Shown: piece by piece, positions 1-64,000 of the stretch
Numbering within the stretch: the first letter of the stretch is position 1
Layout of the letters: every line of letters starts with the position of its first letter
Assembly (NCBI RefSeq): GCF_036365525.1
Contig: NC_090374.1
Location: forward strand, 102,077,682 to 102,141,681
Source of the DNA: Heterodontus francisci
Lineage: Eukaryota
DNA length: 64,000 bases
Direction: 5' to 3'
Position numbers and translations under genes: made by a program
Notes under the pieces: generated by a model
What the model was told of the DNA's origin: nothing
Database searches by the model: none
Seen by the model: the letters and a program-made list of their open reading frames with translations, nothing else

Positions 1-1369
1 AGCCTTCGGCTCCATTTCCAATTTTTGTAGCTGGGTAACCCATTCTCTTTACTTTTCTCTTCCCTGAAACTCCAGTTCCATCCTGAATTTTGCCAGTTCT
101 ATTCTAACCATGGGAGATGTGTCAGATTCAGGAGTTAATCCCTCATCTACTTGTTCCGGAATGGGACTGGGTCCTAGGTGCTCAGCCAGCACTTTTAGGA
201 CCTCAGTTCGTTTCACCTTTCTGGGCAGTTTCACTTGTATCTCTCTAGCTATAGCTTTTAACTGGTCTGTACTCAGGTTTGCCCATGTTTCAGCAGTTAC
301 ATCACCTTGCTCCAAAAACATCTTTGAATCAAAGTGTGCCATTTTCTAATATTAAAGAGGGTTTTTGCTGCGGTTGTTTATTTGTCTTAACAATCTTATC
401 GGTTACCAGATTTTCCCTTTTGGCTTCTAGTCAGTTTAGTTTAATTTCTGATTCAGCTCATTTCTTTTACTTGGTCTTTCTTGGGTTTATCGCAGACTTG
501 AGCTCCCAATTTCTATGTTACAAACATGTAGTCAATCTTTTTTTTTTCCTGAACAAATTTCCCTGTTTTCCAACCACCTGTCCGTAAATAGATTAGTGAT
601 TGAATTGTTTTCCTCCCTTAAACCCTAATAATAAATGATCACCACAACAACACGGTTGTTAAAGTTCAAACAAAGAAGAAGGGTTTATTAACATACACTC
701 AAACTCGGGAAGGTGTTTAACTTTGCCACGCACACTTACAAACAGTTTGAGAAAGGTTAAAGGCATAAAAAGGCAAGGACATATACTAAATAGAAAGTTA
801 TCTTAACCACTAGCTAATATGGATTTCAATTAAAACTAGAGTCCTTTTTAAAATATCAAAATAAGACCAAAAATGGAGATCACCGACTGGAAATGCTGGG
901 TTGGGGAAGGAGTCGCTTAGAATACCTCTTCTCTTACAAATTCTTCTTCTGGCACTCTCTAATATAAATGCAGGCAGCTAACTTGCTGAAGTCACCTTCT
1001 TTTAGATGGAGCGGAAACTGGTAGAAATCAGACTTTCTTGGTGTTTTTTGCAGCCTATCTTCTTTTTGATTTTTCTTACTGGATTTTTCAAAGTGTGGTT
1101 TCTTTTCAATTTAAATAACAGCTGTGAATTGAAAACAGGCTGTACCCTCAAACTGTTACAGTTTCAAGTCCAGGCGGCTTGGATAGGGGTTTCCTGGGCC
1201 CTAAAACTAGATCCTTTTCGAGTTGCAGTCCCACCTGACTTCTCGCCTCCAATTTAATAAGTAGAACCCAGCTAAAACTTAACACGCTGTTCAAAAATGG
1301 TGGTTGACATTAATACTCAAAAAAATGCACAAAACACAATTTACAGTGGGTTCTCATCTGTTCGTAACA
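1..1369 (-). mobile_element. 5' end of a Gypsy-type (probably Gmr1-like) LTR retrotransposon: LTR, PBS and start of gag; runs off the window
   Basis: LTR 516-1369 has TGTTAC...GTAACA termini. On the minus strand it is followed by TGGGAGCTCAAGTCTGCGAT (489-508), a degenerate match to the tRNA-Pro PBS TGGGGGCTCGTCCGGGAT. ORF 49-342 (MAHFDSKMFLEQ...KVLAEHL...IELAKFRMELE) resembles a gag N-terminus with a coiled coil. Confidence 0.7.
49..342 (-). pseudogene. gag N-terminal fragment of the Gypsy-type element
   Basis: 97-aa ATG-initiated ORF just downstream of the LTR and PBS; ends at a premature stop. Confidence 0.6.
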
Positions 1370-2223
1370 CTCTCTTCAACTGTGATCCCAAGCTTGACAT
1401 CTGATATGACACGTGCTCCTTGGCTGGCGGCTAATTCCAGCGCCTCCTTTTCGGCCTGCGACAGAGGCCTCAGGCTGGCCAACTGGTCCTGGACACCTCC
1501 CTACTGTTGTGAGCCCTCTTCTCCTGAAAGATCAAGGATGCTTTCACTGTTAGGTTCCAAATATCTCTACAGCATGTCAACGCTAGCATGGGCCCCTCTT
1601 CTCCACTTGGGGGATGTCGCTGCTTTCATAATGACTCCAACTGTCATGGGTCTCATGTGGACTCAATAGAATGAAGGGGACATTTCTCACTTATGCAGTC
1701 AATAGTCCGCCATCATTACGCTGTGACCTTGCTATCATTAGAATGGCTGTGCCAACCATGCGCTTTTATGCTTATGTTTAAGCTATGTGGAACGGCAAAA
1801 CTTACCTTGGTTGAACGAAAGAGGTCATTGGCTCTTTTCCTGCACTGGACTCAGTTACGACGAGTGACCCCATGGCTGCTGACCTCCTCTGTGGTCTCCA
1901 TCCAGGCTTGCTTGGTCAGGCAGTAGGACCTCTTCTTGCCATCGCTGGGGAAGAGGACCTCCTGCCTTTCTCTTGCAGCCTGGAGGAGCATCAGCAAAGA
2001 GGGATCACTGAAGCATCGGGCCACCCTTGCTTTGACCTCTGACATTCTCAGCACAATGCCCAGGTGTTCTGTTCACTGAAGTTGCAATTGATGCTAATGT
2101 ACAGATGTTTTCGATGAATGAGCGGCAGTCGAATTCAAGGAGAGGGTGAATGCTGGACTAGCAGCCTTTGAAAGATGGTGCCAGTACCTGCTCCTGCACC
2201 GGCGAGACTACAAAATTCAGTCC
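1370..2223 (-). mobile_element. PIF/Harbinger fragment carrying a decayed, intron-containing Myb/SANT-like gene, interrupted by the LTR element
   Basis: Exon 1 (about 2054-1806) reads RCFSDPSLLMLLQAARERQEVLFPSDG...AW...N*VQCRKRANDL, followed by a GTAAG donor at 1805. The acceptor TTTCAG at 1524 precedes EKRAHN. TIR-like GGACTGAATTTTG at 2223-2211. Confidence 0.75.
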
Positions 2224-2969
2224 TTGGTTTGCAGGCTGCCTTTGTATCTGAGAAGTTTAAAAAGATGCCAAGTTGATGAGAATTTTTTAAGATATCAGGA
2301 ATCAATCAATGTGAAGATATTTGAATTCAGCTAGCACTATATATTTCTGCTGAAAAGGAATTATGACTTTAAAAATGTAGCATTCTAGACAGAGAACTGC
2401 TAACAGCTCTATTCACACTCCCTTGCGTACGTGTAACCTGGTATGGACCTGCCACAAGGAAGATAAGCGGAGGCTCTGTAATGGGCAAGTATGAAATACT
2501 TATTAAACCTTTCAGTAAAGGGTGAATTTTGCTTGTGGGCACATTTTAAATTCTCCTAACATTTTTCTGATATTTCTGACTGATCCAGCAGATTTATACC
2601 TGTTAAAAGGAACTGAATTGTTTTGGAGCTATATTACTTCTTTATTGAAAGACCTAGGTGAAGTGACAAGGCCAATGGTGAAGACATCACTAAGATTAAG
2701 AGGGCAAAGTAAATCAAATTCAGTATTTTTGAAGAAATATTTTTTCTGTGTACTTACTACTTTTTTTAGTAGGTCCCTCCCTGTAATAAGCCAAATGAGC
2801 TGGTTAAAGAACATATTGGCACTGAAATTGCTCACTGTTAACGAGTTTGGAACATAATGGCCATATCACTTCTACCCTGACACAATTTTCTCCCAATATA
2901 GGGCAAGCATTTCCTCTTTTCAACAGGGCCCACTGGTTCCTTAGCCAAGGACAGCATTACATTTTCTAA

Positions 2970-5900
2970 ATTCATTCATGGGCTGTGGGCATCGCTGGCT
3001 AGGCCAGCATTTATTGCCCATCTCAAATTGCCCTTGAGAAGGTTATGGTGAGCTGCTTTCTTGAACCGCAGCAGTCATTGAGGTGCAGGTACACCCACAG
3101 TGTGGTTAAGAAGGGAGTTCCAGCATTTTGACCCAGCAACAGTGAAGGAACTGCGATATAGTTCCAAGTCAGGATGTTGTGTGGCTTGGAGGGGAACTTG
3201 CAGGTGGTGGTGTTCCCATGCACCTACTGGCATGGTCCTTCTTGATGGTAGAGGTCTCAGGTTTGGAAGGTGCTGTTGAAGCAGCTTTGCTGAGTTGCTG
3301 CAGTGCATCTTGTAGATGATACGCACAACTGCCACTGCTCGTCAGTGGTGGAGGGAGTGAATGTTGAAGGTGGTGCATGGGGTGCCAATCAAGCAGACAG
3401 CTTTGTCCTGAATGGTGTCGAGCTTCTTGAGTGTTGTTGGAGCTGCACTCATTCAGGTTGTGGAGAGTATTCTATCACCCTCCTGACTTGTGCCTTGCAG
3501 ATGCTGGACAGGCATTGGGGAGACAGGATGTGAGTTACTCGCTGCAGAATTCCAGCCTCTGACCTGCTCTAGTAGCCACAGTGTTTAGGTGGCTGGTCCA
3601 GTTCAGTTTCTAGTCAATGGTAGCCCCAAGATGTTGATAGTGGAAGCTTCAGTGATGGTAATGCCATTGAACATCAAGGGGAGATGGTTAGATTCCCACT
3701 TACTTGAGATGGTCATTGCCTGGCACTCGTGTGGCATGAAGGTCACTTGCCACCTGTCAGACCAAGCCTGGATGTTGTCCAGGTCTTGCTGCATCTGGAC
3801 AAGGGCAGCTTCAGTATCTGAGGAGTCGTGAATGGTGCTGAACACTGTGCAAGCATCAGCGAACATCCCCTCTTCTGACCTTATGATGTAGGGAAGGACA
3901 TTGATGAATCAGCTGAAGATGGTTGGGCCTAGGACACTAGCCTGAGGAACTCCTGCAATGATGTCCTGGGACTTAGATGATTGACCTCCAACTACCACAG
4001 CCATCTTCCTTTGGGCTAGGTATGACTCCAACTAGTGGAGAGTTTTTCCCCCTGATTCCCATTGACTCCATTTTTGCTAGGGCTCCTTGATGTCAAGAGC
4101 AGTCACTCTTACCTCACCTCTGGAGTTCAGCTCTTTTGTCCATGTTTGAACCAAGGCTGTAATGAGGCCAGAAGTTGAGTGGCCCTGGCGGAACCCAAAT
4201 TAGGTAGTGACAGCTTATTGCTGAGCAAATGCCGCTTGATAGCACTGTCAATGAGCCCTTCCATCACTTTGCTGATGATTGAGAGTAGACTAATGGTACG
4301 GTAATTGGCTGGGTTGGATATGTCCTGCTTTTGCGCACAGAACATATCTGGGCAATTTTCCACATTCGGGCAGATGTCAGTGTTGTAGCTTTACTGAAAC
4401 AACTTGGCTTGGAGCGCTGCTAGTTCTGGAGCACAAGTCTTCAGTACTATTGCCAGAATGTTGTCAGGGCCCATAGCCTTTGCAGTATCCAGGGCCTTCA
4501 GTCGTTTCTTGATATAACGTGGAGTGAATCGGATTGGCTGAAGACTAGCATCTGTGATGCTAGGAACCTCAGGAGAAGGCCGAGATGGAACATCCACTCA
4601 GCTCTTCTGGCTGAAAGTGGATGCAAATGCTTCAGCCTTGTCTTTTGCACTGATGTGCTGTGCTCCCCCATTTTGAGGATGGGGGTACTTGTGGAGACTC
4701 CTCCTCCTCCTGTTAGTTGTTCAAATGTCCACCACCATTCATGACTGGATGTGGCAGGACTGCAGAGCTTAGAAATGATCCGTTGGTTGTGGGATCGCTT
4801 AGCCCTGTCTATCGCATGCTGCTTGACACGCAAGAAGTCCTGTGTTGTAGCTTCACCAGGCTCACACCTCATTTTTAAGTATGCCTGGTGCTACTCCTGA
4901 CATGCCCTCCTAGACTCTTCATTGAACCAGTATTGGTCTCCCGAATTGATGGTAATGGTAGAGTGGGGGATATGTGGGGTTATGAGGATATAGATTGTGG
5001 TTGAATGCAGTTCTGCTGCTGCTGATGGCCCACAGCGCCTCATGGATGCCCAATTTTGAGTTGCTAGATCTGTTTGAAATCTATCCCATTTAGCATAGTG
5101 GTAGTGCCACACAACACGATGGTGAGTATCCTCAATGTGATGATGGGACTTCATCTCCACAAGGACTGTGTGATAGTCACTCCCACCAATACTGTCATGG
5201 ACAGATGTATCTGCGACAGGTAGATTAGTGAGGACCAGGTCAAGTAGGTTTTTCCCTCTTGTTAGTTCCCTCAACATCTGCCACAGACCCAGTCTAGCAG
5301 CCATGTCCTTTAGCACTCTGCCAGATCAGTCAGTAGTGGTGCTACTGAGCTACTTTTGCTGATGGACATTGAAGTCCCCCACCCAGAGTACATTCTGTGC
5401 CCTTGCTACCCACTCAGTGCTTCTTTCAATTGGTGTTCAACATGGAGAGTAACTGATTCATCAGCCGAGGGGGGCGGGAGGGGGGCGGTAGGTGATAATC
5501 AGCAGGAGTTTTCCTTACCCATATTTTTTCTGATGCCATGAGACTTCATGGGATCCGGAGTCAACGTTGAGGACTCCCAGGGCAACTCCCTCCTGAATGT
5601 ATACCACTGTGCTGCCACCTGTGGTGGGTCTGTCCTCCCGGTGAGACAGGACACATCAAGGGATGGTGATGTTGGTGTCTGGGACATTGTCTATAAGGTA
5701 TGATTCTGTGAGTATGACTATGTCAGGCTGTTGCTTGACTAGTCTGTGGGACAGCTCTCCCAATTCTGGTGCAAGCCCCCAGATGTTGGAAGGAAGATTT
5801 TTCAGGGTCAACAGGGTTGAGTTTGCCGTTGTCGTTTCCAGTGCCTGGGTCGATGCCAGGCCGTCCGTCTGGTTTCATTCCTTTTCTTAGACTTTGTAAT

Positions 5901-6221
5901 GGTTTGATACAGCTGAGTGGCTTGCTCGGCCATTTCAGAGGGCATTTAAGAGTCAACCACATTGCTGCAGGTCTGAAGTCACAGGTAGGCCACACCAGGT
6001 AAGGAGGCAGATTTCCTTCCCTAAAGGACATTGGTGAACCAGATGAGTTTTTATGACAATTGACAATGGTTTCATGGTCACCATTGGACTTACTTTTAAT
6101 TCAGATTTATTAATTGAATTAAAATTTCTGCCATAGTGGGATTCGAACACATCCCCAGAGCATTAACCTAGGCCTCTGGATTATTAGTCCAGTGATAATA
6201 CCACTATGCCAACGCCTCCCC
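2970..6221 (-). mobile_element. Near full-length decayed CR1-group LINE (second family; ORF2 only) with a tRNA-like 5' head
   Basis: APE motifs (NIWGL...PDIVILTESY near 5790-5700; LLDLVLTN; GSDY). RT motifs (KAMGPDNI, NPANYRTISLLSIISKVME, MFADA). Many stops and frameshifts. 3' tail ...GGCAATAAATGCTGGCC... near 2970-3030. Confidence 0.85.
6130..6221 (-). promoter_or_regulatory. tRNA-derived RNA Pol III internal promoter (A and B boxes) at the LINE 5' end
   Basis: Minus strand: A box TGGCATAGTGGT (6211-6200) and B box GTTCGAATCCC (6148-6138). Confidence 0.75.
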
Positions 6222-6493
6222 ATACTATGGCAAAGGGTAGTGTCTCCACTGCTTCTATTGGGGAATAGCCAAGTTCTCTTCCATTCCTATTCCTCCAGGT
6301 CCCTCATTCCCCTTGAGTCCACCAGTGCTACTTCTTCAACCCCACTATCAACCCCACTAGAGGGGACTCTCAGTCCCCTCTAGGTGAATGTTTCTGAGCT
6401 GATGAGTGGGAAAGAGAGAGCAAGTTAGTCAGAGCATGAAAAACAATAGCTCAGGAACCACTTTTCTCCTCTGCTGCTGCATCCTACTCCTCT

Positions 6494-6551
6494 TCCTCCT
6501 CCTCCTCCTCCTCCTCCTCCTCCTCCTCATCATCATCATCATCATCATCAT
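6494..6551. repeat. Compound microsatellite (CCT)n(CAT)n
   Basis: Directly visible. Confidence 0.95.
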
Positions 6552-6654
6552 AAACATAATTGTCTGTTGGTAGTAGGGAATTTGAGTAGTGCTGAAAAAA
6601 GAGCCATGCTGTTGAAGCTTTTCACCTTGGACTCGTCTGGACAGACAGAAGAAC

Positions 6655-7756
6655 AATAGGCTCATGGAATAAACGGGACAGTAGTAACATGGATACAAAA
6701 TTAGCTGAGTGACAGGAAACAAAGAGTAGTGGTTAATGGATGTTTTCAGGCTGGAGGAAGGTTTGTTGTGGAGGTCCCCACGAGTCAGTGTTGGGATCCT
6801 TGCTTTTCCTGATATATATTAATGACCTGGACCTTGGTGTACAGGGCACAATTTCAAAGTTTGCAGATGATACAAAACTTGGAAGCATTGTGAACTGTGA
6901 GGAGGATAGTGTAGAATTTCAAAAAGACATAGACAAGTTGATGGAATGAATGAACAGGTGGCAGATGAAGTTCAATGCAGAGAAATGTGAAGTGACACAT
7001 TTTGATAGGAAGAACATGAGAGATAACATAGAATAAAGGGTACAATTCTAAACGGGGTGCAGGAGCAGAAGAACCTGGCTAGATATGTGCACAAGTCATT
7101 GAAGGTGGCAGGACAGGTTGAGAGAACGGTTAATAAAACATACAGTATCCTGGGCTTTATTAACAGGGGCATAGAGTACAAGAGCAAGGAGGTTATGTTG
7201 AACTTGTATAAAACACTAGTTCGGCCTCAGCTGGAATACTGCATCTAGTTCTGGGCACTACTCTTTCGGACAGATGTGAAGGCGTTAGAGAGGATTCAGA
7301 AAAGATTCACGAGAATGGTTCCAAGGATGGGGAACATCAGTTATGAAGATAGATTGGAGAAGTTAGGACTATTTTCCTTGGAGAAGAGAAGACTGAGAGG
7401 AAACTTGATAGAGGTATTCAAAATCATGAGGGGTCTGGACAGGGTAGACAGGGAAAAACTGTTCCCACTCATGAAAGGATCGAGATCTAAAGGGCACAGA
7501 TTTAAAGTAATTGATAAAAGAAGCAAAAGTGACGTGGAAAAACGTTTTCACGCAGCGAGTGGTTAAGATCTGGAATGCGCTGCCTGAACGTGTGGTGGAG
7601 AAAGTTTCAATTGAAGCATTCAAAAGGGAATTAGACAGTTATATGAAACAGAAGAATGTGCAGGGTTACTGGGAGAAGGTGGAGAATGTTCATTAGGAGA
7701 GCTGGTGCAGACATGATGGGCCGAATGGCCTCCTTCTGCGCTGTAACAAAAAAAAT
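6655..7756 (+). mobile_element. 5'-truncated CR1 LINE (RT C-terminal part and 3' UTR)
   Basis: GPHESVLGSLLFLIYINDL, KFADDTK, LYKTLVRPQLEYC; 3' end GGGCCGAATGGCCTCCTTCTG. Confidence 0.9.
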
Positions 7757-7757
7757 T

Positions 7758-8250
7758 AATGCCAAATTTCGAAGGGAGCAACAATGCATACTGCATGAAA
7801 ATGGGTGCTGATTGGTTGGCAAGTCGACTCTGATTGGTGGAGACGTTGCCATGGAAAATGCATCAGGGAACTATTGTCCCCCACACTTCGTTCAATCCAA
7901 AAAAGGTGCAACTCCTGAACATGTTCCTTTTGCCTGTAGAGGACAGGTCCCTACATATGACTATATTTAGCTTCTAGCAAGCTTAAGTGAGCCACATTGC
8001 AAGCCCGACAGATAATCTTAAATTGGTTTTAAGTGTAATTCATTTTGCATTAAACAAAGTGTGGGGCCAATAGTTCCCTGGTGCATTCTCCATGGCAACA
8101 CCTCAACCAATCAGAGACGACTTGCTAATCAATCAGCACCCTTTTCTCATATAGTGTAAATTGTTGCTCCCTTTGTAATTTGGCATTCTTATGTCTGTCC
8201 TGATGAGTGAAAGAGGAAAAGCTTTGACAGCATGTCTCTTTTTCAGCAAT
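7758..8250 (-). mobile_element. Penelope-like element remnant: GIY-YIG C-terminus between inverted pseudo-LTRs, with a hammerhead-like core
   Basis: Minus 8050-7900 translates NQFKIICRACNVAHLSLLEAKY..GPVLYRQKEHVQELHLF. About 125-bp inverted repeat at 7758-7882 and 8063-8187. CTGATGAG...GAAA at 8200-8219. Confidence 0.8.
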
Positions 8251-10064
8251 AAACATCATTATCCTCCTTTTCCTTCTCTGCCCTCTATGTTATGTGGAGG
8301 AAGAGGAAAGGAGCTGAGAGTAATTTTGTACCACCCACATGGAAGAACCAGGTAGTGAAGTTTTCTGGCTGTTGGGTAACGTAAAATTGCAGTAGTGCAA
8401 GTTGCTTTCCCCTTCAAGTATTTCTGGCATTTTATGATGGAATTGCAATCCCTGTCACCTCCACATCCCCCCACCAACAATTATTATAATCAACTGTCTT
8501 TGCAAGGTGAGCTGAATAGCACATATGACCAGTGGCTGAACCTCCCACACTACTCTTGTTCCACCCTGCACACAAGGTCTTAAGAAAGTTCGGGCCATTG
8601 TAGGCTAAATACACTGATCCTGAGCTCCCAGCAGTGAACTACCCATTAAGGGCATGTAGGTCGAAGAGTCAGCACTACAATTGTGGTTGCCCACTACAAG
8701 CTTAGAATTGCTTAACTTGCCCTTGTACTGGATGGAAAACTCTCTTCTAATCGAAACCTCAATGGTAGGAGTGAAGTTAGAATTTTCAGTGATGATGTAA
8801 TGTTTGTTGCGTCATCAATTTCAGTGAAGTAAATATAAAAGAGATTGTGTAAAAGCATTCTTTCTCACATGAACAATGATTTCTTTTGTAACTTTTAAAA
8901 AATGTATTTAAAAACTGAAGGCAAGGAAGCTGCTTTACGTCATTGGAGATACTGCTGTAAGAACATTAAAGGCCAAATTATTCAGACATCTGACTTTTTT
9001 ATGGTTCTCTCTGGTAGCATCCAGTGGTTATGTGGACCATCTCCCCAATCTTCAAAGAACTCAGTAAAGTGAATATATGCACTGTATCCTGTCGGCTTAT
9101 ACTTTCAATCCAGATGGCGTTGACTTGAAAGTTTCCAGATTGTTCCAGTCTAGTTTAATCTGGTTTTGGATTACACATCATACGATGTCCAGGATTTGCT
9201 AACACAACTTTCTAAAAAGTGAAGCTGCAAAAGAGGAGTGCTCAGCCCACAAGGCCTATGCTTCTAAATTCACCCAGATATGCTCATCACTAAATCATTG
9301 GGCCCAAAGTTGCTGAGATCCTGCTCTCATGCTGGGACATGGTGGGGCAGGGCTTCAAACTGCAAACTGTTCAAGTTGCTATTTCCATCTGAAATCGCGA
9401 GGACTGTACTTGTAGAAATACAGCAAAGGAAACTCTCCCAAGAAAGTACTGGAAAATTCAATGAGGAGAGCCTGAAGCTTTTAATAATCCACAAATAAAA
9501 TATATTTTTCAAACATCTTACTTTCCTGCAGGGAAACTAAGGCTGGCATTCTGAAGAGCAATTACCTTTACTGCTCCAGGTATAAGGCCCAGTATAGAGC
9601 CCGTGCCTACTCTCAGCAAGCATAGCTTCTGTTGGGCCTAAGGAGGTCGTGCTTGGCAGAGTTTCCAGGGCAACCCTGAAATGTCCTCACATACGGGTCC
9701 AAAGATAGCTACAGATTTAGAGAGGTCGATAGAAGACTCACCTGTCCCCTTCCACAAATCCCCTACCCTCCCCATTGGGTTTTGAGATAGATCTGAAATG
9801 GAATGGTAGCCCCAAGGATGTTTGTGTCTGCCCCACCCCCAGCCCCCACAGGCGATGTACCTGATTTGTTTCCTATCCCATGCAGAAATTTTAGTACCAT
9901 TGTTACATGAGTTTTAAGGTTTTATGAGATGAGAGAATTCTGTTGCAAACTAGACAACTGCCAATGCTAGAGATCTTAGTTTGTATGAACAAATTTATGA
10001 ACAAGTGCTTGCTGGTGTTATTTAGTCTCATTATTAAGAGCTCAGTAAATTATGACGTTTCTCC

Positions 10065-11172
10065 AGATGAGTGGGACTTTCTTGCTTGGATCGACTCTTA
10101 TCTATCTAATCATAGCCAGAGTATCACTCGCAATGTCTTCTCTTCCTGCTCCTGCACTGTTACCTTTGGTGTCCCCAAGGATCTATCATTGCTTCCTCCT
10201 CTTTCTCATCTACATGCTCCTGCTTGGTGACATCATCCGAAAGCAGAGTGCTAGTTTTCACATATATGCTGACGACACCCAACTCGACCTCACCACTCTC
10301 TCGACTACTCCACCGTTGCTGAATTAGCAGACTGCTTATCCAACATCCAATACTGGATGAGCAGAAATGTCCTCCAATTAAATATTGAGAAGACAGAAAC
10401 CATTGTTTTTGTTCCCCGCTCCAAACTCCATTCCCTAGCTATCGAGTCCATCTCGCTCCCTGCAACAGTCTGAGACTAAACCAGACTGTTCGCAATCTTG
10501 GTTTCATATTTGACTCTGAGATGGGCTTCCGACCACATACCTGTACCATGACTCTGACTGCCTATTTCCAACTTCTTAACATTGCCCAACTTCACCCTGC
10601 CTGAGCTCATCTGCTGCTGAAACCGTCTCATGCTTTTGTTACCTCTAGACCTGACTCCAATGCTCTCCTGACTAGTCTCCCACTTTCTACTCTCTGTAAA
10701 CTTGAGGCTATCCAAAACTCTTCTACCCTGTGTCCTATTCTCCTATTACCCCTGTGCTCTTCAACCTACATTGATTCCCAGTCAAGTGATGCTTTGATTT
10801 TAAAATTCTCATCCTCGTTTTCAAATTCCTCCATTGCCTCACCCCTCCCTATGTCTGTAATCTCCTCCAGCCCCACAACCCTCCAAGATATCTCTGCTCC
10901 GCTAATTCTGGCCTCTTGTGCAGTCCTGATTTTAATTGCTCCACCATTGGCCATGCCTTCAGTTGCCTAGGCCCTAAGCTCTGGAATTCCATCCCTACAC
11001 CTCTCCAACTCGTATTCCTTCTTTAAGCCACTCCTTAAAACCTATCTCTTTGACCAAGCTTTTAATCATCTGACCTAGTATCTCCTTATGTGTCTTGGTG
11101 TCATATTTTGATTCATAATGTTCCTGTGAAGTGCTTGGGACATTCAAGCTGCTCTATAAGTTGTTGTTGTAG
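10065..11172 (+). mobile_element. 5'-truncated L2 LINE
   Basis: LAWIDSYLSN, GVPK, FHIYADDTQL, LHW-like CTACATTGA; L2-type tail ...GTGAAGTGCTTGGGAC...CTATAAGTTGTTGTTG. Confidence 0.85.
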
Positions 11173-11431
11173 TTTAATAGTTAGATTTTCTTTAACATCC
11201 TCAGCATATTAAGGATTTGAATAAAATAGATTTATGTAACTTTTCCTCAGGTAGGTTATCCCTTCAATTTTTTTGGTTTCAGACTTACAAATCTCCCACT
11301 TGAGGAAGAGTGGGAACCCTGCTTCAACAATTCTGCAAATGCCACCTTTTGCTGCAGGTTGGTAGATATGAGTCATGCTCATGATTTATCACAACGTGAC
11401 GTTCCAAGGCAAATTCTGTGATTTCTATAAA

Positions 11432-11600
11432 CTCTCTTTGGGCCTCCTTATGTCGAGAGACAATGGGTAAGCGCCTGGAGATGCTCAGTGGTTTGTGAAG
11501 CAGCGCCTGGAGTGGCTATAAAGGCCAATTCTAGAGTGACAGGCTCTTCCACAGGTGCTGCAGAGAAATTTGTTTGTCGGGGCTGTTGCACAGTTGGCTC
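11432..11600 (-). mobile_element. RTE LINE 3' end fragment
   Basis: Reverse-complement match to the 3' end of the RTE at about 28635-28800. Confidence 0.85.
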
Positions 11601-12037
11601 CTAGTTCTGTAAACTACTGTGGCAAGTATGCCCTGATATACATGATTTTTAACTATTCCAACTCTATCCATTGGGTTTGCTACAGAAATGAGATAGGAAA
11701 TTAAATGTCCTAAATCTAATCAGATCGCATTTATTTTCATTTTAGAGTCAGAAACTCAGCTGAGACCAGTGCTGCAGAATTGTTGGCTGTGACTCCAAGA
11801 CTTACATACTTCAGTATTCACCCATCCCTGGTCCCTTAGATAATGTATTCAAACTAAACAAATTCAAAATCAAATATATATTCTACAAAACCACAGAAGC
11901 AAATGGCCTTCTAAAATGTCCCGTCTTGGTGGCTTGTGGTGGGAGCTGTGTGTTGACAGGTCTGCTGCTGAATCAGTTGTTGCATTGCCAGCTGATCTTG
12001 TGAACAGGACTCATAGAGCTGAGTGTTGCTGAGATAT

Positions 12038-12799
12038 GAACATACGAGCATACGAATTAGGAGCAGGAGTAGGCCATTCGGCCCCTCGAGCCTGCTCTGA
12101 CAATCAATAAGATCATGGCTGCTCTGTTTGTGTTTCGAATTCCACACTCCCATCTACCCCTGATACCCTTTGATTCCTTTGCCGAACAAGAATCTATACA
12201 CCTCCACCTTAAAAATATTCAATGACCCTGCCACTACCACCTTCTGAGGCAGAGAGTTCCAAAGTCGCACAACTCTCTGAAAGAAAGAATTTCTCCTCAC
12301 CTCTGTCCTAAAAGGGCGACCCCTAATTTTAAAGCAGTGCCTCCTAGTTCTGGACTCACCCACAAGAGGAAACATCCTCTCCACATCCACCTTGTCAAGA
12401 TCATTCAGGATCTTATAAACGTCAATCAAGTCTCCCCTCGCTCTTCTAAACTCTAATGAAAATAAGCTCAGCCTGTTCAACCTTTCCTCATAAGACAACC
12501 CACTCATTCCAGGTATCAATCTAGTAAACCTCCTCTGAATGGCCTCCAATGCATTCACATCCTTCCTTAAATAAGGAGACCAAAACTGCACACAGTATTT
12601 GAGATGTGGTTTCACCAATGCCCTGTATAACTGAAGCATAACATCCTTACTTTTATTTTCAATTCCTCTTGTAATAAAGGATAGCATTCCATTAGTCTTC
12701 TTTATTACTTGCTGTACCTGCATACTAACATTTTGTGACTCCTGCACTAGAACACCTAGATCCCTCTGCACCACGAAATTTTGAAGTCATTCTCCATTT
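12038..12799 (-). mobile_element. 5'-truncated CR1 LINE
   Basis: ORF 12154-12774 encodes the CR1 ORF2 C-terminus; 3' UTR with short tandem tail near 12038-12060. Confidence 0.9.
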
Positions 12800-13075
12800 C
12801 AGTACTAATTAAAAATATGTCTATCTCCTCCTTAAATTTATTCAATGTCCCAGCATCCAACACACTCTGGGGTAGTGAATTCCACAGACTCACGACACTT
12901 TGAGAGAAGTAATTTCTCCTCATCTCTGTTTGAAATCTGCTACTCCTTATCCTAAAACTATGACCTCTTGTTCTAGATTGCCCCACAAGAGGAAAAATCC
13001 TCTGTACGTCTATTTTGTCAATTCCCTCAATCATCTTATATACCTCAATTAGATCTCCTCTCATTCTTCTAAACT
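12800..13075 (-). mobile_element. Old CR1 (host), segment 1 of 3
   Basis: RRMRGDLIEVYKM...SLWNSLP; sequence resumes at 17424 after a TAAACT duplication. Confidence 0.85.
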
Positions 13076-13147
13076 TTAGAATTAGAATTAGAATATTACA
13101 GCGCAGTACAGGCCCTTCGGCCCTCGATGTTGCGCCGATCATCTGAC

Positions 13148-16039
13148 CTACACTATTCCATTTACATCCATATGTCTATCCAATGACCACTTAAATGCCC
13201 TTAAAGTTGGCGAGTCTACTACTGTTGCAGGCAGGGCGTTCCACGCCCCTACTACTCTCTGCGTAAAGAAACTACCTCTGACATCTGTCCTATATCTTTC
13301 ACCCCTCAACTTAAAGCTATGTCCCCTCGTGTTTGCCATCCTCATCCGAGGAAAAAGACTCTCACTATCCACCCTATCTAACCCTCTGATTATCTTGTAT
13401 GTCTCTATTAAGTCACCTCTCCTCCTCCTTCCCTCTAACGAAAACAACCCCAAGTCCCTCAGCCTTTCCTCGTAAGACCTTCCTTCCATACCAGGCAACA
13501 TCCTAGTAAATCTCCTCTGCACCCTTTCCAAAGCTTCGACATCCTTCCTATAATGCGGTGACCAGAACTGCACGCAATACTCCAGGTGCGGCCTCACCAG
13601 AGTTTTGTACAGCTGCATCATGACCTCGTGGCTCCGAAACTCGATCCCCCTACTAATAAAGGCTAACACACCATATGCCTTCTTAACAGCCCTATTAACC
13701 TGGGTAGCAACTTTCAGGGATTTATGTACCTGGATACCAAGATCTCTCTGCTCATCTACACTACCAAGAATCTTCCCATTAGCCCAGTACTCTGCATTGC
13801 TGTTACTCCTTCCAAAGTGAATCACCTCACACTTCTCCGCATTAAACTCCATTTGCCATCTCTCAGCCCAGCTCTGCAGCCTATCTATGTCCCTCTGTAC
13901 CCTACAACACCCTTCGACACTATCCACAACTCCACCGACCTTCGTGTCATCCGCAAATTTACTAACCCACCCTTCTACACCCTCATCCAGGTCATTTATA
14001 AAAATGACAAACAGCAGTGGCCCCAAAACAGAACCTTGCGGTACACCACTAGTAACTAAACTCCAGGATGAACATTTGCCATCAACCACCACCCTCTGTC
14101 TTCTTTCAGCTAGCCAATTTCTGATCCAAAGCTCTAAATCACCTTCAACCCCATACTTGCGTATTTTCTGCAATAGCCTACCGTGGGGAACCTTATCAAA
14201 CGCCTTACTGAAATCCATATACACCACATCCACGGCTTTACCCTCATCCACCTGTTTGGTCACCTTCTCGAAAAACTCAATAAGGTTTGTGAGGCACGAC
14301 CTACCTTTCACAAAACCGTGCTGACTATCGCAAATGAACTTATTCTTTTCAAGATGATTATAAATCCTGTCTCTTATAACCTTTTCCAACATTTTACCCA
14401 CAACCGAAGTAAGGCTCACAGGTCTATAATTACCAGGGCTGTCTCTACTCCCCTTCTTGAACAAGGGGACAACATTTGCTATCCTCCAGTCCTCCGGCAC
14501 TACTCCTGTCGACAATGACGACTTAAAGATCAACAACAACGGCTCTGCAATCTCCTCCCTGGCTTCCCAGAGAATCCTAGGATAAATCCCATCTGGCCCA
14601 GGGGACTTATCTATTTTCACTCTTTCCAAAATTGCTAACACCTCCTCCTTGTGAATCTCAATCCCATCTAGCCTAGTAGGCTGTATCTCAGTAATCCCCT
14701 CGGCAACATTTTCTTTTTCTACTGTAAATACTGACGAAAAATATTCATTTAATGCTTCCCCTATCTCCTCTGATTCCGCACACAACTTCCCACTACTATC
14801 CTTGATTGGCCCTGTTCTAACTCTTATCATTCGTTTATTCCTGATATACCTATAGAAAGCCTTAGGGTTTTCTTTGATCCTATCCGCCAATGACTTCTCG
14901 TGTCCTCTCCTTGCTCTTCTTAGCCCTCCCTTTAGATCCTTCCTGGCTAGCTTGTAACTCTCAAGCGCCCTAACTGAGCCTTCACGTCTCATCCTAACAT
15001 AAGCCGCCCTCTTCCTCTTGACAAGCGCTTCAACTTCTTGAGTAAACCACGGCTCCCTCGCTCGACAACTTCCTCCCTGCCTGACAGGTACATACTTATC
15101 AAGGACACGCATTAGCTGCTCCTTGAATAAGCTCCACATTTCGTTTGTGCCCATCCCCTGCAGTTTCCTTCCCCATCCTACACATCCTAAATCTTGCCTA
15201 ATTGCGTCATAATTTCCTTTCCCCCAGCTATAATTCTTGCCCTGCGGTATATACCTGTCCCTGCCCATCGCTAAGGTAAACCTAACCGAATTGTGATCAC
15301 TATCGCCAAAGTGCTCACCTACATCTAAATCGAACACCTGGCCGGGTTCATTACCCAGTACCAAATCCAATGTGGCATCGCCCCTGGTTGGCCTGTCCAC
15401 ATACTGTGTCAGAAAACCCTCCTGCACACACTGGACAAAAACAGACCCATCTAAAGTACTCGAACTATAGTATTTCCAGTCAATATTTGGAAAGTTAAAG
15501 TCCCCCATAACCACTACCCTGTTACTCTCGCTCCTGTCGAGAATCATCTTCGCTATCCTTTCCTCTACATCTCTGGAACTATTCGGAGGTCTATAGAAAA
15601 CTCCCAACAGGGTGACCTCTCCTCTCCTGTTTCTAACCTCGGCCCATACTACCTCAGTAGACGAGTCCTCAAACGTCCTTTCTGCCGCTGTAATACTTTC
15701 CTTGATTAACAATGCCACACCCCCCCCTCTTTTACCCTCTTCTCTGTTCTTACTGAAACATCTAAATCCCGGAACCTGCAACATCCATTCCTGCCCCTGC
15801 TCTACCCATGTCTCTGAAATGGCCACAACATCAGGATCCCAGGTACCAACCCATGCTGCAAGCTCACCCACCTTATTCCGGATGCTCCTGGCGTTGAAGT
15901 AGACACACTTTAAACCAAGTTCTTGCTTGCCAGTGCCCTCTTGCGTCCCTGTAACCTTATCCCCTACCTCACTACTCTCAACAGCCTGTACACTGGAACT
16001 ACAATTTAGGTTCCCATTCCCCTGCTGATTTAGTTTAAA
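13148..16039 (-). CDS. CR1 ORF2 (APE endonuclease + reverse transcriptase); frame is open back to the ORF1 overlap
   Basis: The 907-aa ORF 13148-15871 (GTG start) extends stop-free upstream to 16039 and includes LKCVYFNARSIRNK. Motifs [36 protein letters not shown]. Confidence 0.95.
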   Translation of the reverse strand, partial: FKLNQQGNGNLNCSSSVQAVESSEVGDKVTGTQEGTGKQELGLKCVYFNARSIRNKVGELAAWVGTWDPDVVAISETWVEQGQEWMLQVPGFRCFSKNREEGKRGGGVALLIKESITAAERTFEDSSTEVVWAEVRNRRGEVTLLGVFYRPPNSSRDVEERIAKMILDRSESNRVVVMGDFNFPNIDWKYYSSSTLDGSVFVQCVQEGFLTQYVDRPTRGDATLDLVLGNEPGQVFDLDVGEHFGDSDHNSVRFTLAMGRDRYIPQGKNYSWGKGNYDAIRQDLGCVGWGRKLQGMGTNEMWSLFKEQLMRVLDKYVPVRQGGSCRAREPWFTQEVEALVKRKRAAYVRMRREGSVRALESYKLARKDLKGGLRRARRGHEKSLADRIKENPKAFYRYIRNKRMIRVRTGPIKDSSGKLCAESEEIGEALNEYFSSVFTVEKENVAEGITEIQPTRLDGIEIHKEEVLAILERVKIDKSPGPDGIYPRILWEAREEIAEPLLLIFKSSLSTGVVPEDWRIANVVPLFKKGSRDSPGNYRPVSLTSVVGKMLEKVIRDRIYNHLEKNKFICDSQHGFVKGRSCLTNLIEFFEKVTKQVDEGKAVDVVYMDFSKAFDKVPHGRLLQKIRKYGVEGDLELWIRNWLAERRQRVVVDGKCSSWSLVTSGVPQGSVLGPLLFVIFINDLDEGVEGWVSKFADDTKVGGVVDSVEGCCRVQRDIDRLQSWAERWQMEFNAEKCEVIHFGRSNSNAEYWANGKILGSVDEQRDLGIQVHKSLKVATQVNRAVKKAYGVLAFISRGIEFRSHEVMMQLYKTLVRPHLEYCVQFWSPHYRKDVEALERVQRRFTRMLPGMEGRSYEERLRDLGLFSLEGRRRRGDLIETYKIIRGLDRVDSESLFPRMRMANTRGHSFKLRGERYRTDVRGSFFTQRVVGAWNALPATVVDSPTLRAFKWSLDRHMDVNGIV

Positions 16040-16965
16040 CCCCCCCGAAGAGCACTAACAAATCTCCCCCCCAGGATATTGGTACCCTTCTGGTTCAGGT
16101 GAAGACCATCCTGTTTGTAGAGGTCCCACCTACCCCAGAAAGAGCCCCAATTATCCAGGAAACCAAAACCCTCCCTCCTACACCATCCCTGCAGCCACGT
16201 GATCAACTCCTCTCTCTCCCTATTCCTCTCTTCGCTAGCACGTGGCACAGGCAACAACTCAGAGATAACAACTCTGGTTGTTCTCGCTCTAAGCTTCCAC
16301 CCTAGCTCCCTGAATTTCTGCCTTAAATCCCCATCTCTCTTCCTACCTATGTCGTTGGTGCCTATGTGGACCACGACTTGGGGGTGCTCCCCCTCCCCCT
16401 TAAGGATCCCAAAAACACGATCGGAGACATCACGTACCCTGGCACCTGGGAGGCAACACACCAACCGTGAGTCTCTCTCGTTCCCACAGAACCTCCTATC
16501 TGTTCCCCTAACTATGGAGTCCCCAATGACTAATGCTCTGCTCCTCTTCCCTTTTCCCTTCTGAGCAACAGGGACAGACTCTGTGCCAGAGACCTGCACC
16601 CCATTGCTTACCCCTGGTAAGTCGTCCCCCCCAACAGTATCCAAAACGGTATACCTGTTGTTGAGGGAAACGGCCACAGGGGATCCCTGCACTGCCTGCT
16701 GGTTCCCTTTCCTTCCCCTGACGGTAACCCATCTACCTACTTCTTTTACCTGAGGTGTGACTGCCTCCCTATAACTCCTGTCAATAATCCCCTCCGCCTC
16801 CCGAATGATCCGAAGTTCATCCAGCTCCAGCTCCAGTTCCCTAACGCGGTCTGCGAGGAGCTGGAGTTGGGTGCACTTCCCGCAGATGTAGTCAGCAGGG
16901 ACACTCTTGGCGACCCCTACCTCCCACATTCTGCAGGAGGAACATACAACTGCCTTTACCTCCAT
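16030..16965 (-). CDS. CR1 ORF1: zinc finger, coiled coil/leucine zipper and SGNH esterase
   Basis: ATG at 16965. CSSC...CGKC; LQLLADRVRELELELDEL; SGNH blocks GDSIVRG, LPGA, HIGTND, DGLHLN. Confidence 0.93.
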   Translation of the reverse strand: MEVKAVVCSSCRMWEVGVAKSVPADYICGKCTQLQLLADRVRELELELDELRIIREAEGIIDRSYREAVTPQVKEVGRWVTVRGRKGNQQAVQGSPVAVSLNNRYTVLDTVGGDDLPGVSNGVQVSGTESVPVAQKGKGKRSRALVIGDSIVRGTDRRFCGNERDSRLVCCLPGARVRDVSDRVFGILKGEGEHPQVVVHIGTNDIGRKRDGDLRQKFRELGWKLRARTTRVVISELLPVPRASEERNREREELITWLQGWCRREGFGFLDNWGSFWGRWDLYKQDGLHLNQKGTNILGGRFVSALRGGLN

Positions 16966-17168
16966 TCCCACTATTCTAGATTCCCAATAAATCTACTGAA
17001 AAACCAAACGAAAAAAAAAAAATTCAAAACTTGTTCGCTTAGCAATCCGACGGACTGAACTTTTTAAATAAAAAGCTTACCTTATCAACACACTAGAGTC
17101 CTTTTTTTTTTGGTTCGAGGAGGAGGGTGGGTGGGAGACACTACACGTGTAGTGTCTCGGGTACTGCC

Positions 17169-17423
17169 ACTGCCCAAATAAATAGTTTTCCCCTACCCAG
17201 CAGTCCCCGGTCCTCCGAAACAAAAAAGGGATTAACTTGTAACTTACTGAAATTGACCGCTCAGCTGAAAGTCCGCTCCGCACCTCGTTCTGTCAAGGCT
17301 GCTCCTCGCAAAAGACAAAGATTTTAAAACTGCCCAAATAAATAGTTTTCCCCTACCCAGCAGTCCCCGGTCCTCCGAAACAAAAAAGGGATTAACTTGT
17401 AACTTAAAAAAGGGATTAACTTG
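17169..17423. repeat. 78-bp direct repeat (17169-17246 and 17329-17406) plus a partial copy in the CR1 5' UTR
   Basis: ACTGCCCAAATAAATAG...GATTAACTTGTAACTTA occurs twice at a 160-bp period; AAAAAGGGATTAACTTG occurs again at the 5' junction. Confidence 0.9.
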
Positions 17424-18192
17424 TAAACTCTAGACAATAAAGGCCTAAACTGCTTAATCTCTCTTCATAAGACAAACCACTCATCTCTGGAATCAATCTC
17501 GTGAATCTCCTGTGAACTGCCTTCAATGCAGCTACATCCCTCCTCAAGTAAGGGGACCAAAACTGTACGCAATACTCCAGATGCGGTCTCACTAATACTT
17601 GTACAGTTGCAGCAACACTTCCATATTCTATTCCTTTAGCAATAAGTGCCAAAATTCCATTTGTCTTCCTTATTACCTACTGCACCTGCATGCTAATTTT
17701 CTGCGATTCATGCACAAAGACGCCCAGGTCCCTCTGCACCGAAGCACTCTGAAGTTTCTCCCCATTTAGATAATATTTTGCCTTTCTATTCTTCCGACCA
17801 AAATGGATAACCTCACACATAACCATGTTAAACTCCATCTGCCAAATTTTGGCCCATTCTCCTAACCTATCCATATCCATTTGTAAATTTCTTATTTCTT
17901 TATTGCAACTTACTGTCCCACCTATTTTAGTGTCATCTTCAAATTTGGCTATAGTACCTTCTATCCCTGCATCCAAGTCATTTATATAGATTGTAAATAG
18001 TTGGGGCCCGAAGACCAAACCCTGTGGCACCCCACTAGTTACATCTTGCCAACCAGAAAAGGACCCATTTATCCCGACTCTCTGTTTTCTGTTGGTTAGC
18101 CAATCCTCTATCCAAGCTAATAAATTGCCCCGAACCCCATGTGATCTTACCTTGTGTATTAACCTTTAGTGCGGCACCTTATCAAATGCCTT
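17424..18192 (-). mobile_element. Old CR1 (host), segment 2 of 3
   Basis: PQGLVFGPQLFTIYINDL, KFEDDTK, VRPHLEYCVQFWSP. Confidence 0.85.
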
Positions 18193-19767
18193 AGAACATA
18201 GAACATAGAACAGTACAGCACAGTACAGGCCCTTCGGCCCACGATGTTGTGCCGAACATTTAACCTACTCTAAGATCAAACTAACTACCTACCCTTCATT
18301 CTACTATCATCCATGTACCTATCCAAGAGTCGCTTAAATGCCCCTAATGTATCTGCTTCTACTACCACCGCTGGCAGCGCATTCCACGCATCCACCACTC
18401 TCTGTGTAAAGAACCTACCTCTGACATCTCCCCGAAACCTTCCTCCAATCACCTTAAAATTATGCCCCCTGGTGATAGCCCTTTCCACCCTGGGAAATAG
18501 TCTCTGACTATCCACTCTATCTATGCCTCTCATCATCTTGTACCCCTCTATCAAGTCACCTCTCATCCTTCTTCGCTCCAATGAGAAAAGCCCTAGCTCC
18601 CTCAATCTTTCTTCGTAGGAAATGCCCTCCAGTCCAGGCAGCATCCTGGTAAATCTCCTCTGCACCCTCTCTAAAGCTTCCACATCCTTCCTATAATGAG
18701 GCGACCAGAACTGAACACAATATTCCAAGTGTGGTCGAACCAGGGCCTTATCGAGCTGCAGCATAACCTCGCGGCTCTTAAACTCAATCCCCCTGTTAAT
18801 GAAAGCCAAGACACCATACGCCTTCTTAACAACCCTATCAACTTGGGTGGCAACTTTGAGCGATGTATGGACATGGACCCCAAGATCCCTCTGTTCCTCC
18901 ACACTACCAAGAATCCTGTCGTTAAGCCTGTATTCCGCATTCAAATTCGACCTTCCAAAATGAATCAATTCACACTTTTCCAGGTTGAACTCCATCTGTC
19001 ACTTCTCAGCCCAGCTCTGCATCCTGTCCATATTCCGTTGCAACCTACAACAGCCTTCCACACTATCCACAACTCCAGCAACCGTTGTGTCATCGGCAAA
19101 CTTGCTAACCCAGCCTTCCACTTCCTCATCCAAGTCATTTATAAAAATCACAAAGAGCAGAGGTCCCAGAACAGATCCTTGTGGAACACCACTGGTCACC
19201 GAGCTCCATGCTGAATACTTTCCATCTACTGCCACCCTCTGACTTCTATGGGCCAGCCAATTTTGTATCCAGACAGCCAACTTTCCCTGTATCCCATGCC
19301 TCCTTACATTCTGAATGAGCCTACCATGGGGAACCTTATCAAACGCCTTGCTAAAATCCATATACACCACATCCACTGCTCTGCCTTCATCAATGTGTTT
19401 TGTCACATCTTCAAAGAATTCAATAAGGCTTGTGAGGCATGACCTGCCCCTCACAAAGCCATGCTGACTGTCTCTAATCAAACCATGCTTTTCCAAATAA
19501 TCATAAATCCTGTCTCTCAGAATCCTCTCCAATAATTTGCCCACTACCGACGCAAGACTGACTAGTCTATAATTCCCAGGGTTGTCCCTATTCCCTTTCT
19601 TGAACAAGGGAACAACATTTGCCACCCTCCAATCATCCGGTACTACTCCAGTGGACAGTGAAGACGCAAAGATCATCGCCAAAGGCGCAGCAATCTCTTC
19701 CCTCGCTTCCCGTAATATCCTTGGGTATATCCCATCTGGCCCTGGGGACTTATCTGTCCTCATATCA
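18193..19767 (-). mobile_element. 5'-truncated CR1 inserted into the older CR1
   Basis: (TTCTATG)n tail at 18193. RT from KSPGPDG to the C-terminus with one TGG>TGA stop near 18999. The host reading AAATGCCTT|CTGGAAGTCC rejoins across it. Confidence 0.9.
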
Positions 19768-21100
19768 TTCTGGAAGTCCAGATATACTACATCTATAGGA
19801 TCCCCATTATCCACTTTACTTGTTACATCTTCGAAGAACTCTAGCAAATTAGTCAAACATGATTTACCCTTCATAAAACCATGCTGACTCTGATGGATTG
19901 CATTTTGACTTTCTAAATGTCCTGTTGTTACTTCCTTAATAATGGATTCTAAAAATTTCCCAACGACAGATGTTGAACTAACTGGTCTATAGTTTCCTAC
20001 TTTCTGCCTCCCTCACTTTTTGAATAACGGTGTTATATTAGCATTTTTCCAATCCACTAGAATCTTTCCCATATCCAGGGAATTTTGGAGTATTATAACC
20101 AATGGATCCACTATCTCCGCTGCCACTTCCTTTAAGACCCTAGGATGTAGGCCATCAGGCCCTGAGGACTTGTCTCCCTTCAATCCCAATAGTTTGCTCA
20201 GTACTTTTTCCCTAGTGATGATGATTGTTCTGCATTACCTCTGCATTACCCATTACTATTGGGATGGTACTAGTATCCTCTACCGTGAAAACTGAGGCAA
20301 AATACTGATTTAATGTCTGCCATTTCTGTGTTCCTCACTATTAACTCTCCAGTCTCATCCTCCAATGGACCAACATTCACTTTAGCTACTCACTTCCCTT
20401 TTATATACTTATAGAAGCTTTTGCTATCCATTTTTATATTTTGCGCTAGTTTTCTTTCATAATTTACCTTTGCTCTTTTGATTACATTTTTAGTAACCCT
20501 TCATTGATCTTTAAAAGTTTCCCAATCTTCCAGCCTGCCACTGACCTTTGCAATATGGTATGCCTTAGTTTTTGTCTTTATGTTATCGTTAACTTCCTTG
20601 CTTAGCCATGGATGTTTTTTTCTCCCTCTTACAATCTTTCTTCCTCTCTGGAATATATTTTAGTTGGGAGGAATTGAATATCTCCTTAAACATCTGCCAC
20701 TGCTCATAAACTGTCCTACCTTTTAGTCTTCCAGCCCAGTCCACTAGGGCCAAATCCATCCTCATGCCTATGTAATTACCTCTGTTTAACTCTAGAACGC
20801 TAGTGTGGGACTCAAGTTTATTGCCCTCAAACTGAATTTGAAATACTATCATGCTATGATCACTCTTCCCTAGAGGATCCTTAACTATGAGATCATTAAT
20901 TAATCCCACCGCATTACACTATACCAAATCTAGAATATCCTGCTCCCTGGTTGGTTCCACAACATATTGCTCCAAAAAACAATCTCTAATACATCCAATG
21001 AACTCTCCCTCGAGGCTACCCTTGCCAATATGATTAATCCAGTCTATATGCATATTAAAATCACCCATGATTATTGCCGTACCTTTTTTACAAGACCCTA
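19768..21100 (-). mobile_element. Old CR1 (host), segment 3 of 3
   Basis: [29 protein letters not shown]. Confidence 0.85.
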
Positions 21101-23042
21101 GGATGAAGCCCGTCTGGACCCGGGGACATGTCAGCCCGCAGCTCCATCAGTTTGCTCAGTACCGCTTCCCTGGTGATTGTAATTTCCCCAAGTTCCTCTC
21201 TTCCTTCCACCTCCTGACTTATAGCTATTGCCAGAATGTTTTTTGTACCCTCAATAGTGAAGACAGAAGCAAAATATTTGTTAATTTCATCTGCCATTTC
21301 CTTATTATCTACTATTTTCTCCCCAACCTCACTCTCTAGAGGACCAGCACTCACTTTACTTCCTCTTTTCTTTTTTAAATACCTGTAGAAACTTTTGCTA
21401 TCCGCTTTTACATTTCTAGCTAGCTTCCTCTCATACTCTAATTTATTTCTCCTGGTTAACCTTTTAGTCATTCTCTGCTGTTCTTTATATTCTGACCAAT
21501 TATTTGAACTACGACTCATCTTTGCGCAATTATATGCCTTATCCTTAAGTTTTATGCTTTCCTTAACTTTTTTAGTTTACCACATATGGTGGGTCCTTCC
21601 CTTAGAATTTTCCTTTGTAGTAGAAATATACTTATTCTGAGTATTTTGAAATCTCCCCTTAAATGTCTGCCACTGCTTCTCTATTGATCTATCTCCGATC
21701 CTAGTAACCCAGTTCACATCAGCTAGCTCAGCTTTCATGCCCACATAGTTGCCCCTATTCAAGTTTAAAATACTAGTCTGAGACCCACTCTTTTCTTTCA
21801 AACTGGATGTAAAATTCAATCATTTTGTTGTCGCTGCTACCTAGAGGTGCCTTTACTCTGAGGTCATTAATTAATCCTGTCACATTACACAATACCAAGT
21901 CTAATACAACCTACTCTCTGGTTGGTTCCAGAATGTGCTGCTCTAAGAAACTATCTCAAAAGCATTCTATGAACTCCTCTTCCAGGCTACTATTGCCAAT
22001 CTGATTTTTCCAGTTTATATGTCGATTAAAATCACCCATGATTATTGCCATCCCTTTATCACAAACACCTAATATTTCTTCTTGTATACTTCGTCCTACA
22101 TTGTGATTACTGTTCAGGGGCCTGTAGACCACTCCCACTAGTGACATCTTTCTCCTACTATTCTTCATCTCCACCCAAACCGTTTCTACATCCTGATGGC
22201 CTGAACCAGGATCATCTCTAACTATTGCACCAAGCCATTCTTGATTAACAGTGCTACCCCTCCACCTTTACCTAGCTTCCTATTCTTCTTGAACCTCACA
22301 TGCCCCTCAGTATTCAGGACCCAATCTTTGTCATCCTGCAGCTTCTGTAATGGCGAGCAGATCATATTTATTTACTTCAATGTGTGTCCTCAATTCATCT
22401 ACTTTTTTATGAATGCTTTGTGCATTCAAATACAGAGCCTTTAGTTTTGTCTTTTTGTTATCTTTGTAACATCTAGTCTTGACTGTTGGTGTGTATTAGG
22501 TTTTTTCTCTCTGACCCTTCCTGCCATTCTCTGACCTTCATTTCCCATATTACTATTCTGCTCTCCTGCCTTGACTCGACTCCTTAATTTGCTACATCTA
22601 ACCAAGCTTAATCCCTCTCCCCTCTTGTTTAGTTTAAAGCCCTCTCTACTTCCCTAGTTATACGGTTTGCTAGAACACTGGTACCAGTTCATATGCAGAG
22701 CGCCCCAACGGTACAGCCCCCACTTTCCCCAGTACTGGTGCCAGTGCCTGACAAACCGAAAGCCACTTCTCCCACACCAGTGTTTTGAGCCACGTATTCA
22801 TTTCACTAATCTTATATGCCTTCTGTCAATTGGCATGTGGCTCAGGTAATAATCCAGAGATTATTACCCTTGAGGTTCTGCTCTTCAATTTGGTGCCTAG
22901 TTCCTCATACTGTCTAAGTAGAACCTCTTTCCTAGTCCTACCTATGTCATTGGTACCTACGTGGACCACGACAACTGTATCTTCCCCCTCCCACTCCAAA
23001 TTCATGTCCAGCCCTGAGCAGATGTCCCAGACCCTGGCACCG
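21092..23042 (-). mobile_element. Decayed CR1 fragment spanning the ORF1 esterase C-terminus, the ORF1/ORF2 junction and the endonuclease
   Basis: VVVHVGTNDIG at about 22940-22970; ERALN* at 22629-22646; VYRPLNS, IMGDFN, SPGPDGLHPRVL. Confidence 0.85.
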
Positions 23043-23489
23043 GAGATTTATCACTTACCTTCACTTTGCATATAGCAAACACAATATTTAAAACAGCTCT
23101 TTAAAAAAAATGAAGTAAAAGCAAATTGCGTTTCAGTTGGAGTAGATTTATCCTTTTAACCAGATACTTTGAATTTCCAAATTTTGCATGGGCAGCTGAC
23201 CTGTGATTTTTTGGGGAAGCTTTTTGGTATGAATTAGTTGCCACATGCGTGATACAACTTGCCCACCTGATCATCTCCCTTGTAATAAAGACCCCTGCCC
23301 CACTTCATGAACTTCAGATCAGGAAGGGACCTTAATAGGGATCAAACCTATACCAACTCTGAGCGCTGTAGTGCTCACCTCATCACATTGCAGCTGTTAT
23401 GATGGATTGTTCTATCACATAGTATCTCCCTGAGGAATGCATACTGGACAAAACAGCATTTAACCCATTTATTTTTCAGTGGATAAAGA

Positions 23490-23830
23490 AAGAGCTTACA
23501 TTTTAATAGTGCCTATCATGACCTCTGAACCTCCCAAAGCACTTCACTGCCAAAGAAACACTTTTAAAATTGCGTCACTATTCTCATGTAAGAAACACAG
23601 CAGCTAACTATGCACAGAGTAAGGTCCCATAAACAGCATTGAGATAAATCGTTAGATAATCTGTTCTAGTGATAATGGATGAGGGATAAATGTGAATTCC
23701 CCTCAAAATAGCCCCATGGAATCTTTTTGTCCATCTGAAAGGGCAAATTGGTCTAATGTCTAATCCAAAAGATGGCACCTCCAACAGTGCCGCACTCTTT
23801 CAGTACAGTATAGAAGTGTTATCCTACAAC
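23490..23830 (-). mobile_element. DeuSINE (SacSINE1-like) with L2-type tail
   Basis: Minus strand GCACTGTTGGAGGTGCCATCTTTTGGAT...GTGAAGTGCTTTGGGAGG...GCACTAT; homologous to 32365-32775 and 35680-36030. Confidence 0.75.
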
Positions 23831-23967
23831 AGGTCATATTACCATTAGCAGCTGTTACAGTAACACACTATCTCACATTTTAAAGCATTTTTTTAGTAAT
23901 TGATCCCCAAGCCTGTATTGCACTCTTGCTGACATTATTTAACCTGCCTGCATTTCCAGCTTTAATT

Positions 23968-24036
23968 ATAGAATAGAATCATAGAATGGTTACAACACAG
24001 AAGGAAGCCATTTGGCCCATTGTGTTAGTATTAGCC
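23968..24036 (-). mobile_element. Very short CR1 3' tail fragment
   Basis: ATAGAATCATAGAATGGTTACAACACAGAAGGAAGCCATTTGGCCC. Confidence 0.65.
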
Positions 24037-26075
24037 TGACACTTCCCAGATGCGGACCTATCCTGGGCAATATTAGGAAGTAGAGGACCAGAAATTCAAT
24101 TGCTGAGAGACCTGCAGTTGTAGTTATGGCTTTTCATTGTGAGGCTTTCTCGCTGCCACTCAAACAACAACCAACCTCGTAGATCTGTTAAGGATGTTAA
24201 AAAAAGGCTACTTACCTTTTAGGCTTTCCTGATCTTGCTACCTGTCCCTTTCAGATCCTCTGATCTGAGGGTTGAGGCACAAGGGCTACCAACAAGTTCT
24301 TCTGGGTGCCTCTGAGTTTTAGCACTAGCTGGTGTACTTGCAAAATAATAACACAGAAATCTCTGTCAGGGCCATCTTGCTTCATTAACATAGCTGCGCA
24401 ACATCTGTACTTTCAGCAGGGGATAGCACTCCACCCTACCAGCAGGAAATTCCCAGGAAGATGGTGGAGAACCAGCATCATGCACCTCTACCTCTTATTC
24501 CTCTCCTTTGTGCTTGGGAACTGAGCATTTCCCAAGCACGCAGGCCTATGAAATTGAACTGGTAGGTGGACAGGTGGCTTGCTGGGTCTCCAATAAAACC
24601 CATGTTTGGCATGTCACTAGAAAACACAAAGTACCAATCAGCAGGATGCTGCCTTCTGATCTTTCTAATCTGCAGTGAGATAATATAGGCTGCACACATT
24701 GCTGTCTCTATTGGGGTGGCTCAGATTTGGCATTGAACCTAGTCAAACTTTAAAGCAGTATGCATATGGTTTTAGGTTATCAATTAATAATCCAGAGTTA
24801 CATGACTTGCATCTTTGTTTTTCAATTGGCCTACAGTGGCAGCATTGTACTTTTACAGACGCCAGGCATGTAATCTTGACATTGGATAAAATTTCCTGCA
24901 GATTATAACAAACAAAGAGAAATAAGTACAGCTTCAGATATCACTTATCAAACAGAATACCAGTTTTCATTTTTGAACTTCAAAGAAATGCAAGCTATCC
25001 AGGAGCCAAAGTTCATAGTCACTAAAATCACGCCTTTATTCCTTTGAAGATTCACATCCTCAGCTGTGTGAAGGGAATTTTTTTTTATCAGTTTCTGCCA
25101 ATATCTATCAGCAGCTGATGCTTTGTGCCAAAGAGAATAGACCAAGGCCAAGATGACAGTCCATTTGAAAAAGAGATCTGAAGATAAGCAGTTAGGCTGA
25201 ATGCATCAAAATTGGCTGAGGATTCAGAGTATCCCATCAGGAAATTAATGTTACACTTCAATGCAAGTCAGCTTGATTGCTTGAGAATTCAAACAAATAG
25301 CACAAGGAGTTTCGAATGAAGAAAATGCAGCTACTCTCCCTGCATTTATAGCAGCCTAATTATCGTTATCTGCTAATTATCATATCAGATCTGTTATGTC
25401 TGCAGGGCTTAGTGTGAATTGGAAAAGATCTTCAAAATCACAAGATATCAAGTGAAGCCGCAATGCTAATGCTTTTGGACTGTGCTGATTCAAGGCGAGC
25501 TCATGCACTTCACTGACTGATTCATTTTTTTTCTATACAGCAGTAGCACTCTGCTCCATCAGCCAGCCATTCAATTTTCTAGCTGACAAATATTCAGGAT
25601 GAATTTATTCCTGCTTACCAAGCAATAGTGAATAAACATTTCATGCATACAGAAGTGTGTACGATGCTTCGGTGCTGAAAAGTGCTGCTTTATGTAGCCT
25701 TTTATGAGAATGACCTTTGGATGACAGATTTGCACAGTGTGTTGATTGCTGAAAATCAATCCCCCCAACCCCCACACACAGTTGCCAAACAGACCCATGA
25801 TTAGAGTTGCTGCTTTACCATTAGAGGCATTTTAGTTGTCCTGATTGGATACAGCGTCAACCACTGTAACAATAAGCGTTTTGGAGCTTTAAAAAGTTAA
25901 TGCAATACACCTGAGCTCCAAGTTTTTTTTTTGGAGCACCTGGATGAGATTAACGCAATGAAGCAAAGCATCACAATTTCCAGGGCACAGGGGAAATATC
26001 ACCCATGGAAGATCTCAAGTACAGATAATATAGCATGAAGCAGCGCAAGTCTCTTTCTCCCCCCCACCCCCACAG

Positions 26076-26099
26076 TACAGCCCCAGTGGAAACCTGAGG
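26076..26099 (+). other. Candidate 24-nt microexon of an unidentified host gene
   Basis: Pyrimidine tract + CACAG acceptor, 24 nt, then AGG|GCAAGT (GC donor); lies in a TE-poor island. No homology recognised. Confidence 0.25.
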
Positions 26100-26607
26100 G
26101 CAAGTGGGCTAGTGCAAAAACTATACATGGAAAAGACTTGTTTTTTTATGTTCTTTTTCACTCTACTGGGTTGTGCTTTTCACTTGCTGTTCTGCCAAAT
26201 ACCATTTTTTTTCTTGCTTTCTCCTTATTGCCTCTTATTTTATCTCTTTGATGATAATGTTTCTTGCCCAATCGTCTCAATAGCACAATAATTACTGAAT
26301 GCAGGTTAAGGGGAAGACTTCAAAACATCAATTTATATTAATGATATTGGCCATGTGGATGAATGGCCCTGTGTGCTTGGATTCTCATAGAATTGTATCA
26401 TCTATTTTGAAATTAAACTTGACAAATGCCAAAATACGGAGAATAGTTTAAGATTATTTTCTTCCTTGTATGTAGGCAGAGACACAGTTTTGCAGCAAAA
26501 TCTCCATGACAGTTTCATTTTTCTCCTACAAGTTTACAACAAATAATTATTAATTTTCATTTCATTTTTATGTGGCTTAATATAAGCAAGCAAATAATGA
26601 CAGGAAA

Positions 26608-26708
26608 TAGCTTGTATTTATATAGTGCCTTTCACAACCTCAGGATGTCCCAAAGCACTTCACAGCCAATTAAGTATTTTAGAAGTGCAGTTACTGTTGT
26701 AATGTAGG
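26608..26708 (-). mobile_element. DeuSINE/L2 3' tail fragment
   Basis: TTTATATAGTGCCTTTCACAACCTCAGGATGTCCCAAAGCACTTCACAGCCAAT. Confidence 0.7.
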
Positions 26709-27831
26709 ATGGAGGATGCTATAATATGCCATGAAAAATAACATCAAGGGTTTTCACCTCATCTGTTCAAAAAATATGATTTTTTACAGCCCTGGATATG
26801 AAATATATTTATAGTGGAGGGGATCCCACATTTTGAAAGTCTTCCTTCAAGTGAGTAGTAATAAAAAATCATGATGCTGTCGACATTCATATTAAAACCA
26901 AAGTAGAACCAAGAATCCCAACAATCCTTTCTGGTACACAATACAAAATGTGTATTAAACTGTGCTTTCAAATATTGGTTCCACTAAGCTACAAAACACT
27001 AGTTTGGCAATGAACTCGAAAAAATATGGCATTCTTTGAATAAGCAATTAAGTCCTTGTGTCAACAATTTTTAATATAGTGGCCAAATAGCTTGATGGGG
27101 ATGGGTGGCGATGTTTGAAATTAAAATATTACTTTATAGTTCTAGGATATGCTTCAGAATTTGACTTATTCTGTGAGATTTGCTATTCATCTGAGTGGTA
27201 TAGATTTAAATAATTTCTTGTCATTTAGAAACAAATATTTGGAGTGGAAATTGCATTTCATGTGGCCTTGCTTAAGGTTTCAAAATGTCTATTTAGAACT
27301 GAATGAGTCTTAGTATAATATATATGAATTCCTTCCCTGTATGACTGTAGAACTATGAAGTTACCATTTATAACAATAAGCTGCTGAGCTGTGTCTGTCA
27401 TGAGTTTCTTTGTGTTATCTTAAGCAACACATTGAGGTATGTGGATTCCAGTTCCTTGAAAATCTCTAGTAGGTTTATTAACAGCTAAACTGGTACAATA
27501 CAATATAGAGCAAGCTATATACAGAACTTTTGTCCAGGCTGTTACAGTGCAGAGTGACGAAAGCTTCTAGTCAAATGACTACATCCTGGTACTTAGCTCA
27601 TTAGCATATTGAGTTCTTAAAGGGATCATACGACATTGAAGCATTTTTCATTAGGAAAACAGGAAGAATGCTGAACTTTGATGTGGGAGTATGCTGAACA
27701 GTCCAGGTCTTGTAGAAATGGTTCTTGCCCTCCCCCTGGATTACTCTTTGTACTGCTGTCTGAATGTTAATAATAGCATCTGGCTCTTAACCATGGAGCT
27801 TCAGTCTTTGACAAGTTCACCTCCTTTTTTA

Positions 27832-28809
27832 TATGATTGCTGCTTTAACATCTCACACTGAAGAGTGCCTGCAGAGTCTCATCGACAGGTTTGCGGCTGC
27901 CTGCAATGAATTTGGCCTAACCATCAGCCTCAAGAAAACGAACATCATGGGGCAGGACGTCAGAAATGCTCCATCCATTAATATTGGCAACCACGCTCTG
28001 GAAGTGGTTCAAGAATTCACCTACCTAGGCTCAACTATCACCAGTAACCTGTCTCTAGATGCAGAAATCAACAAGCGCATGTCCAGACTGGCCAAGAGAG
28101 TGTGGGAAAATGGTGCACTGACAGGGAACACAAAAGTCCAAGTGTATCAAGCCTGTATCCTCAGTACCTTGCTCTATGGCAGCGAGACCTGGACAACGTA
28201 TGTCAGCCAAGAGCGACGTCTCAATTCATTCCATCTTCGCTGCCTCCGGAGAATCCTTGGCATCAAGGTGGCAGGACCGTATCTCCAACACAGAAGTCCT
28301 CGAGGCGGCCAACATCCCCAGCTTATACACACTACTGAGTCAGCGGCGCTTGAGATGGCTTGGCCATGTGAGCCGCATGGAAGATGGCAGGATCCCCAAA
28401 GACACATTGTACAGCGAGCTCGCCACTGGTATCAGACCCACCGGCCGTCCATGTCTCCGCTTTAAAGACGTCTGCAAACGCGACATGAAGTCCTGTGACA
28501 TTGATCACAAGTCGTGGGAGTCAGTTGCCAGCGTTCGCCAGAGCTGGCGGGCAGCCATAAAGGTGGGGCTAAAGTGTGGCGAGTTGAAGAGACTTAGCAG
28601 TTGGCAGGAAAAAAGACAGAGGCGCAAGGGAAGAGCCAACTGTGTAACAGCCCCGACAAACAACTTTTTCTGCAGCACCTGTGGAAGAGCCTGTCACTCT
28701 AGAATTGGCCTTTATAGGCACTCCAGGTGCTGCTCCACACACCACTGACCACCTCCAGGCGCTTACCCATTGTCTCTCGAGATAAGGAGGCCAAAGAAGA
28801 AGAGAAGAC
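27832..28809 (+). mobile_element. 5'-truncated RTE-clade LINE
   Basis: FGLTISLKKT, FTYLGS, LLYGSETWT, RLRWLGHVSRMEDGRIPK, C-terminal CSTCGRACHSRIGLYRH zinc finger, (GAA)n-like tail. Confidence 0.92.
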
Positions 28810-28994
28810 TGATCTTTGGAAAATTACACTTCAAGTTCCTTTTTCTCACAATCTTGATCATCAATTTTTTCTCTTTTATTTTCCTGTCTAGACTTTGTAA
28901 AGTGTTGAAAACGGAACATTGCAAATGGAAGTGATGAACCCTTTGAAGCAGCCTGTTTGTATAATAGAATCAGGAGGCATAATAGAAAGTTGAA

Positions 28995-31860
28995 AGGAAG
29001 TGCACTGCATTTACTTTAATGCAAGAAGCCTTACAGGTAAGGCAGATGAACTCAGAGCATGGGATTGTGATATTATAGCTATTATGGAAACGTGATTGAG
29101 GGATGGGCAGGCATGGCAGCTCAATGTTCCGGGGTACGATCTTTCTGGCGTGACAGAGGTGGAGGTAAGAGAGGAGGGGGAGTTGCACTATTGATCAGGG
29201 AGGACGTCACAGCAGTACTGAGAGAGGATATCCCGGGGGGAATGTCCAGCGAGGCCATATGGGTAGAACTTAGAAATAAGAAAGGGGATGGGATCCATCA
29301 CTTTGATGGGATTATACTATAGGCCCCCCAATAGTCAGAGGGAAGTGCAGGAGTATATATGTAGGGAAATCACAGATAGGTGTAGGAATTATAGGGTTGT
29401 AATAGTAGGTGATTTTAACTTCCCTAATATTGACTGGGACTGCCTTAGTGCTAAGGAATCGGATGGGGAAGAATTTGTTAAGTGTGTCCAGGATAGTTTT
29501 CTGAAGCAGTATGTGGATGGCCCTACTAGAGAAGGGCCATCTTCTCGACCTCCTCTTAGGAATTGAGGATGGGAAGGTGGTTGATGTGTCAGTGGGAGAG
29601 CACTTTGGGACCAGTGACCATAACTCTATTAGCTTCAAGATAGTTATGGAAAAGAATAGGACTGTTCCTCGGGTTGAAGTCTTAAATTGGGGGAAGGCTA
29701 ATTTCGATGGCATCAGACAGGAACTCTCAAAAGTTGAATGGGAGAGGCTGTTGACAGGTAAAGGGACGCCTGGCAAGTGGGAAGCTTTTAAAAGTGAGAT
29801 AGGAAGAGTTCAGGGCCGGCATGTTCCTGTTAGATGGAAGGGCAAGGCTGGCAAGTTTAAGGAACCTTGATTGACGAGGGATATTGAGGGTCTGGTCAGG
29901 ACAAAGAAGGAAGCATATGTCAGGCATAGGCAGCTGGGATCGAGCGAGTCCCTCGAGGAGTATAGGGGATGTAGGACTACACTTAAGAAGGAAATTAGGA
30001 GGGCGAAAAGGGGCCATGAGATTTCTCTGGCAGATAAGATAAAGGAGAATCCTAAAAGATTCTATAAGTATATTAAGAGTAAAAGGGTAGCTAGGGAGAG
30101 AGTAGGTCTCCTTAAGGATCAGTGAGGCAATCTATTTGTGGAGCCACGGGAAATGGGCGAGGTCTTAAATGAAAATTTCTCATCTGTATTTACCGTGGAG
30201 AAAGTCATGGAAGCTAGTGAGTTCAAGGGAAGGAACACCGATATCCTGGAGCATATCAACATTACAAAGGAGGAGGTGTTGGAGGTTTTGAAGCGCATTA
30301 AGGTGGATAAATCCCCAGGGCCTGACCTGGTGTATCCTAGCATGCTATGGGAAGCAAGGAAGAAGATTGCTGGGGCCCTGGCAGAGATTTTAGTATCATC
30401 ATTAGCCACGGGTGAGGTACTGGAAGACTGAAGGACAGCTAATGTTGTGCCTTTATTTAAGAAGGGCAGCAGGGATAAACCAGGGAACTACAGGCCGGTG
30501 AGCCTTACATCAGTGGTGGGAAAGTTATTGGAAGGGATTCTGAGAGACAGGATTTATATGCATCTGTAAAGGCATGGTCTGGTTAGGGATAGTCAACATG
30601 GCTTTGTGCGTGGGAAATCATGTCTCATGAATTTGATTGAGTTTTTCGAGGAGGTGACCAAGAGGATTGACGAGGGCAGAGCGATGGACGTTGTCTACAT
30701 GGACTTTAGCAAGGCCTTTGACAAGGTCCCGCATGGTAGGCTGGTCCAGAGGTTCGAACACATGTGATCCAGGGTGAGTTAGCAAATTGGATACAAAATT
30801 GGCTTGGTGATAGGAGACAGAGGGTGGTAATGGAGGGTTGTTTTTCAGATTGGAGGCCGGTGACCAGTGCTGTGCCGCAGGGATCGGTGCTGGGCCCTCT
30901 GTTGTTTGTTATATATATTAATGACTTGGATGTGAATGTAAGGGGCATGATTAGTAAGTTTGCAGAGGACACCAAAATTGGTGGTATAGTGGACAGTGAA
31001 GAAGGTTGTCTAAGGTTGTAACAGGATATAGATCAACTGGGAAAGTGGGCAAGGGAGTGGCAAATGGAATTTAACACAGACAAATGTGAAGTGATGCATT
31101 TTGGGAAGTTAAACCAGGGCAGGACATATACAGTGAATGGCAGGGCCCTGGGGAGCGTTGTTGAGCAGAGAGACCTTGGGGTGCAAGTATATAGTTCCCT
31201 GAAAGTGGCAACACAGGTAGACAGGGTGGTGAAGAAGACGTATGGCATGCTTGCCTTCATCGGCCGAGGCATTGAGTACAAGAGTTGGGACGTCATGTTA
31301 CAGTTGTACATAACGTTGGTTAGGCCGCATTTGGAGTACTGTGTGCAGTTTTGGTCGCCGCTCTACAGGAAAAATGTGATTAAGCTAGAGAGGGTGCAGA
31401 AAAGATTCACAAGGATGTTGCCTGGTTTGGAGGGCTTGAGTTATAAAGAGAGATTGGATAGGCTGGGTCTGTCTTCCCTGGAGCGAAGAAGGCTGAGAGG
31501 GGACATGATAGAGGTATATAAAATTATGAGAGGTATAGATAGGGTAGATAGCCAGAGTCTGTTTCCCGTGGTAGGGGTGACTAAAACTAGAGGGCATAGA
31601 TTTAAGGTGAGAGGGAGGAGGTTTAAAGGGATCAAAGGGGTAAATTTTTCACACAAAGCATAGCAGGTATCTGGAATGAGCTGCCTGAGGAGGTGGTGGA
31701 GGCAGGAACAGTAGTGACATTTAAGAGGCATCTGGACAGGTACTTGAATGAGCAAGGCATAGAGGGATATGGAATTAATGCAGGCAGGTGGGATTAGTAT
31801 AGATAGGCATTCTGGTCGGCATGGGCCTGTTTCTATGCTGTACGACTCTATGACTCTATG
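28995..31860 (+). mobile_element. CR1 LINE, almost complete but disrupted ORF2
   Basis: [47 protein letters not shown]; (GACTCTAT)n tail. Confidence 0.92.
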
Positions 31861-32364
31861 CACAAAAACAATCGTGTGTCTGGAACCTAAGCAATTTATT
31901 CTAACTGGTGGTAAACCTGACTCATGCAAGTCCTCTTCTGTGAGTCCATCTGCCTGATTTGTGCAGCTGCACTCTCAGTCCTTTATCATCAGATCAAAAC
32001 ATTTCAGATACTTTGAATTTTTTATCCTGAAGATTTCTACCATTCCTTTGACACTCTAAATGAACATTAGGTGCTGTGAATTCTTTCATTGTTTCAGATT
32101 GTCCTTGAGTTTGTAGAATATGGCTGTCGCTTCATTTTTGCTGGTTTTGTATTGGGCACAGTTGTGTGAAAAGTTGTTTTTTTTTGGAAGGTGCATTCGG
32201 TTAATTTGGACACAGATAGTTAAAGTTCAACAGTCTGACTGAAGACAAGTAATTTATGGCATGTATTAGAAGCTTGGAGGAAGAATCCCTTTGGCAGCAA
32301 AGATTATTTGCCCCTGCCCACCTACACAGCCCCCTCAGACCACATTGGATAAAGTGAGCATGAT

Positions 32365-32775
32365 TAGCTTTGGCTCACTGGTAGTACTCTTGCCTTTGAG
32401 TTAGAAAATTGTGGGTTCGAGACCCACTTGAGAAACTTCAGTACAAAATCCAGGCTCACATTCCAGCCTGGTACTGTCTTTCAGAGCAGACCTTAAACTA
32501 AGGCCTTGTCTGCCCTTGCAAGTAGATACAAAAGATACATTGGTGCTATTTCAAAAAAGAGCAGGGGAGTTCTCCCCAGTGTTCTGGCCAATGTTTATCC
32601 CTCAAACAACATCACTAGAACAGATTATGTGACCATTATATAGCTGTTTGTGAGAGTTGGCTGCTGTGTTTCCTATATTAAACAGTCACTGCACTTAAAA
32701 AAAAGTAATTCATTGGCTGTAAACACTTTGGGATGTCCTGTGGTTGTGAAAGGCACTCTATAAATGCCTGTTTCT
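32365..32775 (+). mobile_element. DeuSINE (SacSINE1-like) with tRNA head
   Basis: A box TGGCTCACTGGT, B box GGTTCGAGAC, Deu-like body, L2-type tail. Confidence 0.8.
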
Positions 32776-35215
32776 TTCTTTTTTATAGCATCAGAAGACC
32801 ATAGAACTAGCAAATTGGGGTCACAAAACGACACAAAATATAGTTTAAAATGGTAAAACAAAGAAAACAGAAATCACCAACTGACATTCACTGCCTTCCA
32901 GTACTCAGTGTGAAACAGGTGTGGCAGATTTGATTTGCCATAGCTAAATACAAAATACACCTACTGAATTCGTGAGGAAAAACATAATGCATCATTGTAC
33001 ATTTGGGGTGCAAATGTTCTTGAAGAGACAGGCAATCTAATCAAAGCGTTGCTAAAATTCAAATTTTTTGCACGTATATCTAAACTAACACAGATTTTGC
33101 TCATATCCTTTTGTTCACATTTTTGCAGAGCTTATCCAGAACAAGGCCATTAAATCAAATCAGCAGCACCTAACTGCAGTACCACATTATAAAGCTGCAC
33201 TTTATCTTTCTAATGACCTACTAGTCAATTTTGAAGCAATTTTACTCAGCACTTGGCTTGTTCCCATTTCTATTGGCTGATTCCAGAGAACCAATCAGCT
33301 GGAGAAGACTGAGTGGCAGTATGAAGAAGAAATTCATTTTCATCTCATTTAATCCGACAAGTTATAAGTTAGTGAAGAGGTGTGGAAAAAAAGAAAAGAA
33401 TATTGAAGCAGAAGCAAAGATAGTTTGGCTTAGTTATAAATTATATTACCTACCTGCAAATGCTCAGAATAACATGGCAATTTTAATACAGCATGTGATT
33501 CCAAATTAGTTAAAACTATTCAGATAATTTATGTATTTATTATCTTCTCAGGCTGTCATTTAAAAAATGAAATAATAAAAACATGGGTGATTGTATAATA
33601 CCGAGAGTATTATTGGATTTCCTATACACTGCATTTTAAGGCTCATTGCTAATGCTGAGTAACATAGTTTGATCCAAGGGGAAATTAGAATTACATCTGA
33701 GATCACAGCACAGATGGCTGCTTTGGTTTTATTTCAAAATTTTCAATCATGATAAAAGGAGATTTCAAAACAGATGCAGGAATGAACAACAATACTTAAC
33801 ATTTCTTAATCTGAAGATTTTACAGACACAGATAAAAGAAAGGCAGATTTGCAGCATGCGTTAGATGTCAGACCTAACATTTTTACTTTCAAATAAACCT
33901 GCCTTGAAAGCATTCATGGTTCCATTTTATCATGTATCAGCATCTTTATGGGGTTCCTGCCAACTAGTCAACAGGAAGCTGCGCTTTAACAGCTTGGCAA
34001 CCACTTCATCTGTTTTTACCTTCATTTGTTTTTCGAAAAATGTATGCAAAGTAAGTGGTTGCCTGAAACTATAATAATATATTAGTAGTCATTTTCTACC
34101 AAATTAAAATCCTGCCATTCAAATTACCTTCAGGCTCAGCAGGAGCTGTAGAATTGTGATTTGATTAGAATGGGTCAGTGAAAGCTGAATTAGTGCACAA
34201 TTTAACCAAATGAGTTTCATTTTCAGATCCTACAGGAGCTGCATAGACCAGATGCAATGCTTTTAGCTGCTTCCATTATTTGTTAATTAACACAAAGGCT
34301 ACACATCCGTTATTGCCTCATGTCACTGATGAATTAAAGCTGCTGAAAACTTGTTATTGGATTCAATTCCATCTTCCAGAATGAAGGTGCTCATCATTCA
34401 GCCAGGGCAATGCTACAACTTGTCTCAGTGCCACTCAGTCAAGGAGGAGGGAAAATTAGCCAGAGTTTCTGCTCCTGATCACTATCCGCTGACTCCTCTT
34501 AGAACTATGCATGTCTGGATGCTGGATGAAGAGAGAATCCGATTCACCCAAGATAGCACACAGTCAGATGCCTTGCCCATATATACTATCTAGACTCACA
34601 GGTGAAGCGTAGGCCCCTTGAGTGACATTCCAGAAGGTGATGGTTCTTGTGCTGCTGTGCCTCAACAAGGAATCAGTTCCTTTGTAAGAGAAGGGAAGAA
34701 AAATATAGCAAAATTATGAAACTTCTCACCATAAGTTGCATTATCAGGCATCATAAACTATCCAGTATAAGAAACCATGCCAAAATGAGCAATGGGGAAT
34801 AAGTTTTCAATTAACATATCAGCTCTGTACAAATTTGTAACCAACGGGAAATTAAACCATGTGCTTGTAAAAAACGATGTGGCGTAAATTGTACTCTGCT
34901 TTCAAGTGGAAGATGGGCATCACGGACTCTCAAGTGCTTGAATTCGTACAGGATCTGACCAATTTTTATTAAAATAATATCGGATAGCTGCCTGTGTTGA
35001 ATGAGCACTGTCAGGCAGCTTGTTGATTGTGGGGGGCACAGGTGGGTGAAGTAGCAGAAATCCAGCAGCTTCTCCATGCAGCCAAACTGGAATTGGGACC
35101 TTAAGTGGGGGTGGGGAGAGGCTATTCTGGGGTGGAGCATAGAGGGATTGGGAGCATGTGGCGCCTTCTAGTGCTAGAGAAATTAGTGCAGTAACATGCT
35201 TTTCCATCTTTGCAG

Positions 35216-35332
35216 AGAGGCTTGCAGTGGTCCCTTTAAGGATCACAGGTCAGGCTGCTCTATACCAAACGGGCACAGCTTGCAGGCTCATTCCTTGGCT
35301 AGAGGACGGAGAGGTGGGGGAATCACTTACTG
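35216..35332 (+). other. Candidate 117-nt cassette exon of an unidentified host gene
   Basis: Acceptor CTTTTCCATCTTTGCAG, donor CTG|GTAAGT, length divisible by 3, two open frames; non-repetitive context. Confidence 0.4.
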
Positions 35333-35679
35333 GTAAGTACGCATGTGTATTATGGGACTGAGGGAAGGATTTGGCTCACTTTTGATACTCCGCTATTATA
35401 TAGAAAATTAGAAAAGTGGACTGCTCATCTGCAGAGCTGGATCTAACCACTGCCACAGGAAACCACAACAATTTTTGTTATAAATTCTTCACCTGTGCAC
35501 CTCCAGAGGTGAACAATACTCCCTAGATTCCTAATTATAATGATATGGAGAATTGATCTCGTAAGCCAATTACCTCACTGTTACTGAGACACTGATAAAA
35601 GGAAAATAACTAGTTTTGTCAATTCTTTAAAAAAATTATGCAAACCAAAACATGCTTTAAAAGGGTACATTTTCTAACC

Positions 35680-36030
35680 TGAGCACAAACTCTATGCTGA
35701 GACTCCAGTGCAGTACTGACTGAGTGTTGCACTGTTGGAGGTGCTGTCTTTCAGATGAAATGTTAAAACAAAGACCCATCTGCTGTCTCAGGGGGGTTAT
35801 AAAAGATCCCGTAGCACGATTTTGAAGAGAGTGGAATTTTCCCCAGTGTCTTGGCCAATGTTTTTCTCCCAAACAATATTACAGATTATCCATCTTACTG
35901 TTTGTGGGACCTTGCTGCATGTAAATTGGGTGCTGCATATCCTACAACAGTGACTGCATGCCAAAAGTGCTCCCTTACCTGTAAAGTGCTTTGGGACGTC
36001 CCAAGGTCAAATGCAAGTTTGTTTTTTCTT
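35680..36030 (+). mobile_element. DeuSINE (SacSINE1-like), 5'-truncated
   Basis: GCACTGTTGGAGGTGCTGTCTTTCAGATGA...GTAAAGTGCTTTGGGACGTCC. Confidence 0.8.
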
Positions 36031-36639
36031 TTCTTTCCCTCCAGCTGCAGCTCTGTTTGTCCATTCACCCTGATCCTCCTGCTTTTCCATGGTGTTTTTT
36101 CCATGCTTTGGCAAAAAAAAAGCACTTCCTCTTTAAGTTGCAGCATACTAAATATTGAGCTGACTATGACGAGTGCATTTCCACAAACATGCAACAATAT
36201 AACCAAGAACTGGGACAGGTTCCCCGTCAACTCTTGCAGGTGATTTTGCTCTCTAACTAACCCCCCCCCACCGCCCCACCCCACCCCACCATCACTGCAT
36301 CCCAATGGGAGATGAAAATCGATCAACAAGTGGGCTCTTCCTGACTTCACAGCTAGGTGCCTGCTCTGCTCATTGTAACTAAATTTTACAGAGGAGTACT
36401 TCACCAGGCATTAGACCCTAAATTAACATGTGCTAGGGGCCTAAATACTTGTTTTAGGTAGCTACTTAGGATGCCTAAAAACTGGGCCCAATGAACACGT
36501 ATGCAGATTGGGCGAGGGCCTTTCCACTGCTAAATTTGTCAGTGCTGCACCCAAAATACTGATGCAATGCAAACCAATTACTAGCTAATACTCTTTTGCT
36601 TATTTCAATTATTTAATCTGCTTGAGATAGAACTGGAGT

Positions 36640-37622
36640 TAAAGTTCTGAAGTTAAAGTTCTAAATTGGGGTAAGCCCAATTTTATTAATATGAGAAGTG
36701 ATTTAGCAAAAGTGTACTGGAAACAAGCTACTTGAAGGTAAATCAGTTTCTGAGCAGTTGGAGGCATTCAAAGGGTAGATTCAGGGGTTTCAGAGGAAAC
36801 ATGTTTCCACAAAGAGAAAGGGTGAGATGCCAAATCTAGAGGCCTCTGGATGTCAAGGAGCTTATCTGATAAGGCAGAAAAGGAAAGCTTATGTCAGACA
36901 CCGAGAATGTAATACTACAGAAAGCTGAGAGCAGTATAGAAAGTGGAGGGGTGAACTCAAAAAGGAAATTAAGAAAGCAAAGAGAGGGCATGAAAGAATA
37001 TTGGCAAGCAAAATCAAGGTGAACCCAAAGATATTTTATCAATAAATTAAGAGTAAGAGAATAACCAAGGAAAGAGTAGGGCCCATAAAAGATCAAAAAG
37101 GTAACCTATGTGTGGAGGCGGAAGAAGCAGGTATGGTTTTGAATAAATACTTTGCGTCTGCCTTCTCAAAAGTAGGGGATGATGTAGACATTGCAGTTAA
37201 TAAGGAGGAGTATTGGATGTGATAAACATAGGGAGAGAGGAAGTATTAAGGGGATTAACATCCTTGAAAGTTGATAAATCACCAGGGATGGATGAAATGT
37301 ACGCCAGGCTGTTAAAAGAAGCAAGAAGGGAAATAGTGGAAGGTCTGACAATCATTTTCCAATTCTCACTGGATACAGGTGTGGTGCCGGAGGATTGGAG
37401 GTCTGCGAACATTGTACCTTTGTTTAAAAAGGGAGCAAGGGATAGACCAAATTAGCAGTCAGTCTAACCTCGGAAGTGGGCAAATTATTGGAATCAATTC
37501 TGAGTGACAGAATAAACCGTCACTTAGAAAGGCACAGATTAATCAAGGCTAGTTAGTATGGATTTGTTAAGGGAAGGTTGTGTCTGACTAACTTGATTGA
37601 ATTTTTTGAGGAAGTAACAAGG
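36640..37622 (+). mobile_element. Old CR1, upstream segment (continues at 42407)
   Basis: VKVLNWGK, LKVDKSPG, VPEDWRSANIVPLFKKG, CLTNLIEFFEEVT. Confidence 0.85.
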
Positions 37623-38440
37623 TTGAAGTGATTTATGACTTTAACCCCTTGTAGGGACTAAACCAAATCAGAAGTACATCCCTATGAATGAATCAAGTTC
37701 AAACCAGACAAATTCTCACTTATTTGGGTCCAAAGAATTGTACTAGCTTTCCCTCAAAGAAAGAAAACGAACAGAGAATTTTACCATCTTTCGGATAGCC
37801 TATTTCTAATATTGTTATGGCTAAATCATGAATATCCCAGATATTATAAGGGTCTGGGAGACTCTCTTCAATACATATCTCTCCACTTAAAGAGACACAG
37901 AGAGGGGGTTCTTGTAGTTGTATACAGAATACTACATGAGATGATTTATTAACTTTTATATATTTATTCAAGAATTTAACATGCAATAAACTTCTTAAGT
38001 GGATAAGTATATCACAATATCAAATATTACTGAGCGATGTAACACATATTCTTATTTCTAACATAGAATCCAAAAGTTTAACCTTGATAATGTTACAGCA
38101 AAATTATCTTAGAATATCCAGAATATCCATCACAATTTAAAGTAAACTTGCACTGTAAATCCCCGAATAAGGCATGGGATGAGAAGTGTTGTTGAGGATT
38201 CAACACCCCGAAGTCTTTTCTTCGGAACCTTGTACTTTTATGCTTTTTCTAAGGTGTCAAATGACTTTTGCATTAAATGTTCCTGTGCTCTTTTTAAAAT
38301 CTATATCTTTAATGTTTTACTGGAATTTGAAGTTATGAGCTTTTATCTGGTCAAAATGTTTATAATTGTGTTTATTTGACCTCTCTTGTTCCTGTGAGTA
38401 CATTCCATTTATTGTTAATTACCGTCTTTCCATTGCACCT

Positions 38441-38786
38441 GATTAGAGATACAGCACTGAAACAGGCCCTTCGGCCCACCGAGTCTGTGCTGAACATCAA
38501 CCACCCATTTATACTAATCCTACACTAATCCCATATTCCTACCAAACATCCCCACCTGTCCCTATATTTCCCTACCACCTACCTATACTAGTGACAATTT
38601 ATAATGGCCAATTTACCTATCAACCTGCAAGTCTTTTGGCTTGTGGGAGGAAACCGGAGCACCCGGAGAAAACCCACGCAGACACAGGGAGAACTTGCAA
38701 ACTCCACACAGGCAGTACCCGGAATCGAACCCAGGTCCCTGGAGCTATGAGGCTGCGGTGCTAACCACTGCGCCACTGTGCCGCCC
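38441..38786 (-). mobile_element. Full-length V-SINE (HE1-like) with CR1-derived tail
   Basis: GGGCGGCACAGTGGCGCAGTGG (A box), GGTTCGATTCC (B box), V-domain TGTGTGGAGTTTGCA...GGGTGCTCCGGTTTCCTCCCACA, tail GGGCCGAAGGGCCTGTTTC. Confidence 0.9.
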
Positions 38787-39070
38787 ACAGCAACCTCCGG
38801 AGCCGACCTGTCTGAACAACAGCCCCATAAACCAATTAATTTTTATTGCTACCTCTTACTGAGGTCACACAGGATATTTCAATGTGTGTGTTTATCTTCC
38901 AAGCCCCTGACAACAGAGATTCTATACTAACGGAGACCTTGAAATGTTTATCTCTACCATCTTAAAGGGAAACGGCAGTGAGCTCTGAAAACTAACCATT
39001 TATTCAATCTTTAACTCTAAAGGCATAATACACTAACTATTTCCAAATTCTACTTAATCAAGCCTATTAT

Positions 39071-42000
39071 AGAACAAAGAACAAAGAACAGTACAGCACA
39101 GGAACAGGCCATCCAGCCCTCCAAGCCTGCGCCGATCTTGATGCCTGCCGAAACTAACACCTTCTGTACTTCCAGGGCCCATATCCCTCTATTCCCTACC
39201 TATTCATATATTTGCCAAGATGGCTCTTAAACGTCGCTATCGTATCTGCTTCCACCACCTCCCCTGGCACTCACCACCCTCTGTGTAAAAAACTTGCCTC
39301 GCACATCCCCTCTAAACTTTGCCCCTTGCACCTTAAACCTATGTCCCCTAGTAACTAACTCTTCCACCCTGGGAAAAAGCTTCTGACTATCCACTCTGTC
39401 CATGCCGCTCATAACTTTGTAAACCTCTATCATGTCGCCCCTCCACCTCCGTCGTTCCAGTGAAAACAATCCGAGATTTTCCAACGTCTCCTCATAGCTA
39501 ATGCCCTCCAGACCAGGCAACATCCTGGTAAACCTCCTCTGTACCCTCTCCAAAGCCTCCACGTCCTTCAGGTAGTGTGGCGACCAGAATTGCACGCAAT
39601 ATTCTAAGTGTGGCCTAACTAAGGTTCTGTACAGCTGCAACATGACTTGCCAATTTTTATACTCTATGCCACCTGCGTTGCCACTTTCAGTGATCTCTCT
39701 GCCTGTCAATACTCCTAAGGGTTCTGCCATTTACCTCCCACCTGCATTAGACCTTCCAAAATGCATTACCTCACATTTGTCCGGATTAAACTCCATCTGC
39801 CGTTTCTCCGCCCAAGTCTCCAACCGATCTATATCCTGCTGTATCCTCTGACAATCCTCACCACTATCTGCAACTCCACCAACCTTTGTGTCGTCTGCAA
39901 ACTTACGAGTCAGACCAGCTACATTTTCCTCCAAAATCATTTATATATACTACAAACAGCAAAGATCCCAGCACTGATCCCTGCGGAACACCATTAGTCA
40001 CATCCGTCCATTCAGAAAAACACCCATCCATTGTTACCCTCTGTCTTCTGTGACTGAACCAGTTCTGTATCCATCCTGCCAGCTCACCTCTGATCCCATG
40101 TGACTTCACCTTTTGTACCAGTCTGCCATGCGGGACCTTGTCAAAGGCTTTACTAAAGTCCAAATAGACAACATCCACCGCCCTTTCCTCATCAATCATC
40201 TTCGTCACTTCCTCAAAAAACTCAATCAAATTAGTAAGACACGACCTCCCCTTCACAAAACCATGCTGTCTCTCGCTAATAAGTTTGTTTGTTTCCAAAT
40301 GGGAGTAAATCCTGTCCCGAATAATCCTCTCCAATAGTTTCCCTACCACTGATGTAAGGCTCACCGGCCTATAATTTCCTGGATTATCCTTACCACCCTT
40401 CTTAAACAAAGGAACAACATTGGCTATTCTCCAGTCCTCTGGGACCTCACCTGTAGCCAATGAGGATGCAAAGATTTCTGTCAAGGCCCCAGCAATTTCT
40501 TCCCTTGCCTCCCTCAGTATTCTAGGGTAGATCCCATCAGGCCCTGGGGACTTATCTACCTTAATGCTTTGCAAGACACTCAACACCTCCTCCTTTTTGA
40601 TAATGAGATGACTGAGACTATCTGCACTCCCTTCCCTCGGCTTATCATCCACCAAGTCCTACTCCTTGGTGAATACTGATGTAAAGTACTCATTTCGCAC
40701 CTCACCCATTTCCTCTGGCTCCACGCATAGATTCCCATCTCTGTCCTTGAGTGGGCCAACCCTTTCCCTGGTTACCCTCTTGGTCTTTATATATGTATAA
40801 AAAGCCTTGGGATTTTCCTTAATCCTGTTTGCCAATGACTTTTCATGACCCCTTTTAGCCCTCCTAACTCCTTGCTTAAGTTCCTTCCTACTGTCGTTAT
40901 ATTCCTCAAGTGTTTCATCTGTTCCTCGCCTTCCAGCCCTTACAAATGCTTCCTTTTTCTTTTTGACTAGGCTCACAATATCCCGTGTTATCCAAGCTTC
41001 CCGAAACTTGCCAAACTTGTCTTTCTTCCTCACAGGAACATGCTGGTCCTGGATTCTAATCAGCTGACGTTTGAAAGACTCCCACATGTCAGCTGTTGAT
41101 TTACCCTCAAACAGCCGCCCCCAATCTAAATTCTTCAGTTCCTGCCTAATATTGTTATAATTAGCCTTCCCCCAATTTAGCACCTTCACCCGAGGACTAC
41201 TCTTATCCTTATCCACAAGTACCTTAAAACTTATGAAATTATGATCACTGCTCCCGAAATCTCCCCCACTGAAACTTCGACCACCTGGCCGGGCTCATTC
41301 TCCAATACCAGGTCCAGAATGGCCCCATCCCTAGTAGGACTATCTACATACTGTTTCAAGAAGCCCTCCTGGATGCTCCTCACAAATTCTGCCCCATCCA
41401 AGCCCCTAGCACTAAGTCCCAGTCAATATTGGGGAAGTTAAAATCACCCACTACTACAAACCTGTTACCTTTACATCTTTCCAAAATCTGTCTACATATC
41501 TGCTCCTCTACCTCCCGCTGGCTGTTGGGAGGCCTGTAGTAAACCCCCAACATCGTGACTGCACCCTTCCTATTCCTGAGCTCCACCCATATTGCCTCGC
41601 TGCATGACCTCTCTGAGGTGTGCTCCCGCAGTACAGCTGTGATATTCTCCTTAACCAGTAATGTAACTCCCCCACCCTTTTTACATCCCCCTCTATCCCG
41701 CCTGAAGCTTCTAAAGCCTGGAACATTTAGCTGCCAATCCTGCCCTTCCCTCAACCAAGTCTCTGTAATAGCAACAACATCATATTTCCAAGTACTAATC
41801 CAAGCTCTAAGTTCATCTGCCTTACCTGTTATACTTCTCACATTGAAACAAATGCACTTCAGACCACCAGTCCCGCTGTGCTCAGCAACATCTCCCTGCC
41901 TGCTCTTCCTCTTAGTCCTACTGGCCTTATTTACTATGTCCTCCTCATTTACTTCACTAGCTGTCCTACTGCTCTGGTTCCCACCCCCCTGCCACACTAG

Positions 42001-42385
42001 TTTAAACCCTCCCGAGTGACGCTAGCAAATCTTGCAGCCAGGATATTAGTGCCCCTCCAGTTTAGATGCAACCCGTCCTTCTTGTACAGGTCCCATCTGT
42101 CCCTGAAGAGAGCCCAATGGTCCAGATATCTGAAACCCTCCCATCGACACCAGCTGCTCAGCCACGTGTTTCTATTTCTAGCCTCACTGGCACGTGGCAC
42201 AGGGAGTAATCCAGAGATTACAACCCTAGAGGTCCTGTTTTTTAACTTACTACCTAACTCCCTAAACTCCCCCTGCAGGACCTCATCACTCTTCCTGCCT
42301 ATGTCATTGGTACCGATGTGTACCACAGCCTCTGGCTGTTCACCCTCCCCCTTCAGAATGCCCTCTGTCCGTTCAGAGACATCCT
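39071..42385 (-). mobile_element. CR1 LINE, 5'-truncated within ORF1, with disrupted ORF2
   Basis: ORF1 esterase (HIGTND, DGLHLN...EGLN*), ORF2 pieces at 41997-39227, (TTCTTTG)n tail. Confidence 0.93.
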
Positions 42386-42406
42386 GTATACCTACATTCT
42401 GTCACA

Positions 42407-43615
42407 AGGAGGATTGATGAGGGTAGTGCAGTTGATGTGACCTACATGGATTTTAGCAAGGCTTTTGACAGGGTCCCACATGGTAGACTGGGGAAAAAAA
42501 ATAAAAGCTCATGAGATCCAGGGAAATGTAGCAAGCTGGATACAAAATTGGCTCAGTGGCAGAATACAAAGGGTAATTGTTAAAGGATGTTTTTGCGACT
42601 AGAAGGCTGTTTCCAGTGGTGTTCCATAGGGCTCTGTAATAGGTCCCCTGCTTTTTATGCTATATATTAACAACTTGGACGTAAATAAAGGGGGAATGAT
42701 CAAGAAGTTTGCAGTTGACACAAAAATTGGCCACATGGTTGATAGCGAGACGGATAGCTATAGACTGCAGGAAAATATCAATGGATTGGTCAGGTGGGCA
42801 GAAAAGTGGCAAATGGAATTTCACCCAGAGAAGTATGAGGTGATGCACTTGGGGAGGTCAAAAAAGGCAAAGGAATACATGATAAATGGGAGGATAGTTA
42901 GAAGTGTAGAGGAAGTGAGGGACCTTGGAGTTTATGTCCACAGATTCTTGAAGGTAGCAGGATCAGTCGATAAGGTAGTTAAGAAGGGATATGGAATCCT
43001 TTCATTTATTAGCCAAGACATAGAATATAAGAGTAGGGAGGTTATGCTGGAACTATATAAAACATTAGTTAGGCCACAACTTGAGTACTGTGTGCAGTTC
43101 TGATCGTCTCATTACAGAAAGGATGTAATTGCACTAGAGAGGGTACAGAGGAAATTTACGAGGATGTTGCCAGGACTGGAAAATTGCAGCTATGAGGAAA
43201 GACTGAATAGGCTGTGGTTGTTCTCCTTGCAACAGAGAAGGCTGAGGGGAGATTTGACTGAGTTGTACAAAATTGTGAGGGGCCTGGATAGGGCCCATTT
43301 ACCTAAGCAGTGGGGCCAGTGACCAGGGGCACAGATTTAAAGTGATTGGTAGAAGGATTAGAGGGGAGATGAGGAAAGATCTTTTCACCCAGAGGATGGT
43401 GGGGGTCTGGAACTCACTGCCAGAAAGGGTGATAGAGCCAGAAAACCTCATCTCATTTAAAAGGTGCCTGGATGTGCACCTGAAGTGCCATAACCTGCAG
43501 GGCTACAGACCAAATGTTGGAAAGTGGGATTAGGCTGGCTGGCTCTTTCTATCAGCCACATAGACATGATGGGCCAAGTGACCTTTTCTGTGCCATAAAC
43601 TTTCTACGATTCCTA
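42407..43615 (+). mobile_element. Old CR1, downstream segment
   Basis: [32 protein letters not shown], 3' UTR. Confidence 0.88.
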
Positions 43616-43726
43616 TTGTGGTTCATCTGATTGTAAACCAGAAACTTGTAACTGCAAGTCACTGTCTGTAATGGGAAATGCAGGGTTTTAGAATAGAATG
43701 TGTCAGTTTTATGGCAAATGATCAAT

Positions 43727-43827
43727 TTCTGTTCTGATGAAAGGTCACAGACCTGCAACATTAACTCTGTTTTTCTCTCCACAGATGCTGCCAGACCTGC
43801 TGAGTATTTCCAGCACTTTTTGTTTTG
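43727..43827 (+). mobile_element. Short Penelope-derived terminal repeat with a degenerate hammerhead ribozyme core
   Basis: CTGATGA-A-AGGTC-ACA-GACCT-GCAAC followed by ACAGATGCTGCCAGACCTGCTGAG; homologous to 52603-52700. Confidence 0.65.
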
Positions 43828-45872
43828 AATTCATAAGGTGTCATAGCTCCTCTGTAACTTTGCAGGTGTTGATGCATTTTCCATCTGGTTTGTGTCAACT
43901 TATTGTTATTTCTTGAACAGTATTATCAACTTCAAAACATTGAATTAATTGTTTGCATTAATTAATAACATTACTGGCTTACAGAGGTCAGTTAGAAATG
44001 TTCAGTGCATGCTACTGGAGCTCTGCAAAATTGTGTCCTCCTTATTTGCAATAATGCCTTTGAGCAATTGCCATCTAACATTGCTGTTAAAATATACCTG
44101 ATGCTGTATCATGGTCCATCTAAAATAAATTACCATAGATCATAGCGTATAAGTCAACCCAGCCTATAAAACGAACCCATTTTTCTGTCCCGACAAATCA
44201 TGTTTTTGCATATACTCGCGTATAAGTCGACCCCACTTTTCAGCCACGATTTGCTATACTCACATTAGTATCCAGCCTCAATTTTTTGTCCCACAAATGC
44301 ATGTTTTATTTACCTTATAACTGGGCACAAGGGATCAAGCAGGCAATATGGGCTGTATTGTGAAGATGCACAGGAGTTTAAGATATGCCCACACAAGGCA
44401 GACACCGCAAAGAGAAATATGTTCTCCAGCAAAACGAATGAAGTAAGAAGCTGGTTTCAAGCTAAAAGTTAGAACATTTGCTAACATAACCGTGCTACAG
44501 CGAGGGAATTCGGTGATAGTGAAAAACTGGTGCGAGAATGGAAGAAGGTATCCACCCTGAAGAAGATGCCCAAGATCAAATGCACCATGAGAACGGGGAC
44601 CGGTCACTGGCCTGATCTTGAGAAGCATGTATTGGAATGGGTCCTCGAAAATCATCAGAATGGTTACATTGTCACCAGAAATGCAAGGCCTATATAGGCA
44701 TTTAAGTGAGCCAAATCAAACCCTGAGTCTAGCAAAGATTTCAGAGCCACAGCTAGTTGGGGTGCCGCTTTATGGAATGAAAATATCTAGTGTTGCAGCA
44801 GAAGATAAAGATTGCTCAGAGACTACCAAAATACCTTGATGCCAAAATTACCAGTTTTCAGCAATTCATCATCAGACAGCAGCAAAAACATGAGTACCCA
44901 TTATACCACAATGGCAACATGGATGAAACACCCATGAATTTCAATATGCCCAGCAACCAAACTGTGGAGTGGCAAGGTTCGAAAACAGTTCTAGTGTAAA
45001 CTACAAGATATGAGAAGACAAGATTCACGATTGGACTAGCCTGCATGGTCATGGAATGAAATTAAAGTCCATGGTAATTTTCAAACGTAAAACCATGCTG
45101 AACATCAAGTTCCCTGCAGGAGTTTTTGTGCATGTCCATGGCAATGGTTGGATGGATGAGGATGGAGTGAAGTTATGGATTGACAGTGTATGGAATAGGT
45201 GTCCAACACGGTGGCCTATGTAAAGAATACAGCTTATTCGTGTGGGACGTGTTCAGATCCCATATAACCGATGAGAATAAGAAGTGCCTGTGAAAAAGTA
45301 ACAACCATATTGCAGTTATACCAGGGAGTCTAATGTCCGTAGTTCAACCTTTGGGTTTGTGTCTGAACAAGCCATTCACGCCAAATGGAATAGGTCGATG
45401 GTTGACGGAGAAGAAACCTTCATAAAGAGTGGAAATATGCACGCTGCCCCATTTGATACTTTGTGCGCTTTCGTCATCAAATCGTGAGATGCTAATAGTG
45501 CACAAACTGTCATCAGATCTTTCAAAAAGTGAGGAATATCCAATTCAATAGATGGAGATGAAGATGATTTGTTGTGGAGGGATGATTTTGAAATTGAAAG
45601 CGCCACATCTGATCCAAAGTGGGATCCTTACAATTTTGCCATAGCCAAAGTGACTTAGAATGAATTCGATGAACTCTTTGTGTTGGATGCCAAAGACAAT
45701 TAATTTGGCGGGTTTTAAAATGTTTTGATTGTGGTTAAAGGTATCTTTATAGAATTAATTTATTCAATAAACCATGCCATATTGATTTGATATGAACTAC
45801 CAGTGTTATTTGTTTCACATTTCAAAATGACGATCACCCACACCCACACCCACACCGGCGGATCACATTTTA

Positions 45873-46026
45873 TTTATTTTTTATTCGTTCTTGGGATGTG
45901 AGCATTGTTGGGTAGGCCTGCATTTATTGCTCATCCCTAATTGCCCTTGAGAAAGTGGTGGTGAGCCACCTTCTTAAACCACTGCAGTCCATCTGGTGTA
46001 GGTACACCCATAGTGCTGTTAAGGAC
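45873..46026 (-). mobile_element. 3' end of the same LINE family as 2970-6221
   Basis: GCATTTATTGCTCATCCCTAATTGCCCTTGAGAAAG matches 3007-3042; A-rich tail. Confidence 0.88.
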
Positions 46027-46027
46027 T

Positions 46028-47501
46028 GCCGGCGGGAGCCCCTGGGAGAGTTCTCTTTGCTTTGTGAAGGGCAGGGTGCCCTGGAATGGGTTTGCCCCAA
46101 GACAGGGGCCTGTGCCTTGGAAAGCGTCGCTGTTATGACCAGCTGAGAAAGGGGTCTAGGGGTCCCTCTCAGCCTTCACTTCGTTTTACCGTAACAAGGT
46201 TTAATTTTTAAAACACCTTGTTTTTAGCTCCCCCTTGGTGAATCTTTGTTCACTGCTTTCCAATTGTAAGGCAAAGAAACCAGCCAAACAGGTTTTCTTA
46301 GGTTTAAAGAAGAAAAGTTGAAATTTATTATCCTAAACTCTATTTCAGTTGCCGCTTACAGATACGCGACGCGCCCACGCTAGCATGCACACGTGATACA
46401 CACATGCAGATAGAGACAGAAAAGAGTAGAAGAAATAAAGTGGAAAAGTTTGAGGCAATAGCTGAAGATGGTTTTGGTTACTGTTCTTAGAGCTTGCTGT
46501 AGAGTCCCTGATTGTAAGTAGGTCTTGCTTTTCGTTGGGGCCCTGTATTCTTCTTAAACCTTGTTCAATGTAGGAGACTTTTCTCTCTTGAGGTTCACGT
46601 GTCTTCCGTGGATTTGGAGTTCCATGAGAAAGAGATGAGAGCAGACAGGAGAGGTCTTCTCAGTCTAGGAGCAAACAGTCTTTCTGAGTTCAAACTCTTT
46701 GCGGCTAGTTCAAAAAAAACCCCTGGACCAGTCAGTTAGTCATTTGACCAGCTGGTTTAACCAGTCCTGGCTTTTGTGGGTTGTATCACCTCTCTGGAAT
46801 GCTGTTCTTTACACCTTCAATGTCTGGTAATCAAAATCCATTGTGGGTTAAGTGAACTAGGGAATAGCCCTTTGTCTCCACGAGCACTGTCTGTTAGTAT
46901 GCAAATATCTTTCCAGCCAAGTGTCTGGTGATTTTTTAACAAGTCCTTTCTTCACTCCAGCAACAGTTTAAAATCAATGTTCACATGACAAAATTAATAT
47001 GCCTCATTCTTGGCAGGTGGGGCCTGCATGACAGTCTCAGTTCCGGCAGCGTCCAGTGTCCTCTCACTGGCCCTTGAAAATCCAGGGGAGATGGTCAAAG
47101 TCTCACACCGGTCCATCCCCATATCCATAGCAGGTCTCCAAGGTGAACAGCCTCTGGCATGTTGAAACAATGTAGGTAAGGGAAGTCAGCAAGTCAGATC
47201 CGTAACTTCGGGATAAGGATTGGATCTAAGGGCTGGGTCGGTTGGGCTGAGGTGTGAAGCAGGTCTGGGCACGTGCCGCGGCTGGACGAGGCACCGTCCT
47301 CTGGGGTGATGGCAATGCTGGGCATGCGCCAGGCCCTTCCTGTGCATCGCCACAGCTGCGGTGCCCATCGGCCGCCGGGCAGGCGAGAGGCCTTGGCCGG
47401 CGCCTAGCAGCTGACTTAGAGCTGGCATAAACCAGGGGAATCCTACTGTTTAATTAAAACAAAGCATCACAAAGGCCGCAGGCAGCTGTTGATGTGATGC
47501 A
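46028..47501 (+). pseudogene. 28S rRNA pseudogene fragment (46028-46130 and 47034-47501), split by a solo LTR
   Basis: Recognisable LSU sequence: GCCGGCGGGAGCCCC..GAGAGTTCTCTTT, GCAGGTCTCCAAGGTGAACAGCCTCT, GATCCGTAACTTCGGGATAAGGATTGG, CTGTTTAATTAAAACAAAGCAT. CpG-decayed. Confidence 0.93.
46131..47033 (-). mobile_element. Solo LTR (903 bp) inserted in the 28S fragment
   Basis: TGTTATG...CATGACA termini; 5-bp TSD GTCGC/GTCTC; the 28S sequence rejoins across it. Strand is tentative, from AATAAA/ATTAAA on minus. Confidence 0.85.
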
Positions 47502-47931
47502 ATCACATTTTACACTCGCCGTTTAAGTCAACCCCCGTTTTTCGAACAATATTTGGAGAATTCAAAGATTGACTTATTAGCTGTGATCCACGGTGCATTT
47601 GCTACAATAAGCAATTGTAAATTTAACTACGTGTTGTTCTGCAGCTATGGTGCAGCTGTGTGTAACCTGACCACATGATGTAATTCCACTGTGGAGCTGC
47701 AGTGGGTGCATAAGGGTGACCTTCATTTATGACCCTGCTGGAGTATCCAAGGTCAGACAGAGGTCACCTTATTTACAGAACAGTGGGCATCTGCCAGAAG
47801 AGGGGAGGTGGGAAAAGCAACAATGGTCAGCTGCTCACTTGCCAGCTTATTATTGCCAACCACTCAGCCCCCTTTGTCCTTGTCCCGTATCCTTATTACA
47901 AACCATAGACAGCTAAATATATTGGTACATT

Positions 47932-48795
47932 GGGCTAGAAATTGGTCCGTGCTGTTTTTTGGGCACAGGGGTCGCAATTCACAACCTGATCATGCCTGTT
48001 GAGGTGAAGGTAGGCTGCAGACACATTTGAAGCCTAGAAGAGAGCAAGTCTCATGCTGCTGGCTGCCTGAGTGCTCAGCTGGGAGCCAGCATATAGTGCA
48101 GCTTTTAAAGGCAATCTTTCCCTCTTAATGGGAAGCTGCACTGAATTACAGGAAGCGGCTGCTGAGTACTATTGCTGCAATTGTGAATAAGGAAAATGGA
48201 ATGCCAGGGGAAGGGGTGGGCTCCAAGTTCACAGATGCAGTGCTGGAGGCCTTAGTGGTGGATGGGGACAGGAGGAGAGATGCCATGGTTCCATAGTGGG
48301 CCAGGAGGCCCTCAAGAACCACCCTCAGCAGCGATTGGGGGCAGGTGGCAAGACAGGTCAATTCCTGGCACCTGGACCAAGGACCTGTCAGCAGTGCCAC
48401 AGCAAGTCTAATGACCTCATCTGGGTGGCCAAATCAGTGAATGCATCTTCACATGACATCTCCTAGCCACCATAACACCAGCCTCTCATGCAGTTCAATG
48501 CACCACACCCTCATCACTCACCTTTCAGCACTCCCTGGCACTCAGGACTTAAGCATAACATCCAGATACTCCACTTCACCCTCATACACATTCCAATTAT
48601 GCCAGCCTCATGCCCAGCTCCTGCTGCTTCCACATACTTCTAGCTGTTCATCCATGGTAGGCACATCACCCAAGCATAGTGCTACACAATCACTGATATT
48701 CCGCCTTCATTCCTGCAGGACAAGGCAGCACACCATAGAGGGGAGCAGAGCAGAATGCCTTGCATCTCCTGAGGAGATGTTTCTCTGCATCAAGA
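47932..48795 (+). mobile_element. PIF/Harbinger remnant with a decayed Myb/SANT-like gene (resumes at about 52552-52600)
   Basis: KFTDAVLEALV...RRRDAM, W..VA..VN, QC..K.NDL-like remnants; acceptor CCTGCAG then DKAAH; GGGCTAGAAATTG end. Confidence 0.7.
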
Positions 48796-48855
48796 TGAAA
48801 GAGTGGAAATGCACTCAGCATATTTGGCAGAATTATAGGTTCCGTGCATGTGACT

Positions 48856-48987
48856 GCAGACACAGCAGCATTGTGGGTACTGTGTATGGCAGATACAGCA
48901 GCATTGTGGGGACTGTGTACGGCAGACACAGCAGCATTGTGTGTACTGTGTACGGCAGACACAGCAGCATTGTGGGTAATGTGTACG
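48856..48987. repeat. Four 33-bp tandem repeats in the ERV U3
   Basis: GCAGACACAGCAGCATTGTGGGTACTGTGTACG x4, with no spacers. Confidence 0.92.
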
Positions 48988-49183
48988 TGACTGTCGGCAC
49001 GTTGTGGTTTCAACCTTTATCAACGCTGATGTCTGTGAGACTTGCTGAGAAGTGCTGCTGCACTCTGGAATGAGGAGTGTGCAAGACTTCTCCCTTGCAA
49101 TTAAAAAATAAATGGTACACTGTTACCTCTACCAGACAGTGTGGTGAGTCGTTAATTGATTTTAATTGATTTCCATCAACATT

Positions 49184-49201
49184 TTGCGTAGTCGGCAGGA
49201 T
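49184..49201 (+). promoter_or_regulatory. Primer-binding site, tRNA-Ser
   Basis: TTGCGTAGTCGGCAGGAT versus TGGCGTAGTCGGCAGGAT, the complement of the tRNA-Ser(AGA) 3' end; 2 nt after the LTR. Confidence 0.88.
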
Positions 49202-49227
49202 TCACCTGGAGAGTCAGGAACGCAGAC

Positions 49228-50655
49228 ATGATGGGACAACAGCAGCAATGAGTATCAACCATTCTTGTTAAGTTGTGGGAATACCTGGGTGTTAGGTGGA
49301 CCTGGGAAGAATCCGGGCTTTTGTAGTCATGATGGAATTGGTGCCCCAGTGGGGCCCAGAGGACTCACTCATCAAAATAGTCATAGAAAAGCTAAAGAAC
49401 ATCAATGAGAAAACGGTTAAAGACGGGTCGGATCTGGAGTCTGAACCAGTCGAACAGAAGGAGTGGTGGCAAGGACAGAAAAAGGATAAAGATGATAAGG
49501 CAGTTATCATAGTAGTTAACAGGTATTCTAAGGTACTCAAAACGAGTCCAGGAAAAGGTTAAAGAACTTGACTTAAGGTGCAAGGACCTGGAATCTAAGT
49601 GCGATACTTTGAAGGACCAGTTAAGTAGACGAGGATTAGGAACAATGGGGAATGATGGCAAGGAAGGATTGGTACCACCCCCTTCGTACGGAGAAGTGTC
49701 CCAACCTCCTCCACTAGCACCCGTGGAGGACCACGGGCATGGCCTGGCGGACACGGTTCCACTTGCCTATGCACGAACTCCCCTGGACGGGGACAAATGC
49801 GGGTCTCATACACACCATTTACGGCAAGTGATAAGCAATTGATCCTTAAGGACCTCCCAACGTTGAAGCCAAAACATGGCAATGCCGAGTTCTGGCGGAA
49901 GTTGGAGAAAATGATTGACATCCACGGGATGCATGGTCGGGACATTCACATGTTGGTAAGGGCAAAGTGTCCTCAAGAACGTTGGACTAAAATGCCGGAT
50001 CAAATCCTGAATGCGCACTGGATCCCGGGTCTGGGGGATACGGCAGCAGAACAACGAACCGCTTTTTACCCATTTAAGCAGGATATGCAAAATACAATGG
50101 GTCTGATCCCGTGTAATTGGGGAGCGATTACCTTGATCAGGCAAAAGAAGGGAGAGTCATTGATTGAATACAGGGACCAGTTGTGGACTGCCTACCAGGA
50201 GTATTCGAGTCAGGTTTATCCAGTCAAGACCAACCCCACATTCCTTAAAATGTTTAAGGAAGGGCTAAGTTCGGATCACCAGGCAGTCCTGAAGACCGGC
50301 CTGATGATTTCGCAGACTTGCGAGGACTTGATTAACTGGGTGAGTCAGGTAGACACACACAAGCTGGGGGAGGTGTCAGTAGTAGTGGACACTTTTCAGA
50401 AAGGAAACAGGCAGTCTGAAAATGCAGCCCCGAAAGGTGAGTGTTGAAGTGCGCAACTGCCGAGCCCCGAGGGAAGGGGACAAAAGGATAACGTGCAGTA
50501 GCTGTCATAAGGCTGGACATACTAAGGCAGGTTACTGGTCCAAAGGCAGAGGGAAAGAAGGTAAGGAACCAAAGCAACAGGGAAAAGCTAAGCCAATAGA
50601 CCAGAATAAGCAACAACAGCTCCTCCAGTTGGTGAAGGCACTAATAGACGAATAG
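49228..50655 (+). pseudogene. gag: ERV gag (frameshifted)
   Basis: MMGQQ start, PPPSY late-domain-like motif, MHR-like RQKKGESLIEYRDQL, decayed knuckle CSSCHKAGH. Confidence 0.75.
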
Positions 50656-52290
50656 GTAGCCTCAGCCCCCGGGACAAATCGGGAGGAAGACCCCAGGATC
50701 CACATAGTAGTGGTGTTAGGGGACCGGCATTGTGAAATTCTAGTGGACAGGGGCCACAGTTTCGATGACTGACTTATATTTGTGGGACGGTTAGATGGGG
50801 CTGAATCCGCCCAAGTGGCAGAATTAGTCGCTGTCACGGAGGCCCTGAGATATGCAGAAGGAATGAGACTAAGCGTGTACACCGAAAGTAGGTATGCCTT
50901 CGGGGTAGTGCACGATTATATGGGGCCTTGGGAGAGATGGGGCTTTAATACCTCATCGGGACTGCCTATTAAACATGAGCAGATAATACGGAATCTTACT
51001 GAAGCAGCCAGGTTACTGAAGGAGGCATCGGTTGTTAAGGTAAAAGCTTATTGGAAGGTAGTTAACAAAATTCAGGAGGGGAACCGAAGAGCGGACCAGG
51101 AGGCAAAGAAAGCCGCTGACTCCGAGCTGAAGGTAAGCGCTGCACTAAATAACGCGGAAGGCAATGACATCAGCATACCGCTCCTACACGCTGACATGCC
51201 GGAGGCGGAGAAGATGATGTAGGAGAAAAAGGGGCCAGATGGTAACTGGTGGTATGATGAGAGGGAGGTGGCGCTGGAATGCATCCACAGAATGCTACAG
51301 AATCCACAGAACCTGCACCATGGGCCCAGTCACTCGGGAAGGGAATCTATGATGCACTCCCTTGTCTGGGATTGGTGGTGGCCAGGAATGGGGTGAGACA
51401 TAGCAAAATACTGCCAGCAGTGTGTGACGTGCACTTAGTACAACACCAGGAAGCCACTCAAGGTCAAGTAGTCACACCAGCCTCGGCCGAGGGGTCCCTG
51501 GGAGAATGTACAGATAGACTTTACGGGACCCCTACCACCGAATAGGGGGAAATCATACTGTCTGGTACTCATAAACTAATTCACACAATGGATGGATGCC
51601 TTCCCAACCCAGGACTGCACTGCCACTATCGTGGCACGAATAATGGTCGAGGAGGTCATCCCCAGGTGGGGAGTGCTGGTGCAACTGGGCTCTGATCAGG
51701 GGAGCCACTTCACAGGAAGGATCAGTAAGGAATCCCGTAAACTGTTCGGTATCAAGCAGAGATTCTAATCCCTACTACCCCCAGAGCTCAGGAATGGTGG
51801 AGTGTATGAACAGGACCCTAAAGACAGCCCTAGCAAAAGCCTTCAAGGTGATCGGGCAGGCACAGGCAGACCTGCTGCCAACGGTCCTGATGAGGTTGCA
51901 GGCGACCCCCAGTTGGACTACAGGACTTACACCCTATGAGTTAATGACGGGGAGAGCCATGCGGCTCCCCGAGACTATCATCACGGGAGGACAGGATTTG
52001 GGACCGTTGAGGGAGATATGTGATATGTGAGGGAACTCTGTAAACAATTGAAAGATCTTAGGCAGGAGGCTAGAGATCAGCAGCAGGCAAAGGATCAGGA
52101 GCTAGAGCCGGAGGTGTGGGACATTCCTGAGGTAGGGGACATGGTAATGGTTAGGAACTACCCCAGAAGCCGGGGTTCACCCCACGTTAGATGCGGCCTT
52201 GCCCAATAATTATGACTCGTAACACCTGTGTGTGTGTGGAAATGAAAGGCAAAGGCCGATGGAAACATTGGACTCAATTAAAATGCGCTA
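50656..52290 (+). pseudogene. pol: ERV pol remnant: protease start, RNase H and integrase
   Basis: ILVDRG; SAQVAELVAVTEAL...YTESRYAFG...EGNRRADQEAK; H..H...WWPG...CQQCVTC; QIDFTGPLP, SDQGSHFTG, PQSSGMVECMNRTLK. Confidence 0.85.
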
Positions 52291-52602
52291 ATACCGGGGG
52301 CAGTCATTTTGGTACTGTGTACGGCAGACACAGCAGCATTGTGGGTAATGTGTACGTGACTGTCGGCATGTTGTGGTTTCGACCTTTATCAACGCTGATG
52401 TCTGTGAGACTCGCTGAGAAGTGCTGCTGCACTCTGGAATGAGGAGTGTGCAGAGACTTCTCCCTTGCAAGTAAAAAATAAACGGTACACTGTTAGCTCC
52501 ATCAGACAGTGTGGTGAGTCGTTAATTGATTTTAATTGATTTCCGACAACAAAGAGTCCATGGCATTCATTATTGCTGAGAACACTGAGGATGAGGGTTG
52601 TT

Positions 52603-52710
52603 AATAAAAACAAGAAATGCTGGAACCACTCAGCAGGTCTGGCAGCATCTGTGGAAAGAGAAGCAGAGTTAACGTTCCGGGTCAGTGACCCTTCATCGGT
52701 TCCGATGAAG
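52603..52710 (-). mobile_element. Short Penelope-derived terminal repeat with degenerate hammerhead and a small 5' inversion
   Basis: Minus CCGATGA-A-GGGTC-ACT-GACCC-GGAAC; inverted repeat CTTCATCGG-TT-CCGATGAAG at 52691-52710. Confidence 0.65.
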
Positions 52711-53139
52711 CTGCCAGTCGTCTGATGGGGCTAGTAGCATGGAGAGCCAGCCGCCATCCTTAATTGGACTGGGGGCCTGGCATTTGTCAATTAAGAGGCT
52801 GGCACCAGGAAGATTGCTGCCACAGTCCCACTGGAGGCCCTGGAGCCGCATATATCCCCAACATCGGGACTTAACCCCTTCTGAGAAAAACCCAGCCACT
52901 ATTTTCTCTAATATTGAAGGATTTGCACTAAAACTTTACCGTGAAGATGTGTAGGTATCTACAAGAACTCAGAGTCTTGCTTACTTATTATTATGTTCAA
53001 GATAAATTGTCGATAAATCAAGATTTTCTCAATTTCTTGTTCAACACATGTTTCTGCTGGACTAAGGCATTTTTTGATTTTTTTTAATGAATGATAACCA
53101 GCTACTTTGAGAAGTGTTGAAGTATTACTATAGATGGGG

Positions 53140-54107
53140 TGTTATGTCAATGTGCTTTGTTGAATGATAATTTTCTTTATTCCACAGACTGGAGATCTGA
53201 ATTTCAAATTTTTAAAAAGACATTTTTTAAATACCAGTTTAAAGGATGACTTTGCTGGCAGCTTACGATGGCTACCTAATTTGCAATACTGTATCTACAC
53301 TGCAATGCTTAGGAGGAGGGAGACAAAATGTCTGCTCATGCCCCAGCAAGAATCAAGACCCAGGAAGTTTAAAGGACCTACCTGTTCTTTTTAGCAAGCA
53401 GAGAAATATTGCTAACTGCTATGTTTGAATGACTGAGTGACTGTCATGTGACAAGCCCCTCCCCATCTGTGATTTTAATCTTGTGTCTTTCTGCAGCAGA
53501 GAGAGGAGAAGCAACTGGACTCTGACATGTGAGGGTCTCTCTCTCTCTCTCTGTCTCTCTTTCTCTCCATTCCAGCTTGAAAGCTTTCAAATCCAGCCTG
53601 TTGGCTGACCACCTCTGCATACTCAGGCTACAATCAGAAACCCAGTTGGAGGAAATCATCCGCATCGCTGTCTCTAAGAGATCCACCGTACCAGTCATCT
53701 ACCTATTCAAACTAAAAGCCTCATGGCCACTGAATTCAGTTAGAAGCCAGCTGAATCACCAAACCCCACAGACTGTATACCCTTTTTTTTCGATGGACTC
53801 TACCTTTCCCCACTCTGCAACCTATTTGTGTGGGTGTAAATCTCCAGAGTGTGTGTGTGAGTGAAATTTGGTGCATCGTTTATTATTTTTATTAGTTCAA
53901 TTTAGGTACAATAAAGTTAACCTCTTTCTTTGTTATCTCAAGAAAACCTGTCTGATTGGTTCTTGTTGTGATCATAGCAAGTAAGTAATCAAACACTTAC
54001 TGAATTTGCCAGTACATCTACTTTAAAAAAGAATTAAACCTGTTGTGGTCAAACAAGGAGAGGGAAAAGAGGGAAGCCCTTCGACCCCTCCTCACTTAAC
54101 CGTAACA
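53140..54107 (+). mobile_element. Probable solo LTR
   Basis: TGTTA...TAACA termini, internal (CT)n and (GT)n, AATAAA near 53910; TSD not resolved. Confidence 0.6.
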
Positions 54108-54228
54108 TTATGTTCAGGACAACCTTCACTCCGCCACCCACTCAATTTTACGAAACCCCGCCCCCCCACCACCAGCCCGCTCGTTGGGGGGCTGTAAAAT
54201 TCCAACCTCCAATTTAACTCAGCATTCT

Positions 54229-57200
54229 GGCATGAATTTCCTGAGCTGTCGGAAACTTGTGAGGGTCAACAAGGTGAGAGCACCGTGGGGATCCATTACT
54301 GTGTGAAATTGACAGGCTGGAAAGCCTTTAAAGACTGAAACTGTATAGCTGCTTCTCTGTCTATGTGAAAGACTTATGCTCACAGAACTTGTTCTGACAG
54401 TGTGCTTTCACTACTTTACAGGTGATTTCCAACTTTTTGGAAGATGTTTCAACTATCTTGGACTTTGTTGACTTTGATCTACAGTTCTCTGCTGTCAGTC
54501 TGATGAGGAACAAGAGGGGAAGCAGAAGGTGCATCAGAAGCAACACCAACGGCAGCAGCAGCTGCCTTCTCCTCAGCGACATGCTGCTCCACAGGACAGA
54601 GGGGATGGACACAGACATCCAGCTCGAAGGAGGCGAAACCCCCAGCACAGGTCTCTAGTCGAAGGATCAGCTTTCTCCATGATGGAGCAAAAGTATCTCA
54701 GGAGGCTCAGGTTTTCACAACAGATTGTTTCTGACATCTGTAGCCTCCTGGAACAAGTGGAACAAGACCTCTTTCTCAGTGGGCCAGGCGGACAGACACT
54801 GTCAATGGCTGACAAGGTCACCATAGCCTGAATTTCATTGTATCCAACTCCTTCCAGGCATCTGCTGGTGATTCACTATCTGCTGCCCACAAGTGTACCT
54901 GCCAGGTGACCAATGCCATGTTTGCCAAGGATGCTACTTACCTCCACTTTGATACTGATGAGTCTAGTGGGACACAGAGGGCTCTTGTATTTGCTGCAGT
55001 GGCTGGATTCCCACAAGTTCAGGGAGTCATTGACTGCATACATATGGTAATCAAGGCATCCTCAGATCATTCAGGGCTATTTTTCAGTCGAAAGGGATTC
55101 CCCTCCTTCAATGTTCAGCTATTAAATGACCATCAAAATGTTGTCATGCATGTCTGTGCAAGATATCCTAGAAGCTGCCGTGATGCCTTCATTCTGTGTC
55201 AGTCATGTGTCCCACAGGTCTTTGTACCTTTGAGCTGAATCAGCAGGTGGCTTCTTGGAGACAAGGGCCACCCTCTAAGGAGGCACATGACACCCATGAG
55301 GAGCCCTACCACTGATGCAGAGGAAAGATACAATTGGAGTCACCTGAGCACAAGAATTATCATTGAGCAAGCCATTGGGTCGTTGAAGATGTGATTCAGG
55401 TGCCTAGACAGATCTGGGGGCGCTCTTCAGTATGCACCAGTAATAATAGAGAATGATAGTGGTCTGCTGAGACTTGCACAACATTGTGCTGCAGAGAGGA
55501 CTGGAGCTGCAGGAGGAGGAAGGTACAGATCATTCTGCAGCCACTGATGAGGAAGAGCCTGATGTGGCAGCCACTCACCTAGCTGCCAGAGAAGCCTGTG
55601 ACGCGTTCATACAGGCATGCTTCAGATAATCTGAGTGTGTAAAGCCGTATGGCACAGCAAAGCTGAACCCACTGCCCCCACCACACCCCACCAAAACACA
55701 AATCATTCTCACAGTCAGAAATCCCTCCATCTCATTGACACCCTTTACTCATCTTCCACTCAGGTCATGGCATTTTCCTGAAGACTTATGTCCACTTGGA
55801 AGGTGAAAGGCAACAATGGAAATGATTAAACTATGGAAAATGCGTGATTCATTTACCCTTTGCAATACATTAACATACTGACATTTTTATAATCACCCAG
55901 GTGAATCCATGTGCAACTAAAAAGCCTTTCTTTTCCTTTTCCTATTATTTCTATGTACTACCACACCTGTGACTGCAGCACAAGTAGAGGCAGGCTGCTT
56001 ATTACCCTGCTCTAACAGCTAACATTCCTATGGCAATGTCCTCTGGGTTTTGGAGCCAAACACTGCCCCACCTACACCTGTGCAGGGGCAGACTCGGTCA
56101 TCGGGGGAGGAGACAGTATGTGGTGCTCTGACTGGGGGTGGGGGGGGGGGGTGGGTGGTGGGATGTTGGTGGGGGTTCAAGGAATGAGAAATGGGAGCGC
56201 CTTGAGCAGAGCCCCCACTTCCATGTGCTCTTTCTCCATCTTCCCTCTCATGGACCATCTGCATTTCACTGCTAGCCAAGAGCTGGAGAGCACTTCACTG
56301 CATGTCAGTGAGGTGCTGAATGGTCAAGGTGAAGCTTTCCTCCATCTTACTTAAAATGTCAGATTGAGTGTGTAGGTCATTGGTCAGGGCAAGCATGCAC
56401 TTGGTTGCCTGCTGCATCTGATTGTCCTTGCAGGTGGCCACTCTTTCCATGGACATCAGCACAAATACCTGAGACATCATGGCATTCATGGTCTAGACAA
56501 TCTCCTCCAGTCTCTCTCCAAGGGTATGCAGTGCCTTTGGAAAGGCTGACAGAACCTCACACATTTCCCATTGCTGCTTCAGAACAGCCCTGTTCCTGCA
56601 TAACCCACAAGACTCAGCATCTGTGTCTAGTTGAGAGGAGCTTGGACTGTTCTGCACACTCTGACAGGGACTCTCCACTGTTGTCCCTGTCTATAACACC
56701 TGCTCCTGCTCACTTGTGATATGCAGCTGCAGCTCACCATGTGACAACCTAGCTATCTCCTTTGGAGTCCCCACTGAGGTGTGTGTATATCTGTGCTAGT
56801 GGAGGATCCATATGAATCTTGTGACAGTGCTCCCTCAGAGTGCACAACCTCCTGTGAGGACACCTTAGCCTCCTCATGCTCCAGATCCTGTGAAACACTT
56901 GAACGATATGTGGGAGAAGAAATACATGAATTAGAAATGGCATGGAGAAAGGGTAAAAAGTCATCATTGTGCAGATGTTCTCATTTCAGTAAGTGATGAG
57001 AGCAAATAGACATTAATCATTGTTATGTGCTACGTGACAGTGTGATTTCTAATTCTATCACCAGTTCTCTGGGAAACCCCAATGGCCAAGCACTGTGCCA
57101 CCCTGCCATTATCCAAGGCCTCCTCCTCTGCAGTAGTCAGGGTGGCTATCATTGGAGGGCCACCCCCAGTTCTCTGCCTCTTCCTAGAGTTCTACACTCT

Positions 57201-57615
57201 CTTCGTCTGCAAGGGCTGAAAGCAGAGAGTTATGAGTGTGAGAGTTGGGTAGTGTGGAGAGGATGGAATGATAATGATTTGTGGATGCTGACTGTGAAGG
57301 ATAGACGCGTGATGGCACTAAGCTGAAGGGGAGTGTCAGTGTTGGCTGTTCAGTTGGGGATGTGAGGAGGTGCCTCAAGAGAGTGGAGCTGAAGGGTGCA
57401 TTGCCCTGAGGAGTGTTGTGCAGGAGAATGCTGGGAAAGTCAGACTGTGGGTGTTGGCACCTAAAAAGCCACTCACATTTTCTGCCCTCATGAGGTTATT
57501 GAATGTCTTGTGACACTGAATCCAGGTGTGAGGGACTACATTCCTGCTGCTGACTTTGCCCGCCACTTCCAGACACACCTGCTTGGTCTGAAAGGCTGCC
57601 CTCTTCCTTCCATCC
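54229..57615 (+). mobile_element. Decayed autonomous-type PIF/Harbinger: transposase (+) and convergent Myb/SANT-like gene (-)
   Basis: Transposase at about 54480-55630: [55 protein letters not shown]. Minus-strand WIQCHKTFNNL near 57520 with spliced exon remnants down to about 55900. Confidence 0.85.
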
Positions 57616-58350
57616 GATTAGTGATTAGTGATTGTAAGAAGTGTGAAATCTGTAAAAATTATTGTAGGACGCCACCATGTCATATTGTAAGCCTTTCTTT
57701 GGCACATGCCTTTAATAGGGTAGTTGCCATGGATATAAAGGAAAAAGACAAATATTTTCATTTTTACATTTCTTAGACCTGCCAACCAAATTTAGTCTTT
57801 CTACAATAACAGTAAGGACAAAAGGGTGATTATAGACAAAATCATGGAGAAATGGCTCGGGACCAGACTTGGGGTGCCAGTGAAGTTTCTGACTGATAAT
57901 GGAGGGGAATTTGCCAGTGATGAATTCAGAGATGTGTGAAAACATCAACATCACGGTCATGAATAACGCAGTTGAAAATCCTTTCAGCAATAGACCCTGA
58001 AAGGAATCATGAAGTGATCAATGAAATGCCACATAAAATTTGAGCTGATCAACCAGACTGCAAGTTGACATCCACAATGGCATGAGCAGTGCATGCAAAT
58101 AATTCACTCCAGATGGCTGAATGGTATAGCCCTATCAGTTAATCTATGGGCGAAATCCCAAAGTGCCTTCTGGTCTGTACAATAGTCCTCCTTCTGCTAT
58201 AGAAGGTACTACAATTAGTTCTATTTTTTTCTGCACACTTGAATGCTTTACATTCGGGCTTTCATCAAGGCTGTGTTTTCAGAGAAAATTCAGAGAGCTC
58301 TGAGCCATCATATAAGACCATCCTGGACAGAATTTAATTCAGGAGATTTA

Positions 58351-58869
58351 AAGCAGGAGTACAAAGGCTGCAGGCATGGAAATGCATGCTGCTGGCTGGC
58401 TGCGGTTTGGCAGCACCGTCCCTTCCCCCAGGTCATTTCCCAGTGGCTGGATGGGGGTTGGAAAGGTAAATGATGTAGTTTAATGGCCTATTAAGGCCAA
58501 TTGTCAGAGGTCGACTGGAATTTTCCTACAACCTGCATGCCCAGCTGCTGTGGCTATTTTTAAATTTAATGCTATTAAAATGTGCAGAGATGGCACTTCA
58601 AAATGGAGGTGCCTTCTCTCTTTCTTTCTCTCTCTCTCTTACCTGAACTGCAGGCTGCTGTTCCTTCTGAACTGGAGAGCCTCCTATTGGCCTTCCAGCT
58701 TTGAGAGCCCGCCTGCTGTCCTTAATTGGATGGCAAGCTTGCCTTCTGGCCACTAATTGGCCAATTTGGAGAAAACCACTGCCAAGTGACTGTTTCCCAC
58801 ACAGTGCAGGGCTGTGACCCCCACTTGGCCCTGATGTAAGGGTCCTGACCCAAGGGGAAAATTCTGCTC
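58351..58869. mobile_element. Harbinger-type non-autonomous element (MITE) inside the Copia
   Basis: Ends AAGCAGGAGT and reverse-complement GAGCAGAATT; 3-bp TSD TTA/TTG; the host reading GDL|VYYKR rejoins. Confidence 0.7.
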
Positions 58870-58897
58870 TTGGTGTATTATAAAAGAGAAGACCATA

Positions 58898-59883
58898 GTT
58901 ACTAGTGGTGTACCGCAAGGATCTGTTTTGGGGCCACTGCTGTTTGTCATTTTTATAAATGACTTGGAAGAGGGTGTAGAAGGGTGGTTTAGTAAATTTG
59001 CGGATGACACTAAGGTCGGTGGAGTTGTGGATAGTGCCGAAGGATGTTGTAGGTTACAGAGGGACATAGATAGGCTGCAGAGCTGGGCTGAGAGATGGCA
59101 AATGGAGTTTAATGCGGAAAAGTGCGAGGTGATTCACTTTGGAAGGAGTAACAGGAATGCAGAGTACTGGGCTAATGGGAAGATTCTTGGTAGTGTAGAT
59201 GAACAGAGAGATCTTGGTGTCCAGGTGCATAAATCCCTGAAGGTTGCTACCCAGGTTAATAGGGCTGTTAAGAAGGCATATGGTGTGTTAGCTTTTATTA
59301 GTAGGGGGATCGAGTTTCGGAGCCACGAGGTCATGCTGCAGCTGTACAAAACTCTGGTGAGACCGCACCTGGAGTATTGCGTGCAGTTCTGGTCACCGCA
59401 TTATAGGAAGGATGTGGAAGCTATAGAAAGGGTGCAGAGGAGATTTGCTAGGATGTTGCCTGGTATGGAGGGAAGGTCTTACGAGGAAAGGCTGAGGGAC
59501 TTGAGGTTGTTTTCGTTGGAGAGAAGGAGGAGGAGAGGTGACTTAATAGAGACATATAAGATAATCAGAGGGTTAGATAGGGTGGATAGTGAGAGTCTTT
59601 TTCCTCGGATGGTGATGGCAAACACGAGGGGACATAGCTTTAAGTTGAGGGGTGATAGATATAGGACAGATGTCAGAGGTAGTTTCTTTACTCAGAGAGT
59701 AGTAGGGGCGTGGAACGCCCTGCCTGCAGCAGTAGTAGACTCGCCAACTTTAAGGGCATTTAAGTGGTCATTGGATAGACATATGGATGAAAATGGAATA
59801 GTGTAGGTCAGATGGTTTCACAGGTCGGCGCAACATCGAAGGCCGAAGGGCCTGTACTGCGCTGTAATGTTCTAAAAAAAAAA
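58898..59883 (+). mobile_element. Young 5'-truncated CR1, same subfamily as 13076-17423
   Basis: The 292-aa open frame is nearly identical to the C-terminus of ORF2 at 13148; same 3' UTR; A tail; ATAG duplicated at the junctions. Confidence 0.95.
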
Positions 59884-61259
59884 TAGGGAATAGAAAGGCT
59901 GTGGTAAGGTAACAGGTTCTGATGGTAAGACAGTACTTATCAAACCTGGCAACCAAACTCTTAAGGTTCACCCCTCATGATTAATTGGAGTTAATTACAA
60001 AATGTTGGACTGTGAGCAAGTGATAAAAGTAAATGAGGCTCCTCGTACCTCAACTGCTCATATGTTTTGTGATGAAGGTCCTGAGGAATAGAGTACAGTT
60101 GATCAAGTCCTGTATATTGGTATTGTGAGTGATCATGACACACAGGACAGAGATATCACATCCAAAGGCTAATTGCCCGAAATGGCTACTCAGATGAGGA
60201 TATATTCCAGGGGGGTCAAGTGAATGGAGGGGTGTGACAATTGTGAGCTGGGTAGGAAAAGCTACTGGCAAGTTTATGTATTGGTTGAATGTTCAGGATG
60301 ATGGCCAAAAAGTGAGGTCCATGGACTAGTAGAATGTGGTGAAAGAGTAAGGAAGTGCAGTGCAAGTACTGATGGAGGGTCCTGATGTGACTCTTGTGTC
60401 AGAAAATGATCACACACTGGAGAAAGACCCTCCCATAGTGCAAAAGGGAGATCTCGCAATAGTAGTCCTGACAGACATAAAAATACAAGTAGAGGCCATA
60501 GCTTGAATAGACTACACAACGAGATACAGGCCACGGAACAGTCTCAGAACGCAATTGGAAGCAGAAATCTTCAAGATCGTGAAATTTTGGTGGCTGCCAA
60601 TAAACTTGAGGATAAGCTAAAAACGGAGGCAAAACAAAGGGAATTGGAGAGAGTTTGGAATTTATTCTAAGGTACCAGATTCGGGGAAACCAGCTTTGTC
60701 ACACAGGTGGATTTGTATTGGAAAAGCTTACAGATGGGACTTATAAGGCTAAAGTGAGATGAGTTGCTAGGGGTTTTGAATAGCGACTGGCTGATACAAA
60801 TATTAGAGTGGATTCTTCCATAGCTGGAAAAGTAATCTTGAAAATCTTTTTACCTCTTTTATCCATCTAATCATGGCAGTGCAGATCAATTGACATAAAA
60901 GCCTTGTTTCTACAGGGCGATACTTTTCAGAGAGAAGTGTTTATGAAACTGCCCAAAGAAGCAGCAAATGCAGAAGGAAAACTATGGAAATTAAACAAGT
61001 GTGTCTATGATCTAAATAATTCAGGGTATGGTATTTTTCGTTGAGATCTTGACTGCTGAAAATAGGTTGTGTTTAACTAAAAGCAGATCCTGCATTGTTT
61101 TATTAATATCATAAAGGGAAACTTTCAGGCATATTTTTGATGCATATTGATTTCTTATGGGGTGGTACTGTGGAATTTGAGAAATGTGTTATTAATAAGA
61201 ATAGCAAAGAATTTAAATTTGGGAGTCGGGCTTATGAGGCTTTTAAATATATGGGTTTA

Positions 61260-62030
61260 GTCCTGGGGAAAGTCCTGGGGAAAATTGATGTCCAGAGAGA
61301 TTTGGGTGTTCAGGTCCACTGTTCCCTGAAGGTGGCAACGCAGGTAAATAGAGTGGTCAAGAAGGCATACGGCATGCTTTCCTTCATCGGACGGGGCATT
61401 GAGTACAAGAGTTGGCAGGTCATGTTACAGTTGTATAGGACTTTGGTTCGGCCACATTTGGAATACTGCGTACAGTTCTGGTCGCCACATTATCAAAAGG
61501 ATGTGGATGCTTTGGAGAGGGTGCAGAGGAGGTTCACCAGGATGTTGCCTGGTATGGAGGGCGCTAGCTATGAAGAGAGGTTGAGTAGATTAGGATTATT
61601 TTCATTAGAAAGACGGAGGTTGAGGGGGGACCTGATTGAGGTGTACAAAATCATGAGAGGTATAGACAGGGTGGACAGCAAGAGGCTTTTTCCCAGAGTG
61701 GGGGTTTCAATTACGAGAGGACACGAGTTCAAAGTGAAAGGGGAAATGTTTAGGGGGGATATGCGTGGAAAGTTCTTTACGCAGAGGGTGGTGGGCACCT
61801 GGAACGCGTTGCCAGCGGAGGTGATAGACGCGGGCACGATGGAGTCTTTTAAGATATATCTAGACAGATACATGAATGGGCAGGAAGAAAAGAGATACAG
61901 AACCTTAGAAAATAGGCGACATGTTTAGAGAGAGGATCTGGATCGGCGCAGGCTTGGAGGGCCGAAGGGCCTGTTCCTGTGCTGTAATTAGCTTTGTTCT
62001 TTTGTTCTTTGTAAATATTAAGCAGAGTAG
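61260..62030 (+). mobile_element. 5'-truncated CR1 inside the Copia RT
   Basis: QRDLGVQVH...WNALP; (TTTGTTCT)n tail; the host reading YMGL|NIKQ rejoins. Confidence 0.92.
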
Positions 62031-63294
62031 GTCTGGAATAACTTTAAATCAGCAATCCTATTTAGAGAGTGTTACTGCCATCCCAGTTAATTGTACTAGG
62101 TCATCACGGAAAGCTGATGTTTTATCAATCGAAGATACAGAGCAACAGCAAAGTGTGATTGGCCAGTTGAACTAGTTGTGCACTACGATGAGCCCAAATG
62201 CTAGCTTTGATCTGTCGGATTTAAGTACTATGATGAAACACCCAAATTAGAAAATGTTTTAAGGGCAAATAAAACATTGAAAAAAATTAAATCTGAAGAA
62301 ATGCATATTTAAGTTCCTATCCTTAGATAACCCAAAAGATATGAAACTAGTCATTCTAGCGATGCTTCACCTGCTAATCTTCCTGAGACCAACGTGCATT
62401 ATGAATATGCCTGAAAGTTTCCGTATATGATACTAATAAAACATTGCGGGATCTGCTTTTAGTTGAACACAACCTATTTTCAGCAATACAGATCTCAATG
62501 AAACATACCACACTTTAGATCATTCAGAACATAGAGACATTTGTTTTGTTTCTATAGTTCATCTTCTGGTTTCATAACATTTCTCCTGGGTGATAATGGG
62601 AAATTTCATCCATTAACTTGGGAAGGTAAGAAAATAAAAAGGGCTGTGAAATGTACTTTAGCTGCTGAAAATGCTGGCTGTTGAGGAGGCGATGGATATG
62701 GGATTCTATTTGTCAAATATTTTAAGTGAGATTCTGTACAAGAGGTGTACCGAAGATAGTATACCCATCAAATGTTATATCGATAAATGTTCATTGTGGG
62801 ATAATGTACAGCCTATGAAAAGTGTAAGTGAGAAAAGGTTGCAGAATGACCTTGCTGGCTTGAAACAAATGCTGGAGAGAAAGGAGATCTCTAAAAATTA
62901 AATGGGTGAATGCAAGTCATCAACCGATTTTTTTACAAAAAAAAATGCATGTGCAAAGAAATTGTTAGGGGTCCTAGAGGAGGGACATCTCACAATGTAA
63001 GGCTTTGTGCGGAATGTGGAAGTTTTTAATTAATTTGTTGTGAAATTTTGGGTGTGCATGTTAGCTCTAATTTTTATTTAGAGAGAGAAGGTAATCTATT
63101 AATTGTAGATTAATTGTATGCAAGTGGTGGGAATTCACTTGAGCCCCTATTAAAAGATACAGACTAAAACAGTGGTTGTTGGGTTAGAAGGTGTATGCTT
63201 ATAATGTGTAACTCTGTAAATAAATATAAAAGTGTGTAAAGGTTGGCTCAGTTCTACCCTTCAGCAACTGGCTTTCTGGAATAGAACACTGAGT

Positions 63295-63605
63295 AGAAAA
63301 ATGATGTGCTATTCCTTGAGCTCATTTCGAACTTCATTGGAATAGTGTAGAAAACCAAGGACAGAGGTCAGAATAGGAGTGGGATAGATACTTAAAATGA
63401 CAAGCGACCAGATGCTCAGGATCATGCTTGCTGACTGAATGGAGGTATACAGCAAAGCTGTAAATCACACAATCACACAATCTGCATTTGGTCTCCCAAA
63501 TGTAGAGGACACCACATTTTGAGCAGAGAAAATAGTCTACTAAATTGGAAGAAGTACAAATAAATTCCTGTTTCATCCAGAAGAAATATTTGAGGCCCTG
63601 AATGG
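63295..63605 (-). mobile_element. Penelope-like GIY-YIG endonuclease fragment
   Basis: FICTSSNLV...CSKCGVLYIWETKCRL...VACHF. Confidence 0.8.
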
Positions 63606-64000
63606 TAGGAATGGAGTTTCATTTGTTCAGTTGTCTCAGGGCCACCAATGCGAATCAAGTCAGTTCAAGACTGCTAATGGAAGTGCAGTTAGGACTGTCA
63701 ATTTAAGTTGGGCTAATTTGGGGAAATGACTGAATCCTCTACAAAACTTTTATGTCTGCCAATGCTTCTGTCAGTGTTCTTTTCTTCACACGGCTAACTC
63801 AGGTACATCTATGTGTAGTGAATCCACCCTGAGCAAAGCAAAATGTTTGCCCTTTTGCAAGTACTTAGACTAGATCAAGGATTTTATTCTTATTTTATGC
63901 ACTAATTTTCATAAATATATTTTAGTTTGTGGCAAAACATGAGGGAGCAGTAAAATCAGGAGAAACCCTCATTCCATTTTCAACTGATCTTGCTTGCTTG

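What the first reader, a model, noticed from the sequence alone, without database searches (positions are those of the whole stretch)
15871..16060. Candidate programmed -1 ribosomal frameshift (U_UUA_AAC) joining ORF1 and ORF2 of an intact vertebrate CR1 LINE
Seen: on the minus strand ORF1 ends GGG GGT TTA AAC TAA, so T TTA AAC (16039-16033) is a correctly phased X XXY YYZ heptamer abutting the stop. The -1 frame (TTT AAA CTA AAT CAG...) is the ORF2 frame and is stop-free to 13148. That frame is closed by a TAG only 6 codons upstream, and its first in-frame ATG lies after the endonuclease motifs YFNARSI and ISETW. Established: UUUAAAC is the coronavirus 1a/1b slippery site, and L1 and SART1 ORF2 are made by reinitiation or coupling rather than frameshifting. 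Inference: this CR1 could make a Gag-Pol-like esterase-EN-RT fusion. I know of no demonstration of this in vertebrate CR1, but I cannot check the literature. Only a weak downstream stem (GGAAC...GTTCC) is visible by eye.
Basis: partly seen in the sequence, partly recalled or inferred. Interest (0 to 1): 0.85.

Follow-up and report, generated by a model that had tools for sequence, protein, structure and literature searches.

The report
Conserved frameshift signal in CR1 LINEs
CR1, a very common animal jumping gene, ends its first gene with the same seven-letter slippery sequence, a stop codon and a short run of G's in every lineage examined, and ribosomes likely slip back one base there to make the reverse transcriptase as a fused protein, which would explain how this element translates a second gene that often has no start codon.

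Summary
Observation confirmed and general. The window holds a young, intact CR1 LINE. ORF1 ends T_TTA_AAC_TAA (16039-16030, minus strand); ORF2 is open from the heptamer in the -1 frame, with no ATG before endonuclease motif I. In 16 of 16 lineages under 80% identity (cartilaginous-fish-, sauropsid- and annelid-type), ORF1 ends TTA-AAC-TAR, and 15 of 16 have the preceding T. None of 38 other conserved ORF1 codons is fixed like this. The linker to the endonuclease has 0 stops in 674 codons in the -1 frame, against 51 and 73 in the others. Instead a G-tract sits at +11 to +15, with G at +11 and +12 in all 16 lineages. Best reading (0.78): programmed -1 frameshifting makes a roughly 1,270-residue ORF1-ORF2 fusion. 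No translation data were available. Ten literature searches found no such report for CR1, but key primary CR1 papers were not held. A review states that Dictyostelium TRE LINEs need a -1 shift. This scan noted the same junction twice before on other DNA.

The parts
16030..16965 (-). CR1 ORF1, 311 aa: N-terminal CxxC motifs and a long helix, a disordered linker, then an SGNH esterase ending L-N-stop
   Evidence: PF13472, E 5e-14; 4C1B LINE esterase, E 6e-43
16033..16039 (-). Slippery heptamer T_TTA_AAC in ORF1 phase
   Evidence: same at the junction in 15 of 16 lineages, G_TTA_AAC in one
16030..16032 (-). ORF1 stop TAA directly 3' of the heptamer; TAR in 16 of 16 lineages
16013..16022 (-). G-tract at +11 to +14 (GGGG here, G5 in most lineages) with a weaker GGG at +18 to +20; candidate structure-free 3' stimulator
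   Evidence: G in 16,16,15,15,14 of 16 at +11 to +15; no pairing partner found
16055..16057 (-). TAG that closes the ORF2 frame upstream, leaving 5 open codons before the heptamer with no ATG, CTG, GTG, TTG or ACG
15896..16032 (-). Variable linker, open only in the -1 frame, between the shift site and endonuclease motif I
13148..16039 (-). ORF2 frame, 963 codons from the heptamer: APE endonuclease and reverse transcriptase; first ATG at 15784
   Evidence: also 963 codons in a second copy, L247
13077..13147 (-). Short 3' UTR with a GC-rich inverted repeat and an ATTCTA-type repeat tail, joined to an older CR1 into which this copy is inserted
   Evidence: sequence read directly
16966..17426 (-). 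5' UTR with an exact 78-nt direct repeat (160-nt spacing) and a 24-nt palindrome at 17137-17160
22630..22638 (-). Same junction in a second, older CR1 family (B)
41998..42006 (-). Same junction in a third CR1 family (C), -1 frame open into the endonuclease with no ATG

Best explanation
The junction is a conserved U_UUA_AAC-stop-G-tract signal at which a fraction of ribosomes likely slip back one base, which would make CR1's endonuclease and reverse transcriptase as an ORF1-ORF2 fusion of about 1,270 residues. Shown: the phase, the conservation at synonymous positions across deep lineages, the -1 frame kept open from the heptamer, the lack of a conserved start codon, and a G-tract at fixed distance with no conserved pairing. 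Inferred: most ribosomes stop at UAR and release the 311-aa ORF1p. A minority slip with tRNA-Leu and tRNA-Asn from UUA/AAC onto UUU/AAA and read on (…G-G-L-N, then L-N-Q-Q-G…), which would set a Gag:Gag-Pol-like ratio and tether the RT to the ORF1p multimer. Least certain is the pause. It is probably supplied by the adjacent stop together with the unpaired G-tract, acting in the mRNA entry channel or through a G-binding protein, rather than by a pseudoknot. Lineages with an AUG at or near the stop may also reinitiate.
For: (1) ORF1 proteins: 81 of 83 homologues that end 24-30 aa after the DGxHL motif end in LN (of 120 listed, 93 with the motif). They are named from sharks, rays, coelacanth, a teleost, frogs, turtles and squamates. 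L310 and N311 are invariant in alignment A1, whose 34 rows were picked among LN-ending proteins. (2) LN follows the stop, not the fold: the tail is 26, 31 or 39 aa long with unrelated inserts; LN lies beyond the last helix at pLDDT under 50; the solved LINE esterase 4C1B aligns only to profile position 317 of 321. (3) DNA: TTA 16 of 16 and AAC 16 of 16 lineages. At 38 control codons the top codon holds 54% on average and at most 90%. TTA is 7 of 90 codons at the seven conserved control Leu columns; AAC is 35 of 79 Asn codons. (4) The base before TTA is T in 15 of 16 lineages over seven different amino acids among the representatives, against 178 of 640 background third positions. Residues with no T-ending codon (Q, K, E, M, W) fill that position in 2 of 68 distinct tails, against 69 of 272 at the four positions upstream. 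The exception, G_UUA_AAC, matches the G_UU(A) variant listed for equine arteritis virus (PMC5009743). (5) The endonuclease motif is in the -1 frame in 15 of 16 representatives where it was found; the linker has 0 stops in 674 codons against 51 and 73 in the other frames. (6) There is no ATG before the motif in 7 of 15. The codon overlapping the stop varies (AAT, ATT, GTG, GTT, ATG, GGT, GAT, GTA, CTT, GAC, GCT), and no near-cognate start keeps a position. (7) U_UUA_AAC is among the most shift-prone heptamers on mammalian ribosomes, and structure-free 3' stimulators exist, one of them 11 nt 3' of the site (PMC5009743).
Against: No translation evidence was available. There is no conserved stem-loop or pseudoknot, the usual second half of a -1 signal (mean folding z -0.29 and +0.10 over 16 lineages; 1 of 18 helices beat shuffles at 5%). 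8 of 15 representatives do have an ATG before the endonuclease motif, four of them within 5 codons of the heptamer; family F and L122 carry a SART1-like UAAUG overlap. Own-genome representatives were picked as copies with an open linker, which flatters the zero-stop count. Family-wide lengths support it for A, C, E and G (24 of 24, 28 of 28, 17 of 21 and 17 of 17 measurable copies at one in-frame length), but D, F and B are noisier. The 16 lineages share ancestry and are not independent draws. No natural full-length in-frame fusion appeared among 7 longer proteins (weak). No DNA was obtained for frog, turtle or coelacanth elements; for these only the protein ending is shown.
Confidence: 0.78

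Rival explanations
1. Termination-reinitiation: ribosomes stop at UAR and restart in the -1 frame on AUG or a non-AUG codon, as reported for SART1 (UAAUG) and proposed for L1. The conserved motif would be a reinitiation signal and ORF2p a separate protein.
For: This is the mechanism described for other LINEs (PMC5972666; PMC3708506; PMC5009743). Family F and L122 have UAAUG; C and D have UAGUG; L098, L100 and L107 have an ATG two bases after the stop. The stop is always adjacent to the conserved block.
Against: The window's family has AAT at the overlap and only one ACG (codon 32) before the endonuclease motif. The overlap codon takes 11 different values. A TURBS-like TGGGA lies upstream in only 6 of 15 representatives, at -81 to -108. 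Reinitiation does not predict an X_XXY_YYZ pattern in phase 5' of the stop.
Confidence: 0.1
2. The motif acts at DNA or transcript level (TATA-like internal promoter, RT or endonuclease signal, IRES-like entry), and ORF2 is made from its own start.
For: TTTAAA resembles a TATA box and an L1-type nick site (recalled, not tested). A G-tract at fixed distance could be a protein-binding site.
Against: This does not explain why the motif keeps codon phase with both ORFs, sits exactly at the ORF1 stop although the ORF1 tail length varies, or why the -1 frame is open from the heptamer itself. Seven of 15 representatives would still lack an ATG.
Confidence: 0.06
3. The frame is corrected in the RNA, by transcriptional slippage at the G, T or A runs or by splicing, so that a fused ORF exists in some mRNAs.
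For: The window's copy has G7 just before the heptamer, and that run varies in length among genomic copies.
Against: The G-run is absent in families B and D and in the sauropsid- and annelid-type lineages; T3A3 is short for slippage. Contigs of 4 runs laid on 15600-16600 listed no indel at the junction and no joint linking ORF1 to ORF2 (weak, as these are contigs only and three of the four runs are only guessed to be RNA). An RNA-level change would also be copied into new insertions, yet 163 of 169 copies with an intact ORF1 end keep the heptamer.
Confidence: 0.04
4. Protein constraint or chance: ORF1 needs a C-terminal Leu-Asn, and the codons are shared by descent.
For: LN is invariant at protein level.
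Against: Synonymous positions are fixed here but free at 38 other conserved codons of the same elements. The preceding wobble base is fixed under seven amino acids. LN is outside the folded domain.
Confidence: 0.02

Closest known systems
Coronavirus and arterivirus 1a/1b -1 frameshift (U_UUA_AAC in IBV; G_UU(A) variant in equine arteritis virus), PMC5009743 passages
   Same: Identical heptamer in the same phase, -1 overlap, polymerase in the shifted frame.
   Different: Those signals use a 3' pseudoknot. Here none is conserved, the 0-frame stop abuts the heptamer, and a G-tract sits at +11.
Retroviral and Ty3/gypsy gag-pol -1 frameshift (e.g. Rous sarcoma virus), PMC5009743 passages
   Same: An abundant structural ORF1 product plus a rare ORF1-polymerase fusion; non-shifting ribosomes stop soon after the site.
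   Different: This is a non-LTR element with a coiled-coil/esterase ORF1, no protease domain was detected in ORF2, and no RNA structure is conserved.
Dictyostelium TRE5-A / TRE3-A non-LTR retrotransposons (PMC5911963, figure legend)
   Same: APE-type LINEs stated to require a -1 frameshift for ORF2.
   Different: They have an unrelated ORF1 and are amoebozoan. The passage gives no shift site or assay, and I did not see the primary papers.
Structure-free 3' stimulators: Semliki Forest virus, Ty3, and the PRRSV CCCANCUCC motif bound by nsp1beta and PCBP 11 nt 3' of the site (PMC5009743 passages)
   Same: A short sequence motif at fixed spacing with no intra-mRNA pairing; similar distance to the PRRSV motif.
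   Different: The motif here is G-rich, no binding factor is known, and its stimulatory role is untested.
SART1 UAAUG translational coupling and L1 AUG-independent ORF2 initiation (PMC5972666, PMC5009743 passages)
   Same: A bicistronic LINE mRNA with ORF2 starting near the ORF1 stop; UAAUG occurs in 2 of 22 representatives here.
   Different: Those give a separate ORF2p and involve no slippery heptamer; here the heptamer is fixed and the start codon is not.

Membership tests
Canonical programmed -1 ribosomal frameshift | Downstream ORF overlaps in the -1 frame | tested here: met
   15 of 16 representatives in which the endonuclease motif was found
Canonical programmed -1 ribosomal frameshift | X_XXY_YYZ heptamer in 0-frame phase | tested here: met
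   T_TTA_AAC at 16039-16033; 15 of 16 lineages, one G_TTA_AAC
Canonical programmed -1 ribosomal frameshift | Heptamer conserved beyond coding need | tested here: met
   16 of 16 TTA and AAC against at most 0.90 top-codon share at 38 control codons
Canonical programmed -1 ribosomal frameshift | 3' stem-loop or pseudoknot a few nt downstream | tested here: not met
   no conserved long-range partner. So it is filed as a variant, not as the canonical type.
Canonical programmed -1 ribosomal frameshift | Trans-frame product or measured shift efficiency | not testable with these tools
   No Ribo-seq or raw-read run was among the 23 runs listed
SART1-type termination-reinitiation | Overlapping stop-start UAAUG | tested here: not met
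   The window copy reads TAA AT with AAT in frame; UAAUG only in family F and L122 of 22 representatives
SART1-type termination-reinitiation | Downstream RNA structure needed for coupling | tested here: not met
   folding z near zero
CR1 clade LINE | Esterase-type ORF1 | tested here: met
   criterion from PMC13343379 section 15
CR1 clade LINE | ORF2 with APE endonuclease and RT | tested here: met
CR1 clade LINE | Short-repeat 3' tail instead of poly(A) | tested here: met
   ATTCTA-type repeats after the 3' UTR; the avian octamer is described in PMC2612034
CR1 clade LINE | RT phylogeny places it in CR1 rather than L2 (L2 can also carry an esterase) | not tested
   No reference RT set was aligned; the name CR1 rests on the three features above and on recall

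The most novel reading that the evidence does not exclude
CR1 LINEs from annelids to birds share one ancient, structure-free -1 frameshift cassette (U_UUA_AAC, an abutting UAR stop, and an unpaired G5 at +11 that acts through the ribosome's entry channel or a G-binding protein), and their only reverse transcriptase is a Gag-Pol-like coiled coil-esterase-endonuclease-RT polyprotein. This would be a new kind of 3' stimulator and a retrovirus-like expression strategy in the dominant LINE of most vertebrates.
Probability: 0.5. Interest if true: 0.9.

Novelty: new variant of a known kind. Interest (0 to 1): 0.78.

Why it matters
How LINEs translate ORF2 from a bicistronic RNA is an open question, studied mainly in L1 and SART1, where reinitiation is favoured. 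The CR1 group is the dominant retrotransposon in most vertebrate species (PMC13343379 abstract). A conserved frameshift cassette gives a short, mutable target that makes the question testable in one reporter experiment. If true, CR1 ORF2 annotations that begin at the first ATG are wrong (here that ATG lies after endonuclease motif I), the active enzyme carries the esterase and coiled coil, and the ORF1p:RT ratio is set by ribosomes as in retroviruses. The G-tract would add a natural example of a frameshift stimulator without RNA structure. The motif also offers a simple annotation anchor for the ORF1/ORF2 boundary across animal CR1 families.

Tried and rejected
A local hairpin or pseudoknot stem 1 from the G-tract was not found: 1 of 18 representatives (L100) beat shuffles at 5%; D and L100 fold slightly better than shuffles and the mean over 16 is near zero. 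A long-range partner was not found: the top-5 duplex sites in 12 full-length copies of 6 families share no downstream position; a few recur upstream inside ORF1 coding sequence; no C-rich 5-mer column is shared by two thirds of 12 aligned ORF2s (six of them cover only about 1.2-1.5 kb). The second overlapping heptamer G_GGU_UUA exists in families A, C, E, F and G but not in B, D or the other lineages, so it is not the conserved signal. A TURBS-like TGGGA occurs in 6 of 15 and is coding. Rfam gave one sub-threshold match (mir-378, 33.8 of 80 bits), ignored. Viral contigs gave no relatives, and the genome-contig scan did not run. A search for natural fusions found 7 longer proteins, none a full ORF1-ORF2; P0037, P0121, P0187 and P0196 read from ORF1 into the linker, but look like gene models or copies with indels and are not counted as support. 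Family B seemed to have an out-of-frame linker (214 nt in 5 of 9 measured); the alignment traces this mostly to a one-base gain in an A-run in 9 of 28 old copies, with the majority columns in frame. RNA contigs cannot show strand, starts or levels.
Full report
1. Observation. On the minus strand ORF1 (ATG 16965, 311 aa) ends GGG GGT TTA AAC TAA; the heptamer is 16039-16033 and the stop 16032-16030. The -1 frame is closed upstream by TAG 16057-16055 and is open for 963 codons from the heptamer to 13148. Its first ATG is codon 86 (15784), while the Asn of endonuclease motif I is codon 49. Pfam gives a GDSL/SGNH esterase for ORF1 and APE plus RT for ORF2. The copy is young: the 40 scored genome matches to the junction region are 96-100% identical, and a second copy, L247, has the same 963-codon frame. 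It is inserted into an older CR1 and ends in ATTCTA-type repeats. The closest named ORF1 proteins are from cartilaginous fishes.

2. Same junction inside the window and genome. TTTAAACTA occurs 4 times in the window against 0.64 expected; three are ORF1/ORF2 junctions of different families. I fetched 190 own-genome loci with three DNA and four protein queries. The junction was located in 188. In 169 the ORF1 stop is at the expected place, and 163 of these read TTTAAAC before it; the other 6 differ by one base. The 19 others have nearby indels or premature stops, and 16 of 188 lack TTTAAACTR within 30 nt. Inserted copies evolve neutrally, so this shows only what the source elements carried; the test is between lineages.

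3. Protein level. Of 120 listed ORF1 homologues, 93 have the DGxHL motif, 83 end 24-30 residues after it, and 81 of those end in LN. They include proteins named from sharks, rays, coelacanth, a mormyrid fish, frogs, turtles and squamates. A second search, from locus L093, reached a group whose named members are from the annelid Ridgeia piscesae. There 32 of 41 proteins with 24-36-residue tails end in LN, and a further group with a 39-residue tail also ends in LN in the rows printed. The tail length and sequence change while LN stays at the stop. In the predicted structure the last helix ends at residue 307 and 309-311 have pLDDT under 50. The residue before LN takes 11 values but avoids the five amino acids with no T-ending codon: 2 of 68 distinct tails against 69 of 272 at the four positions upstream (Fisher p 8e-6, not corrected for relatedness; positions -6 and -7 are also low, 3 and 4 of 68).

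4. DNA level across lineages. The metagenome scan returned 46 loci; 20 contain the junction region. Seventeen show TTTAAAC there, one GTTAAAC (L097), one TTTAAAT (L110, a decayed copy), and one has no recognisable junction (L131). I took 22 representatives (7 own-genome, 15 metagenome; L095, L115, L117, L125 and L131 left out because their ORF1 ends are broken or unclear) and merged those at 80% identity or more into 16 lineages, mostly 40-75% identical over the last 150 nt of ORF1. They span three deep groups in the tree whose best named matches are cartilaginous-fish, turtle/squamate and annelid proteins; L097 has no close named match, and a stork protein, P0125, carries motifs like the sauropsid-type group (judged by eye). 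In all 16 the last two codons are TTA and AAC and the stop is TAA or TAG; the base before is T in 15. At 38 other conserved ORF1 columns the commonest codon holds 54% on average, 90% at most, and none reaches 94%; the equally invariant Leu of the H-L motif uses five codons with TTA once in 16. The constraint is therefore on nucleotides.

5. The -1 frame is kept open from the heptamer. The endonuclease motif was found in 16 of 22 representatives, in the -1 frame in 15 (L113 has an indel). Over these 15 linkers of 38-71 codons there are 0 stops in 674 codons, against 51 in frame 0 and 73 in +1. Own-genome representatives were chosen with open linkers, so family-wide lengths are the fairer check: A 24 of 24, C 28 of 28, G 17 of 17 and E 17 of 21 measurable copies have one in-frame length; D has 12 at 213 and 4 at 210 of 24; F has 10 at 177 and 6 at 174 of 18; B is in frame by majority columns. 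Upstream the frame closes within 1-14 codons in 19 of 22 representatives, and within 37, 37 and 135 in the others. Seven of 15 have no ATG before the motif; the other eight have one at codons 4, 5, 5, 5, 17, 22, 23 and 29. No near-cognate start keeps its position.

6. The 3' element. There is no conserved fold: z +0.6 to +1.0 for the three window junctions, mean z -0.29 (60 nt) and +0.10 (90 nt) over 16 lineages. What is conserved is sequence: after seven variable bases, G at +11 to +15 in 16, 16, 15, 15 and 14 of 16 lineages, with weaker G at +18 to +20. Position +11 is the wobble base of codons for Gln, Lys, Arg, Ala and Leu, and +14 is the wobble base of the next codon, usually Gly; background wobble G in the linkers is 125 of 427 and GGG is 14 of 43 Gly codons. 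No local or long-range pairing partner was found. Its function is untested. The spacing matches the protein-bound PRRSV motif, and Semliki Forest virus and Ty3 use unpaired 3' stimulators (PMC5009743).

7. Mechanism. The best reading is tandem -1 slippage on U_UUA_AAC, with the pause supplied by the adjacent stop and the G-tract, giving ORF1p (311 aa) and a rarer fusion of 311 + 961 = 1,272 aa. The arrangement and its conservation are shown; slippage, efficiency, fusion and the role of the G-tract are inferred. Reinitiation is the main rival. It may coexist in family F and L122 (UAAUG) and in the lineages with an ATG two bases after the stop. That ATG may also be why the signal has been overlooked in birds (my inference). 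Contigs of four runs showed no junction indel and no joint linking the ORFs; one joint removes 90 nt inside the linker in a single contig of depth 2.4, with non-GT-AG ends (61 substitution rows and other rows were not shown).

8. Literature. Ten searches found no paper describing frameshifting in CR1. I saw passages of PMC5009743 (first 300,000 of 449,034 characters held; 0 hits for CR1), PMC5972666, PMC3708506, PMC3905857 (0 hits for frameshift), PMC4120745, PMC2734521 (0, though 'frame-shift' mutations are mentioned), PMC2612034, PMC11835228 (first 300,000 characters; its ribosomal-frameshift passages concern retroviruses), PMC1965478, PMC5006619, PMC5405496 (suggests +1 shifting, reinitiation or readthrough for Paramecium LINEs), PMC5911963 (states that TRE5-A and TRE3-A require a -1 frameshift), and passages plus section 15 of the 2026 CR1 survey PMC13343379 (0 hits for frameshift, slippery, overlap or translation). 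No supplements were read. Kojima 2005, Alisch 2006, Kajikawa 1997 and Kapitonov and Jurka 2003 are not held, and Haas 1997 and Repbase reports were not tried, so an older mention cannot be excluded; I put that at roughly one in four (judgement). Two earlier notes of this scan report the same junction in other genomes. They are not independent evidence; one gave the TRE lead.

9. Verdict. A real, deeply conserved recoding-like signal. It fails the structure criterion of canonical -1 sites, so it is a new variant of a known kind. It is directly testable and bears on an open question. Interest 0.78.

Noticed in passing
window 17095-17225 (minus strand), also L240 and L237: The 5' UTR holds a perfect 24-nt palindrome centred on CACGTG (17137-17160) inside a long predicted stem (z -1.79; 5 of 200 shuffles fold as well). 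A related sequence occurs in family E and partly in D. No Rfam family matches. It could be a promoter element or a structured RNA.
   Followed up: partly
window 17169-17426: An exact 78-nt direct repeat at 160-nt spacing and three copies of a 21-nt unit at the element's 5' end; possibly tandem promoter units or a template jump.
   Followed up: no
window 13077 and about 17426: The intact element sits inside an older CR1 ORF2; the flanks share a short AGTTTA, a possible target-site duplication (by eye). ORF2-like matches cover about 20 kb of the 64-kb window.
   Followed up: partly
window 16036-16042 (minus strand): Families A, C, E, F and G have a second, overlapping heptamer G_GGU_UUA one codon upstream of the conserved one; it is absent elsewhere.
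   Followed up: partly
window 15908-15914 (minus strand): A U_UUA_AAG heptamer in ORF2 phase just before endonuclease motif I in this family; other families use CTG or TTG there, so it is probably chance.
   Followed up: no
L197-L216: Family F has a SART1-like UAAUG stop-start directly after the heptamer in 18 of 20 copies (ACG in 2), a natural test case for frameshift versus reinitiation.
   Followed up: partly
run X10, record 13, laid on window 15801-16262: One contig from an RNA library carries several A-to-G changes on the element's strand, including in the heptamer and stop; RNA editing or a diverged copy, unresolved.
   Followed up: no
P0007: A protein 75% identical to this ORF1 is named as from Pseudomonas aeruginosa; probably animal DNA in a bacterial assembly.
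   Followed up: no
P0061: A mormyrid fish ORF1 is 43% identical to the window's ORF1 and ends in LN; the CR1 distribution in teleosts was not examined.
   Followed up: no

Follow-up and report, generated by a model that had tools for sequence, protein, structure and literature searches.

A conserved slippery heptamer at the ORF1/ORF2 junction of vertebrate CR1 LINEs points to -1 programmed ribosomal frameshifting

In vertebrate CR1 LINEs, translation of ORF2 most likely depends on -1 programmed ribosomal frameshifting (-1 PRF), which, judging from the sequence of their junctions, would yield an ORF1-ORF2 fusion of ~1,270 aa. A slippery heptamer, its phase, a -1 overlap, an upstream -1 stop, a missing AUG and codon-level conservation were all read directly from the DNA. 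The junction in question belongs to element B (42 kb) of a 64,000-nucleotide stretch of Heterodontus francisci DNA, hereafter the window. Its DNA was compared with that of element A (16 kb), element C (22.6 kb) and L001, a metagenome contig.

Architecture of the junctions

Element B, a 5'-truncated CR1 with a broken ORF2, occupies about 39,071-42,401 on the minus strand, and this copy is dead. Its parts are listed below.

41997..42401, minus strand: 3' part of ORF1 (SGNH esterase), 5'-truncated, ending ...REGLN*, recognised by PF13472 and by likeness to element A
42022..42024, minus strand: -1-frame stop position, with five open -1-frame codons upstream of the heptamer, as in 4 of 4 elements
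42009-42003, minus strand: overlapping G_GGU_UUA, present only in elements A and B
42000..42006, minus strand: slippery heptamer U_UUA_AAC, in the phase of ORF1
41997..41999, minus strand: ORF1 stop TAG, abutting the 3' end of the heptamer
41976..41989, minus strand: G-rich element GGGGGGTGGGAACC, +11 to +24 past the heptamer, coding for Gly-x-Gly in the -1 frame
41851..41975, minus strand: variable -1-frame linker without AUG
39071..41850, minus strand: ORF2 (endonuclease and reverse transcriptase, interrupted by multiple frameshifts and stop codons) and, past it, the 3' UTR

A preliminary description had read the end of ORF1 as GAG GGT TTA AAC TAG, with the heptamer TTTAAAC at 42006-42000, and this was borne out on the minus strand, where the heptamer has the X_XXY_YYZ phase relative to ORF1. 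The ORF1 remnant shows 67% identity over 135 aa with its counterpart in element A and contains the SGNH esterase domain (PF13472, E 6e-10). In the -1 frame the sequence reads FKLVWQGGGN...LKCICFNVRSI. As the same description had claimed, no ATG precedes the endonuclease motifs: counted along the stop-to-stop frame, no Met comes before residue 157, and the first in-frame ATG of ORF2 lies at about 41553. Its statement that the linker peptides diverge strongly was also confirmed, just 11 of 35 residues being identical between A and B.

The corresponding features of the two other elements in the window are as follows.

16030..16992, minus strand: ORF1 of element A, intact: an esterase with a Cys-rich N-terminus, a Met at about 16965 and the 3' end GGT TTA AAC TAA
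16039-16033, minus strand: heptamer of element A
13148..16039, minus strand: ORF2 of element A, intact, in the -1 frame, 963 codons counted from the heptamer
22629..22638, minus strand: junction of the decayed element C, GCT TTA AAC TAA (heptamer 22638-22632), then a G-run at +10

The ORF1 of element A carries PF13472, its esterase matches PDB 4C1B (E 4e-42), and its best named relatives are found in sharks and rays (Mustelus, 78%). The ORF2 carries PF03372 and PF00078 and can be aligned with the L1 endonuclease; its first ATG, at about 15784, lies 10 residues past the Glu aligned with E43 of that enzyme, a residue which we take to be catalytic. TTCT-type repeats rather than poly(A) close the 3' ends of A and B. 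By the esterase ORF1, the endonuclease-reverse transcriptase ORF2, the 3' repeats and the likeness to published CR1 junctions, both are assigned to the CR1 clade. In the 5' UTR of element A (17169-17426), two identical 78-nt copies lie 160 nt apart and a 21-nt unit occurs three times.

Element C, absent from the preliminary description, belongs to a more divergent subfamily, and further CR1 pieces are nested downstream of its junction. L001 has an ORF1 35% identical to that of A and a junction reading CAT TTA AAC TAG, with ORF2 at -1. It was the sole useful CR1 locus among 15 fetched, the other 14 being distant esterases or bacterial matches; the eight of these that were inspected (L002-L009) showed no such junction. 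Plasmid and phage collections gave no match.

In each of the four elements ORF2 occupies the -1 frame, which a stop closes six codons upstream of the heptamer. For A, B and L001, no ORF2-frame ATG was found ahead of the first endonuclease motif, including any overlapping or near the ORF1 stop, and there is no near-cognate start common to the three; the linker of the decayed element C does hold ATGs. A linker Met before the endonuclease motif was also seen in 5 of 14 ORF2 homologues (P0127, P0128, P0130, P0132 and P0133), at varying positions, as chance would probably produce in a free linker 35-90 residues long. The UAAUG motif is absent from these junctions. The motif for 2A ribosome skipping is D(V/I)ExNPGP near the ORF2 N-terminus, and no NPGP was seen by eye in the translations of A and B.

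LINE fragments crowd the window. At 3714-6150 (minus strand) there is a LINE whose 5' region is close, by eye, to the Zenon consensus rows CarCar_Zenon-1 and SquAca_Zenon in the part of the published table covered; a tRNA-like GTTCGAATCCC stands at its head, and ARAGORN found no tRNA gene in the window. The 3' part of a reverse transcriptase-like ORF at 27812-28748 (plus strand; no Pfam match in 27812-28465) presumably resembles an RTE-clade LINE, and a 5'-truncated CR1 ORF2 follows it directly at about 29000. Broken gag/pol pieces of an LTR retroelement or retrovirus-like element occupy 49656-52030 (plus strand), with an RNase H at 50773-51222 (PF00075, E 5e-15), and a DDE_Tnp_4 (Harbinger-type) nuclease fragment lies at 54813-55238 (plus strand, E 1e-5).

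Nucleotide conservation at the heptamer

With up to one mismatch, GGGTTTAAACTA matched the window three times against 0.31 expected, a count reached in 0 of 100 shuffles, and all three matches are ORF1/ORF2 junctions. Ungapped comparison of A with B gave 12 of 13 identical nucleotides over the GGG, heptamer and stop and 12 of 14 over +11 to +24, then 11 of 30 and 8 of 30 in the following stretches. The string T TTA AAC TAR occurs in all four DNA junctions, down to 35% ORF1 identity, and the longest invariant run in a four-way alignment of 180 columns is TTTAAACTA.

Codon comparisons support conservation at the nucleotide level. T|TTA|AAC is constant in the four elements while the residue before Leu varies (Gly, Gly, Ala, His). 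Upstream, the invariant residues D-G-L-H-L differ in the third position at 5 of 5 codons across A, B and L001. Identical four-fold sites number 10/23 for A-B, 10/33 for A-L001 and 4/17 for B-L001 (24-43%), and identical Leu codons 3/12, 3/16 and 3/11, respectively; flanking synonymous sites, with only 30-45% identity, are largely saturated. Third positions also match at codons -4, -5 and -9, as well as at three codons beyond these on the 5' side, so that agreement at a single site means little. Conservation is higher at the heptamer than at flanking synonymous sites in this small sample of four DNA junctions plus consensus rows, and the earlier suggestion of nucleotide-level constraint is supported for the heptamer. 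Selection acted on active master elements, not on the dead copy B.

A similar block appeared when contigs from four runs were placed on the window at 80% likeness, a pile-up whose depth is a sign of alignability, not of copy number. Contigs of all four runs lay deep over about 41976-42023 and collapsed in the linker; in run X18 depth was 829,589 at 41992-42007 versus 367 at 41928-41943. Loose contig ends cluster at 41976 and 42013-42015 and mark a shared block with unlike flanks. Among the 40 of 96 differences that were listed, none fell in 41996-42014, and 42055-42092 was equally free.

At the protein level, 54 of 57 CR1-group ORF1 proteins with a recognisable natural end finish in LN, the exceptions being TIN, ALNY and RTIF. 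Entries from sharks, rays, Latimeria, Xenopus, Paramormyrops, Ranitomeya and two turtles are among those that end in LN, while 12 more distant esterases (fish) end differently, e.g. in RTI or DKT. The four database proteins that cross the junction (P0037, P0079, P0086 and P0121) all have the -1 peptide FKL with Gly at position 7. Three CR1 proteins, P0007, P0129 and P0076, come from records of Pseudomonas aeruginosa, Carnobacterium maltaromaticum and a flatworm parasite, which were probably contaminated with host DNA. Five shark or ray gene models (P0036, P0075, P0077, P0121 and P0134) are partly or largely CR1 sequence and bear the host-gene names RPS24, TMEM204, HAO2 and MINPP1b isoforms.

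Published junctions were sought in supplementary table 2 of PMC13343379 by pattern-led searches covering 400 nt from the start of every row, several of the consensus rows being gappy or of low confidence. In this part of the table TTTAAACTA gave 23 matches, 17 of them at ORF1 ends and 6 elsewhere, as judged by eye. The 17 ORF1 ends belong to rows AldAff, AllMis, AmiCal, AquCat, CalMil, CroPor, HypSab, LatCha, PriPec, ScyCan and SquAca (including SquAca_CR1-6c), so labelled in the table, and T TTA AAC TAR consensus junctions are found in sharks, rays, chimaera, bony fishes, coelacanth, frog and crocodilians. The junctions sampled at the DNA level include no bird, turtle, squamate or mammal. We take the row prefixes to denote, in the order given, halosaur fish, alligator, bowfin, bullfrog, elephant shark, crocodile, stingray, coelacanth, sawfish, catshark and dogfish.

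Five parts of the table were inspected whole: an ORF1 end is visible in 7 of their 66 CR1 rows, and the heptamer is present in 7 of 7. An independent upstream anchor found five rows, four with the heptamer and one that ends before the heptamer position. A search for synonymous alternatives to the heptamer, which left out Leu variants combined with AAT or TGA, gave none at an ORF1 end among the matches listed (17 of 17, 23 of 32 and 16 of 16) in the same table extract. By eye, the junctions of the window elements are close to ScyCan_CR1-1a and PriPec_CR1-7. Rows SquAca_CR1-18 and SquAca_CR1-3 contain a second GGTTTAAACTA in the 5' UTR, upstream of the ORF1 start. Row AldAff_Crack-2 appears by eye to have an esterase-like ORF1 end and a CR1 heptamer junction, and may be a mislabelled CR1. 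The conserved junction is real, beyond chance and general across the sampled jawed-vertebrate CR1 elements.

Downstream context and the route to ORF2

The G-rich motif was less uniform than the heptamer. The preliminary description had reported GCAGGGG...TGGGAACC as kept between subfamilies; the full motif is indeed common to A and B, and C and L001 share only the G-run at +10/+11. A G-run begins at +10/+11 in all four elements; in the part of the table covered, roughly 11 of the 17 consensus junctions have one, by eye, that begins at +7 to +11. The proposal that selection acts on this 3' motif found only partial support: the G-run is widely kept, TGGGAACC is confined to close elasmobranch subfamilies. 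The element is a candidate unstructured stimulator, although the G-run also encodes Gly-x-Gly in the -1 frame.

Structure prediction covered nested folds and duplexes, not pseudoknots as such. No 3' fold beat shuffled sequences (z -0.9 to +1.8), the consensus fold of the junctions contained 0 pairs, and no long-range pairing partner was common to the elements. By these nested folds and duplexes there is no counterpart to the pseudoknot or stem-loop that stands 5-9 nt downstream in the canonical -1 PRF cassette. A two-tier G-quadruplex was rejected as a shared stimulator, being predicted in B only (1 of 4).

Several other routes could connect such a junction with ORF2. Ribosomes might terminate and reinitiate, or initiate independently of AUG, near the ORF1 stop, giving a free ORF2p, with the conserved bases serving as stop context or reinitiation signal. 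We consider this unlikely, although the route is known in other LINEs, having been proposed for L1 and shown for SART1 (PMC3708506 and PMC5009743, each in part). The ORF1 stop does adjoin the motif, and some linkers contain a Met, but those of A, B and L001 have neither AUG nor a shared near-cognate codon. A and B do contain UGGGA, which forms the core of the calicivirus reinitiation signal, but this motif stands on the 3' side of the stop instead of the 5' side and is missing in L001. Reinitiation also leaves unexplained why an X_XXY_YYZ heptamer stands in phase and why ORF2 is always at -1. Less probable still is a slip driven by slow termination, in which the stop would occupy the A site and the P-site tRNA-Asn would move from AAC to AAA, making the same fusion by a different step. 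This would agree with the failure to find a 3' structure and with the TAR stop that comes after the heptamer at all four DNA junctions and at 17 consensus junctions of the table extract (where the search term required TA), but it requires A_AAC alone, and U_UUA is invariant too.

It is very improbable that no recoding occurs and that Leu-Asn is simply required at the ORF1p C-terminus, its codons matching by common descent or codon bias. LN is nearly invariant at the amino-acid level, and all these elements have a common ancestor. The codon counts, however, largely refute such an amino-acid constraint: TTA is rare, making up 10 of 73 Leu codons in the three ORF1s (A, B and L001) and 16 of 75 in the ORF2 of A; synonymous identity between elements is 24-43%; and the wobble T is constant under Gly, Ala and His. 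Moreover, LN is missing from related esterases, and ORF2 would be left without a start. We give almost no credence to splicing or polymerase slippage as the source of ORF2. A run of seven G just upstream in element A might favour polymerase slippage, but B, C and L001 lack it, and by eye the junction shows no pyrimidine-rich splice acceptor.

Under -1 frameshifting, the majority of ribosomes would translate ORF1 to ...Leu-Asn and stop at UAA or UAG, releasing the esterase ORF1p. A small share would slip one base back on U_UUA_AAC, tRNA-Leu moving from UUA to UUU and tRNA-Asn from AAC to AAA, and would then bypass the stop and cross the variable linker into the endonuclease and reverse transcriptase. 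The predicted product is a minor Gag-Pol-like ORF1p-ORF2p fusion (311 + 961 in element A) alongside abundant ORF1p. The adjacent stop and the G-run 10-11 nt downstream probably assist, via a pause or a bound protein and not a pseudoknot. Slippage itself, the fusion protein and how much of it is made, as well as whatever the G-run contributes, are inferred from the junction sequences. X_XXY_YYZ in the zero-frame phase, a -1 ORF without a usable start of its own (3 of 4 junctions, among them the intact one) and, in this small sample, conserved synonymous positions at the shift site are features that these junctions share with canonical sites. The junction would seem to work like a -1 PRF site; because the canonical 3' structure is absent, we do not file it as a canonical pseudoknot-stimulated cassette, and slippage may be low without a stimulatory structure.

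Relation to known systems and implications

The arrangement resembles coronavirus -1 PRF (IBV in the part of PMC5009743 covered) and retroviral or LTR gag-pol, with which it shares the phase, a short -1 overlap, a polymerase downstream and, by prediction, a minor fusion product. The coronavirus U_UUA_AAC heptamer is identical to that of CR1, and in the same part of PMC5009743 (Atkins 2016) it ranks with the heptamers on which mammalian ribosomes shift most readily. Unlike those sites, CR1 is a non-LTR element in which no stem-loop or pseudoknot was found, the stop abuts the heptamer and a G-run follows at +10/+11. A further parallel is PRRSV, in which nsp1beta/PCBP acts on CCCANCUCC, a motif that follows the shift site at 11 nt (PMC5009743, in part): CR1 likewise has a short unstructured motif at a similar distance (10-11 nt). 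The PRRSV motif is C-rich, whereas that of CR1 is G-rich and a putative stimulator.

Other LINEs (L1, SART1, Ingi, invertebrate CR1 and HeT-A) face the same problem of a downstream ORF on one non-LTR RNA, and LINE ORF2 translation is called unclear in the part of PMC3708506 covered. Routes described elsewhere are AUG-independent initiation in L1, UAAUG coupling in SART1 and 2A skipping in Ingi and invertebrate CR1 (PMC3708506 and PMC5009743, in part); none of these elements, nor HeT-A, has in those texts a heptamer between ORF1 and ORF2. HeT-A shifts frame within gag and encodes no reverse transcriptase (PMC5009743, in part). Canonical vertebrate CR1 (PMC13343379, in part; the ZfL2-1 esterase, PDB 4C1B) has the same esterase ORF1 and endonuclease-reverse transcriptase ORF2.

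The main text of PMC13343379, a 2026 survey of CR1, contains none of the terms 'frameshift', 'overlap', 'slippery' and 'start codon'. The word 'frameshift' is absent from PMC3905857, PMC4120745 and PMC3708506 and has unrelated uses in PMC11835228, PMC1965478 and PMC6609765. In the first 300,000 of the 449,034 characters of PMC5009743 'CR1' does not occur, and the non-LTR elements mentioned are HeT-A, TART and L1 only. No report of CR1 frameshifting was found in the literature searched, the scope of which did not extend to the CR1 papers of the 1990s. Those on chicken and turtle CR1 (Haas et al.; Kajikawa et al.) reportedly describe closely spaced or overlapping ORFs and possibly suggested frameshifting.

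Among the retrotransposons of most vertebrates CR1-group elements predominate, and in sharks and rays they make up 22-34% of the genome (PMC13343379, in part). We offer only tentatively, as a rather doubtful extension, that across jawed vertebrates the CR1 reverse transcriptase is made solely as a fusion via the invariant U_UUA_AAC, with a new kind of stimulator that replaces the RNA fold (the abutting stop plus a G-rich motif, 10-11 nt downstream, bound by a host protein or by ORF1p) and has been kept since the split of sharks and bony vertebrates.

If ORF2 is indeed reached by frameshifting, CR1 ORF2p would be a fusion bearing the esterase and its RNA- or membrane-binding parts, and annotating ORF2 from its first Met would cut off catalytic endonuclease residues. 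Assays of CR1 would then require the native junction, which offers a natural frameshift site without an evident RNA fold. The conserved viral-type slip site makes the translation of CR1 ORF2 sharply and cheaply testable.
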